Below are positions 1-64,000 of a stretch of DNA of 64,000 nucleotides, in pieces. Source of the DNA: Adineta vaga (taxonomy: Eukaryota; Animalia; Rotifera); the NCBI GenBank assembly GCA_021613535.1, contig CP075495.1, positions 248,001 to 312,000 on the forward strand, read 5' to 3'. Within the stretch, counting starts at the first letter, position 1. Each line of letters starts with the position of its first letter. The position numbers and the translations under genes were made by a program. The notes under the pieces are model-generated. The model did not search any database. It worked only from the letters and a program-made list of their open reading frames with translations, and was not told where the DNA came from.

Positions 1-389
1 CCGTCTCTTGATTTACAAAAAGCTAGTGAAAGGGCTGCTGAATTCTCGGTAATAGTTCTATACTAATTAAGTCAGTTTTAGAAGTTAAGAACACACATAC
101 TTCGACAGATATACTATCGTAAAATGCTATAATGTGAAATATATTCATTAGACTTATTACAAGTCAATATGATAGCCTACAACCTTTTCAATTATTATAA
201 CTCAAAGATGGACCATTTCTTAGAAAGTCATATGACTTAGTTTCGTACAGACAACTACGCAAGTGTGATCTGTCCAACAGTTTGATCGATTCAAAAGTTT
301 CACACACATTTTCTATGTCATATAGAATAAGATTTCATTTCTGTTGTATTAATTTGATAGAATAATTATATTTGTTTTTGTTATTTTAG

Positions 390-1236
390 ATATGGGATAG
401 AGATTTCCTGTCAGAACATAAAGCTCAATGCCAAAACTATCGTAATGATAGTGAAGAAATAAAAAAAAATAAAACATATGGCATATTAGCATCTTATCAT
501 CCATGTGGAGTTGCAGTAGGCTTTACGGAAGCAATTAAAGCTGAAGGTATGTTCATTTAAAAACTTCTATAAATAAGATTTCATGTTCTAGAGTTACAAA
601 ATCTTAGAAAATCTTGAAATGATGTGAAAAACTCTCGTTTATCATGTTTTAATAGGAATGCGATCAGTGACTCGTCATCTTTTACTCATGATCATTGGTG
701 GTTTTCTTATGCCAGATGCACTAATACATGATTGCGCCTGCACATTGAAGCTCCACTGGAATAAATGGCTAGGTACAGATATGCTTAAGTCGTCGACATT
801 AACACAACAGCTTCCAATTCATCTTGCTCTCGATAACTTCCATCAAAAAACACATTCGAGAGCAATGTGTCAAACCATTATGAAATCTGATCACCCATCA
901 CATGAAGGACGATTTATTGGTTTAAACAGTCAAGCAGCTGAACAAGCATTTCAATATATATCCCGAGCGAAATTTGCATTACGAAATTTCTCATTTCCAC
1001 ATTCGACAATAATGTTATTGATTATACTCCATCTCCTGAATTTCAAAATGACCGGCCTCAACTTAGAAACAATTGGTTTAGGATCGCTGTATTTTGGTGA
1101 TATAATCAAGGACTTTTCCCCTACACCATGTGTATATGAACGCTTCGGCTCGTTAAACGATGAAGAACTGAACAAAAATGAAGATGATGATCACTCAGAT
1201 CTTGATCATAATGTTACATCTGAAGATATGTCATAG
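390..1236 (+). CDS. 3' exons of a KDZ (Kyakuja-Dileera-Zisupton)/CxC-type transposase-like gene; 5' part unresolved or outside the window
   Basis: Exon 390-546 (IWDRDF...TYGILASYHPCGVAVGFTEAIKAE) splices through a GT-AG intron at 547-655 into ORF 658-1236. Motifs G.l....PCG, HDCAC, LDNFH...H...C and NSQAAEQ match the KDZ transposase core. Confidence 0.65.
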
Positions 1237-1896
1237 TTTTGTTTACATAATTTTTTCCACAAATAACGTCCTGTTGAATATCTGAAGATTGTACTTTTGT
1301 TGTAACTATAACTTCGTGTTTATATAGTTTTCTTCTTGGTTTGATTCTATATTTGTTATCTAGAAATTGAAAATAAATACTTGATTTGAACTGATTTATT
1401 GCATTGTTAATAAATTTGTTTAATGCATTATAATGCATTATCATGAGGAGTGTGCTAGTGATAACAATCAATCATATTTTAATACTTTTGCATTGACTAA
1501 GACGATTATCACATTCTTCAATGATTATATAATTTGATGTTAGATAATATTTTCTTATTTTTGTAAAGTAATAGGCGAAAATTCAATGTTAGTAAGATCT
1601 ATTTCTGCCAAAAAATTATCTCAAGAAAAGATCAGTGCATCATGACAATCATGTATAATTGTGAGGGAAATAAGTAATTAAAAGTACACGAATAAATATA
1701 ATAATAAAAATTAATCTTTAAATAGAACTTTTATCTCGTTTCAGAATAAGCAAAGCAATCATTATTCAGTTCCGATATTTACTTCCCTTTTACCATTTTT
1801 ATGGTTGACGCTATATGAGTATAATTTGAATTTGTACATAACAGAAAAAATAATTCAAATCATTTTGAAACACCATCTAAAATAAATAACAAGAAA

Positions 1897-2942
1897 ATGG
1901 CTCGAATATACCAAGGAGAAACAAGTTCATTATCATCAGCAATAATATCATCGAATAATGATGATATTAGTGATGATAATAATGATGATAATATGAATTC
2001 ACCAACAACCTTATCATTTCAAATATTATTAGATCAACTTAAACTCGCAAGAGATGAAAATCGAAGTTTGCAAAACGAAATTGAAAATCTAAAAGAAAAA
2101 TTAATGGAAAAGTAGATATTTAAAGATTATTCAACGATTATTTTTTGTTTTTCAATATGATTTAGAAATGGAACAATAGTTGATACAGAAAATTTTGTCT
2201 TTCATTTACCTCGCGTTGTTTTTAATCAATCGAATGGTATGTTTGAAGACACCTTAAAAAAAATTCAAAATAAAATAATGAAAAAAAATGAACAATAATC
2301 TATGTTTAAAAAACAAAAAACGATCCGATGAAAAATAGATAAAGATTTTGACTTTAATTCCTCTTCTTGATGTTTAGTTGATTTGAATCCAAATGAAAAA
2401 ATCAGAGATAGGTTTTAAGAAATTTCTTCTCAAGAAAAATCGATTTTCATTAACTACACAAAATAATCTATTTTAATTGATATTTTAAATGGAAAAATAG
2501 AATTTCATCGATTTAATTGTGAGAATATTTTTTTAATCTATTATTGAATGTGAAGTCTATTAAACTCGTGAAAGTCAATTGAAATTTTAAAAACATACTT
2601 ACAGTTGTAAATAAAGTTTGATCGATTTTAAGTGGTGTTTTTTTAATAAAAATTTGATGAAAACTAGATAAAAATCGTAACATTCACATTGATAATTCAT
2701 CATAGACAATGCATTAAAATGCATTTCAGGTTTTTTGACATTTTACACGATCGATATATTTTTTCATTGTGATTTTTGATAGTTTTTCTTCAAATATTCT
2801 TCTTATGCTATTCAATTTTTTTCAGAAGGAGATGAACAACAACAACAACAACAACAACAGAAACAACACGAGCAAGATGAAGCGAAGAAGGAAAAAGAAT
2901 TAGAAAAGAAGAAAAAGATAAAAAAGCTATCAAAATTTTTAG
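1897..2942 (+). CDS. Putative multi-exon host gene fragment (coiled-coil, polyQ), function unknown
   Basis: ATG at 1897. GT-AG junction 2112-2165 keeps frame (MEK|NGTIVDTENFVFHLPRVVF). A further exon at ~2826-2942 encodes a polyQ and Lys/Glu-rich segment. Confidence 0.35.
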
Positions 2943-3230
2943 GTTTATCTTATATTCAATTAAAAAAATGTAGACAAAAGAGAATCACAATAACATGTAG
3001 CCAGGTCATTGTAACGACAAACTGGTTGAGTAGCTGACCGCTTCTCACGGTATAGATGTTTATTCGGCTATCTCACATACCCAGAGTGTCCCCACTCTAC
3101 AATACAATGCACGCTTATATAGAGAGAGGAAGAGGAAGATGAAGAGAGAGAGGAACAAGAGGATACGCATGATTGGGAGAGATGATCACATATTGATATC
3201 ACCTCAGGGGGTGATATCTTTATCGTTACA

Positions 3231-3240
3231 CCCTCCCACT
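3231..3240 (-). promoter_or_regulatory. Polypurine tract AGTGGGAGGG
   Basis: Directly precedes the 3' LTR on the minus strand. Confidence 0.85.
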
Positions 3241-4484
3241 CAAAGCAGACGCACTCCTGGGCGTCTTTACATATAACACCACTATAATCAGAAACAAATA
3301 ACAATATGAAAAGAAAAAAAAAACGAAATAAACTGCAGAACAGAAGTTACACATACAGAAAAACTTCAGATTAACAAACTTATCTGTTACAATTATTAAG
3401 CATATAATTTCGAGCACACTGTTTAGCATGAACCAAAAAATTTTTTTTTTTTTCTCAAGCAATACACCGACAGTAACTACAGCATTACATTAGTTAATCA
3501 ACACGACTATAAAAATTTTCGACTTCACATGGAGCTTTTCTTTGGTATTTCATACAGAAATCAACACTTTCAAAGTTAATTGTCATAAGTTTCCTTTGAT
3601 CATTGATTTAATCACCAGCATAATATAAATAACCAATAAATAACACGTATTAATTTTCACATTTATCGATCACCTAATTCATTTATTTAAATATAATTTT
3701 CCTTGCCATAAAGGGAATTTAATCTAGTGCATAAACGATACCTAGAACAATCCCTAATGATATATACCATTTTGATTTAATCTATCTTTTTATCTAAGAA
3801 AGATGACTGAATGTAAAGCTATTTCACACATAAACTTCACATGTGATGCATTGGTAATCATTGTCTTGACAATTTTGGATAAGATGCAGATGGTGATAAA
3901 AAGATAATAATCGATTGACCATCTCATTGACAATAAATGATTGATGATCGTTTACGGCCGATATACAATCACCTTCATTTTCATCAATAAAAATTTGACT
4001 TATCGAATTGAGAAAAAAAAATGAATGAAGCAAGAATAAGGTATACAATCAAGAAGAAGAAACATGAAACGTACTGATGTTAATAAGGAAGTGCGTATGG
4101 GCGCCGCACTGTCGGCAACAAAACAAACCGTCCTTTAGTACGTTAACTGATGATCTGTTACATCGTTTTGCAGTACGAACAACATAATACTGCAGTTGTT
4201 AACAATGTCATGTTCTTCAGCTCTCATCTTAACCTTTCTTCTTTTCATCAATTCAAATTTTTTTTACCGTTTTCTGTTGTCTAGTTGAATAATGCTTTAA
4301 ATTTGTCCTTGTGTATAAATATCATTCATAACTTGAATTGTGTATCACCAGTTGTTTTTATTTTTTCAAATAACTTCTAAATACTGCATCATATTCAACC
4401 AAATTAGTAGATCTTGATATGGTTCATAATCGTTGTTGGTATTCCTGGCAAGGATGTTCGAACGGATAGATGGAAGTTCGTCTG

Positions 4485-4496
4485 CCAGAGTCGCCA
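4485..4496 (-). promoter_or_regulatory. Primer-binding site TGGCGACTCTGG, probably tRNA-Arg
   Basis: Directly follows the 5' LTR on the minus strand. Complementary to a ...CCAGAGTCG-CCA tRNA 3' end, as in metazoan tRNA-Arg(TCT). Confidence 0.75.
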
Positions 4497-7400
4497 TGTA
4501 ACGACAAACTGGTTGAGTAGCTGACCGCTTCTCACGGTATAGATGTTTATTCGGCTATCTCACATACCCAGAGTGTCCCCACTCTACAATACAATGCACG
4601 CTTATATAGAGAGAGGAAGAGGAAGATGAAGAGAGAGAGGAACAAGAGGATACGCATGATTGGGAGAGATGATCACATATTGATATCACCTCAGGGGGTG
4701 ATATCTTTATCGTTACAGTCATCAAAAAATATATCCGTCACGTGATCAATGGGCGAAAAAACATATTTTGACGATGTTCCCAATCAAAAAGGAGGCAATT
4801 CGTTGGAAGTATATTCTCTTGCTCGTAGAAGAGTCTTACAAAAATAAATTATTTACGTGCATGTCCGCATTTTACTGAGTGCTCGAAGAATAAGTTAGAG
4901 ATAAAGATAACTATTCTTCATAGAACTTGCCTAAAGAATAATCGAGGGTAGTAAGTTGAAATCTGATGACGGTTTTAATTAGTTATCAAGAATTTACTGA
5001 TTACTTATTAATGAATTATCAATTAATATTTTCTATATAACTTGATCAAACGGTAGTCGAGGTTGAAGATCATAGATCTGTTGTTAGTTGCTGAGAATCT
5101 CTTTGAGGATCGTTTTTTTAAGGAGCGGACCAGGTTTTGGAAAAACAAAGACTTTTATAAGGATCGAACAAAAAAATACTCGTTGTAGTGGAATGGAATT
5201 TGTGATCAGATTTTTTAAATTGATAGATGAAAAGATCAGTAGAACTGTGTAGATCGCGGTTTTTATGAGAAAGAGTTGGGTGAGTCTCTCGACGAACTTT
5301 CCTCGTTCGAGTTTCGGACTTATTTTACTACGACCGATATCTTCCTATTTGTAAAAACTTCTCTGGTATTATTTTCAGAAATCTGTATTGGTATTCGATA
5401 GCGAAACGTACAACGTTTATCATGAAACACTGGACAATATCCGAAGATTAACTAGATAGTATTGACACGACTTAAATGAATAACACGCAGAGACATAGCT
5501 GAGAAATTTCGTATATATTCACCTTGAATTTATCTTGTATGTACTGCTTAAAATGATCATCTTTCGCTGACATACATAATTATAATCTTCCAGCACATGT
5601 ATATAACGCTTTCACTTACTCATATATTGCTACGAAAGAAAATAATCTCATTTTTACTGTTCTACATAAGAATAAAGATCTAACAATATCAATAGCATCC
5701 GTCTTGTTGGATCATTGAATAGACTAATATAATTTAAGAATTTATCGCAACCAGCAAAGCTCGTTGAGGGAGTCGTTCTACTTTTTCTCGTAGAAATCAT
5801 CACTTGTGGTGCTATCGACCTTACTTCGTCATGTATAAAATTTGGAAAAACCAACATCAGATTCGTGAGTCTCGACCACGATTATCTGCCGGCCAAGCGT
5901 TTTAGTTAAAAAATTCGTTTACTTGTCTTTTCTTTTTTGATCAATCAGTAGACTGCGAACACAAATAATCTAGCAGATCATTTATATTTGCATGGCTCTT
6001 TTCTACGAGAGATAAAATAATATTCTCTCTTTTGATAAAACGAAATAACTTTAAAACGATTTTTTTCTAGCATTCGCCCGATTGGTGCACCCAAAAAAGA
6101 AAAAAACACCAGATTACATCCTCAACAACGCCATGGGCAATGTGTTTGCCAATGCACGTTTGTAACAAAAAAAATATTTTGTTATAAAATCAAGTAAGAA
6201 GAATTTTTTGAAAACGTCTATTCAAATGGTACGGATACAGAGCGTGCTTGTTCGAAAAAATGTCTAATTATTGGTTAGAAATTTCATCAGTAGGTAATAG
6301 CTATAATTTGCAACAAATTCAATACTTTTGCTGTCATTGAATCGAAAATTTTCAAATCGAGTTTCAAAATTATTATTTTTAGTAGTTGCTGATGAAATTG
6401 CAGAATCATGCAGGTGTAAATTATCTTCAATCATTTTTTAAATGATAAGGGCATTTTGATTCATATAATTTAATAAGCTTTACTAACCTTGTTATGCTGT
6501 TTATTTGAATATACTAGTTAGTTTAATATAATCAGTAATCGTTTTAATGAGTTGATGAAATAGATGATATAAAGATAGTAGTGGTACACATAAATAATAA
6601 ATTAAAAGTTCAAATATTCCTTCTATAAATTTATCTTTATCATCTATTGCAAATGCGATTGATAATCAATTAGAATCAATAATAAACCACAAATATCGAT
6701 ATTCACTTGTTTATTGTGTTATTGTTTCTAATTCATAATCATTAATAATAAATTTTGATATATTAGAAACACATTTTATACATGAATGTCGTATTTGTGA
6801 TTAACTTGAATCGATTAAAACACTGAAACATTTTTCATACATTAAATTTCATTTGAAATTGGATAAACTAAATGATAATTTTTTTCGATAGATTTTTCTT
6901 TTTGATAAATATTGATGATAGATATTTGCAATATATCTTTGTAAATGGATTGATTGTTGAAGAATTTGTTTGTGACATTTAACAAGACGCACTGCATATG
7001 TTTGACGTTGATAAAATTTATAAACGAATGTATCTAAAAACATCGATGATGATAAATTTGGAAGAATGATATCGAAACGAGGAAAAAGGTTCCATAGACA
7101 ATGTTCAAAAAATATATTTAAATCGCAAACAACATTATTGTCAATTTCTGGTAAAGACGTATCATCCGATGAGATAATTTGTAATATTTTTCGTGAATGA
7201 AAAGCACTTCTCGATGCACATCAATCAAAAAATAGTATTCCGAATTATGTAGAGATATTGGAGAAGGACATGATTGATGATGTAGATTCTCTGTAGATGA
7301 ATCGACAAGAATAACGAAGTATTTTCGTTTGAAAAGATTCTCAATCTTACAAATATGTTCGGTTTTGTCGATTAATTATGGAATATATACGATATGACGA

Positions 7401-9043
7401 AGTTGTTGTCCAATTTAACCATTAATCACAATTATTAGAACATTTCCACAGATATTACTTTTATATTTTTGAAATTTATCTTATGATTCAAAAGAATTAC
7501 CAATTATATTCTAAAGAAATAATTCTCTTAGTACAATTATAATCAAATAATAATAATAACTTACTAAATTTAGTAATTCCGTTATAATTATTTGTAATTG
7601 TTCACTAAGACCAATTGCATGTCAAAAGAAAGAATATGTTTCTCAGCATAATGTATATAACACATTATGCTTTGTTGGTGAGCCTGAACGACGACATCAA
7701 ATGTTTCATTTATTGTTTATATATTTACCTTTTTAATTATTTGATATTATTTGAAATTAAAAGACACATTAGGAAAATGTTCTTCTCAATGCTTTGGAGT
7801 TAAATTTCATCTACTTTCCTTTTGCTTTTTTCCGATAAAAAAGAAAAATGTTAATATAAAAGGAAGAGGGAGAAAAACAGGTACATATTTAGGGGAGGAA
7901 AAAGAAAATTAATAATTTTATCTAACATAAAATCCCTAAAATTATTCCGCTAACTGAGTTTGTATGGATGCATATAAGCAAATCTGTTTTCTTCCTATTT
8001 ATATTTTATCATATTATTTGGGTTACTCATTTAGAAAAAGTATTATCATTCATTGAATAAAATTAAACCATGACGACTTTATCATCTAAACATCAATGTG
8101 ACGAATGTTATTGAATTTATACTGTATCATCAATCATTTGAGGGTGAAAGATAGATATGAAATCATGATTATTTTTTGTCGTATTTGTTGTTGAGAAAAT
8201 TTCTTTTGCCATGAACAAAAAAAAAGCTCGATATCTTCTGTGTGCTGATTCGATTATTTTTCGGTCAATACTGTTTATGGTATGATATTGATCATTTTCT
8301 CGACAAAACTATTCATTGTCGAAGAATATTGTGACAGTGGAAATGTTCAGACTATTTCTCCCAACTACCTAGGTCCACCAGTCCCATACTAGGATATCAT
8401 CGAAACAAAATAAAATATTTATTTTTCATAACAAATGTTTCGTAAATGTATGGGGAAGTACTTTTACTGAAAGTATTTGAGTATTGATTCAATTCATAAC
8501 AACATGAACAAAGCTATTTATTCACACATGCTGGTTTTACCCAAATTAAACCCACATTTTAAATAAGAGCATTCTTCATATTTTGCATGCCATTTACTAG
8601 TATGTATACAATCACCACCTGAATTATCATTGATATAAAATTCATGTCTACACTTATGACCAGTATGTGTCGATATTATGTATCCATTTGAAAAATATTA
8701 AAGGAAAAAAAAACATTCATATTGAACACCGACTATTAATACTTACTTTCAAATGATTCATCGTGATAAATTGAGCTTCTTTTTTTCTTTGAAAATTAAC
8801 ATTATTTTGTAACTCTTCAATCTGATGCTGTCTTCACTACAATCTGACACCAATGCACGATTAGAACCCAATCGTCATCAGATTCATTATGAAACCTTAC
8901 CTAAACTCAACAATAAAGACAATTTCCATGATGGAAATTGGGAAATTCTCGATTATGCCCATTATGCCCAGCATAAACAAGAGTCCATAATGGACCTAAT
9001 TTCCATGATGAAAATTGAGTTTCCCGGAAAACGCTATAACGCA

Positions 9044-10005
9044 TCAAATCGATCAGATCGACAAATTTATTGGAAATTTTGGATATTGATTGTGATGAAG
9101 TAAAAGCATTAAAAAATGATGCTTGCTATACCTGTTTAGGTAAACCATTTGTTAAACAAGGAATCTAGTTCAGTTCAGAAAACTTACTCGATGCATTAAA
9201 AGAGAAACACGAAAGTTACAAGAAAAAGAATGCATATCAACAACGACAAAATATCTCATCAAATTCAATTTTATCATCATTACCACCATTACCATCAATC
9301 ACAAATATTGATGATAGCAGCAACTTATCTACACAAACTGACACTATCGATACATCAACAAGTAGTTTGTCAATGACAACGACATCAGCTGCAGATGCTG
9401 CAGGTGTTAATTTGCTTGCTGAAAAACCTTTATATTCAGTCATAAATGATGATATTATTTTTATCAAAGATATGATAGAGAAGTTTTCTCGTAAAACATT
9501 CCTGCCAACTATTTTACGACTCAATGAAAATTATGAGTTAATAGTTATACATATTAATGGATCATTCAAAGCTACAATTAAATGTAAATGTCGTACAAAG
9601 TTGACATTACCAATACGATCTGAACCATCCAATTTTGTTTTATCGAATTTTTATGCTCATTTGACAACTTCAACATGTCCTATAGTCGATCGAATTCTTA
9701 AAGAAGAAAAACGATTACGTAATAAGCAAACAGCAAGACAATCGATTCCACCAGCAATTCAATCAATTTCAACAGCAACTCAATCTATTTTACCATCAAA
9801 TCAATCGATCTCATCAGCAAATCCACGAACTGAACAAACAACTACTTTGAACAGTAACAATGAAAATGTGAGAAATCAACCGAAAAGAAAAGATCAACAT
9901 GATGGTTTATCCAATGGTCGAACAAACTCCACCATTACTAAAAATCAAAAGACCCAAAAAAGGATTTATCAATTTAGAATGTGTCAAAACAAATTTCTCT
10001 CCTAG
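9044..10005 (+). pseudogene. Accessory ORF1 of the P-like transposon (N-terminal helical module, low-complexity linker, putative Cys/His zinc-binding motif)
   Basis: The reading frame runs from ~9044 into ORF 9367-10005 with one internal stop (~9166). It contains CKC...LSNFYAHL...C. Its N-terminus resembles the N-terminus of the downstream transposase. Confidence 0.55.
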
Positions 10006-10356
10006 TCATTTTATTTATAGATATATTAGTGATTTCTCATACTATACTTTTATTTACAAATATTTATACTGATTGATATGTATAAATAAATTTTGAATAA
10101 ATATAAATTAGGCAATATATAAAACTTGTATGTTTTTATTTAATAAATTCTCTAGTAGTCCAAAGTTTGGCCTTCGAACTTCGTTCCTGAGGAATTATCT
10201 ATTGGCTCGTAATAGTATGTCGTTCTTCAAAATTGCCGTGGATTCACTCAGTTCCGACTCACCTTATATTTAAATATAGATGATTTTTTTCTACTGTATT
10301 GTCCATCTATTTATTAATCGACACTATTACACAAAAATAATTTTAGATATTTAGAT

Positions 10357-12860
10357 ATGAATACAAATTCTTCAATAGATATTAGAAACATTAGATTTGA
10401 TGCTTTTTTCAATCTTATTGAAACAATGACTAGTAGCATTGAAGTTGAAATTTTAAAAGCTCATGGTATCAACAATGTTATGTCTCTATTACGAGCTCAA
10501 GATCTATGTTCCATTTTCCAATTTGATTGTAAAGAATTATATAATTCAAGACATCGTGCGTGTCTAAAATTGAAAAGTGGTGAATTTATGCTACGTCCAG
10601 CGATAAAAAATAATCTCGATTATTGTATTAATTTATTAACATTACAGTTACGTGAACAATTATCACATCAATCAGAAAATCATAATCAAGGCTTAACTGT
10701 TATTAGTAATCAACCTGATAGTTTCACAAATACATTTATTAATGGTCTTAATGATAATATGAACCGTTCTAAATATCGATACCAATACAACTCACGTATG
10801 CAACGATTTGCATCATCTGTTTATACACTACGAGGTCGAAATGTTTATCAATTTTTACGATTAAATTTACCTGGTGCATTTCAGTCTATACCAACATTAG
10901 AAGCATATCATAATGAGTTTTGTACAAACATCGAAGAAGGTGAATTTCGTTTTCACGAATTAATTAATTATTCGAATAAAATCAATTGTTCTTATGTATT
11001 TATTTCCGAAGATTGTACCGGTGTTATTAGTAAAATCTCATATGATATTCAAAGCAATTCGTTTATAGGATTTTGTCCACAATTGAACAATGGTATTCCA
11101 TCAACTCGACAGTATCAAACTGATGATTTTCATGAATTAGAAAAATGGTTTGATACAGTAGAAAAATCAACACTAGTCAGTATTCATACTGTTCAACCTG
11201 TAGCATCTGAAAGTTCAGCACCATTTCTTTTGTCAAGCTTCGGTACTAACAATCAAATTACTTCAATTTCTATACTTTCTCTATGGTTATTTATTTTTGA
11301 CAACTGCCTTGCTGGTAATATCAGAGTAGTTGGGTATTCCAGTGATGCTGATCCAAAGTTCCTGAAAGCCATGAGACTAGCGACAGGTTAGATATACCGT
11401 GGAAATTACTTTTTTTAATCATTTCATTTTTAAGGATATTTTTCTCAATTACCCAATTTCAACTTATTGAATAGAAATGATATTTTTGAAACAAAAATTC
11501 CGCAATCATGGATATGGTTTTATATGCGTGCGAAACAATTGTTTCTATGTTTCCAGGATAGTATTCATTTAGCAACAAAATTAAGAAATAGATTATTATC
11601 AAAAACAGCATCGTTATTAATGGGTGGTTATCAAGTATCGGTGGTAGATCTCCAGAATTTGATTAACAATCGTTCGAAGCTAGAACACAATTTAGTTCTA
11701 TCGGATACATACGTGAAAGATCGGCAAAATTACGCGTCATGTGTAAAGATATCTTCATCTAATATACTAGATATGTTAAATGAAAATGAAAGAACATATG
11801 GAATACACTGTTATTTATCAATTTTACATTCTGTTATTATTGCTTATGTAGATAAAACAACAAGTACATTGACGAGATTATTTCATGCTTGGTCAAATGT
11901 ATTTATTTGCAGATTTTGGCTATTATGTTTACGATTTAAATTAGTAGTTTCTACAAAAACAACCAATCGTGAAATTCCAATACCAGCTTCAAGAAAAATC
12001 GAACATCATTTTATAACATTTACAGCATTTCATTCGATTGAGTTGAATGCACATATGTTAACTTATATTTTGTTATTAGTTTTAGACAAAAAAGTTACCA
12101 ATTGAATCGTTCAACATTTTTCTGTTTAGCTCTCAACCGTGTGAGAACATGTTTCGAAATGCGAGAGCATTGACAAGGCCTTTTCGACTATGACAAATTT
12201 CAATATGCAACAATTCCTTTCAAAAACAAGGAAAATTTCAATATTGAATGATATTAAATGTTATGAAGAATCAAATAAAAATTCCAATGCAATTAAATTT
12301 CCTATACATTACAAGCAAAAGCGAAACAATACATCAGCATCAATATTAACAAATACAAATGAAATTAAGATGGATATTATCGAAGAAACCATTCATAATG
12401 CTTATGAATATGCAAAATCATCCATTGAAAAATTAGAAATGTCTTCGCTTTTAAAAAAAATGCATTTAAATTAGATGGTTTATGTTTAAATACACGTATT
12501 GTTTTACAAAAATTGATTTATATAACTGATAATTTTATATCAAATGATGACGATATTGAATATGATAGTGGTTTTGATGAAGAAATCAATGATGATTCAT
12601 CAACATTAAACATTAGTAGCCAAAGTGAAGATGAAGGTTCAGAAGAAGAAACTGAAACGAACTCAAAGAATCATTACCATGGAATGAGAATTTATTCTAA
12701 TGTTGCCGATAAAGACAAATACAAATTTTTCAAAATTAAAATTAATGGAAAGAAAAAATTTATCCACAAACAAACTGCCGTATGGTATTTGACTAATGGA
12801 AACAATCGATTATCATCAGATAGAACGCTACGTGTTCAACAAACGCATAAACAAACATGA
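10357..12860 (+). pseudogene. P-element/THAP9-superfamily-like DDE transposase, frameshifted
   Basis: Motifs YQFLRLNLPG, ISEDCT (D1), YSSDAD (D2), QDSIH (DxxH), KLRNRLL, DRQNY and SSQPCENMFR (E). Intron 11387-11434 keeps frame. Frameshifts near 12090, 12177 and 12460. Confidence 0.75.
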
Positions 12861-13254
12861 AGGTATTATTATTTGAAAATTACGTCAAAAAGGAGAAGAA
12901 CTCTTCTATTTCTTTCTATTGTAAAACTTATTCTGTACAATATATAACTGAAAAAAGATGTTGAGGATCCAATAAAATATATTTGTGATTTTGATGCGAT
13001 CATTTCACTTTTGTTTAGATCAGATTGGCTGCTTTTTTTAACGCAATAAAGACTACTTAGTAAGACTATGTCTAATTTATTCAAATCCATTGATTAACAA
13101 CGAATTTGTTTCTAATTCTTACACAATCTTTATATCGTATGTTTTTTCCACATGTTAGCATATCCAATAATGAGATAACCAGCTAAGAAGCAATTGTAAA
13201 TTTTAATTTCCAAAATACAGTAGTTAGAGATCGTTTTTGCATATACCAATCAGT

Positions 13255-13384
13255 CGGAATGGATGGAAATGTACAAGAATGCAAGAGAATGGCTGGGAAT
13301 GCGAAAGAATGTACGGGAATGCATGAGAATGTGCGGGAATGCACCAGAATACCGGAATGCCGGAATAAGATTTTTACCCCTCGA
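13255..13384 (+). repeat. Degenerate ~10-bp GGAATG tandem array, probable subterminal repeats and right end of the P-like element
   Basis: About 11 degenerate (G/A)GAAT(G) units, mostly at ~10-bp spacing, ending at TTTTTACCCCTCG. No matching left end found. Confidence 0.5.
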
Positions 13385-14115
13385 GTTCATCTATCTTTAG
13401 ACAACGAGGAAATAGGCACAAGTATGGCGTCTTGTAAGATACCACTATAGCAAATATTATGTCATCGTTTCGAGCAGCGAAAATAAAGCATTTTATTTTT
13501 CCACTTTTTCCTTTTTTTTATTTAAAATCCTCTTTTTTTTCGAAGGTTGATCCTATATTTTCCTCTTTTTCAACAAACTACCAGTGGCATACCAGTTCTT
13601 GAGTTGGAAGGCTCATTTTTTTGTATTCTGATGTTAGCATATTGTGTCGTCTGATCAATTAGCCGTTGGATCTTTTGAGTGTATGACGGATATTTTATAT
13701 AATTCTTTACAAAGTATTCATTGTTTGTTTGATTGTGTTAATTAGGTTTAATAGAATGGTATGAGAGCGTGTCGTATTTATTCGCCCCTTATCAGATTAG
13801 GTAATCACTTTCTCTATTTCGTCGATATTCTTTTCACAAGTAACGCTCGTCGTGCCGACTCACTTAACCCTCGACTGTGGAAGACAGGTACTTTCTGCAT
13901 GTGCCAATAGTTAGACAAATCGATAAAGCAACTTTATGTAGGAGGAAATGATTCAAAAATTTTTACTCAAATATATTTATTTTTAATTTCGAAAAAGAAA
14001 ATACTGAATTTTTATGTAAAATCATTGAGGATAAAACGTGTTTTGATCAGGAGCTTACAATATCACATAAGTATTAACAGTCGCATGCAAAATTAGGTAA
14101 AACAAATAAAGATCG

Positions 14116-15706
14116 TTAGAAACATTCAGCAAAGCGCAGTTGTATTTCTGTATATAGCTTATCTAGTCTTTCTGACTCAGCAAGTTGCGATTTAGTTGGT
14201 TTGATTAATAAAGTTTTGTAATCGAAATGCCTTAAAATAATTAAATCAGTCAAACGTTTTACACGTGACAATGGTACATAAATTGCAGCAATATCATCAA
14301 TTCTGCTTGGTAATTTTAAATCAATGACAACATTATTTAAAGTTTGACCTTGATTTTTATGTGTTGTGATAGCAAATTCAGGTACAAGTGGCAATGCACG
14401 TCGCTTAATCGATAGAATTGTTTTCGAATGCGGTTTTGGTTTCTTATCTTTTGGTAGTAGGTCAGCGACGTTAATACGAAATGTTTGTTCCATCAATGGT
14501 ATCGGGATGAGATTTGATTGAAGTTGTTCGAAATTGCATTCAATCTTCGACCGAGCGACTTCAATGATGGCGTACAATGGTTTACGGATATATCGTGTAT
14601 TGTTGGGGAATGTTTCTGAGATACTGTCTGTTGAAACAGAATCTTCTTCATACACAAGTTGCCGAAAGATCCCATTCATTCCATTGATAAGACCCAATTC
14701 TATAGCAATATTTTGTGTTAACATGACAGGCATTCCAGGAACTAAAGGCAGAAGACCAGGTAAATGCTCTGTTCTGCTATCAGATAATTCTAACAACTTT
14801 TTAACTAACTTTGGATCTTCGATTGATTTGCCTTTACAATTGTCTTGAGCAGTGCACACCTTTAGTGCTTGACCCACTTCTACTGCTTTATGAATTGCTG
14901 CCTTATTGTTTAGTCTTGTCCGTACTTCGTTTCGGAACACGAAAATGGGCGCCTTAAAAGACGAAGATAAATAAGTATTCGATAGAAAAAGAGTTCTTTA
15001 CTTTATTCCAAGGTGGATCACATAGAGAATTGACTGACGGTTGTCCCACAACTCGTGTTAACAGTAACTCATAATCGTCATGGTTACATTGTCCAAGACG
15101 AAGTCGATCGAAAAGTTGAAGATATTGAGAATCTTCCGTTCGCATCTGTTGAGTGAGTTTCACAGCGCAGTTAATCTGGAGAATTAGAGAACGTGCAACA
15201 CGTTGTTGAATTTCCTTTTCATTGAGCGATTTGTCTGGGTTTTTTTTCGATGGTAAAGAAAAATCAGTATATAATGGTGCATCGAATATGGGTCGGTATT
15301 GCATATAATCACCGAAGAAAATGACGTTTACACCACCGAACGGAATTTGAGCATCGACATGTTTTGCAGAGCACATTATTCGATTAAGTTTTGCCAATAA
15401 ATGTAAACCAACCATACTTATTTCATCGATTAATAGATATTCAACCAGTCTCCACTCCTTTTCAAGTTTTGAATCACCTGCTTTAATGATTCGTGGCTGT
15501 CTAGAATTTCGTTGTTCACCTAAAAACGAATGAATGGTCATACCGCCAATTTCAGCAGCTGCAATCCCGGTAGGTGCAAGTTTTCGCATCATCTGCATCC
15601 TTTTGGTGATAACAAAGTATTTGCTAAGAGCACGAATAAGTTGTGATTTCCCTGTACCACCGCATCCAGGTATGCACATTATAAGTTGACCATTATTGTG
15701 ACCTAG
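14116..15706 (-). CDS. PIF1-family SF1B helicase exons of Helitron copy 1
   Basis: GCGGTGKS, LIDEISMV, FFGDYMQYRPI, QQMRT, GMPVMLTQN, FAITTHKNQGQT, YVPLSRV. No C-terminal AP endonuclease follows. Confidence 0.93.
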
Positions 15707-17094
15707 AAAGACGATAAATATTATCTTCTGGTAGACTATATTATGAAAATACCTGTACGATATTGACTATCACCATCAAGATGACTCGTAATGATCATGA
15801 ATGCGGCACGTTGCTCTCTATTCAATGTGAACTCATCAGCAATACTTTTTTGAGTGGGAACATTGATTGTAATTGACACAACTGGAAGAATTGAACCACC
15901 ATTTGCGAGATTGCTGTTATTATTGTCACTAGTTGAATTCATTATTGTTACCATAGCATCTTTTGCAGCATGCATATCTGAAGATTTATCTGCTGTCTCA
16001 TGATTACCTGTAATTAAACTTCGTCTTGCTCGTTCTTTTTCTGTTTTCAATTGCGCTTGTCATTTCTTATTTAAATTAACTAAATTGTTGGTTGCAGCAA
16101 CAAATGGTCTAAGTTGTTGATTCATAGAGTCAGTAAATTCATTTGAGGTAGACGAACGGCTACCTACAAAAAAATCCATATTTATATTCTACTTTGGATC
16201 ACTAATTATCGCAAACTGTGACTCACTGGTTATATCGCTAAATCGTCCAACTTTTTCGACCGCCTCGATAGTTTCTTGAATATATTGATCTTCTGTTGTT
16301 CTTTTTTCGGCATTAGCTGCTGTAGTTGTATATTCATCTATGTCTTTTAACAACTCTGATAAAGCTTCATTATCATCTATATCGTCTTCACTGTCGAAAT
16401 TTCGATCTGTAGGTACAAGTACTGGATCGATTTCATTATCATCAGTTTGCGCTTCAGTAATAACTTGAAATAGGCGTGCATCACGGTCCTTCCTACATTC
16501 ATGTAAAAGTTGAATATTTTCTATAATCTTCCATGACTCAATGGAAATGTGTGGTTGACGAGAGTTGAAAGTGTCTTCCCAGGTTTGGTTAAAATCACAA
16601 AGATCAGCAGCGGTGCGCCAAGGTACGAAGAGTGTAAGGATAGCTCGACAATATCGGTCTCGAGTATCAACACGATCATGTCGAGGAATTTGTGGACCAT
16701 AAAGAATCGGCACATGCGGTTCACTGTATTTCATCAAAATATGTGTTTTTGCTTGTGGATGTTGACTTTGAAAAGCGTAACGCTCATTAGCTGGGCGACC
16801 TCTTTTGTTGCCTTCGTTTTCTCGCGATACCATATTTGTTGATAAATATCTCAAGTCAGTTGCATTCATCTTTTTTTATATACAGCGCTAACAAAATCAT
16901 ATAAACACATGCTGCTGAGAATATTGGAACGATATTGATAATCAATTCTTGTATTAACGAGTACGTAGTTTTTATCAGAATCAGGAGATTGAAGTTGGAA
17001 ATTTTCTTCATTGTTGTTCTCATCATTAGTAGTTACATCATCAGGCATATCATCATCAACTACGTCTAAAATTGAAAAATAAACGCAATAAGCA

Positions 17095-19162
17095 TTAGTG
17101 TTTATAAATAAATTGTTTACCTTCGGCTAAGTGTGTCAATTTTTGTTTTACTCGGATCTGATTAAGCTGTGCTTGTAAATATCGTTCAGTTTGAATTAGA
17201 AAAAGACCTTGAAATTTGTGTGTCGTGTAATGGTCATTCCAACTCATGAGATAAGAAGCAACCTGTACTCCAGATAGCTCTTGTTGAGAAGCAAGTGCAT
17301 TGTAACACCGTAAAACCAATTTTCGCGATTTTTCAATTATATTCTGTTGATTCGTTTGATGAGATGGATCCACGATAGTTGTAATACATTTTTGTACAAG
17401 AGAAAGTGTGTCATGGAAAGAGATACTCATTTTTGTTACATAGTCAGTAACATAATAGACAAGAGCTTTTGTATCACTGCCGCTCCAAATAAATTTGATA
17501 TCCATATTGGAACGACAAGCTGCTATAAGATACTCGTTAAAATTGTTGATCATTGGATCCGAGCGACGCATTGAAATATTGCCAGTGTCTGGATCAACCG
17601 TTGACACGCGGACTATTTTTCGTGGCATACGCATGCGACAAATTTTTTTGAGGCCTCCCTTCTTCTTGCAATATTTATAGCAAGTATCAGTGTGGTAATG
17701 AGTGTTGCCTGTTTCTACCAACTGTACTACATCTGCTCGAAATCTTGATGAAAAATTAGGCGATGATGGATTTGGAGCAAATGAGCAAGCTGGTATTATT
17801 TTTGAGTTTTTATTTGAGGTATTATTTGTATCTAAAATAGGAATTAGATGTTCTATCCTCTTCTAATAATTTACAATATCGTACTTCGTGTTGGTTGATC
17901 ACGAGTTGGTGTTCGCATTGATTGATGTTGAGACGGAGAACCAAAGGAAATAGTTGACGCGCAAGCTCGAACTGAGGGAGATTGTTGATCTCTTCTTTGT
18001 GTCGCTTGAACAGGAGACTGGGGTTCGTTTTTATCACCATCTGTCAAATCGATAGTGCGCAAGGTTGTGTAAATATTATTCTGTGAGCTTTTTTGAGGAG
18101 TATTAGATGAACTTGGTGCTATAGTATAACAAAGAGAGACATTCAAACAAGAATAAAAAGAAAAAGAGCCGTGCTACTTGAATTTCCGGATACAGGTTTT
18201 TCCTTGAACTGATCTAAATCTTCTTTGATAATATCTTCCAAATAAGCTTTTAACTTTTCACGAAAATTGACATCTTGAATCTTTTCTTTAAGATCAGCGG
18301 ATTTCATATCATGAGCAAGCCAAATAAGCAAATGTAAATGGAGAGAACCTCGCCCTTGGCTTTCAACAGTGCCGAAATAAGCCTTTACGGGTCCAAGAAC
18401 ACCACCCATTATCATAGTATCCAAGATATTGGTGATCAATACGTGAAAAAATTTGGCAGTGGCAACTGGATGTGATGCTACAATTTCAGCTCTTTTGTAA
18501 GCATCCATAAGCTGTTCACTTTGAATATTGTCCAAATTAAGTTCAACCCCTGCAAAATATAGTGCTACAGGACTATGAATATCAGCGGGATTTATAGTAA
18601 GGAAGATGCTGGGTAATCCTTGATTATATATAAGTGCATGGATTTGTGTGCGCAAAGCCGTACGTGAATACGCTGAACCCATGACTCGACCACCAATAGT
18701 TTTAATATCTTGGAGAAGCTTGTTCAATGTACTGTTTGACTCCGCACGACTGTACGGTTGCTTCAAACTGTTCTGAAGAGCTATTTCAATATCTTTACTA
18801 TTTAACGATTGAATTTCATGGGCAGATGATCGAAAGTAAGGTTTTGTTGCTATCAGTTGAGCATGAAAACAGGCATCACGACGTTGTAACAGATTAAAAA
18901 TCACAAATATAAAACTCTCGCTTGTTTCAAAACGACGATCATTGTAAGATAATAGATATCGAATGTGCTCTCGAAAATTTACTTTAACTGGACGTGATTG
19001 ATCTTCGGGTGTGCCAAGTCCATAACAGAATAAAGTTGGATACAGACCTGCCAATAACTTCGGATTGAAGTATTCGTTGACAGGTTTTGATGAATGAGGA
19101 ATTAGGTAAATATTCTCGGTACTTGACTGATTGTTCTGTGTGTTATTTTTAATCTTGTTCAA
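17095..19162 (-). CDS. HUH Rep endonuclease exons of Helitron copy 1
   Basis: LYPTLFCYGLG, FLTINPAD (motif 1), VESQGRGSLHLHLLIW (motif 2, with the RGS signature of Helentron/Helitron2), YVTDYVTK (motif 3). Confidence 0.92.
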
Positions 19163-20785
19163 AACGTAGGTAGAAATATCTTCTGAAGATACTAATGAGC
19201 CATTAACATCGAGAACAGCGCTGAGATAAACAAGCTATATGAAACAATTGATTTGTTAAATATTCTCACCTGTTACTGATAGGTATGGCATCTGCAGTAG
19301 TACATTCTTTTGGATCTAATAATGGATCAGAAACATATCCAGTTCGGTTAGATTGATCTTTTTCATCACTTATCTTTTGCTCTAAAGTTGACATAATGCA
19401 TTCTGGCACATCATCTTCCGGCAGTTGATTAATGTTTTGAAGATTTATATTAATTTTCTGATAAAGTATATTGTGCTTTTTCAACCATCGTAATGCTCGA
19501 ATAATTTTCTGCTCACGCACTGTGAGAATTTTTTTTAGTTGAATACGATCGGGTGGGCGAGCTCCAATAAATATTACTTTCAGTGTATCACATAAATCGT
19601 CAAGCGTAAGTGGTAAACTATCGACAATATTTGGTACATTTTGAAGAAAAGTTATGCAATTTCCTTTCAATGCTGTTTGAGCAGTGGTGGTTGAGTGAAA
19701 AGGCGAATGTAGTTTTATTATGCAACTATTATGACGATAAAATGAAATTAGTTTCTGTTCTGGAAGTGTCAATCCTTGTAGTTCAGCAGGTATGTCACCT
19801 ATCCACATATTATTAGCAGGTGCGAGCTTAGGGATAGATTTCTTCAAAAGGGCAGCATGACATTTTTCACAAAGCCTGCACATGTTCACTTTCTTCTGTT
19901 GAAATAAACCACTTTTGTATAAAATAACATTGTTCTGACAAAACAACGATGACGAACTAAGTACTGAGAGATCTAAACAAATAAAGTCTGTATGCACTTT
20001 GAAACCACGAAATTACCTTTGTTATTCGCAGTATGTTTCGTTGTTTCTATATGGCTGTTGCTGAGATTTTCATCGTCTTCGTGTAAATGTTTAATCAAAT
20101 CCTTGAGCTCTTCAGAAATTTTAAGTAGATGACCATTCGAGATTTTTAGGACTGGCATTGTTTTCGAGTCTTTCGCTCGAGTACGAACATTGCAAACTGC
20201 GCAAGTGACTTCAACCAACGTTGACATAGACATTTGTTCTAGAAACTGTTGTAAACGAGCCTCTTTCAACTCACGAGCAATTGGTTTAGGCCATACTTGA
20301 CCAACAGAAGGCTGTGACTCAACACTATTTCGGTCAATACCATTGTTTTCATATGATTGCTTTTGATATCGTTTTGCAAGTCTATTGGTTTTGCTTAGTT
20401 TCCTTTGTTGTTCGAGTCGATTTCGACGTTCCTCTTCAGTTTCATTCGTATGAATCGATTGGTGTTGTTCTATCTTTCTCAAGTCGATTATGACGCTGTT
20501 CTTCCGTTTCGTTCATACGACTTGATCGGCTGCGTTGTCTTTTCTTTTCAAGTTGAATTTGACGCTGATTTTCTCTATCACTTTTCCCATTTTGTATTGA
20601 GCCTGAAATCATTGGCCCAGCGAGGTCTTTCTCAACGCTGTCATCAGTTCGTATTCGTCTACTGGGAGAAGATTGAAATTCTGGTATTCTTATTTGGATA
20701 GAAGAACTATTCTTAAATGTTTTCTTTTGAGGAGTCTAAACACTTAATATTAGTAGAAATTTGATGTGCTAATGATCGACTCACT

Positions 20786-21470
20786 ACATTGATTGACGTT
20801 GAGTTACTGTGGCTGTCAGACTCTGTTTGTATATTTGGTGATAGAAGTGGAACAAAATGATTTGGACTCCATGTACCATTATCCATCGCTCGAGCAACGT
20901 TTTCGTTTTGAGCACGCGACCACAAAATAGCAATATTGAAATTAGCGATGGCAGTTAGAACAGGTGTAAAGACACTATCCCACAAAGTCATATATTGCTG
21001 GAAATCAATATTCGGATAGACACTTCGTATATTACATTGAAGAACATTACATAATGCGGCTACTTCATATAATTCAGAAAATGTATGATTTTTGCAAATG
21101 GATTTGATAGCAATGTCGATAGGTCCAATTAATTGTGAATACATGGTTTGATAATAATTTTCATGTGACATAAGTTCCATGATTGTTCGAACTAAAAATA
21201 TGTTCGAAATCAATCATACAACAGCATATGAGAAAAATAAATCCCTTTACCTCGTAATTCATCTGTCTTTACTGTTGAATTATTAAGGAAAACAATAATC
21301 GAATGGTATAAACAATTTCGATCACCAGGAACATCAACTGGAAGAAGATGATGCACATCATCGCCCGCTTTTTCAAGATATCTATTCGCGAACGGATCTA
21401 CCGTATGTTTTCTCTCGTCGAAAACTTGAATAAGATGAAATTGCAATGGTACCACCAATGATTCAATCTA
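20786..21470 (-). CDS. OTU-like cysteine protease exons of Helitron copy 1
   Basis: VPGDRNCLYHS (DGNC in copies 2 and 3), ELR, EVAALCNVLQCNI and WSPNHFVPL supply the catalytic Cys and His. Confidence 0.8.
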
Positions 21471-21759
21471 CACCATAATACACATCGAAATTTATTCATC
21501 ATTTTATTTCAACAAATTTACTTGTTGAATTCTTCTTACAACCAAACTAATTTCATCGTAGTACATAATATTTTCCGAACATTGTCCCAAAAGTTGAAGT
21601 AATCGTTGGAATTTTAGACCACGAGGCATTTTAATATATTCTGGGCAACAGTGGCCTGTGCAGCTTGCGTTACAAAAAATACATCGTGTACTTATGTTTC
21701 TGTCCCAATCAGTGTCAAAAGAGTGACATTGAGTGAAACAGTTTAACACAGTCGTTGGC

Positions 21760-22675
21760 ACAGAAGTGCGATTGATTCTTCCGTCTAGAATTCCTCTGAC
21801 ATATCGGATTTGGCTCTCTTCGTCTTTGTGAATAATTATCATATTGTGTCAAACAATTTCTACGCGAATAATACTCATACAAATTCAGTTGTTGAAACGT
21901 GTTGGTATCTGCTGTTCTTTGAATCTGATTCTTCAAGTAACGGCTGCGTGTAGACAAATTTCTCTTTACTGAATATTTCTTACTGAACTCTGGAGTTGTT
22001 TCATCGGAATAGTCTTCTTAATAATGCCTGTTTGGTAATTTTTCAACCTTCTGAAGCGGGAGTTGTTTTAGTTGATTCGATAATCGCTCAATCTGAACTC
22101 AATGATATAAAATATCTTCTATTTGTTGAGCTTCAGCGATTATTTCGTTTTATGAGGCATTGCGAGATTTTTTTATCATATTGAGTAAGTCGTCACGTAT
22201 CCGACATAGAAGATGTTGGGCTAGATCGATTTCAGTTTCATGCGGTTTTTGCTCTCTCCGGAGAGCACAAAGACGAACAAAAAAAGTCGTTTATGGTCTC
22301 ATTCTCCTGCTTACATTCATCCCATTGTGTTTCCAGCCTTGCTCTATGAATCAGTGGATTAAATTGCGTGAGAAATAATTCCGTAAATTCTTTCCGTGTT
22401 TCCGGTTGATGATGCGACTTACGCAACTGATAATACCATTCCAGAGCTGATTCTCGTAGGAACTGCGACATATCATTAGATAATATAACAGAATTACAGA
22501 CATACACTGATTTAACGTATTCTTGGACACGGATCAAGAACCCCGTCGGAATGTCCGAATGTTTTCCGTAAAATACTGAAATTTCCACCGAAGAAGGTAC
22601 AATGATTGAATATTTCTTACCATTTTTTAAAACTACTAATGATGCAGTTGTTGCATATTTCACTTCGAGCTTCAT
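21760..22675 (-). pseudogene. Second, degenerate gypsy gag copy abutting the 5' end of Helitron 1
   Basis: KKYSIIVPSS...QFLRESALEWYYQLRKSH aligns with gag 25857-27184. The degenerate C-terminus (CLTQYDNY, RGILDGR) matches CPTQHDDY and RGALDER. Confidence 0.8.
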
Positions 22676-22967
22676 TAAATATCAGTTTAATAATAAACGT
22701 GTATCTTAATTTTCGATAAGTACCCGAGAGAGAGGATATAAGCAATACCGCAGATAACAATCGCACTAAGGGACGGAATAGTAGATAGACAACGTTATAA
22801 CGTGCAATATTTTATTTAATGCTAAAATGAAATAAAATATAACATTCGCATTTTAGAAAAAATCAAGAAGGTAAATGAAGGACATGGATATTCATACGCG
22901 TCACGAAAAATAGGATGCGCATGATGGCGATGAATCAAAGATCCAACTCAGATAATAACACTTACCG

Positions 22968-23231
22968 TGTGGTAAACCTATATTAAAGAGACATCGAAAA
23001 AATCTAATTTCTGCCGGAATGGCGAGAGTATAAATACTAGTTTAACAAAGGATACACATGATGAAAGAATAGAAGACTAAGGATAAAACAATGCGAGAAG
23101 GACAATAAGAACATAAAAAGTAGATAACACATATAGAAATGAAGGATAGATTAAAATAACAATGTAAAGTGTCGAAACAATGAAAGACCTTAAGAATACG
23201 ATGGGGAAAATATAGTGCCAGTATTGGCACA
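22968..23231 (-). repeat. LTR of the env-bearing gypsy element (3' LTR, also upstream of the second gag)
   Basis: Ends TGTGCC...TTTACCACA. Homologous to 27340-27475. The same pre-LTR hairpin lies at the same 16-nt spacing as in the TRIM. Confidence 0.65.
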
Positions 23232-23391
23232 TCCAGCGATCAAGATTAGACGCGCTCCTGGACGTCTTTACGCAAGATACAAACAAAAGAGAGAGAAAGA
23301 GAAAACAAAGTGAATAAATAGAAAAAAGAAAAATTGATTGAAAAAAATTCTGTCTAGTCTTACGAGTTTGAATTATCCATCGATTGATTTT

Positions 23392-25231
23392 TCAAGAAAT
23401 TTCATCGACGGTATTGTTATAAGTGACGTTTGGACTCTTATTATTTTTCTTTGTACGAATAAAGTATAAGTATATAAGAATGCCGATGAGAGTAATAAAG
23501 GCTAAGATGACTACAATTGTGATAAGTGAAATAGGATGGCTTGACCACGTTTGAAAATCATTTGAGAAGACTGGTTTAGGAATATTTGATATAAAGTCAA
23601 TCACTGCTTGCATATTTGGTGGGAAATAGGGTAATTTAGCCCAATAGGTATTATTACTCAATAATTCATGGAGATTGATTAAGTCTTTATCTAATGGATT
23701 TACTGACAGATTTTGAATTAAGTTGACGGTTGATCCAATTCGAAGAGGCACTCCTGGTAAAAAGAATATATCACACGTTAATGAGGAAGTGTCCATTGTT
23801 GTAATTAAAGCTACGGGGGTAAGGTAATCACATCATTATCCATGAGTTGATGTTGTTCCGCACCCGTAAATGTTTTGATAGAATGGCATTGAGTTGTCGA
23901 GTTAACAGATATAGCCCAATGTCGTCCTACACGATGAACAAATACAGGATCTGCAAAAGGTTCCGTACGACACTCTGATAAATTGGAATCAGTCAGTATT
24001 TCGTAGAGACAAGTGTCTTGTAGATCTTTCCGGATCGCTGGAGTTTCTCGGCACGAGGTCATTAGGACAAAATCGCATGATACCGCTTCCTCCGTTGACC
24101 AACGTATGAATTTTTGAGATTTCTGTTCAATTCCTAAATATAGAGGCATCTTAGCAAGTCTTATTCGATTTTTCCCTTGATTAAATGGAATTGGTACAAG
24201 TTCATAAATAAAGTATGGAACTTGATCATGGCTCGGTGCAGCGAAAAATGAAGTGAAGGTCAACTTTCCAATTAGAAAACCATTTTCTGTTTGTTCCACT
24301 AATTGTGCTGGTACAAAATTTACATTTTATTGTACTAATAATCGGGTAATTAATTCAATCATAGGAAGTGCAGTTTCAGCCTCATCAAAAGAAACGTCTA
24401 CCGTTTGGGTGATTAACTCAATCACTTTTGGAAGATCTTTATGATGTATAAAGCGCAATTAAGTTTGTTCGATAGAATGTCTTCGATTGACGCGTGTATA
24501 AAGTGGGTATCAACAGAATGAACAAATGCTGCTAGTTTGTTGCTGAGAAACATGGTCATTGATGTGATTGTCCTTAACGCTGAATCATGACTTCGTAATA
24601 TTACTGCATGTTCAATCACTAAATCCATTGTTTTATTAAGAGCAACCTGCGTATGATTTAGCTCTTGTACTAGTTTCAATTGTCCCTCCGAAAGATGTAA
24701 AATTTGCGCTTGATGATTTTGTATTGTTCGATCTATTGACATGAGCGAATTCGACATAGCTTTCACTTCAGTTTTTAAATTTGCTACTAGTACTGTATTG
24801 AATGTCGATAATACTAAAGCAGCAGAACCGATTCCGATTGATATGAGTTCGGAAAGAAGTCTTTTTGGTCGTTTTATCGTTGCTGACTTCTTGGCATATT
24901 TCTTGACCAGCTGTTTCAGTTTATCTGCCTCAGACATAGTTTTTGCCATCGTTGAATTAGGAAAACAGTATGGAATTTTCTTTATAGCTGCCTTTGGGAT
25001 CAAATAACACATATCTTCTACCAATGGAATGGTAACTGTAAAGGTCACTATTTTATTTGCAGGCCGATATTCTGAAAGATAATGAAGTATGAGACCAGAT
25101 TTTGTGTGCACAATGTCTGATTTAGGTATCGTGAAATTAGCCAGACTCCAAGTAGGTGTTGCTAATATGATTGTAAATAATAACATAATTTGAGACTCCT
25201 TGTGGAATGATAATAATGATTGAAAATTCAT
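23392..25231 (-). pseudogene. env: Env-like class I fusion glycoprotein (one frameshift, one stop)
   Basis: Signal peptide (MLLFTIILATPTWSLA), furin-type site KRPKR, fusion peptide LLSELISIGIGSAALVLS, heptad repeat, Cys-rich region and C-terminal TM (LITIVVILAFITLIGILIYLYFI). Confidence 0.8.
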
Positions 25232-25351
25232 TTCCGCGTGTTTTTAAAGATTATATCTAGAAATATAAATACTAGTTAACATTTATTTTATTCAAAATTT
25301 TTTTAAATATTTTCTGTTAAATATAGAAAAGTTTTTGTCTCTTTTCTATAA

Positions 25352-25860
25352 CTATAATTCCATATCCATTTTCCTAAGTTCGTTTGCTGATAAAGTGTGT
25401 TCATCGTCTTCATCCTGCTTTAAAACGAGATTAGGAGGAAACAGGTTTTTCTCAATTAGATCCTTAAAATACACTAGCTGACGTCCACCGTCTATTTGAA
25501 GGTTATGCTTTTGAATAAAATCATTACCAATTATGGATGGTCGCCATAGATGTGGAACCACGTGAACAGGATGTCTTACAATACGATTTACTATCGAGAT
25601 GGGAACTTGAATAATCTTATATACTTGTAAACACGATTTATCAGCAAGACGTAATTGTAGATTTACTTCGGGATATTGAGCGTGCCGTCGAGTATAATAA
25701 GGTAATTGAAAAAATAAGTTTGAATTAATTAAAGTTAGTGACGCACCTGAGCCAATAAGCATTTCTGTTGATCGTTTTGCTATACTTCCATTCATCGTAA
25801 GAGGATTAGTTTCATAATTTTGCATGGAATGCGTTTGGACCGACAGTTGAACGGAATTAT
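25352..25860 (-). pseudogene. Retroviral-type aspartic protease; RT, RNase H and integrase absent
   Basis: MLIGSGASLTLI (catalytic D read as G), LRLAD and IIGNDF. In the -1 frame relative to gag, with slippery TTTAAAT at the gag stop. Confidence 0.8.
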
Positions 25861-27184
25861 TTAAAAGGAGCGGATCTGGTCCGTTCGTCCAGTGCCCCTC
25901 GGTCGTTTGTTGAGTTCGATTTATTTCGTTGTTGTCGATAATCATCATGCTGTGTAGGACAATAATCTGACCAATGTCCATACTCTCCGCAATGATAGCA
26001 GACATACGAGTCCGCAGATTGTGACCAATTCGGCGCCACAGTTCTTTGAGTTTGATGATTTGTATATTGACCAGGTGTTACTTCGTTCACTTGATAAGTT
26101 CTTGATTCATTATTCCAACGCATTGATTGATGACGTGGGTTATCTTCGCTATAATGCTTTTTGGATAATATATCTCTTCCTGTTACTTGCTTAGATAACC
26201 TTTCATCTTTAGCTCGACGATATAAAATTTCTTCTATTTGTTGAACTTCATTAATTAATTCGTCTAATGATGCATTGCGAGATATTCCTATCATATTTAA
26301 TAAATCGTTACGCATTCTGCAGAAAAAATGTTTGACCAAGTCCAATTCAGTTTCTTTCGATTTTTGTTCCCTCCAAAGAGCACGAAGCCGAACTAAAAAT
26401 CCGTTGATGGTTTCATTTTCTTCCTGCATACAGTGGTGCCATTCTTGCTCTTGACGTGCTTTGCGAACTGGCGAATTAAATTGTATCAGGAATAAATCTA
26501 TAAATTCGACCCATGTTTGTGGTCGACGATGTGACATACGTAATTGGCAATACCATTCCCACGCTGAGTCTCGTAGAAATTGTAAAATGCCATTAGGTAG
26601 TGTCGCACAATTTCGTGCATATACCGATTCCGCATACTCCTGCACTAGAATTAAAAATTGTGTGGGACTCTCCGAAATTTTTCCATAAACGCTGGAGCTG
26701 CTGATGATGGAGGTACTATGACTGAATGTTTTATCCCATTTGACTGAAATAATGTTGGTATAGTTATCGTCTGGTTTCCTTCCGGTTCCATTTGAAAGAC
26801 ATCATTTTCTTCTCTCTTCATCGCCTTGTTCTGATGTTCATTTGATGAAGTAATTACTGATTTTGAAATTTGATCTAGCTTATTCACAATATGATTCCAT
26901 TGTCGTTTATTATTGTCAATTTTGCTCGTCATTTCTTCAAAATGCGATACAGTTGATAACTGAATTGATTCGATTCTCTCGGACAATGTCTGAAATTCAG
27001 TTTTGTTAGAATTTGTGTTTTGTTCACGATATTCCATAAGTTGCTTCATCAAGTCGTCGATCTGACATTCTAAATGATTAATTTTACGTGTGTTAGTTGC
27101 GTCAACATCCATTAGTCTTTTCACGGCTTCTTCAATTGAAACTACTTCTCCTTCCGTTTGCATCATGAATATATAAATATTCAA
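25857..27184 (-). CDS. gag: Gypsy-type Gag with CCHC zinc knuckle (one frameshift near 26690)
   Basis: Coiled-coil N-terminus, capsid-like QFLRDSAWEWY...CMQEENETINGF, and CYHCGEYGHWSDYC. Confidence 0.88.
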
Positions 27185-27339
27185 TGTTTTACCTTAATCA
27201 GAAAACTGAGTAAGTTTTATTCTTTACTGAAATAAAAATTCGCATCTTCTCCCCTACCAGTATCGTCAAATGGAAACGAAAAATAATCTGCGTACGATGG
27301 TGATGATTTCAGAAGCACCTCAGATGATAGCACTTACCG

Positions 27340-27475
27340 TGTAGTAAACGCTTATTGAAGAGAGATCGAAAATATCTAATTTCTGCCGGAATGGCGAGAG
27401 TATAAATACTAGTTTAATCAAGGATACGTATAATGAAAAAAAAAAGATTAAGGACAAAACAATGCAGAAAGGAGA
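27340..27475 (-). repeat. Truncated 5' LTR of the env-bearing gypsy element
   Basis: Shares ATCTAATTTCTGCCGGAATGGCGAGAGTATAAATACTAGTTTAA with the 22968-23231 LTR. Cut off by telomere-like repeats at 27482. Confidence 0.7.
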
Positions 27476-27481
27476 CTAGGA

Positions 27482-27980
27482 GGGTGTGGGTGTGTGGGTG
27501 GGTGTGGGTGCGGGTGTGGGTGAGGGTGTTGGTGTGGGTGAGGGTGGGTGTGGGTGTGAGTTCGGGTTTGCCTATAACTTGTTGGACTCCATTGAAATCA
27601 ACACCCACACCCACTCACACTCACCCACACCCACTCACACTCACCCACACCCACTCACACTCACCCACACCCACTCACACTCAACCACACCCACTCACAC
27701 TCACCCACACCCACTCACACTCACCCACACCCACTCACACTCACCCACACCCACTCACACTCACCCACACCCACTCACACTCAACCACACCTACTCACAC
27801 TCAACCACACCCAACCACAACCACACCCACACCCACTCACACTCAACCACACCCAACCACAACCACACCCACCCACACCCACCCAAACTCACCCACCCAC
27901 ACTCACCCACACCCAACCACACTCACCCACACCTAACCACACCCACCCACACTCACCCACGCCCAACCACAACCACACCC
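27482..27980. repeat. Inverted interstitial telomere-like cassette: (TGTGGG/TGAGGG)n, spacer, (CCCACA)n
   Basis: G-rich arm 27482-27559, ~40-bp spacer, then a C-rich arm with a 20-bp higher-order period (TCACCCACACCCACTCACAC). Confidence 0.9.
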
Positions 27981-28305
27981 TTCTTTATTGCTAAAATATG
28001 AAATTCCTACTGCTTTTTGCTGAATCAATTATGATACACTCAATCCTATAAAATTGGTCAAATGAAGTTTCCTTATTTCTCACAGCTTATTGCTAAATCG
28101 TATATTAATTATTGTGCATATAAATACCAGCCATTGCATTGTATATTGAATCTTGTATCTGATGGATTTGCTGAAAGGGAAATATATTAAGAAAAAGATG
28201 ATAATCAAGTGGAGGGAGGAAGATTAGGCAGAATTTGCTACATTGGGATTTCTTCTACTTTTAGATTACAAAAATAACATGCAGTTTGTACGAAAATCAA
28301 CTATA

Positions 28306-31300
28306 ATGACTAAATGCATATTTTGTTCCACACAATGTACAAATTATTGTTGTGCAAGATGTTATCAAATGAGTCGCGCTCAGAAGTTTTGGCGTTTACT
28401 GCAATTTTCGGAACGATGTTCTGAAAGTTTGGTTTATCACGACGGAATAGTGGGTGCAGTAGAACGGATTCAGCGTGTAAGTTTGTATTTGTATGGCTTT
28501 CTCTCTATATGGTTTTGTTTAGATGGAATTGATTTTAACACCACTGAAGTTTCATCCTTATTTAACATTTGATCATAGAATACATGTTGTGGATTTCGTG
28601 ACTAGACAATATCTTGAAAAGACATTAGTCGATGCTCGGCATCTTGTTCCAGTTGATGTTGATGCTGACGGAAACTGTCTTTATTATTCTGTTCTTGTTT
28701 TAATGAATAATTCAATGCTAACAGCTGCTGAAATTACGGGGTAAAGAGAGTTTATTTGTGTGTATAAAATATGAAAAGCTAACTATTTGATAATTTTCGG
28801 TCAGCACGATTGTTGAACTCATAAGGAATGAAAAGTTTTATACAAATCCGTACGCACATGTCGTCGGACCTATCAATATAGTTATCAAAGGTGTATGCAA
28901 AAACCGCACATTTTCGGAATTATACGAAATTTGTGCATTATGCAGCGTATTAGGATGTAGTATACGAAGTGTTTATCCTGATATTGACTTTCGGCATAAT
29001 ATGGCTGTTATGAATAACACCTTCACACCTGCTCCACCTGTCGTTGCGAATTACGAAATTACAATTTTGTGGTCTAATGTATTGAATGAAATGAGTGTGC
29101 GAGCATGTAATAACAACGTATGGAATCCTAATCATTTTGTTTCTCTTATGTCATCAAACGAGCATCATGAATCTGGTTATAGCAATCGGGTGGCCTTAAT
29201 TGTGAAGGTAAGTTGTTACTTTTATAGATAGATAATCAAGTAATTTTCACTTTCAATTTTTTCAAGACTCCTGAAAAAAAAACATTTAAAAACAATGCTA
29301 TTGCTCAAGTATCACTGAAAACAAAAAAGGTGTTATACGAAGTCATTTTTGCAACGAAATCGAAACCCTTTTGAAGGTTTCGTACCAACATAACATGCTT
29401 CTATTCAACTTGTTAACAGGTCATTAAGCTTTTTTGAGGGTTTCGTAGTTTCGCTACGAAACCTCTAAAAGGTTTAGGATCGTTGCAAACTGCGAAACCC
29501 TCTAAAGTTTGCATTTGATCTAGAAAACGTTTTGACACGGTCTTTGTTTTCTATGAAACCTTTTTTTAGTACACGAAACCCTCTTTGGTTTCGACTAACA
29601 CCTTTTTTGTTTTCAGTGTACGAATCCTTGAATTCCAGTCTTCTCCTAGCAGACGACTGCGCGGGGAAACCAACAGCCACAGTGATCACGTTGAATCGAT
29701 TAGTTCGAATGGAATGGAGCAAGATTATCTAAACCTAAAAGAGCAACGTCAAATTCGGCTTGAAAAGAACAGTGAACGAGCTCAATCTCGGCGAGCAATT
29801 GAAACAGAAGAGCTGCGTCAAAATCGATCAGGTAAGAACAAAGAACGTATGAAGTCTGATCGAACCAACGAAACTGCCGAACTATATCAGATTCGAATCG
29901 ACCATCAAAGGGAATGAAGTCAGACCAATAAGGGCAACAAAAAACGTACTGCTTGTAATTCGATAAATAAATTAGGACGAAACGAAAATATGACAAAGAT
30001 GAATAAAACTACAATTTCTCCGAACTGGTCTGAACCAATTTCTACTAAATTGAAAGAAGCTTGCTTGCAACAGTTTATTCAACAAATGTCTATGTCAGTA
30101 CTGGCTGAGGTTACTTGTGCAATTTGCAATGCTCGCAGTCCAGAACAACAGTCATCAAAAATCCCAACATTCAAAATACCTCACGTGCATTTACTCAAAG
30201 CTCTCGATGAGATCAACGATTTAATTATCAATACTGAGTCAAATTTACAAAAGTCTATCGGTAATAATCTATGAATGATTGGATATATTCAAATTGGTAA
30301 ACAATTTTAATTCTGTTTTAGATTCTTCAAACTTAAATTCGTCATCATTTTACTACGAGAATGGCATTTTTCTTCATGCTAATGGTGTATTTCAAGAAAA
30401 TAACATTAACATGTGTACACTTTGCCAAAATTGTTATGATTCACTGTGGGAAGAAAATATTCCAAAGTTTTCAGCAGCGAACAACATGTGGTTAGAAGAT
30501 GTGCCAGCTGAATTACAGGGCCTGACAATTCCAAAAGAAAAGTTGATTTCGCTACATCGTCACAATCGCTTTATAATAAAATTCCATTCACCTTTTCACT
30601 CTGCGTCCACTGCACAAAGTGCTTTAAGAGGCAATTGTATTACTTTCCTTCAAAATTTACCTAATATTGTCAACAGTTTACCACTTTTAATGGAGGATAT
30701 ATGTGACACGCTCAAAGTGATATTTATCGGTGCTCGTCCTCCCCAGCGTATTCAACTAAAAAGAGTTCTTACAGTGCGAAAGAAAAAGGTTGCCCAAGCG
30801 CTGTATTGGTTAAAAAAATATAATATATTTTATAAAAATATCGATATAAATATGGATAATATTATGAAATTACCTGAGGACGATGTACCAGAATCCATTA
30901 TGTTAACAATGGAACAAAAGATAGGCGATGAACAGGAACCATCTGAAAGAGCTGGATACATTCCTGATCCTTTATTAAATCCAGCAGAATCTATTATTTC
31001 AGACAGCATTCCTATTAACAACAGGTAGGCGTCACTATTTACAAAAATTTCATAGAAATAGTAATCTTTTCTTATTAGCGCTGTTCTTGATGTGAACGGT
31101 TCATCAGTATCTTCAGATGAAATTAATAACTATCTCTTGAAAAAAATGAGACACGATGGAACGGATAGTTAGACGGATATCGAAAACGTTTATTTGATTC
31201 CGCATTCTTCAAAACCTGTCAATGGGTATTTTAATCCAAAACTATTAGTAGGTCTGTATCCAACTCTGTTCTGCTACGGACGGGGAGTACCTGAAGATTA

Positions 31301-32490
31301 GTCAAGACCAATCACCATCAGCTTACGAGAACATATACGTTATCTTCTATCATATGATGATCGACGTTTTGAAAAGAGTCACAGTTTCATTTTTGTAGTC
31401 TTTAATATGTTGCAAAGACGTGATGCATGTCTTCATGCTCAACTTATAGCTACGAAACCTTACTTTCGATCTTCTGCTCACGAAATCCAATCATTAAAGA
31501 GTTCTGATATTGAAACAGCTCTCAAGAATATATCTACTAAAACATATGATATGAGTTCTAACAAGGCATTAGGTAAACTATTAAATCATATTAAAACAAT
31601 CGGTGGTCGAGTCATGGGTTCAGCATATTCACGTACAATGTTACGCACACGTATCCATGCACTAATTTTCAATCAAGGACTACCAAGCATATTTCTCACT
31701 CTTAATCCAGCCGATATTCACAGTCCCGTAGCATTATATTTTGCGGGCGTCAAACTTGATTTGCACAATGTTCGACTGGATCAATTCATAGATACTTACA
31801 AACGTGCGGAAATTATTGCTTCTCATCCTGTGGCAACGGCCAAGTTCTTTCGTGTATTGATTTCCAATATCTTAGATACAATGATTTGTGGAGGTGTAAT
31901 CGGTCCTGTGAAAGCCTATTTTAGTACTATTGAAAGTCAAGGACGAGGTTCGCTTCATTTGCATCTTCTCATCTGGCTTGATCATGATATGAAACCAGCT
32001 GATATGAAGGAGAAGATTCAAGATCCAGATTTTCGTGAAAAACTCATAGCATACTTAGAAGATATTATTAAAGAAGATTTAGATGAATTTAAAGACAAAC
32101 CCAATAGTAAAAACAATTTTTAATACCATATCAATATCGTTTTTATTTATTCTTTTAGATTCACAACCATGCAATACTTCGCCACAATTGTCAAAAGATA
32201 ATATTAATACGGGTTTACGTACTATTGATATTTCAGATTTAGAACAACAGACAAATCATTCTGATATTTTTTCGACACCAGTCAAAGGACGTTCATCTCC
32301 ATCCATTTCTTATACATCACCGTCCATTCTTAGTGGCTCTCCATCCATTCCTTATACGTCTCCATCGATTTTTTATAGATCTTCATCGATTCCTTATGCA
32401 TCTTCAGTACGTAGCGAGCTATTTCAAGCGCCATCATGTCATGAATCGACATCCCATATGAATTTAAAGATTTCTAATAGAAAATGAAAT
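28306..32490 (+). mobile_element. Helitron2/Helentron copy 2 (pseudogene, truncated after Rep motif 2)
   Basis: MTKCIFCSTQC, DADGNCLYYS, WNPNHFVSL, CAICN, FSAANNMW and ESQGRGSLHLH. Same intron positions as copy 1, with internal stops. Confidence 0.9.
29313..29618. mobile_element. MITE inserted in Helitron copy 2
   Basis: 23-bp perfect TIR CACTGAAAACAAAAAAGGTGTTA, TA target, internal GAAACC/GGTTTC motifs. It interrupts the codons for QV|RI. Confidence 0.88.
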
Positions 32491-32495
32491 AATAC

Positions 32496-32596
32496 GGGTG
32501 AGGGTGAGTGGGTGTGAGTTTAACTGGTTTGACTTCATTAAAATCAACACCTACACCTACCCACCTCCGCACACCCACCCACACCCACTCCCACAC
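32496..32596. repeat. Second inverted telomere-like cassette with a related spacer
   Basis: GGGTGAGGGTGAGTGGGTGTGAG, spacer TAACTGGTTTGACTTCATTAAAATCAAC, then a C-rich arm. The spacer is homologous to 27575-27601. Confidence 0.8.
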
Positions 32597-32630
32597 GCTT
32601 CTCAATACTTGAAGATGTGGTTGTTGGCCA

Positions 32631-34450
32631 CACCCTAAAAAAGGGTACTTTACTGTACTTTAAAGGTTCAGTAGTTCTGCGACGTACTATTATAAGTTCG
32701 GTAGAGTGGAAAAGGTTCCGTAGCCGACGCAGAAAATCTTTTTAGGTTCCGAAATCCATACATAGTTACGTAGTCTTTCTACTAAACCTCGAAAAGGTTA
32801 TTTATGTGTCGAACTAAACTACTGATGGTTTCGCCTCATTCGAATGGAACTACTGAAGGTTCAGTACGTGGTCTAAAGGTTTCGCCGAGTTTATACTGAA
32901 CCTTGCATAGTTCAGTAAACCTCCCAAAGGATCTGTGAAGCATATACGAATCCAAAGGTGATTTTATAAAGCACCTTAAAGTTTTGTCCACTATATCCGA
33001 AACCAACGATCATTTCATCAACATCGCACAGGTTCTGTATCATATCTACGAAATCGAAGGAGGTTTCGGAAATAACCTTAAGGTTTCGTATATAATGTAC
33101 AAAACTATTCCTAGTTTCGTCAAACATCTGCGAAACCTTTGATAGTTCTATAACGTCTCCTCAAGTTTTTAGCATGATCTACGAAACCAGTGACAGCTCT
33201 ATAAATCATCGTAAGGTTTTGTAGGTTGTCCAGAAAACCACTGATAGTTCCGTAAACAGACTTGAGGTTTCGCAGAATATCTGGAAAAACCATCGTAGTT
33301 CAGTACACAACCATGAGGTTTCGTACTCACTATACAAAACTAGTGGGATTTCTGTAAACAATCGCAAGGTTTGGTACAGTTTTTGCCAAACTGTCGCTGA
33401 CTTTGTACATTGTTCAAAGATTTGAGAAAATCTACGCTAAACTGTGATGACTTCTATATGCTTGTAACTGGTTCAGTACAGCTTTAAGGATACGATAATC
33501 TACTTCGTAGAATGAGTAGAGACTTGAAAGAATTTTTACCAACCTATCAATTGTTTCATGGAACGGTTCAAGGTTTCGTAGGATATATTCAAATATATGA
33601 ATATATCCGTATACTTCAAAGTGGTTCCGTATAAGTTGTACGAAACGATCTATGGTATCGTAAAGATTGTTAGAGTTCAGCGAACTTTCTACGGAACCAT
33701 TGACAAATATCATTGGTTGATTTAACAAACACAGGATTCAGTGAAAGATATGGCTATACATACCGACCGATGTCCACTTTTCAATAGACCGGCAGGTGAG
33801 ACTATATATACCCATGTATTCTTCATTTCTTCTATATTTACTAGTCCGTCACTTATGACTATTCATGTCGGTGGCATCTACTTTCCAATAGACCAGCAGG
33901 CAAAGAGGAAAGTGATGATATGTTATAAACTACATCCTATCTTCTTGACTGTTTACAATCAATCTCAATGGATTTAGTGCAATGGCCAACACCCACGCCA
34001 TCAGGTAGTGAGACTGGTAAGTTTATTTGAGAAATAATAATGAAATTTCATATTTCTTTTATAGGTAGTTCAAGTATTGAGAAAAGTAAGTTTATATCTA
34101 AATTAATAAGGAGACTTTATTTTTCTATTGTAAGTTATTAAAGTCATCCAAAAGCTTCCGTTGGAAACCTTTACTGGGGAACCTGGTGTGCTGCTAGGTA
34201 AGAATGCTATGGTGTCAAAGGTTTGGTTTAGAGTCTTTGGGGTTCTGATTCCAACAGTTTGATACTGAATCTTTCATTAAAAACTTTTTGGGTACATTAT
34301 GTGAAATGGTTTTGTACGGAACCTTCATGATCCCTTTTTCCGAAAGGATTTTATACAAAACCTTTTTTGTGCGGAACCAATAAGTGGTTTCGACTTTGTG
34401 CCCAGAGGAAGATCCTTTTTTGGGTTTGTAGGAATCCGTTTTTTAGAGTA
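32631..34450. mobile_element. Degenerate non-autonomous TIR DNA transposon (CACTCTAAAAAA-type ends, possibly EnSpm/CACTA-like)
   Basis: Imperfect TIRs CACCCTAAAAAAGG and CCGTTTTTTAGAGTA. Many subterminal GAAACC/GGTTTC/GGTTC motifs. No transposase ORF. Confidence 0.55.
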
Positions 34451-34894
34451 TAGTCTCGAGTACCGGCGAAAAAAGTGCGCAACTGTTAAGTTCAGAACAG
34501 GAGAAAAAGGTTTTGTACTAAGATATAACACTCTTGTCAAGTTCATCGAGAAGCACTAAAAGTTTCGAATACTACTAAGAAACTTTTCTGTGGTACTGAA
34601 CTGAAAAGTTTCCAAAGAGAAGAATCTTTTTAGCGATATTCGCGAAGATTCTTTCTAGGTTAGTGGAATTCTTGTTGTGTGGGAATGGATGCTTTCTATT
34701 GAAACACTCAGATTCGCACCCTTAACCTCAACATGATGTATGATTCAGAAGAAGCTTAATGTTCACAGACGCAAACTGTTTATTACTGCAACTTCTATGG
34801 AGTTTTGACCGGAACATGGTCACCGTTATGTTTCTTTTCAAGATCAATTTTTTTAGCTTTTGAGCACTGTATATATCTGATTGAATATTGCAGT

Positions 34895-36427
34895 ATGGCT
34901 AAGATAAAAGTTATTGGTATAAGATACTCATGGCGGACGTTGTTCTCTATAGCTATAGTATTTATTCTGTACAATGTTTACACAGTTTTAATAAAAGTCG
35001 TTCTAAAAAATAAGATCGCGTGTCCCAATGATAACAATCTTATACACTGGTCTTTAACATCTCAATCTGACTATGTAATAAGTACTGATGATACATTAAA
35101 GAAAATGGGATTTAAATATGTGCACTTTGAATTAACCAATGAACATATTGACGTACTGCACAAACATGTTCCATCTGCTCCACCCAACGATTTTCGACGT
35201 TTACTGGAACGAGCACGTGCATTTGGTGACGGACTGAGACAACTAGAGGCCCTTCATATCATGAAACTGTGCGAATTTGTTGGATTTACAAAAATACCAC
35301 ATCTACCTATTAGTTCTTCGTTTTCCGATACGGACAGATTCATCACAACGCTCGTTAACTTAGAGAAAAATTTGTTTCCCTTTCTTTCGCGGTATTATCG
35401 ATCAGCACTTCACTTAAAATATTCATTCAGCGGTAGAGGCATAGTCTTAGCAGTTGGAAACCATCATGCTCAAATGGCTTATGCAAGTATTAGACTACTT
35501 CGCTCAATGAATTGCAATCTTCCTATTGAAATCTTTTACAATGGCGAGGAGGATCTGAATTCCAAAAATCGTAAGCAACTAGAGCAGTTATTATCTGTTG
35601 AAAGTCGAAATATTCAAGAGCTTATTGATGATACATTCGTCAAGGTGACTGGATGGGCTATAAAACCATTCGCAATCCTCTTTTCTCGCTTTGCTGAAGT
35701 GATTTTCATGGATGCTGACGTTGTTTTTCTTCAAGACCCTTCTAGCCTCTTTAATCATGTAGGTTATCAACGGGCTCGCGCTCTGTTTTACTATGATCGC
35801 ACAGTTGGTGAACCAAATCGGGAAACAGTCGCATGGTTATCTAGTTTGTTTCAGAAACCTTGGAACAAGCGGTTATCGCACGCAAATCGTATACTTGCAA
35901 ATCTCTCTCATGATAATCAAGAATCTGGCGTAATTGTACTCGACAAGCTTGCGCGATTTTCTGGTCTTTTAGTAACTTGTAAACTGAACTCTATAAATGA
36001 GAGGAATTCAATTACATATAAATTTTTTTATGGCGACAAAGAAACATTCTGGTTGGGCCAAGAAATGGTAGACGATGATTATGCATTTGATCCTCATTTG
36101 AGTGGTGCCATAGGGATAGCAGCGCACAATCTGAATCCTAAAGAGAAGTTAGCTACGATTTGTGGCACACAAATAGTTCATTTCGATACTGAAAGAAAAA
36201 TTCTTTGGTTTAATCAATTTGTGTTACTAGATAAATATAAATCATCCACGACTTTAGCTCATTTTGAACATTATGTACAAGAGCCTGGGATTTACAGTCA
36301 AAAATCAGACCATATATTTTGTCTTCATGTCACAGGACAAGTATTCCAGCTCACTGCAAATGAAAAAAAACTCATTGCTACTGTAATAAGTTATTGGAAC
36401 GAAGCCAAAAGCCTTATGAAACACTGA
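34895..36427 (+). CDS. Alpha-1,2/1,3-mannosyltransferase, GT71 (MNN1/MNN2/MNT-like, Mannosyl_trans3), intronless, 510 aa
   Basis: Type II N-terminal TM. Motifs GRGIV, LPIEIFY, GWAIKPFAILFSRFAEVIFMDAD (DxD), FYYDRT, QESGVIVLDK and YGDKETFWLG. First ATG at 34895. Confidence 0.9.
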   Translation: MAKIKVIGIRYSWRTLFSIAIVFILYNVYTVLIKVVLKNKIACPNDNNLIHWSLTSQSDYVISTDDTLKKMGFKYVHFELTNEHIDVLHKHVPSAPPNDFRRLLERARAFGDGLRQLEALHIMKLCEFVGFTKIPHLPISSSFSDTDRFITTLVNLEKNLFPFLSRYYRSALHLKYSFSGRGIVLAVGNHHAQMAYASIRLLRSMNCNLPIEIFYNGEEDLNSKNRKQLEQLLSVESRNIQELIDDTFVKVTGWAIKPFAILFSRFAEVIFMDADVVFLQDPSSLFNHVGYQRARALFYYDRTVGEPNRETVAWLSSLFQKPWNKRLSHANRILANLSHDNQESGVIVLDKLARFSGLLVTCKLNSINERNSITYKFFYGDKETFWLGQEMVDDDYAFDPHLSGAIGIAAHNLNPKEKLATICGTQIVHFDTERKILWFNQFVLLDKYKSSTTLAHFEHYVQEPGIYSQKSDHIFCLHVTGQVFQLTANEKKLIATVISYWNEAKSLMKH

Positions 36428-36625
36428 ATTACATCCTTCCAGTTACTTATTTCGCTTTCAGATCTTTAACATTTGAAAAAGCCTGGGCGATAGTGGCATC
36501 GTGAGGGGTAGGACAACGTGGGCTCATCAAAGAACCGGTCGATATGTTCTCCTTTGATTTCAGGAACTTCTCTTAAACAGTTAAAACTATATTCATTAGC
36601 TTCCTTTTCATACACTCTTTTAAGC

Positions 36626-36702
36626 GGGTGTGGGTGTGGTTGTGGGTTTGGGTATATCTTCTTTACTCATCCACATGTACACGCACACGCACACCCACAC
36701 CC
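36626..36702. repeat. Small inverted telomere-like cassette
   Basis: GGGTGTGGGTGTGG...CACACCCACACCC foldback, about 200 bp downstream of the GT71 stop. Confidence 0.65.
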
Positions 36703-36841
36703 TCAAGATGCATTTTCATTTTGGAACAAATGGATGTGTTAGTTAACTTTTCGAACAGAAGAAGAAATCTCGTCTTTCTTTTCACTGAAATTTATCTTTG
36801 AGATAAATTTTAACAAAAGCAATATTATTGATTAAGATCAT

Positions 36842-37050
36842 TGTAACGACAAAGATATCACCTCAGGGGGTGATATCAATATAATATCATCTCTCCCAAT
36901 CATGCGTATCCTCTTATTCTTCTCTCTCTTCCTCTCTCTATATAAGCGTGCATTGTATTGTAGAGTGGTTACACTCTGGGTATGTGAGATAGCCGAATAA
37001 ACATCTATACCGTGAGAAGCGGTCAGCTACTCAACCAGTTTATCGTTACA
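36842..37050 (+). mobile_element. Solo LTR of the TRIM family at 3010-4717
   Basis: TGTAACGA...TCGTTACA, close match to the reverse complement of 3010-3230, 5-bp TSD ATCAT (36837-36841, 37051-37055). Confidence 0.93.
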
Positions 37051-37245
37051 ATCATAACTTCAGAAAATGAACATTCTATATCAGAATCATTTTTTCTGAA
37101 TAGAACGATTCTTTTTATTCTAAAATTCAAAAAGAAAACAAAAATCAACCTCGTTTTTATGAGTTTAATCAAAGTAGAACTGTAAAAAGAGTTTTTTAAA
37201 AACCGAAAAATGAAGCAGAAAATAAAAAAGAAATTTTTCATTTTA

Positions 37246-37284
37246 TACGAGCTTTCGATGCTAATCATGCATCATCATCAGGTA
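37246..37284 (-). ncRNA. Minimal hammerhead ribozyme (3' pLTR)
   Basis: TAC-CTGATGA-T-GATGC(ATGATTA)GCATC-GAA-AGCT-C-GTA: conserved core, stem II, palindromic stem III, 3-bp stem I. Confidence 0.85.
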
Positions 37285-37704
37285 GATCATTAAAAAGATT
37301 TATTATATAGCGATATTTTATAACAATGATATAATTAGAAAGAAAAACTTGAAAAATTATATAAATTATTGATTGAGATAAATTGTTTTATCGGAATATG
37401 TAAAGAATTAATAAATAAAACTTAAGAGAATTGAGGGAATAAGATTGATTATAATAACAAAGATTTCATAATAATTAGAATAAATATAATTTTTGTCGAA
37501 ATTAAATTGGAATACAAACTGGTCTTATTCAGATAAATATAATTAACTTAATTAATGTAGATTTTAGAAGTAATTGGAAATTACGCAGATAATTAATGAT
37601 TGATTATGAAAAAAGGTTAATAAATAAATCAAATTGAAATCTTGTAAAAGATAAATAGAATAATTACGAATTAACTAATGAGAATTCATGATTGATAAAA
37701 TAGA

Positions 37705-40700
37705 CTAAAAAATACAGGTTTTAAACGAAATATCGTTGATTGCTATGTTGTTAAATTTTTTGGTTAAGATAGTTTCTTTTATTTCTCTTTTCTTCTCATT
37801 ACCTTCATTTGCTAATACAGCGACATCTTCAAATTTAAATTTGTGATTGTACGTTATTATATGATTCATTAAGTTACTATGTTTAGGTTTATCACTATTA
37901 ATGTTCTCTTGATGTTGTTTCATTCTTTCTTGGATAGTCTTACTTGTTTGTCCTATATATACTTTATCACACGCACCACAGTTAACTTGATATATAACTC
38001 CACTTTTATTGATTTGTTCACCTTTTAAATTGTTAATGAAAAAATTTCCAATTGTTTTATTCTTTTTAAAAATTATTCTAACATTGATGTTTAATTTCTT
38101 AAATAAATTTGTTAATTTTCTACTGTAGATATATGATTCTTTTCCCAAATAACTTAGTACAATGTTAATTCTATCATCATTTTGCATATGATTATTATTC
38201 GAATTATAATTACTCATGCTATTTGATGTTATCTTATTGTTATCATTATTTATATTTAAATTCATGTTGTTATTAATTATTTGATTATTAACATCACAAT
38301 TATTCTTTTGTTGCTTAATTTGATTATGTATATAAGCTGGATTATTATTAAAACAATTCTCAATTATTGAATGATTATCTATTTCATGGTTATTAATGAT
38401 TAATTTAATGTCGTGCTTAATATTCTGGTTAGTATTATTCTCATTGTTATTCAGAATATTGTTGTTTAGAATTGGTTTATTAATCATATTGTTGTTATCA
38501 ATTCTGATCTTATCTTGTTGTGGTTTCTTGTTTTTTTGATGATTACACATGGTTGATTTAAGATTATTCGATTGATTATCAATTGTATTAATATTTCTTT
38601 CTTTCTTATGATCATTGTTTAAATTATTGTTGTTATCATTCTTTATATTCAAATTCTTTTCAATATTATTAATTACTTCATGTATCATGTGTTGATTCAT
38701 AGATTTATTTAAGACTTTATCTGATATTGGATTAACTTTCTTAGGTTGTGGTGTTTCTTTAACTATGTTATTATTGTTATTATATTGTATTGATGATAAG
38801 GATGATGATATACTGCTGCTATTTGTATTATTATTCAATTTCAACTTTTCTGTGTCAGATATTAATTGATCGAAAGGTACGATAATTGATCTATTAATGT
38901 TTAAATGGTTAGGCTTGTTATATTTTATATCTTGTTTATTTATTCTTGAATTATCATAAGTTATTGGTTCAATTGAGTTATTATTTAATTGAGTATCGAA
39001 ATTCAAATTCGTATTATTTGTATGTGTTATTTCAAATAATTGTTGATTATCTAATTCTCGATTCATTACGTTATTCAGTTGATATGTATTATCAATATTA
39101 TTATTTAATGATTGAATGTTAATGTTATTTTGGTTATTATTCATATGTAAATTATGTATCAATAAGGTACTATTATTATTATTTGTTATCTGTTGTTTAA
39201 TGTTTATATTTGTATAAGATAATGATCTTCTTTTTTCTTTAGGATTTTCATCATTTAAATTAACATAGAATATATGGTTATTTGATGAAGTACTACATTG
39301 TGATAAATATCTATGATGATTAGAAATTGTTTCATTCGATTGATTACTATTAAAATTATTATTATTATTGATGCTTAATTGTTCCATTTGTATTTGATTA
39401 ACAATATCAGAATTATTACTAGTAATGTTTAATTTTTCATTATTATTATTTTCAATGGTATTAGTAGTAGTATTATTCATATTATCAATCTTTATCATAT
39501 CATTATTTATTATATTAATGTTGATATTATCTTTATTGTTATTATTGATGGTAACGTGATTGTTAGTTGTATTCATTATAATATTATTTTGATTTGTATT
39601 CAATAATATTCTTTCTCTTTCTTTAAGTAATGTTCGTTCTATTGTTCTTCTGATAATTTTTATTGGATAACCATTGTTATTAAGAACGGATTTAATATGA
39701 TCTATTTCAATGTTCAATAGTGAGTCATTTGAACATATTCGATATGCTCTTATAGTTAAAGTTCTGATCAAACCGATTTTTTGATATTGTGGTAAACAAG
39801 CATCCCATTTCATATAAAGATTGGTATGAGTTGTCTTTCTGTAAAGTGAAGTTTCAATGACATTATGATTCCGTGTTAACTTCACATCTAAGAATGCAAG
39901 TGATCTATCTCTTTCTGATTCATGTGTAAATTTTATATTGATATGTAATGAGTTAATATAATTCAAGATCTTCAATGCATCATCTTTTGTCCCTTGGATG
40001 ATAGTGAAAACATCATCTACATAATGATACCAAATCTTGATATTCAATTCTGGATTGTTTAATATGTATTTTTCTTCTAGATCACATACAAATATATTTG
40101 CTAAAATAGGAGCCAAAGGTGAGCCCATGGCTACACCTTGTATTTGTCGATAATAATTATTATAAAAGCGAAAGTGTAAATTACGTACGGCTAAGTTAAA
40201 AAGAATAAATAATTCATTTTTTGTGATTTTGTTTATTTTAGTACGTTTTTTATTTTGAAAGATAAGTTCAACTGCTATTTCAATAGCTTCAGAGACGGGC
40301 ACATTAGGATACAATTGCTCAATATCAAAACTTAACATTAATTCGTTATCATCGATTGGTTTATGTTTAATCAGTTTAACAAAACTAAATGAATCTTTAA
40401 TGTAAGATTGGCTTTCGTTACGTACTGATTTAATGACATTCGATAAAAAACCAGCTATTTCATAACTTGGAGCATTATACATAGCAATGATTGGTCTTAA
40501 TGGACAATTGGTTTTATGAATTTTCACAGTACAATATAAGACTGGAATTGAACTACCAGATATAAATAACTCATCATAGATCTGTTTAGTAATTTTCTTT
40601 TCTTTTAATAATGCAGATAATCTACGATTAATAATTCCTTCATCTATTCTAGATTCATCATTTGCTATTTTAAGGAATTTATTTGGATCACTTAGCATTT

Positions 40701-41634
40701 CATTAACTTTCTTAATATAATCTACTTTATCCATACATACTACAGCATTTCCTTTGTCAGCACGTAAAATAACCAACGATTTATCACTTTTTAATTCTCT
40801 CAATGCAACATGTTCTTCTTGACTTAAATTTGAGATACGTTTAGTTTTAATTCTATTTATCATATCATTTGAAATTATCTTGATTTGATTACAAATAGGT
40901 TGCCATGGTATTTTCTTTTTCTCTAACTCATCTCGAATTCTTATCATACCATATTCAATTTCAGTTTGTATATTTAAAGGTTGAATGACTTTCTGTCCAA
41001 TGCAAAATTTCCATCCTCGACTGAGTAATTTCAATTGAGGTATGGTTAGTAATTGTGATGATAAATTGTAAACTAATTTTTCATGAGGAAGAAGTGGAGC
41101 ACGAGTATGATCAGCAACAGCACTTAATAATGTAGATAATTTATTTTCTTGTAAATTTTTAAACCTAGCGATTTCATATTGTTGTTTATCATATAAATGC
41201 AATTTAATACGGTAACGGTGATGTGCTGAGAATGTATTAAAAAGACCATCTAATCTCTTTTCATCTAATTCTCTTCTTATTTTAATTAATTTTTTTTGGT
41301 GTTGATTATATTCTATCATTAATAATTCACGTTGAAATTTCTTAACTGCAGGTGATGATGCCAGATGTTTATTAGCTAATTTAAAACGGATGAATTTTGG
41401 TGTTAAATTATAAATAAGACACATTCTAATATAATCAATATCACATTGTACTTTTGCTAATTTAACTGTCAGTCTCTCTATATACCTAAATCTTTTTAAC
41501 GCGCATTCGCCATACTTCAATCGAATGCAGTTAATCAAAGTAGAACTGTAAAAAGAGTTTTTTAAAAACCGAAAAATGAAGCAGAAAATAAAAAAGAAAT
41601 TTTTCATTTTATACGAGCTTTCGATGCTAATCAT
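37705..41634 (-). CDS. Penelope RT + GIY-YIG endonuclease with an ~475-aa Asn-rich insertion
   Basis: [12 protein letters not shown]...[49 protein letters not shown] and [19 protein letters not shown]...R...H...E. Uninterrupted 1309 codons. Confidence 0.96.
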
Positions 41635-41650
41635 GCATCATCATCAGGTA
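41612..41650 (-). ncRNA. Minimal hammerhead ribozyme (5' pLTR)
   Basis: Identical to 37246-37284. Confidence 0.85.
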
Positions 41651-42046
41651 AGAAAAATATGCGGATTTACTGATCAATGAAAGTATATAAAGATACTTTA
41701 ACAAAGGTTTCAATCGTTCCTTGTCATACACATATTCAATCAAATTCGATAGAAACAAATATTACAAAAGGTAACCCCATCTATCGCTATTCATGATTCA
41801 ACTCTATACTTCGGATTGACACCATGTCGCATGTTTTATTAAAAATAGAAATCAATACAAAAAAGAATAAAAAACCAACAAGAAAAATAAAAACAAAAAA
41901 AAATAAAAATAGAATTTCAAACAAAGTTTATTAAATCATTTTTTTCAATACATTTTCCTCAAACGATGATTATCTAACTCTGCAACATCTTTGAATACAC
42001 CTGACTTTGTACTCCACATACAGAAAAAGAAGGAACATTATTGAAC

Positions 42047-44235
42047 ACAAATGGAACAATTAAGCATCAATAATAATAATAATTTTAATAGTAATCAATC
42101 GAATGAAACAATTTCTAATCATCATAGATATTTATCACAATGTAGTACTTCATCAAATAACCATATATTCTATGTTAATTTAAATGATGAAAATCCTAAA
42201 GAAAAAAGAAGATCATTATCTTATACAAATATAAACATTAAACAACAGATAACAAATAATAATAATAGTACCTTATTGATACATAATTTACATATGAATA
42301 ATAACCAAAATAACATTAACATTCAATCATTAAATAATAATATTGATAATACATATCAACTGAATAACGTAATGAATCGAGAATTAGATAATCAACAATT
42401 ATTTGAAATAACACATACAAATAATACGAATTTGAATTTCGATACTCAATTAAATAATAACTCAATTGAACCAATAACTTATGATAATTCAAGAATAAAT
42501 AAACAAGATATAAAATATAACAAGCCTAACCATTTAAACATTAATAGATCAATTATCGTACCTTTCGATCAATTAATATCTGACACAGAAAAGTTGAAAT
42601 TGAATAATAATACAAATAGCAGCAGTATATCATCATCCTTATCATCAATACAATATAATAACAATAATAACATAGTTAAAGAAACACCACAACCTAAGAA
42701 AGTTAATCCAATATCAGATAAAGTCTTAAATAAATCTATGAATCAACACATGATACATGAAGTAATTAATAATATTGAAAAGAATTTGAATATAAAGAAT
42801 GATAACAACAATAATTTAAACAATGATCATAAGAAAGAAAGAAATATTAATACAATTGATAATCAATCGAATAATCTTAAATCAACCATGTGTAATCATC
42901 AAAAAAACAAGAAACCACAACAAGATAAGATCAGAATTGATAACAACAATATGATTAATAAACCAATTCTAAACAACAATATTCTGAATAACAATGAGAA
43001 TAATACTAACCAGAATATTAAGCACGACATTAAATTAATCATTAATAACCATGAAATAGATAATCATTCAATAATTGAGAATTGTTTTAATAATAATCCA
43101 GCTTATATACATAATCAAATTAAGCAACAAAAGAATAATTGTGATGTTAATAATCAAATAATTAATAACAACATGAATTTAAATATAAATAATGATAACA
43201 ATAAGATAACATCAAATAGCATGAGTAATTATAATTCGAATAATAATCATATGCAAAATGATGATAGAATTAACATTGTACTAAGTTATTTGGGAAAAGA
43301 ATCATATATCTACAGTAGAAAATTAACAAATTTATTTAAGAAATTAAACATCAATGTTAGAATAATTTTTAAAAAGAATAAAACAATTGGAAATTTTTTC
43401 ATTAACAATTTAAAAGGTGAACAAATCAATAAAAGTGGAGTTATATATCAAGTTAACTGTGGTGCGTGTGATAAAGTATATATAGGACAAACAAGTAAGA
43501 CTATCCAAGAAAGAATGAAACAACATCAAGAGAACATTAATAGTGATAAACCTAAACATAGTAACTTAATGAATCATATAATAACGTACAATCACAAATT
43601 TAAATTTGAAGATGTCGCTGTATTAGCAAATGAAGGTAATGAGAAGAAAAGAGAAATAAAAGAAACTATCTTAACCAAAAAATTTAACAACATAGCAATC
43701 AACGATATTTCGTTTAAAACCTGTATTTTTTAGTCTATTTTATCAATCATGAATTCTCATTAGTTAATTCGTAATTATTCTATTTATCTTTTATAAAATT
43801 TCAATTTGATTTATTTATTAACCTTTTTTCATAATCAATCATTAATTATCTGCGTAATTTCCAATTACTTCTAAAATCTACATTAATTAAGTTAATTATA
43901 TTTATCTGAATAAGACCAGTTTGTATTCCAATTTAATTTCGACAAAAATTATATTTATTCTAATTATTATGAAATCTTTGTTATTATAATCAATCTTATT
44001 CCCTCAATTCTCTTAAGTTTTATTTATTAATTCTTTACATATTCCGATAAAACAATTTATCTCAATCAATAATTTATATAATTTTTCAAGTTTTTCTTTC
44101 TAATTATATCATTGTTATAAAATATCGCTATATAATAAATCTTTTTAATGATCTACCTGATGATGATGCATGATTAGCATCGAAAGCTCGTATAAAATGA
44201 AAAATTTCTTTTTTATTTTCTGCTTCATTTTTCGG
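42047..44235 (+). mobile_element. Inverted 5'-truncated Penelope copy; ORF 42051-43733 encodes the Asn-rich region and GIY-YIG only
   Basis: The 560-aa protein is identical to the C-terminus of the full ORF. The 3' UTR differs by a few substitutions and 1-bp indels. Confidence 0.95.
44154..44192 (+). ncRNA. Minimal hammerhead ribozyme (inverted copy)
   Basis: Same 39-nt motif on the plus strand. Confidence 0.85.
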
Positions 44236-45173
44236 AGTTTAATCAATTAATGATTATTCTTTCTCTTTTTCTTTCTCACCTTTAACATTCATTATTCTAA
44301 CATTGATATGAGTATCTATTATTAACCGTGGAATTAACTTATTATCTTATCATTTTTCATCTTACACTAACACACATTAAGCTGTTTGTTCATATTCATC
44401 ATTTCTATCCCATAACGTTAGTTTATTTGTATTGATTCGAATGAAATATCCGATTAGATTTGTTTTAATATGGGATCAGTTAAATAATCTCAGGAGTTTC
44501 AGTATATATTTGTCGATCATATGTGTCATTGGGTATGAGATCGAATATGATTTTTTATATATGATCTCTATTACGACATCATCATGTTAACATAGAAACT
44601 GAAAGATTAAAACATTAAGAAGTTGAACATTTCAATTCTTTTTCTTACCTCTTACGTTTATTGACATCTATCGCTTATTCTTTTTACATGCTATTTGAAT
44701 TTAATTTTCAAGAAATAGGATATTTAGAATATTTTAGCAGATGAAAATTCGGAACTAAATAAATCAGCTGAATAACGTTTGTTCGTTATATTTCTTTTTC
44801 AAGATTCCATTTATTTACATCTTGAGATTTCGATTATATTCAAATCGATTTTTTTTCAACATGTTTCGCTATTCATTTTCATACATCAATCATTAGTCTT
44901 ACTTTAAACATATGAAATGAACATAGATATAGTTGTATGGATCAATTTTTATGATAAAAAGTCTTTCTCGAAGAAAATGATCAAATATCGTATTTTTTTA
45001 TTTGATTTTGTTATTTCAATTTCGTTATTGATATAAAAAACGACAACAGTTACTTTTGAAAAAATGAAAAATTCAACTGAGACATCTCATAGATAAATAG
45101 ATAGATAAGATAATATATGATTAATGATCATTACGTAACTCCTTGAATCGATTCATATTTTCATTTGATCATC

Positions 45174-45478
45174 CCCAGGACGGACGTTCCGGCCTCCGGA
45201 TCCGAAAGGAACCTGCCAGAAATCACGCCTTTCCGAGGATATTCCGGACAGTTCCAGCTAGTTCCAAAGGGTTCCAACCGGAAAACAAAGGAGAGTGGAA
45301 GCAGTATTCCGATCGGAATTTCTCGGACTGTTCTGGTGAATTCCAGTTGTTTTCCGACTGGAACTTAGTCAGAAGCGAGTGGAAAAGTCCGAAAATATAC
45401 GAGTCGGAATCCTGCTTCCATGAAATGACCGGAATGTTCTGGTTCCGACCGGATCCGGCTCGGATTTTTCGACCTGGG
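45174..45478. mobile_element. GC-rich MITE with CCCAGG...CCTGGG termini
   Basis: Short TIR, apparent 2-bp TSD TC, internal TTCCGG/CCGGAA motifs, sharp GC contrast with the flanks. Confidence 0.7.
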
Positions 45479-48400
45479 TCCCATAATAAATCACGTAGGT
45501 AATCTAACAATAATCAGTTGTATTTGAAAAGATAAGTTTATGATTTATCGGTTATACTCATAGATTATATAAGATTCTGACATTTATACTGTTTTGAAAT
45601 ATTGGAATGATCGTTTTTTCCGAAAAATTTTGAATTTTATTGCTCATATATATAGTTGAGAATAGTGATGATTCTGTTGTTATTCTTCTTTTTCAACATT
45701 GAACAATATGCTTTTTTCCATGATATTGAAAAAGAAAGAAACTCTTGGATATGGAAAAAACAAACAACAATTTTAATTTGTACATGCTAACTTCTATGAT
45801 CTTCACTATAAGATGGAACATCATTTTAACAAACTTCTACTTTCATATTACATTAAAAGTAAAGAAAATAAAAGGAGAAATCAACTGTTCAAATAGAAAT
45901 CTAAAGGATAGATGATAACTGCTCTTTCTTATTGCATTTCTTGACTTAATAGTATACCAAATTTCTCCAACAACGATAACCATATTTTAATCTTTCAAGA
46001 TATTTTTTAAATAAAAACTGAAACGACTGATTTTCATAAAAAAATGCTTTATTTTCTAAATTATATCAAATAGTTAAGAAAGATGAATAAGCAATGCGTT
46101 TTTTGCACTATTTTGTGCACAAGTTATTGTTGTACACAATGTAATCAAATGAGTCGTGGTTTAAAATTCGAACGTTTAGAAACATGTTCTAATAGTGTCA
46201 TGAACCGCGATGAAATCAATTCCCTTGCACAACGAATTAAACAGGTGAGTTCATTTGAACAATCATCAAATTAAAAAAAATGAAAATATTGTAGATGGAT
46301 TCAATTATAAAACCATTTCAGTTTTATCCCACTTATGTCTTTGACGAAACAAAACATGTAGTAGACGTAGTCGCTAAGGAATATCTTGAAAAGGCGACTG
46401 CTGATACACATCACATCTTGTTCCTGCTGATGTTTCTGGTGATGGAAACTGTTTATATCATTCTATTGTTCTTTTGATGAACAATCCATTGGTGACGGCT
46501 AGTGAATTGCGAGGTATAAATTCTTTTTCTTGATGTTATCCTGAATTACGATTTGAAAACAATTTTTAGTTCGAACTGTTATTAAACTTATAACTAATGA
46601 AAACCACTACGATAGCATGTATACACGATATGCAGAAAATACCGATATTATTATTCAAGCAGCGTGCAAAAAGGAAATGTATTCGGAAATACATGAAGTT
46701 GCTGCATTATGCAACGTACTACAATGCAACATACGAAGTGTTTATCCAAGAATTGATTTTGAATATTACAAAGCAATTTGGGATAGCGTCTTTACACCTA
46801 TTCCACCTGTTATTGGAAATTGTACTATTGTAGTCTTATGGTCATGTACTTTAGATGAAAAAGATGCTCGAAAAACATATAACGGCTTCTGGAGACCAAA
46901 TCATTTTGTGCCACTTCTGTCTCCACCTATTCTTAATGAAGTCAATAGTGAATCAATATCACTTGTTGTGGTAAGTTAGCGAATTGTCAATAGAAAAATT
47001 AAAGCGTTGAAAGTTTTCTGTAGGCACCTGAAAAGAGAACGTTCAAAAACAATACTGTTACTCAAATAAGGATACCTGAATTTCAATCTTCTTCAAGTAG
47101 ACGATTACGAAATGAAGAGAACATTGGAGATAATTTCATCCAAACAGATCCGCCAATTGCAATGGAAACGGAAAAGAACGATAAGGAAGAAAGACGTCAA
47201 ATTCAGCTTCAGAAGAAAAGAGAGCAAAGCCGATCGAGCCGAATGAATGAAACAGAAGAAGAACCGGAAATTCGTCTACAGAAAGACAGAGAACAAACTT
47301 AAATAAATAGAACCAATGAAACTGAAGAAGGACGAGAAATTCGTCTACAAAAAGAAAGAGAACGAATTCAAATTAATAGAATGAATGAAATAGAAGTACA
47401 TCAGAAAATCCGACTCGAGAAAACGAGTGAAAGAAACCAATCAAGTCGAACGAACGAGTTAGAAAAACAAGATCAAATTCGACTGGAACAACAAAAGAAA
47501 CGAAGTCAAGCAAATAGAGCTGAAAAGAAACATGAAACTGTTGGTGGCGGACAAGACTCTGTCCGCTCATCTTGGCCTGAGCTAATTTCTCGTGATTTAA
47601 AAGAAACTCGTTTGCAGCAATTTTTAGAACAGATGTCTATGTCAAAATTAGCTGAAGCTACCTGTGCAGTTTGTAATATTCGCACTCCAGCAAAAGATTC
47701 GAAGTAAATACCAATCTAAAAAATTCCTAATATGAATTTGCTAAAAGTTTCTGAAGATCTGAAAAATTTAATCAAGAACATAATGGAGAATGCTGTCACT
47801 CGCATTGATGATAGTAATACACATACGACATCATTTTTTAAAAGTATGTAGAATTAATTTAGTTCAAAAAATTTACAGATCTGTTTCCTTTTAGATCAGT
47901 CAAATTTTGATTCGTCATCTTTCTGCTGTGAAAATGATATTCTCTTCTACAAAAGTGGCTTATTTCAAACCAACAGGGTGAAAATGTGTATCCTCTGTCA
48001 AAAATGCCATACTTCTTTTTCAAAAGAAAAAATACCGAAGTTTTCAGCTGCTAATAATATGTGGCTAGGTGATATACCTAAGGAATTACAAGGACTGACG
48101 ATTCCAGAAGAAAAATTAATATCTCTCTATCGTCACAATAGCTGTATAATAAAGCTTCAATCACCTTTTCACTCAACTACAACTGCTCAAACAGCATTAA
48201 AGGGAAATTGTATTACGTTTCTTCAAAATGTACCAAATATCGTCACTAGTTTACCACTTAAAGTAATCTTTATTGGAGCTCGACCACCTGATCGTCTTCA
48301 TCTTAGAAAAGTACTAACCGTTCGTAAGAAAAAAATTATTGAAACGTTACAATGGTTGAAAAAATAAAACATACTTTATCAAGACATCAACATAAATCTG

Positions 48401-49154
48401 AACAATATTGCTCAATTACCAGAAGATGATGTACCAGAATGCATCATGTCAGCTTTAGAACAAAAGATAGATGATGAAGACGGTCAATCTGAAAGAACTG
48501 GATATGTTCCTGATCCATTAATGAACCCACAAGAACGCACCACTGCAGATGTCATACTTATCAGTAACAGGTAAGAGGAATTAACAAATCAATGAATTCA
48601 TATAGTTTCTCTATTTTAGTGGTGTTCTTGATGTTAATGGCTCATCAGTATCATCAGATGAGATTACAGTCAGAATCCCTAATAACAACACTAATTTTTT
48701 AGCTGATCGTAAATGATCTCGTTCTCCACTATTACATGATCAATTAGAAATATTTTTGCATAGCTATAATCTTTAGATTCTCCTCTTTCAAATGATACTA
48801 AATTATCCATGATTGCGAAATCTAATAGTGGAGAAATCAGCGGTATAAAATTATGAACCGCCTCTGTTGTTTCTAGGGCTATTTCCCAAATATCAACACT
48901 CCAGCTATTTTTTGACCCTAATAACAACACTCCAGCAAAAATGAGGTGAAAATGAACATTTTGAGAAAAAGAGTATTTTTCATAGTTTTTACTCGGGAAA
49001 CGAGCAAAGGTTCTTCTGGCAATATTGTAGCCCATATCGAACTCTATCTAAATCCAAAAGTTCATGAGGATCGAACTATAATATAAGAAGAAAAAAACTT
49101 CCACAAGAAGTCATAAGTCACTACTGGGAAAAATTTTGACTTTAATTCCAACAC

Positions 49155-49484
49155 GCAGCTATTTTTTCACCCTAATAACAACATCCCAGCAAAATTTTGA
49201 CCTTAATAACAACATCAACTGGTTTTTCATTTTAATCATAATTTCCAGCTATTTTTTGACCCTAATAACAACATCCCAGCAAAATTTTGACCTTAATAAC
49301 AACATCAACTGGTTTTTCATTTTAATCATAATTTCCAGCTATTTTTTGACCCTAATAACAACATCCCAGCAAAATTTTGACCTTAATAACAACATCAACT
49401 GGTTTTTCATTTTAATCATAATTTCCAGCTATTTTTTGACTCTAATAACAACACTTCAGCTATTTTTTTCACCTTAGTAACAAT
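49155..49484 (+). repeat. 90-bp tandem units inside the left TIR (three here, two in the right TIR at ~53050-53290)
   Basis: Repeated core TTTTGACC(C/T)TAATAACAACA. Confidence 0.9.
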
Positions 49485-49955
49485 AAATGAAGTAGCTTTT
49501 AATTTCAATACTACTAAAAATTATAATTTTAATAAGAGAATTTATTCACAACAATACATTTATTCATGAATATACTAGAAAATTGATAATAATCCCTACT
49601 CATATCTCTATCGATTATTCATGAAGAAGAATTGCTTCAAAAGTATATAAAAAGTTTAATTACAGATGAATTTATAGATGCCGCTCGTAAGCAATGAATT
49701 CTTCGTTAGTGACATCATTAGGAATGAAAATAATTTAGATGACTAATATTAACGAACATGAAAATCATTCATTAAGTGGGTCATTGTAGAAATTGTAAGC
49801 TAATCAAATAATTGTAAAAAAATTATACCGATTGAATGTTGTTAATGTTTTCCAATATAAATAGTTAGAAGAGAAGTTTATTGAATTTTTTAATGAAAAA
49901 TAGTTGTTTCATAGATATTTTAACTTTTAAACTGTTTTAGTATGAACTTTTTTTA

Positions 49956-52497
49956 ATGTCTTTTGTAAAAAAACAACGTGGTCTTTATCTCAAAGAGAAG
50001 TTGGAAGAAGCTATACGTGATGTAAAAGAAGGCAGAATGACATCAGCAGACGCTTCTCGTGAACATAATGTACCATCAAGTACAATTCGTTGTCATGTGA
50101 ATGGTATTTCACCACGTATAGGTGCTGGACGATCATCTTATATCAATTCGGAACAAGAAAAATATCTAGTGGAAATGATTAAATATTTGGAGGGTGTGGG
50201 TGTACGATTGACAAAAGAAGTACTACGAAAGATTTGTAATGAATATGTAAATCTTGTATCAAATAATTTTCGATCTATCGGTAAATTTAAATCTTTACAT
50301 CTAAATCCATATTTAATTTTCGATTTTTAGATAACGAACTTAGTCTTCATTGGATAAACAATTTTTTAATAAGAAACAAGAACGATATCAAAATGATTAA
50401 AGAAAAAAAACTCGAAAAAAGTCGTCGAGATGGATTTAGCGAAGAAGTACGAAAAGGTTATTTTGCCAATGTTAAACAAGTATTAGAAAAAAATGATCTT
50501 TTATATAAACCTTTACAAATATGGAACGTTGATGAATCTGGATTTAATGATGACACTCAAAGTAAGTGATGTTCTATTATACTATTGTTTCGATAACTGT
50601 GTATTAAATTCTAATATACACAGAGCTCCAGTACGACAATAGTCATGAGCATATATATAATAATTGATACAGTTTATTAGAAATGCCTTTATCGAAGCTC
50701 ATTATGTCGACTTTTTTAGAATGGATTCTAATACGAAATTTTTTTAATAATATCAAGAAACAATTATGAGTGATATTTCTAAAATAAAACGGACGAATTC
50801 AATAAAGATGCGTTTTTACTATCTTTATATCAAACAAGCTCCGCTAGTTTGTTAACATATTTGTAAATCTCGATATGCGTCTTATACTCTTTCATATTTC
50901 TTTATTTAAATGTGATGAGTGAGAACTGAGGATGAGAGAGAATCAATATTAGTATGTTTAACTGTTGAAATAGTAAACAATAGTTTTTTTGTATAATGTA
51001 TATATATATAGTTTATAGTGATTCTTATATCATATCACTAATTAACTATTATATTAAATTCTTTTAGTGTTGCTAAAACAAAATGGAAGAAATTAGTAAA
51101 AAATTATTTCCAAAAAACGACAAGAAAAACCATTCGAAAAATGGACTTTCCTTCACTTTTAAACCAGCTTTTTATAAGTTCGTTCACAGTTGCATCAGTT
51201 TCTGGTGGATTTCGACGTGCTGGTCTATCACCATTTGATGATGAAGCAATGAAACACAAAGTAGTACGCCCACGTCCGTCACTTAATAATCCTACTACTG
51301 CTGGGTACGAACTCGTAAAATCATTTCATTCTTATAATTGATACGTTTTAGTTCATCAGCAACAACTATTCTATCAGATATAATGAATATAGTTAATACA
51401 TCTGGTGGTAATGGAAATGGTGGTAATAATCCATCTTATTCACATCAAACGATTAATAAGTAAGTGATTTAAAATCATCTAGCAACGGAAATTCTTTTAA
51501 TACTTGAGTATACGTATAATCACATTATCTATTCGTGAGTAAATAATTCTATTTCTCCTATATTTTTGAGATAAAACTAACTTGATTGTACGACAGTTTT
51601 TTCAGATTTTGTCTCAGATATTTCTGTAAAATAATTCTACTATTTACGTTATTCTGTCTTTTACTGAATTTCTATAACATCTATTTTGAACCACACCTAT
51701 GTTTAACTAACATATTATACGAATTCAGATGACATGCTGCTTACATGTAAAATACCAGCTGTCTTATACGATCTATCTGAAAAGCCCTTTTCTCTATAAT
51801 AGATTGATTTTCAGCAAGTTTTTAAATTTAACACAAATATCTCATTCAAACAATCGTTGGATTTTTACTTTTAATTTTTGTATTCTTCTTCAGTTTGGCA
51901 ACGTCTTCACACAGTCGTCAACCGACTTTTGATGATTCTGACGACGACGATGATGATTCATTCGATGATCTATATGATGGTTCAGATGATAATCAACATA
52001 ATAAAAGGTATGAAATGTATATTAATGTTTACATTTTATTTATATGATTAATTTCAATTTTCAGCAATTTACATGATGTAGTTGATAGTAGGACGAACAA
52101 AAAACGAAAAACAGTCGAATCTGATACATCTGATGAAGGTAAAAATCTAATCTTATTCTTTTCCTTGTCATTTATATCTTCCAATTTAGACTATGATCTT
52201 TCATCAAATCGAAATGTAACAAGCTCAACAAATACATCAACATTAGCACCAGCTCGAACAAGTCCACGAACGGCTGTTCAATCCATTATTACAACATATT
52301 TAAACAAATCTATCACCTCTGGGACATCAACAATTACTAAACCAAATCCACGTATTCGTGTAGAACGTCGTTATGGTGAAGAAATAACTAGTGGAAATCT
52401 TCTCGATGAATTGAAAAAAAAAGATGCAGCAAAAGAGACGAAATCAAATACATCCAAAGCTGTGAAACAATCTAACTATTCACGTAAAAAGACATAA
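49956..52497 (+). pseudogene. pogo/CENP-B-type transposase, multi-exon, central DDE exons missing
   Basis: HTH-psq (LEEAIRDV...ASREHNVPSSTIR), CENP-B HTH (EQEKYLVEMI; HWINNFLIRN), IWNVDESGF and later GFRRAGLSPFD. No DGH or QPLD segment found in 50562-51067. Confidence 0.8.
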
Positions 52498-54360
52498 TAA
52501 AATATACATTTATTTTTTCGAATTTATTTAACCTCGAAACTATCTACTGTCTGTATCTATAGCTATTCATATATACATCATTATTTCATTTATCCGTCTT
52601 CTCTTGATTTTTTCGTTATTCACCTTTGAACTTTACTCATGGTTATTTGTCTTTTGATTACTTTTTATTAACTATACTTTTTGTTGTCATACTCGATTCA
52701 TATAATTATTTCTCTATTTCGTGCTTTTTCGAGGTTACTTAAAAAAAATCTTTAAAAGATAAAATGAATTTTAACCAATAAAAATTAGACAGTTATTTAG
52801 AAATTCTAAACCTTTTTTCTGCAAAAAATACTAGAATTAACTAAATTGCGCTATTCAAACAGGTGATTATAGAATTGTTTCGTACTTGATTAATGCATCT
52901 AATCTTTCTTCATGAATAATCGATAGAGATATGAGTAGGGATTATTATCAATTTTCTAGTATATTCATGAATAAATGTATTGTTGTGAATAAATTCTCTT
53001 ATTAAAATTATAATTTTTAGTAGTATTGAAATTAAAAGCTACTTCATTTATTGTTACTAAGGTGAAAAAAATAGCTGAAGTGTTGTTATTAGAGTCAAAA
53101 AATAGCTGGAAATTATGATTAAAATGAAAAACCAGTTGATGTTGTTATTAAGGTCAAAATTTTGCTGGGATGTTGTTATTAGGGTCAAAAAATAGCTGGA
53201 AATTATGATTAAAATGAAAAACCAGTTGATGTTGTTATTAAGGTCAAAATTTTGCTGGGATGTTGTTATTAGGGTGAAAAAATAGCTGCGTGTTGGAATT
53301 AAAGTCAAAATTTTTCCCAGTAGTGACTTATGACTTCTTGTGGAAGTTTTTTTCTTCTTATATTATAGTTCGATCCTCATGAACTTTTGGATTTAGATAG
53401 AGTTCGATATGGGCTACAATATTGCCAGAAGAACCTTTGCTCGTTTCCCGAGTAAAAACTATGAAAAATACTCTTTTTCTCAAAATGTTCATTTTCACCT
53501 CATTTTTGCTGGAGTGTTGTTATTAGGGTCAAAAAATAGCTGGAGTGTTGATATTTGGGAAATAGCCCTAGAAACAACAGAGGCGGTTCATAATTTTATA
53601 CCGCTGATTTCTCCACTATTAGATTTCGCAATCATGGATAATTTAGTATCATTTGAAAGAGGAGAATCTAAAGATTATAGCTATGCAAAAATATTTCTAA
53701 TTGATCATGTAATAGTGGAGAACGAGATCATTTACGATCAGCTAAAAAATTAGTGTTGTTATTAGGGATTCTGACTGTACTATTTACTTTTTACAGAAAA
53801 TAAAAACAAATGATCAAGCAGTTACTGAAAATGTTTACCTAATTCCACATTCATCAAAACCTGTCAATGAATATTTCAATCCAAAATTTTTAACTGGCTT
53901 ATATCCAACTTTATTCTGCTATGGACGTGGCGCACTTGAAGATCAATCATGACCAATTGAAATCAAATTCAAAGAACATATACGTTATCTACTATCTTAT
54001 AATGATCGTCGCTTTGAAACAAATCACAGTTTCATATTTGTAATCTTCAACTTATTACAACGACGTGATGCTTGTTTTCATGCTCAATTAATCGCAACAA
54101 AACCATATTTTCAAGCATCAGCTAATGAAATTCAATCAATCAATAGCAAAGATATTGAAGCGGCTCTTGACAACAATATCAAAAGAACATATAATACAGA
54201 AGCAGATAGTGCATTAAATAAACTTTTACAACATATCAAAACTGTCGGTGGTCGAGTTATGGTATCAGCATATTCTAGAACGACCTTACGTACTCGTATA
54301 CATGCACTTATTTTTAATCAAGGCTTACCGAGTATATTTCTTACCATAAATCCAGCCGAC

Positions 54361-55085
54361 TGTTAGGATTCGATCTAAACGTTGGCGAAAAAGAAAGAGG
54401 AACAAAACGACACCCTTTGAAGTTTCGGTCTTCGACCACCTTTATTTCAGGTCAAAAGGATGACAACATCAACAACAACAAAAAAACAAAACATATATAG
54501 AAAATATAATCCAATCGAAAGAAAACAACAAAAGAAACGAAAGGATCGTCTATCTACTATAGATAGATGGCGATCCTGACACCTCCCCTCACCACCAGGT
54601 TCACAAAAATAAATTCATTGGCAGCAACTTGTCATATAAATATTGATCTTATTCTGATTTAAGACCCACATAAAGAATTGAATTGACAATGTTGATATTC
54701 TTGGAATTGATATGACATTGTCGAAGGATTTTTTTTGCTGCTTTATCACCAATATTTGCTGGACGTTGTATTTCATAAATATATCTATTTCGACGATGAC
54801 GTTGACTACTGTTGGCATTTCTTCTTTTTTGTGCAGCTTCTGATCGACGTTTTCTTCGTTTTGCTGGACGAGATGGATTGTTGTTTGTATCAGGTTCAGC
54901 ATTTCCAACTTGATCAACCTGTGGAACATCATTTGCATCTATGATTTGTTCATCGACATGTTCAAAATCTGTAATTAATGTAACCACTGGTAGAATAACA
55001 ACTGTTGATGTAGATGATTGCATGGACGAAGATAAATTATTTTCTTCTTGTTCTTGTTCTTGTTCTGGTTCTTCATCTTCAACCA
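54361..55085 (-). mobile_element. 3' remnant of a third LTR retrotransposon family (LTR 54361-54581, PPT 54582-54590, terminal ORF fragment)
   Basis: TGTTAGGAT...ATCCTGACA termini. GAGGGGAGG purine tract adjacent on the minus strand. Basic ORF (RRKRR...HRRNRYIYEI...LYVGLK) ends next to the PPT. Confidence 0.75.
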
Positions 55086-55147
55086 GGGTGTGGGTGTGGG
55101 TGAGGGTGTGGGTGGGTTTCTTGTATTCCCCGTCACCCGCACCCACC
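55086..55147. repeat. Inverted telomere-like cassette truncating the LTR element
   Basis: GGGTGTGGGTGTGGGTGAGGGTGTGGGTGGG, short spacer, CACCCGCACCCACC. Confidence 0.75.
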
Positions 55148-55860
55148 TGAGGGAATAATAATAATGAACTAAAAACCATTTGGGATATGAAAACTGATAC
55201 TACGGAAACATAAGCGGGAAATGTGGATGACAACTCGAGTGACGATTTGATGAGATTGAACGTTATCTTAACCAAAAAATTTATCTAAAATGGATATGCA
55301 TTATTGAAATGATGAAATAAATACTCTCTGATACTCCAACAACTTGCTGTATTAGTGAAATCACTATTCAAAATTTCACCAAGTTCTGTAACACCAGAGC
55401 GTATTCTCAGTTCATGTGGACGACTTTCAGAAAAACTAAGAACCTCATTAAATCCAGATGTTATAGATGACACGTTAATGATTCAGAATTTTGGAGATAT
55501 TTGATTTTATTCTTCCACGTTTCTTTATGTTATTATTTGAAATAGATTGGAAGTTACAAAAGCCTTTAGGGGAATGGGCAGCTTATGCAAAAAATTCAAT
55601 TGGTAGGACAAGTTGCTGGTTGTTGAAGCTCCTTGACCTGGAGGCGTGTACGGTGCATAACTTTCAGTTTGAAAAACGATTTCGTTCAAATATTAGAATC
55701 TCGGACACGTCAACATTAATATATTTTAATTTTTGGCTTCGAGTTTCGGTTTCATGCGTGTCTAATCCTATCTCTCAGTCCGAATCGAATTACGTCAAAA
55801 GGGTCTAACTGACTGCTGTCGAGTCAAATGATCGTAAAGTGTCTTAGCTTGCAGTATCTA

Positions 55861-56268
55861 CAGTCTGAAAAAATCGTTCATATACCAAAATTTCCGAAAA
55901 AGGTTCTGTGTTTGTCAATAAACTTCGAAATGTGTTGAAAAGTTGAAAGAATCGATCATTGCAATCTACGGAGCCTTACAGATTATTGCCGTGTATCCAG
56001 AGGAAGAATCCCCTACCACAAAACTATTTTAAGGTCCGTGCGAATATACAAAGGCTACAGGGTTCTCTGTGAGCCAAATGGTGCCCAAGAAAATGATGAC
56101 GGTTTCGTGTTAGGTGCTTCTTCCTGTGGATAATACACAGCAATAGCATATAATGTTCCTCAGATTGCAACGATTATTTCTTTTGACTTTTCAACACATT
56201 TGAAAGTTTTTTGACACTCATGAAATCGTTTTTGAGAGTTTTGTCGACGAACGATCTTCTCTAGAGTG
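55861..56268. mobile_element. Old palindromic MITE
   Basis: TA flanks. The two halves are imperfect reverse complements (AAATGTGTTGAAAAGT / ACTTTTCAACACATTT; TTGCAATCT / AGATTGCAA). Confidence 0.7.
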
Positions 56269-56589
56269 TACCAAACAGTAAGCACTGGATAATGTGACAG
56301 TCCGACTCGCCTCGCCTCGCCAAATTTCCATCGAACTCAGATATATCTTCTACAACTTCGAAGAAATTATTGAATTCTGCTCTATTGTTATAGTCAAGGT
56401 CTTTCTGATTGAAATTTTCAGGAATCGTAGAGTCCATAAGTAGTAGTCACTCCTGAAAATCTCAACTTGACCACTCAACGTTGGCTGCTATTTCGATAGT
56501 TAACAAAACAGAGTTCATCTATAGGTGAGCACTAGTTCCAGGTTTTGAGATTAGGATCAGGCTCCGTATATCCATAGTTTCTATTGTAT

Positions 56590-56970
56590 CAATAGCAACT
56601 GTGCATTGTTACATCACTGCTTTGAGAACAGAGTGCAAAAATGTTGTTCTCAAATTGTTACCTAGTTCATACCGCCCTAAAATGCCCAAAAATATCGTAT
56701 TTAAAATCAGCGCAAAAAACCGAGTCGATACGACTGTGTATTACAGTTTTGCTAGAATTTTACGTTTTTTATAGAACTCTTGGAAGCTAGGTGAGAACCA
56801 ATGTACCCAAAATTAGATTTTGCGTCGATTTTAGTATACCGAGGATTTATCACGAGGTATTTTTTAGTGTTTTAGGGCAGTATGTACCTGCAAGAGATCT
56901 GAAAAGAACTTTCCGGAGATCGCTTTTCTTAGCAGTTTTGTAGCACTTCACAGGTGTTATCGATACCATG
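56590..56970. repeat. Degenerate foldback/MITE remnant
   Basis: CATACCGCCCTAAA (~56668) against TTTAGGGCAGTATG (~56871), with weaker flanking symmetry. Confidence 0.4.
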
Positions 56971-59887
56971 AAAATAGCTCCCGTTCTAAATCAAACAGTT
57001 GAGAACGGACTTACCCAATAATCTGCTGTGGTCCATATATGACCTGATGCCAACATTATATTGATGTTTTTCTCAATCAACAGTCTATTTTTGCGCGAGG
57101 TTTATTCCGAGAATTTTGCCCCAGATACAATTTTGTATCAAATGGCATGTAGATTGTAAATCAAAATATTGTGTATACTTACTTTGCAACTAATCGATGG
57201 TAAAGCTTTTGTGGTGCCGCGAAGCCCACACAAAAAACAAGAAGAATGCTACACGAAACCATTTTTATAACAAAATCAAAACCCTTGAAGTCTTTCTAGC
57301 AAAACCGTGGAATTCTTGAGGGTTTACAATTCGTTACAGACTGCGAAATACTCATTTGGTTTCAACTAAAGCTCTATTTTGTTTTCATTATATTGCGGAA
57401 AGAAACAAGGTAATATAACAGTGTATATCCCATCAAGTTGAAATCCACAGAAGTACTTCCTTATTCAAAGCTCTACGACTTCTAAAACTCTTTTGTCAAA
57501 TTTCCACTTTTTATGGGTTAGCCAGAATCGCTTAAAAATATTCTCTGTTCTTTAGCTGTAGTGTATGCTTTGAAATATGTCCTATAATCCTCTCACGTAG
57601 TTGTAAGTTGAGAATCTCATTCATTGCATGATTTACAAAATAGAAAACAATATATTTGTTTCGACATCCTTTATTTTCATAATATTTCAAAAAATTGTTA
57701 TTTTGGTTAGGGTGCACAAAAAAACATAATAAACTAATTGCATGATTATAACATATGTGATGTGTTGGAAGAAGCGTTTGCTGCGCAGACGTTTATTACC
57801 CATTTGTTGCAGATGTGCTGACAACAGTAACTGCTGATTGATAATTGAAGAAAAACTGAATTGCCGTGAGATTGCGCTTTAGACATAATAAAACCCTTTA
57901 GGGTGTGGGTGGTGTTGAGACATTGTTCGTCAGGAATTGGTTTCCCAGTTTTTGAAGACGAGGGTATGGGTGGTGGTGTCGACTGGACTGATGCCGATCA
58001 CATTGGTTGATCTCACTGGAGATCAGGTGGTAAAAGAAGCAGCTGTGCCTCTTTTACTACGTATGTGACAGTATATTGATATGATTTTTTACCGTTCTTT
58101 ATATACTTTTTTTTGAGAAAGAGATACTTGGATTTGTGTAAGAAGGAAAAATCGTCCTTAACTCAAGCGTTATTTTTATTCTTTTGGTTCACTAGTATCA
58201 CTACGCTTAATAATATTATGCAGTATCACATTCTAGAGCAGTATATTAATCATTAATCAACTTTGACTTGCTGTTTTTGTCGGAAAATATCGTCTGATGC
58301 AATACTATTTATCATATCTCACAATCTCTTGACGTTTTAAAGTCGACGGAACTTTTTTGTGAGTAGTCAGTATATTTTCTTTGCTTTTCTCCACTTCCAC
58401 TGAGCAATAGAGCCTCAAAAAGTCTGGAATCATGAAAATCACCCGAAAGGTAAGGGAAACTTACTGTATTTTATTGAATTTCACAACAATATTCTCAATC
58501 ATATTGAACTATTACTCGGCGCTCTAGTTTCATTATATATCTTACTATAGTTCCGCTATCGTAAGAGAACTTTTGAACATTGAGGAGACTGGTATCAGTA
58601 TCGTGTATTAGAGACACTTAGAAATATCTGATTTTTATTAAAAAAAACTATTTAAAAGAACAGCAGAATATTAGATTTCTCGACGATTTTTTAGATTCTT
58701 CACTAAATCTTACCTAATTTCTATTGAAAGTTAAGGATAGGCAAGTATGAGGGTGCCTAGAAACACCGATATACATAAGAAGTCTGAATAAATCCTAAGC
58801 AAATTTTAAAATCCTTTGGAAAAAATTAATCTAGGTAGACCATTGGTTTTAAACCGGTGATCCAATCGGTATCCTTTAAACATAACTATATTTAAAAGAC
58901 GATAAGTTTGTTAGATCTTGAAGACAACTTCAATATCCTAAAGGATTTTATTAGGACATCATGTGCTATCATAAGTTTGGACACGCCGATTCATAAAAGT
59001 TTCCAAGGAGGCACGATAGATTGGCGTGTAATTGTACGGATTGCGATAGGATAGTCATCGTCCGCTAACTTCTTGATGAGATTCTCAAAAAACATAATAC
59101 TAAGATATTTCTATCGAAGTGCCAAAAATCGGCCTTCCGAAATAGTTTTGTTGAATCGTTTACAATTTGAAAGCACAGGAAAAGTTTTCAAACTACTCCG
59201 CGTTGCATGTGTTTTTTTAGAGCATCTTCACATTTCAGAACATATCACCGAAAACGCATAGAATCTCACTCAATCCTCTATTCCTTGGTGAGTTATTCTT
59301 CACACGCCAACATCAAGTTGATTTTAAATGGCAGTCATAGAACATTACATCAAAACGATCCTTTAGCATTGTTGTGAATGTTCGATAAGGTGTAAATTCG
59401 TAAAACGTATGTGATGTTTCAATCGTCTCTTAATCAACATATCCAGAAATATAAAAGCAGATCAGATTTACCTCTTTTCGTTTGAGATATGTGCATACTG
59501 ATACTTTTTCTGTTTGGGGAGTTGCTGCATGTTATGGATAATATCATCTATATGTGAAGTTATAGCTGGACGATTGCGGAAGCGGTATAAACACACTCGC
59601 CTCAACTGATATCGTCACCCACACCCTCAGACATTATGGGTACCGTACTGGAGACTTTGTTTATTTTAAGAAAATCATTGACTTCAATCTTAAATAAATT
59701 CTGAACACATATATGCATACTTTCTATCACTATGTACATTTGTTTCTCAAACTTACGTTTAACTATAGAATGATGTTTTCTGAAGAACGGAAATTAAAAG
59801 AGAGGAAGAGATGTCTTGATAGAAATCGTGATAATGTTTTTGTTGAGTGCGATTAAAATTATGAAACGTTTATGAACAACCGACCAT

Positions 59888-61321
59888 TTACTCGTCCTGC
59901 TCAGAGTCTAAATTTGGCGCAATGTCACTTTCAGAACGATCGCCAAAAAAAAGTCTTAGAACTTTATCCACAATGTTTTGTTGTTCTAATGGTTGTTGTT
60001 GAGCTATATGACGGTCCACTGGATTGATTGACGGCTGGGGATTTGTTGATTCCATAGATCTGTTGAAGAAATTGAGAAATCTTCTCCTTTTTGTTAGTTT
60101 TTTTTGTTTATTTACGACATTGGTATTTGTATTTGTGTTCTTGGTAGTATTAACGGTGAACTGTTGTTGGAATGTTCTTGTATTCATTTGGTTTATGAAT
60201 CCATCATCAAAACATCGAACTGATGTCAGCTCATTATTTGACTTCAGAGTAGCTAGGTTGTTCATCGAACGTGATCGATACCTTCTCACTTGTTGGAAAG
60301 GATTTGATTGTTCGATCACTAAGGGGATGTGTCTTCCTACTTCACGATCTTCAGCAGTCATCGACGTCTCACGATTGTTCATGTCGGCAGATATTTCAGT
60401 TGTATGTGGCGACTCCGTGCGACCACGGCAACTGCTGAATTGTGATCTCGGCAGATTTAGACGTCGGTTAGCGAATGCCTGCTGTTTCTTCGATAACATG
60501 TATTCAGACAACGGGATTGGACGATGTCTTGGTTGTGCCTGGGTATTGCCACTAGCAGCAGCTCCACTTGTTAAATTCTGTACTTCTTCAATGGGATCAT
60601 TTGAAATGTTGAAAGAACTAAAAATTTCATTTTCATTCTGTTCAACTTCATTTCCTGTTGTCGGTTGATCTTCGTTTTCAGTTTCCGATTGATCATCTTC
60701 ACGTGCATTCGATGTAGAGAATAACGCAATTGATTGCAAGATCTGTAGCTTTAAATGTCTGCGTTCATTCTCTATGTTTTCTGCTGTTTCTACATTGTTG
60801 ATAGATGGAGTCGAATCGAGACATTCGAAAGATATCTCAATGTCATTACTTTCATTTCGTAATAGATGTTTTGTTTTTGAAAGATTGTTTTTCTTTTTTG
60901 TCGGAACTGTCGGGAATGTATTGTTTTTATGAATCTCAATATTTTCGTTTGTTTTTCGTTTAGCATAATCCTTGAGAGTACAACGCTCACGAGGTTTGTC
61001 AAATCTTTCTACATCAGAACGATAATCACCACTGCTCACTACTTTGATGATTGATTGGTTGGTGATTTTGTGGGGTATTTGTTTATTTGTTGTTTGACAT
61101 TCTGAAACTGTTGAGGGGTATGAATTTTTCTGATCATCATCATACTCTTCCATCTCAACAAAAGCAGACGACGATGATTCTACTTCTGTCATGTTTTCAT
61201 AAGAGAAAGTGATGACCAGATCCATATCGTTATCGGTTTCTTCAATCTCGATGACATTGTCGCAGTCGGAATTTTGTACTATGAGAAAATACGAAGGACA
61301 ACAGTTATTCCATGACATCAT
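59888..61321 (-). CDS. Hypothetical 477-aa, largely disordered protein (acidic N-half, basic clusters)
   Basis: 1.4-kb stop-free ORF in AT-rich DNA. No recognisable domain. A possible upstream donor site lies at ~61527. Confidence 0.6.
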   Translation of the reverse strand: MMSWNNCCPSYFLIVQNSDCDNVIEIEETDNDMDLVITFSYENMTEVESSSSAFVEMEEYDDDQKNSYPSTVSECQTTNKQIPHKITNQSIIKVVSSGDYRSDVERFDKPRERCTLKDYAKRKTNENIEIHKNNTFPTVPTKKKNNLSKTKHLLRNESNDIEISFECLDSTPSINNVETAENIENERRHLKLQILQSIALFSTSNAREDDQSETENEDQPTTGNEVEQNENEIFSSFNISNDPIEEVQNLTSGAAASGNTQAQPRHRPIPLSEYMLSKKQQAFANRRLNLPRSQFSSCRGRTESPHTTEISADMNNRETSMTAEDREVGRHIPLVIEQSNPFQQVRRYRSRSMNNLATLKSNNELTSVRCFDDGFINQMNTRTFQQQFTVNTTKNTNTNTNVVNKQKKLTKRRRFLNFFNRSMESTNPQPSINPVDRHIAQQQPLEQQNIVDKVLRLFFGDRSESDIAPNLDSEQDE

Positions 61322-64000
61322 CTTTAGAAAACTATACCTTGATCATGGTCGACGATTTCCTTGTTCGAATTTTGGTCCTGGTAATCGTTTGATGAGGCCA
61401 TATCAGTTAGACAGAGTTTCAAAAGTTTTAGAATAAATGAACTGTTTATAAGCTGGAATACAAAAGATTGATTTGAGTATATTCATTTCATAAAATAACA
61501 TTTATTATGGTCACCGAAACAATCTCACCTGCTCGATTGAAACTTTTGAAGATGTTGAACGGGTTTTTCTTTTGAATAAAATCTATAATGATATGAATAA
61601 ATTGCAGTAAATTAATAATTCACAAAGCTACGAGACTCGCTCGGTATGTCGGATTATCTTATTATTAATCATATTCTGTGAATATAGTTTTGAAAACAAT
61701 TTAACATATGTTCAGAGTTGAAAGGAAAAATATTGCACTAATAGTCAATTTCTGGCTCTTCCTTATAATTCAAGAGCATGAAGTATGGTTGCAAAGTGAC
61801 TATATACATAACCTTCTACTTTTCTCGAAAATTTCGAAAAGACAGAGATTTATCTTATTAGGAATTGGAAAATATCATTTACTTTCTTCTATTTGTGAAT
61901 GTTCCGTTTTTCTTTTAATAATTTCCTTCGCTTCTTAGAAAACGTTGCTGTTTGAATTGTCAATACTACATACAAATATTTTCTCAGAACGAAGTCGCTC
62001 CATGAGATACCGTCGACTATTATCTATCCTACTTTCAACAATTTATATTTTCATAATACATTTCGGGCGTACTTTAGAAAATAACATCCTTATTCCAACT
62101 GAAGTTTATTAGATTGAGATGCTTTGGATAAAGTAAGTGTTTATTGTGCTTGGAAAAACTATGTCTCTAAAACTTTACAACATTTATTGACATAATTTCT
62201 AGTTATTGGAAGTATCATAACTGCCAGTATGAATAGTAGTGCTTCCTATATAGTTACTTTAGATTTCATCTCAATTTTTCCTTTGTCACTAGCCTCTGAT
62301 GGTCTATTCTAGAATAATCTGAATCTTTTTAGAACTGTTTTGGCTCCTAAGATTGAAATGCATTCCAAATAGTTGAACAGGACAGATATAATATTCTGAT
62401 TTTAGTGTTGAATAATCCAAAAATAGTCTTTTGCTGACCAAGATCTTTAATAATATTCGATTGTCTCATTGGTTATACAACGACTCTTTCTCATGAGATC
62501 GATACAATATACTTTTTGGAATTTTTTCGAATGTATTGTAGCGAATCGATGAATTTAATATTTTTTTTTAATATTTTTTGTTCTCTTTCTAACAAATTAT
62601 ACTTCCATAAATAATTGTCTTTCGTCCACGCTTTTTTGTTAATGTAAAATAGCGTCTACTGTTATAGTATGGGGAGATTGTTTGAAAACAATCAGTCGCA
62701 TAGTATTCGTATGGTAAATAGAAACTAGCCATGAAAGTATATAAAAAAGTCAATTAACTCCTGTCTTTACTAGCTAGATTCCTGCAGAACTAGTCGAACT
62801 GAGCTAGAACTTCAACACGATCTGATGGAATTCAGAACCGTAAGAACTTCCTCTTTGTTGTTATCGATTGGTTTCTTGAATGAAGACAACAAAAAAATAT
62901 TCGTTGTTAGATCGAATTGTTTCCTATATTTAACACTGCAAAGTCGCATCAAAACAATCAAATCTGAAAAAGGATGTGCACAGATCAAGAGTTATTTCAC
63001 TTTCTTCACGTGTATTAGTTCATACAACGATAACAGCTACATCACCAACATCACTTCTTAGTACGACCTCCTAAAAATGGTATGCTGGTACCAGACTGCA
63101 GTCTTTTTTCCATCACTTAGGAGGGAACCGCTCGAAGTGTCGAACGTCGATTTCATTCATTCATATGCAGATCGATAGAGCGCATCGCAATGGAAAAAGA
63201 TCATTTATTTGTAATTTTCAATATTACAAAGTGAGTCGCGTTGCGGTTTAATCCAATACATTTTAGATTACTTCGTCGGCTCACTCCAAATTTGTAATGT
63301 TTTCTAGCTATTGCGAGCAATCACACTACTGTACATGATCAGTGTTACTTTCTTTTCGGTTTAGGCAGTTCAATGTTTTCTGTTTTAGTTTTCGTCTTTT
63401 GTCAAATGTCGTTTTTAATCAAAATTTTCATGTTTTATAAATGCTGTGTTTATTGTAAGCTACGTGTCACTCGTTGTTCTTGATTTCTGTTGATGTATAA
63501 TCAAGATAAAAATTGTGTAAAGCACCTTTGAGGACGAAATTTTGTTTTTGAAAGGTTTTTGATGAAAAAATTATCTTTTTCATACGAGCAGTATATACAT
63601 GGCAAATCTATCGTGAATGGCGTCTATTCTTGGTTTAACCACAAAATATTCCACATGAAGGTGAGTTTCCTTCATTTCAAAGCTCTCAAATAATAAGCAT
63701 TTTTTTCTAGAAAAAGACTTCTAGTTTGTTAGTGATAATAAAAAATCTAATATATCAAAAATGAAACCACGAAATAACCTAAAGTTTTTAAATCATACAG
63801 CAACGCGTATGAGCTTGTAGCGTTATAAAATTTCAAGTGTAAACGTCCTTTTCTGACTGAACTGTAAGATTTTGAATGTTCATCCATTTTGACTGTAAAA
63901 AGCAAAGAAATAACTCTAACTTTTCAATAATTAGTTATCAACTCAAATGCTTTTGGTCTTTTCCCTATCTCGAAGCCCTCTATCAGCCGAAATACGAGTG

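Follow-up and report, generated by a model that had tools for sequence, protein, structure and literature searches.

A Pen2a_Av composite in Adineta vaga that probably arose in one integration by dual-strand priming

Introduction

A 7-kb block of the Adineta vaga genome is bracketed by two copies of a 12-mer and carries two outward-facing 3′ ends of a Penelope-like element (PLE), with a stretch of non-Penelope DNA between them. This raises the question of whether such a structure could derive from a single integration and, if so, how two copies in opposite orientation and a spacer came to occupy one target site. Part of the answer was known beforehand, since a 2013 study had reported the element together with its inverted upstream piece, and a dual-strand model with two start sites followed in 2024. 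Both the element, Pen2a_Av, and the architecture have already been published (PMC3846280, PMC8557442); the locus is a textbook Penelope example and not a new kind of insertion, and the novelty that the original prediction attached to it was overstated. Its value is that of a fully resolved natural example, with exact ends and with paralogs that serve as a proxy for the empty site.

Results

We first consider the outer limits of the insertion. In the 64-kb window (the whole stretch of DNA that was analysed, 64,000 nucleotides), the 12-mer GAGTTTAATCAA was found exactly twice, at 37161-37172 and 44235-44246, as predicted. Its expected count was 0.02, and two or more occurrences appeared in 0 of 100 shuffles. 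The left copy of this target site duplication (TSD; 37161..37172) is an exact repeat with a single homolog in the paralogous empty sites, while the right copy (44235..44246) is contiguous with the right flank, a contig covering 44206-44515 bridging arm, TSD and flank in three runs. The last 8 nt of the left copy (37165-37172, TTAATCAA) are ambiguous, since this microhomology can be assigned either to the target or to the end of the element tail. That TTAATCAA ends the 3′ extension of the element was revealed by the internal junction between pseudo-LTR (pLTR) and body (41531-41538), which upheld the proposed 8-nt overlap. The TSD thus measures 12 bp as an exact repeat, or 4-12 bp once microhomology is allowed, and its target is AT-rich.

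Between these copies, the full-length Penelope unit (Pen2a_Av, N1 lineage) occupies 37165..41530 on the minus strand and comprises the body and a 540-nt 3′ UTR. It terminates in a 3′ tail extension of 31 nt, or up to 39 nt with the shared bases (37165..37203, minus strand), which the left arm and the pLTR carry and the right arm lacks. The 5′ pLTR of 120 nt (41531..41650, minus strand) is a direct copy of the 3′ end of the element including the tail, with 100% identity to 37165-37284. A spacer of 396 bp (41651..42046) sets off the upstream pLTR from the inverted 5′-truncated copy (42047..44235, plus strand), which contains the 3′-terminal 2.19 kb of the element, that is, part of the N-rich linker, the EN and the 3′ UTR. 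This arm is the reverse complement of 37203-39391 with only two mismatches, which fall in the 3′ UTR, at 43794 (corresponding to 37644) and 43797 (corresponding to 37641). It ends at 44234/44235 and directly abuts the 12-mer without any tail, and the two arm ends lie exactly one tail apart. The predicted order of full-length minus-strand element, 396-bp spacer and inverted truncated copy was therefore recovered with its coordinates resolved. The label 'double-tailed' is nevertheless misleading in Penelope terminology, because the tail is present at one end only.

The full-length unit carries an intact ORF of 1309 aa (37705..41634 including the stop, minus strand), whose ATG at 41634 falls within the pLTR (41531-41650). 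Pfam searches with the uncut 1309-aa and 560-aa ORFs gave no matches because the Asn-rich linker masks the domains; once the protein was cut, a reverse transcriptase (RT) core, RVT_1 (aa 397-562; 39949..40446, minus strand; E 1.3e-9, 38.6 bits against a cut-off of 29.6), and a GIY-YIG endonuclease domain, PF01541 (37750..38001, minus strand; E 9.4e-7, 29.5 bits against a cut-off of 22.6), the latter in the last 166 aa, were obtained. The linker itself, the N1 insert between RT and EN, has approximate limits of 38185..39567 on the minus strand, drawn from the translation and PMC3846280. Only a marginal match to a group II intron-like RT (E 0.032) resulted from a PDB sequence search with the N-terminal 700 aa, and an exact-protein look-up of the 1309-aa ORF returned no match in public assemblies, a search that the records of the source genome possibly lie outside. 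In the text of PMC3846280, Pen2a_Av (scaffolds 942 and 800) is described with a 1,309-aa ORF in which an Asn-rich insert of 1.5 kb separates RT from EN. When the window was read downward from 41607, it began with the same letters as the rows Pen2a_s942 and Pen2a_s800 of the supplementary alignment. Judged by this sequence identity, on which its placement in the PLE clade also rests, the element is the published EN-containing Penelope-like retrotransposon Pen2a_Av, of the N1 lineage, in a bdelloid rotifer genome, and its assignment to the canonical EN+ Penelope-like elements (Penelope/Poseidon-Perere group) was borne out by this identity together with RVT_1 and GIY-YIG. A hammerhead-like core, CUGAUGA...(GAUGC/GCAUC stem)...GAAA, was visible by eye at 37258-37282 and, in the pLTR, at 41624-41648. 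Rfam searches with the whole insertion and with the 3′ end alone detected no hammerhead (E up to 5-10) and no other credible family, and this region folded no better than shuffled sequences (z = -1.17).

The spacer is 27% GC and includes an A-rich stretch; it is not Penelope sequence, and six-frame translation gave no ORF. Searched against its own genome (100.8 Mb in 6 contigs, the mitochondrial genome not being among them), it matched only itself. A sensitive BLAST search covering the window and every locus retrieved produced only A-rich low-complexity matches, a 23-mer from it had no match in metagenome contigs, and a scan for bacterial promoters and terminators, which is ill-suited to a eukaryote, gave nothing above chance. 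The proposal that the spacer came from a third template was not borne out, as the genome offered no other match to the spacer.

We then asked whether the assembled structure was real and whether it represented one event. Inverted repeats as long as 2.2 kb pose problems for assembly, the contig support is piecewise, with no single contig spanning the whole 7 kb, and at position 39401 the assembly differs from all three runs. On the other hand, contigs from runs of 2015, 2021 and 2022, belonging to three independent studies, extend across body/pLTR, pLTR/spacer, spacer/arm and arm/TSD/flank and thereby confirm the right outer junction along with four junctions inside the insertion. The depth of the arms was 1.9-2.1 times that of the body, and a collapsed-arm contig at twice body depth began exactly at 42047. 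The same inverted piece, gap and ORF are present on two scaffolds of the 2013 assembly, Table S1 of Arkhipova et al. 2013 giving an inverted piece, a ~440-bp gap, the full ORF and a 77-nt 3′ copy for scaffolds 800 and 942 (PMC3846280). As the TSD and the paralogous empty sites also tie both ends to one site, the chance that the inverted structure is an assembly artefact is close to negligible. The insertion site itself lies inside a Helitron-like host repeat, in a subtelomeric, TE-rich region, and this flanking repeat has at least 5 copies in the genome. Two of these paralogs could be aligned through the junction, L028 at 78% and L029 at 77% over ~520 nt; both are contiguous at the site and have a single 12-mer homolog but lack the spacer; therefore, the whole 7 kb, spacer included, is one insertion inside one TSD, as had been proposed. 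Two independent nearby insertions, with the spacer as the original host DNA between them, would account for its non-Penelope sequence. However, this DNA is missing from the empty sites, which hold only one 12-mer homolog, no TSD copies occur at the inner ends 41651 and 42046, and the spacer is found nowhere else in a genome with at least five copies of the flanking repeat, making this reading highly improbable. Reads also showed that copies vary by 0.2-0.6%. In this clone the composite probably exists as two ~99% versions, with T or C at 41825, so an empty allele is unlikely; among the loose ends listed, none lay at 44235. As a separate observation, run X18 of organism B contained only a low-depth 207-nt piece of the N-rich arm and no spacer.

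Discussion

The findings presented here suggest that the Pen2a_Av composite, made up of a tail-bearing full copy, a 120-nt pLTR, a 396-bp spacer and a tail-less inverted 5′-truncated copy, probably entered the genome in one integration through dual-strand priming. In this single event, 4-12 bp of target were duplicated. A dimeric RT/EN may have made a staggered break, both 3′ ends of which would prime reverse transcription. On the top strand, synthesis would begin at a distal start site and give the tail-bearing copy, helped by the 8-nt microhomology between target and tail, while on the bottom strand a proximal start site ~31-39 nt upstream would yield the tail-less copy, where the microhomology is imperfect (G..TTTAA). 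The two cDNAs would then be joined head to head, and the spacer could be either the 5′ leader of a long template, that is, the flank of a now-lost donor copy, or captured filler. A staggered break whose two 3′ ends both act as primers, already part of the original prediction, fits the geometry of the locus and has been demonstrated in vitro with a purified Penelope-like protein: PAc cleaves and extends both strands and uses two RT start sites separated by the tail (PMC11167929).

An earlier version of the model held that two different RNAs were primed at their very 3′ ends and that a third, unrelated RNA provided the spacer by template switching. The presence of the same 2.19 kb in both arms means that one RNA region was copied twice, which is compatible with two separate RNA molecules and with a multimeric transcript; the arms do differ by two substitutions, and the text of PMC3846280 describes unrelated DNA captured as spacers by A. 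vaga Penelope elements. Nevertheless, apart from the one-sided tail and these two substitutions the arms are identical, so a second kind of template RNA need not be invoked. Published work accounts for the tail difference by a choice between two internal RT start sites, and 2 differences in 2,189 nt fall within the variation accumulated after insertion (~0.2-0.6% in reads). Moreover, the arm-specific SNPs could not be assigned to other genomic copies, since the assembly contains no other member of the Pen2a_Av family to supply distinct RNAs, only 67-85% fragments of related families, nor any source for the spacer. We consider this version unlikely, and its claim of priming from each RNA 3′ end was not supported. 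It is still less probable that a simple insertion acquired its inverted arm and spacer afterwards, by snap-back self-priming of one cDNA or by later rearrangement (inverted duplication, recombination between copies or microhomology-mediated deletion). According to the text of PMC3846280 (Arkhipova et al. 2013), self-priming is the favoured origin of head-to-head Penelope repeats and microhomology-mediated deletions are frequent in A. vaga, and the near-identity of the arms could reflect conversion. Snap-back would, however, mirror the sequence adjacent to the junction, whereas here the arm begins at its inner end in the middle of the ORF (equivalent to 39391) and faces spacer and pLTR, so that no palindrome is formed; a later internal rearrangement would leave unexplained the exact abutment of the tail-less arm on the second TSD copy.

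Dual-strand priming in one integration thus remains the preferred reading. A bolder extension of it, which we regard as quite unlikely, would make the spacer a 5′-transduced piece of the donor locus, the sole surviving trace of a donor that was deleted or that lay in another genome, the latter implying horizontal arrival of a single-copy Penelope family. The insertion would then document, in vivo, dual-strand priming from the two RT start sites, which have to date been observed only in vitro.

In the twin priming of L1, which Ostertag and Kazazian are said to have described in 2001, the second 3′ end of the staggered break reportedly primes a second cDNA and creates an inverted 5′ segment, both insert ends being cDNA starts. 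The two L1 segments are non-overlapping parts of one RNA, whereas here both arms hold the same 2.19 kb, with a spacer between them, and an inversion of the L1 type was rejected for this reason.

PAc, the Poseidon element of Anolis carolinensis (Frangieh et al. 2024, Mob DNA 15:12), offers a closer parallel, since both target strands are cleaved and extended and two RT start sites lie inside the ORF start with the tail between them. Counted from the first ATG, the corresponding sites here would lie ~65 and 103 nt downstream (pLTR coordinates 41570 and 41531), as read from the sequence alone. PAc initiates in vitro independently of target homology, while the tail-bearing junction described here overlaps the target by 8 nt, which we counted against the mechanism. 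In addition, PAc belongs to a different clade, the rotifer elements grouping with the flatworm Perere elements.

With typical PLE insertions, which according to the available text of PMC8557442 and PMC3846280 combine an inverted 5′-truncated copy with a one-sided 30-40-bp tail, the present one shares a pLTR derived from a partial tandem copy, an inverted 5′-truncated copy beside the upstream pLTR, a 30-40-bp tail at one end, a short TSD, an AT-rich target and an ORF start in the pLTR (Evgen'ev & Arkhipova 2005; Arkhipova 2006; Craig et al. 2021, Fig. 2). Published examples show abutment, overlap or a palindrome where this locus has a unique 396-bp spacer between inverted copy and pLTR, and its pLTR is short, 120 nt against ~218 nt in a related Pen2a_Av copy. 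The closest match is with the Pen2a_Av scaffolds 942/800 (Mob DNA 4:19, Fig. 2d), which, as far as that source describes them, have the 1,309-aa ORF, the ~440-bp gap, the first 77 ORF nt repeated at the 3′ end and an identical sequence start; the 2013 text reports neither a TSD nor a spacer for this copy (its figure lying outside this statement; PMC3846280). Those scaffolds broke ~300 bp into the inverted arm and are now shown to be truncated inside it, while here the arm runs 2.19 kb to its tail-less 3′ end and, in this chromosome-level copy, a 12-bp TSD frames the whole unit. Altogether, this example may be cited as supporting dual-strand target-primed reverse transcription among Penelope-like elements, offering tail-bearing and tail-less ends one tail apart together with a unique spacer at the head-to-head joint.

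Anatomy of the composite insertion

The anatomy of the insertion was established with a repeat finder and by reading the junctions directly. The 12-mer GAGTTTAATCAA occurred exactly twice in the window (37161-37172 and 44235-44246), with 0.02 occurrences expected by chance. Between the two copies, we found a full-length minus-strand unit (37165-41530), a direct minus-strand 120-nt copy of its 3′ end serving as pseudo-LTR (pLTR; 41531-41650, identical to 37165-37284), a 396-bp spacer (41651-42046) and an inverted plus-strand arm (42047-44235), which is the reverse complement of 37203-39391. Only two substitutions, both located in the 3′ UTR, separated the arms: 43794 and 43797 in the right arm correspond to 37644 and 37641 in the left. 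A tail of 31 nt beyond the stop point of the right arm, or up to 39 nt with the bases shared with its neighbours, was present in the left arm and in the internal 120-nt copy. Its terminus in element sense, TTGATTAA, coincided with the final eight bases of the left 12-mer and, because of this overlap, the true target site duplication (TSD) spans 4-12 bp. The original prediction had described these coordinates, the spacer length, the 8-nt overlap between TSD and element and the small 3′ UTR differences correctly.

The junction and spacer stretch was present in sequencing runs of at least four studies from 2013 to 2022. When Logan contigs of three studies (2015, 2021 and 2022) were placed on 38950-44900, single contigs covered parts of the structure and none covered all of it. 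In each of the three runs, one contig crossed from the body into the pLTR (39362-41598), one from the pLTR into the spacer (41621/41622-41824), one from the spacer into the arm (41922-42076) and one from the tail-less arm through the 12-mer into the right flank (44206-44515). The pLTR side of the second of these contigs measured 29-30 nt, the maximum possible from a 31-mer graph. The collapsed arm started at 42047 (42054 in the 2022 run) and ended at 44183, with 1.9-2.1 times the depth of the body in the three runs. The left junction was found in scaffold 800 of the 2013 assembly. At 39401, 10 nt past the arm boundary, the assembly carries A and the contigs of all three runs T at full depth, likely a consensus error or a haplotype difference.

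The element is the published Pen2a_Av

The minus-strand ORF at 37705-41634 encodes 1309 aa. As a whole it gave no match in Pfam; when the protein was cut, RVT_1 in the first 700 aa (E 1.3e-9) and GIY-YIG in the last 166 aa (E 9.4e-7) both exceeded the curated cut-offs. The translated linker between them is about 460 aa long and mostly asparagine. The opening letters of the alignment rows Pen2a_s942 and Pen2a_s800 (supplement, PMC3846280) agree with those of the window when it is read from 41607 towards lower coordinates. For scaffolds 800 and 942, Table S1 of that study lists an inverted piece (element positions 2217-2517), a 439-454 bp gap and then ORF 1-3903, and for scaffold 800 also a repeat of the ORF start at the 3′ end, 77 nt long (PMC3846280). 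The element had been published before, as had its architecture and the dual-strand model, and their novelty is low. Both scaffolds stop about 300 bp inside the inverted arm, so the older assembly could not reveal the 2.19-kb arm, its tail-less end or the second TSD copy.

Evidence for two versions in the clone and for a single integration event

Position 41825, in the spacer, carried T and C in all three runs (alternative letter, 32-44% of depth), the body contigs carried alternative letters at no fewer than 13 sites, in mosaics that differed from run to run, and the junction contigs had about 0.6 of the body depth. Taken with the 2013 assembly, in which two scaffold copies are 99% identical (PMC3846280), these data indicate that the composite exists in the clone in two versions with slight divergence between them, for which the two homologues are the simplest explanation. 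No other copy of the family was found in the assembly, only fragments of related families (67-85%). Since both versions would carry the composite, an empty allele is unlikely in this clone, and paralogs were the best available proxy.

The insertion is flanked by a multi-copy host repeat. Downstream, this repeat contains an ORF with the Helitron-associated domain DUF6570 (PF20209, E 1.2e-28; 47978-48367, plus strand), and it is probably a Helitron-like element with at least five copies near chromosome ends. We joined the left flank, including one 12-mer, to the right flank and aligned this empty-site model to two paralogous host-repeat copies that lack Penelope. Both L028 (78% over 526 nt) and L029 (77% over 519 nt) aligned uninterrupted through the joint, and L028 carried one GAAATTCATCAA in place of the 12-mer, with no additional sequence there. 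It follows that the spacer is not ancestral host DNA and that all 7,062 bp between the 12-mers are inserted. The inner ends (41651 and 42046) showed no TSD of their own. The contiguous paralogs and the absent inner TSDs thus support a single integration event, as had been proposed from the sequence alone.

Other features of the neighbourhood

On contig 2, the window occupies kb 248-312 counted from one end. A roughly 210-bp dispersed repeat at 36842-37050 (at least 40 copies on all chromosomes, 80-95% identity) sits about 110 bp to the left of Penelope; it is missing from the contig 1 paralog and hence represents a small MITE- or SINE-like mobile insertion. A second dispersed repeat, of about 305 bp (45174-45478; at least 30 copies, 91-95% identity), is an insertion at this locus when compared with the paralogous copies of the host repeat. 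Immediately left of the start of host-repeat homology (about 36708), a G/T-rich run resembling telomeric-type sequence (GGGTGTGGGTGTGG...; 36626-36702) and its near-complement, 33 nt further on, make up a hairpin with a 22-nt arm. Further left, an uninterrupted plus-strand ORF of 540 aa (34805-36427) contains a fungal-type Mannosyl_trans3 domain (PF11051, E 3.4e-49) and has a 70% paralog at contig 2:184115-185120; it is possibly a gene of foreign origin in a bdelloid subtelomere.

Origin of the spacer

The spacer has 27% GC, includes an A-rich stretch and contains no ORF. No match to it was found elsewhere in the 100.8-Mb genome (six contigs, which do not include the mitochondrial genome), the fetched loci or the metagenome contigs. 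It may represent a 5′ leader of the template, in which case it would derive from the flank of a donor since vanished, or it may be captured filler; capture of unique host spacers is already known from A. vaga Penelope families (PMC3846280). Of the words sampled from 41300-42400, 27% and 12% were present in two runs guessed to be RNA (X14 and X17, respectively), and part of the pLTR, spacer and arm region may be transcribed. Both the pLTR and the 3′ UTR show a CUGAUGA...GAAA core with a GAUGC/GCAUC stem; Rfam gave no hammerhead match there, and the region folded no better than shuffles.

Proposed priming from both target strands

Two ways of generating inverted arms were weighed. Classical L1 twin priming does not fit, because both arms share the same 2.19 kb. 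Snap-back of a single cDNA is unlikely, since the sequences flanking the joint are not mirror images. We instead favour priming from both target strands. A staggered break in the target would allow the top-strand 3′ end to prime at a distal site, where the 8-nt target overlap is visible, and the bottom-strand 3′ end to prime at a proximal site with an imperfect overlap (G..TTTAA); the two cDNAs would then be joined head-to-head at 42046/42047. The two different template RNAs of the original prediction are not shown by the two arm substitutions, which do not exceed the background variation between versions, and neither these RNAs nor its third template is needed.

This layout is typical of Penelope-like elements, in which a partial tandem copy forms the pLTR and often adjoins an inverted 5′-truncated copy, and so is a tail of 30-40 bp at one end only (PMC8557442; PMC3846280). 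With a purified Penelope-like protein, both target strands were cleaved and extended, reverse transcription began at two adjacent internal sites early in the ORF, and the tail corresponded to the sequence separating them (Frangieh et al. 2024, PMC11167929). The arm ends of this insertion lie exactly one tail apart, both no more than about 105 nt past the first ATG.
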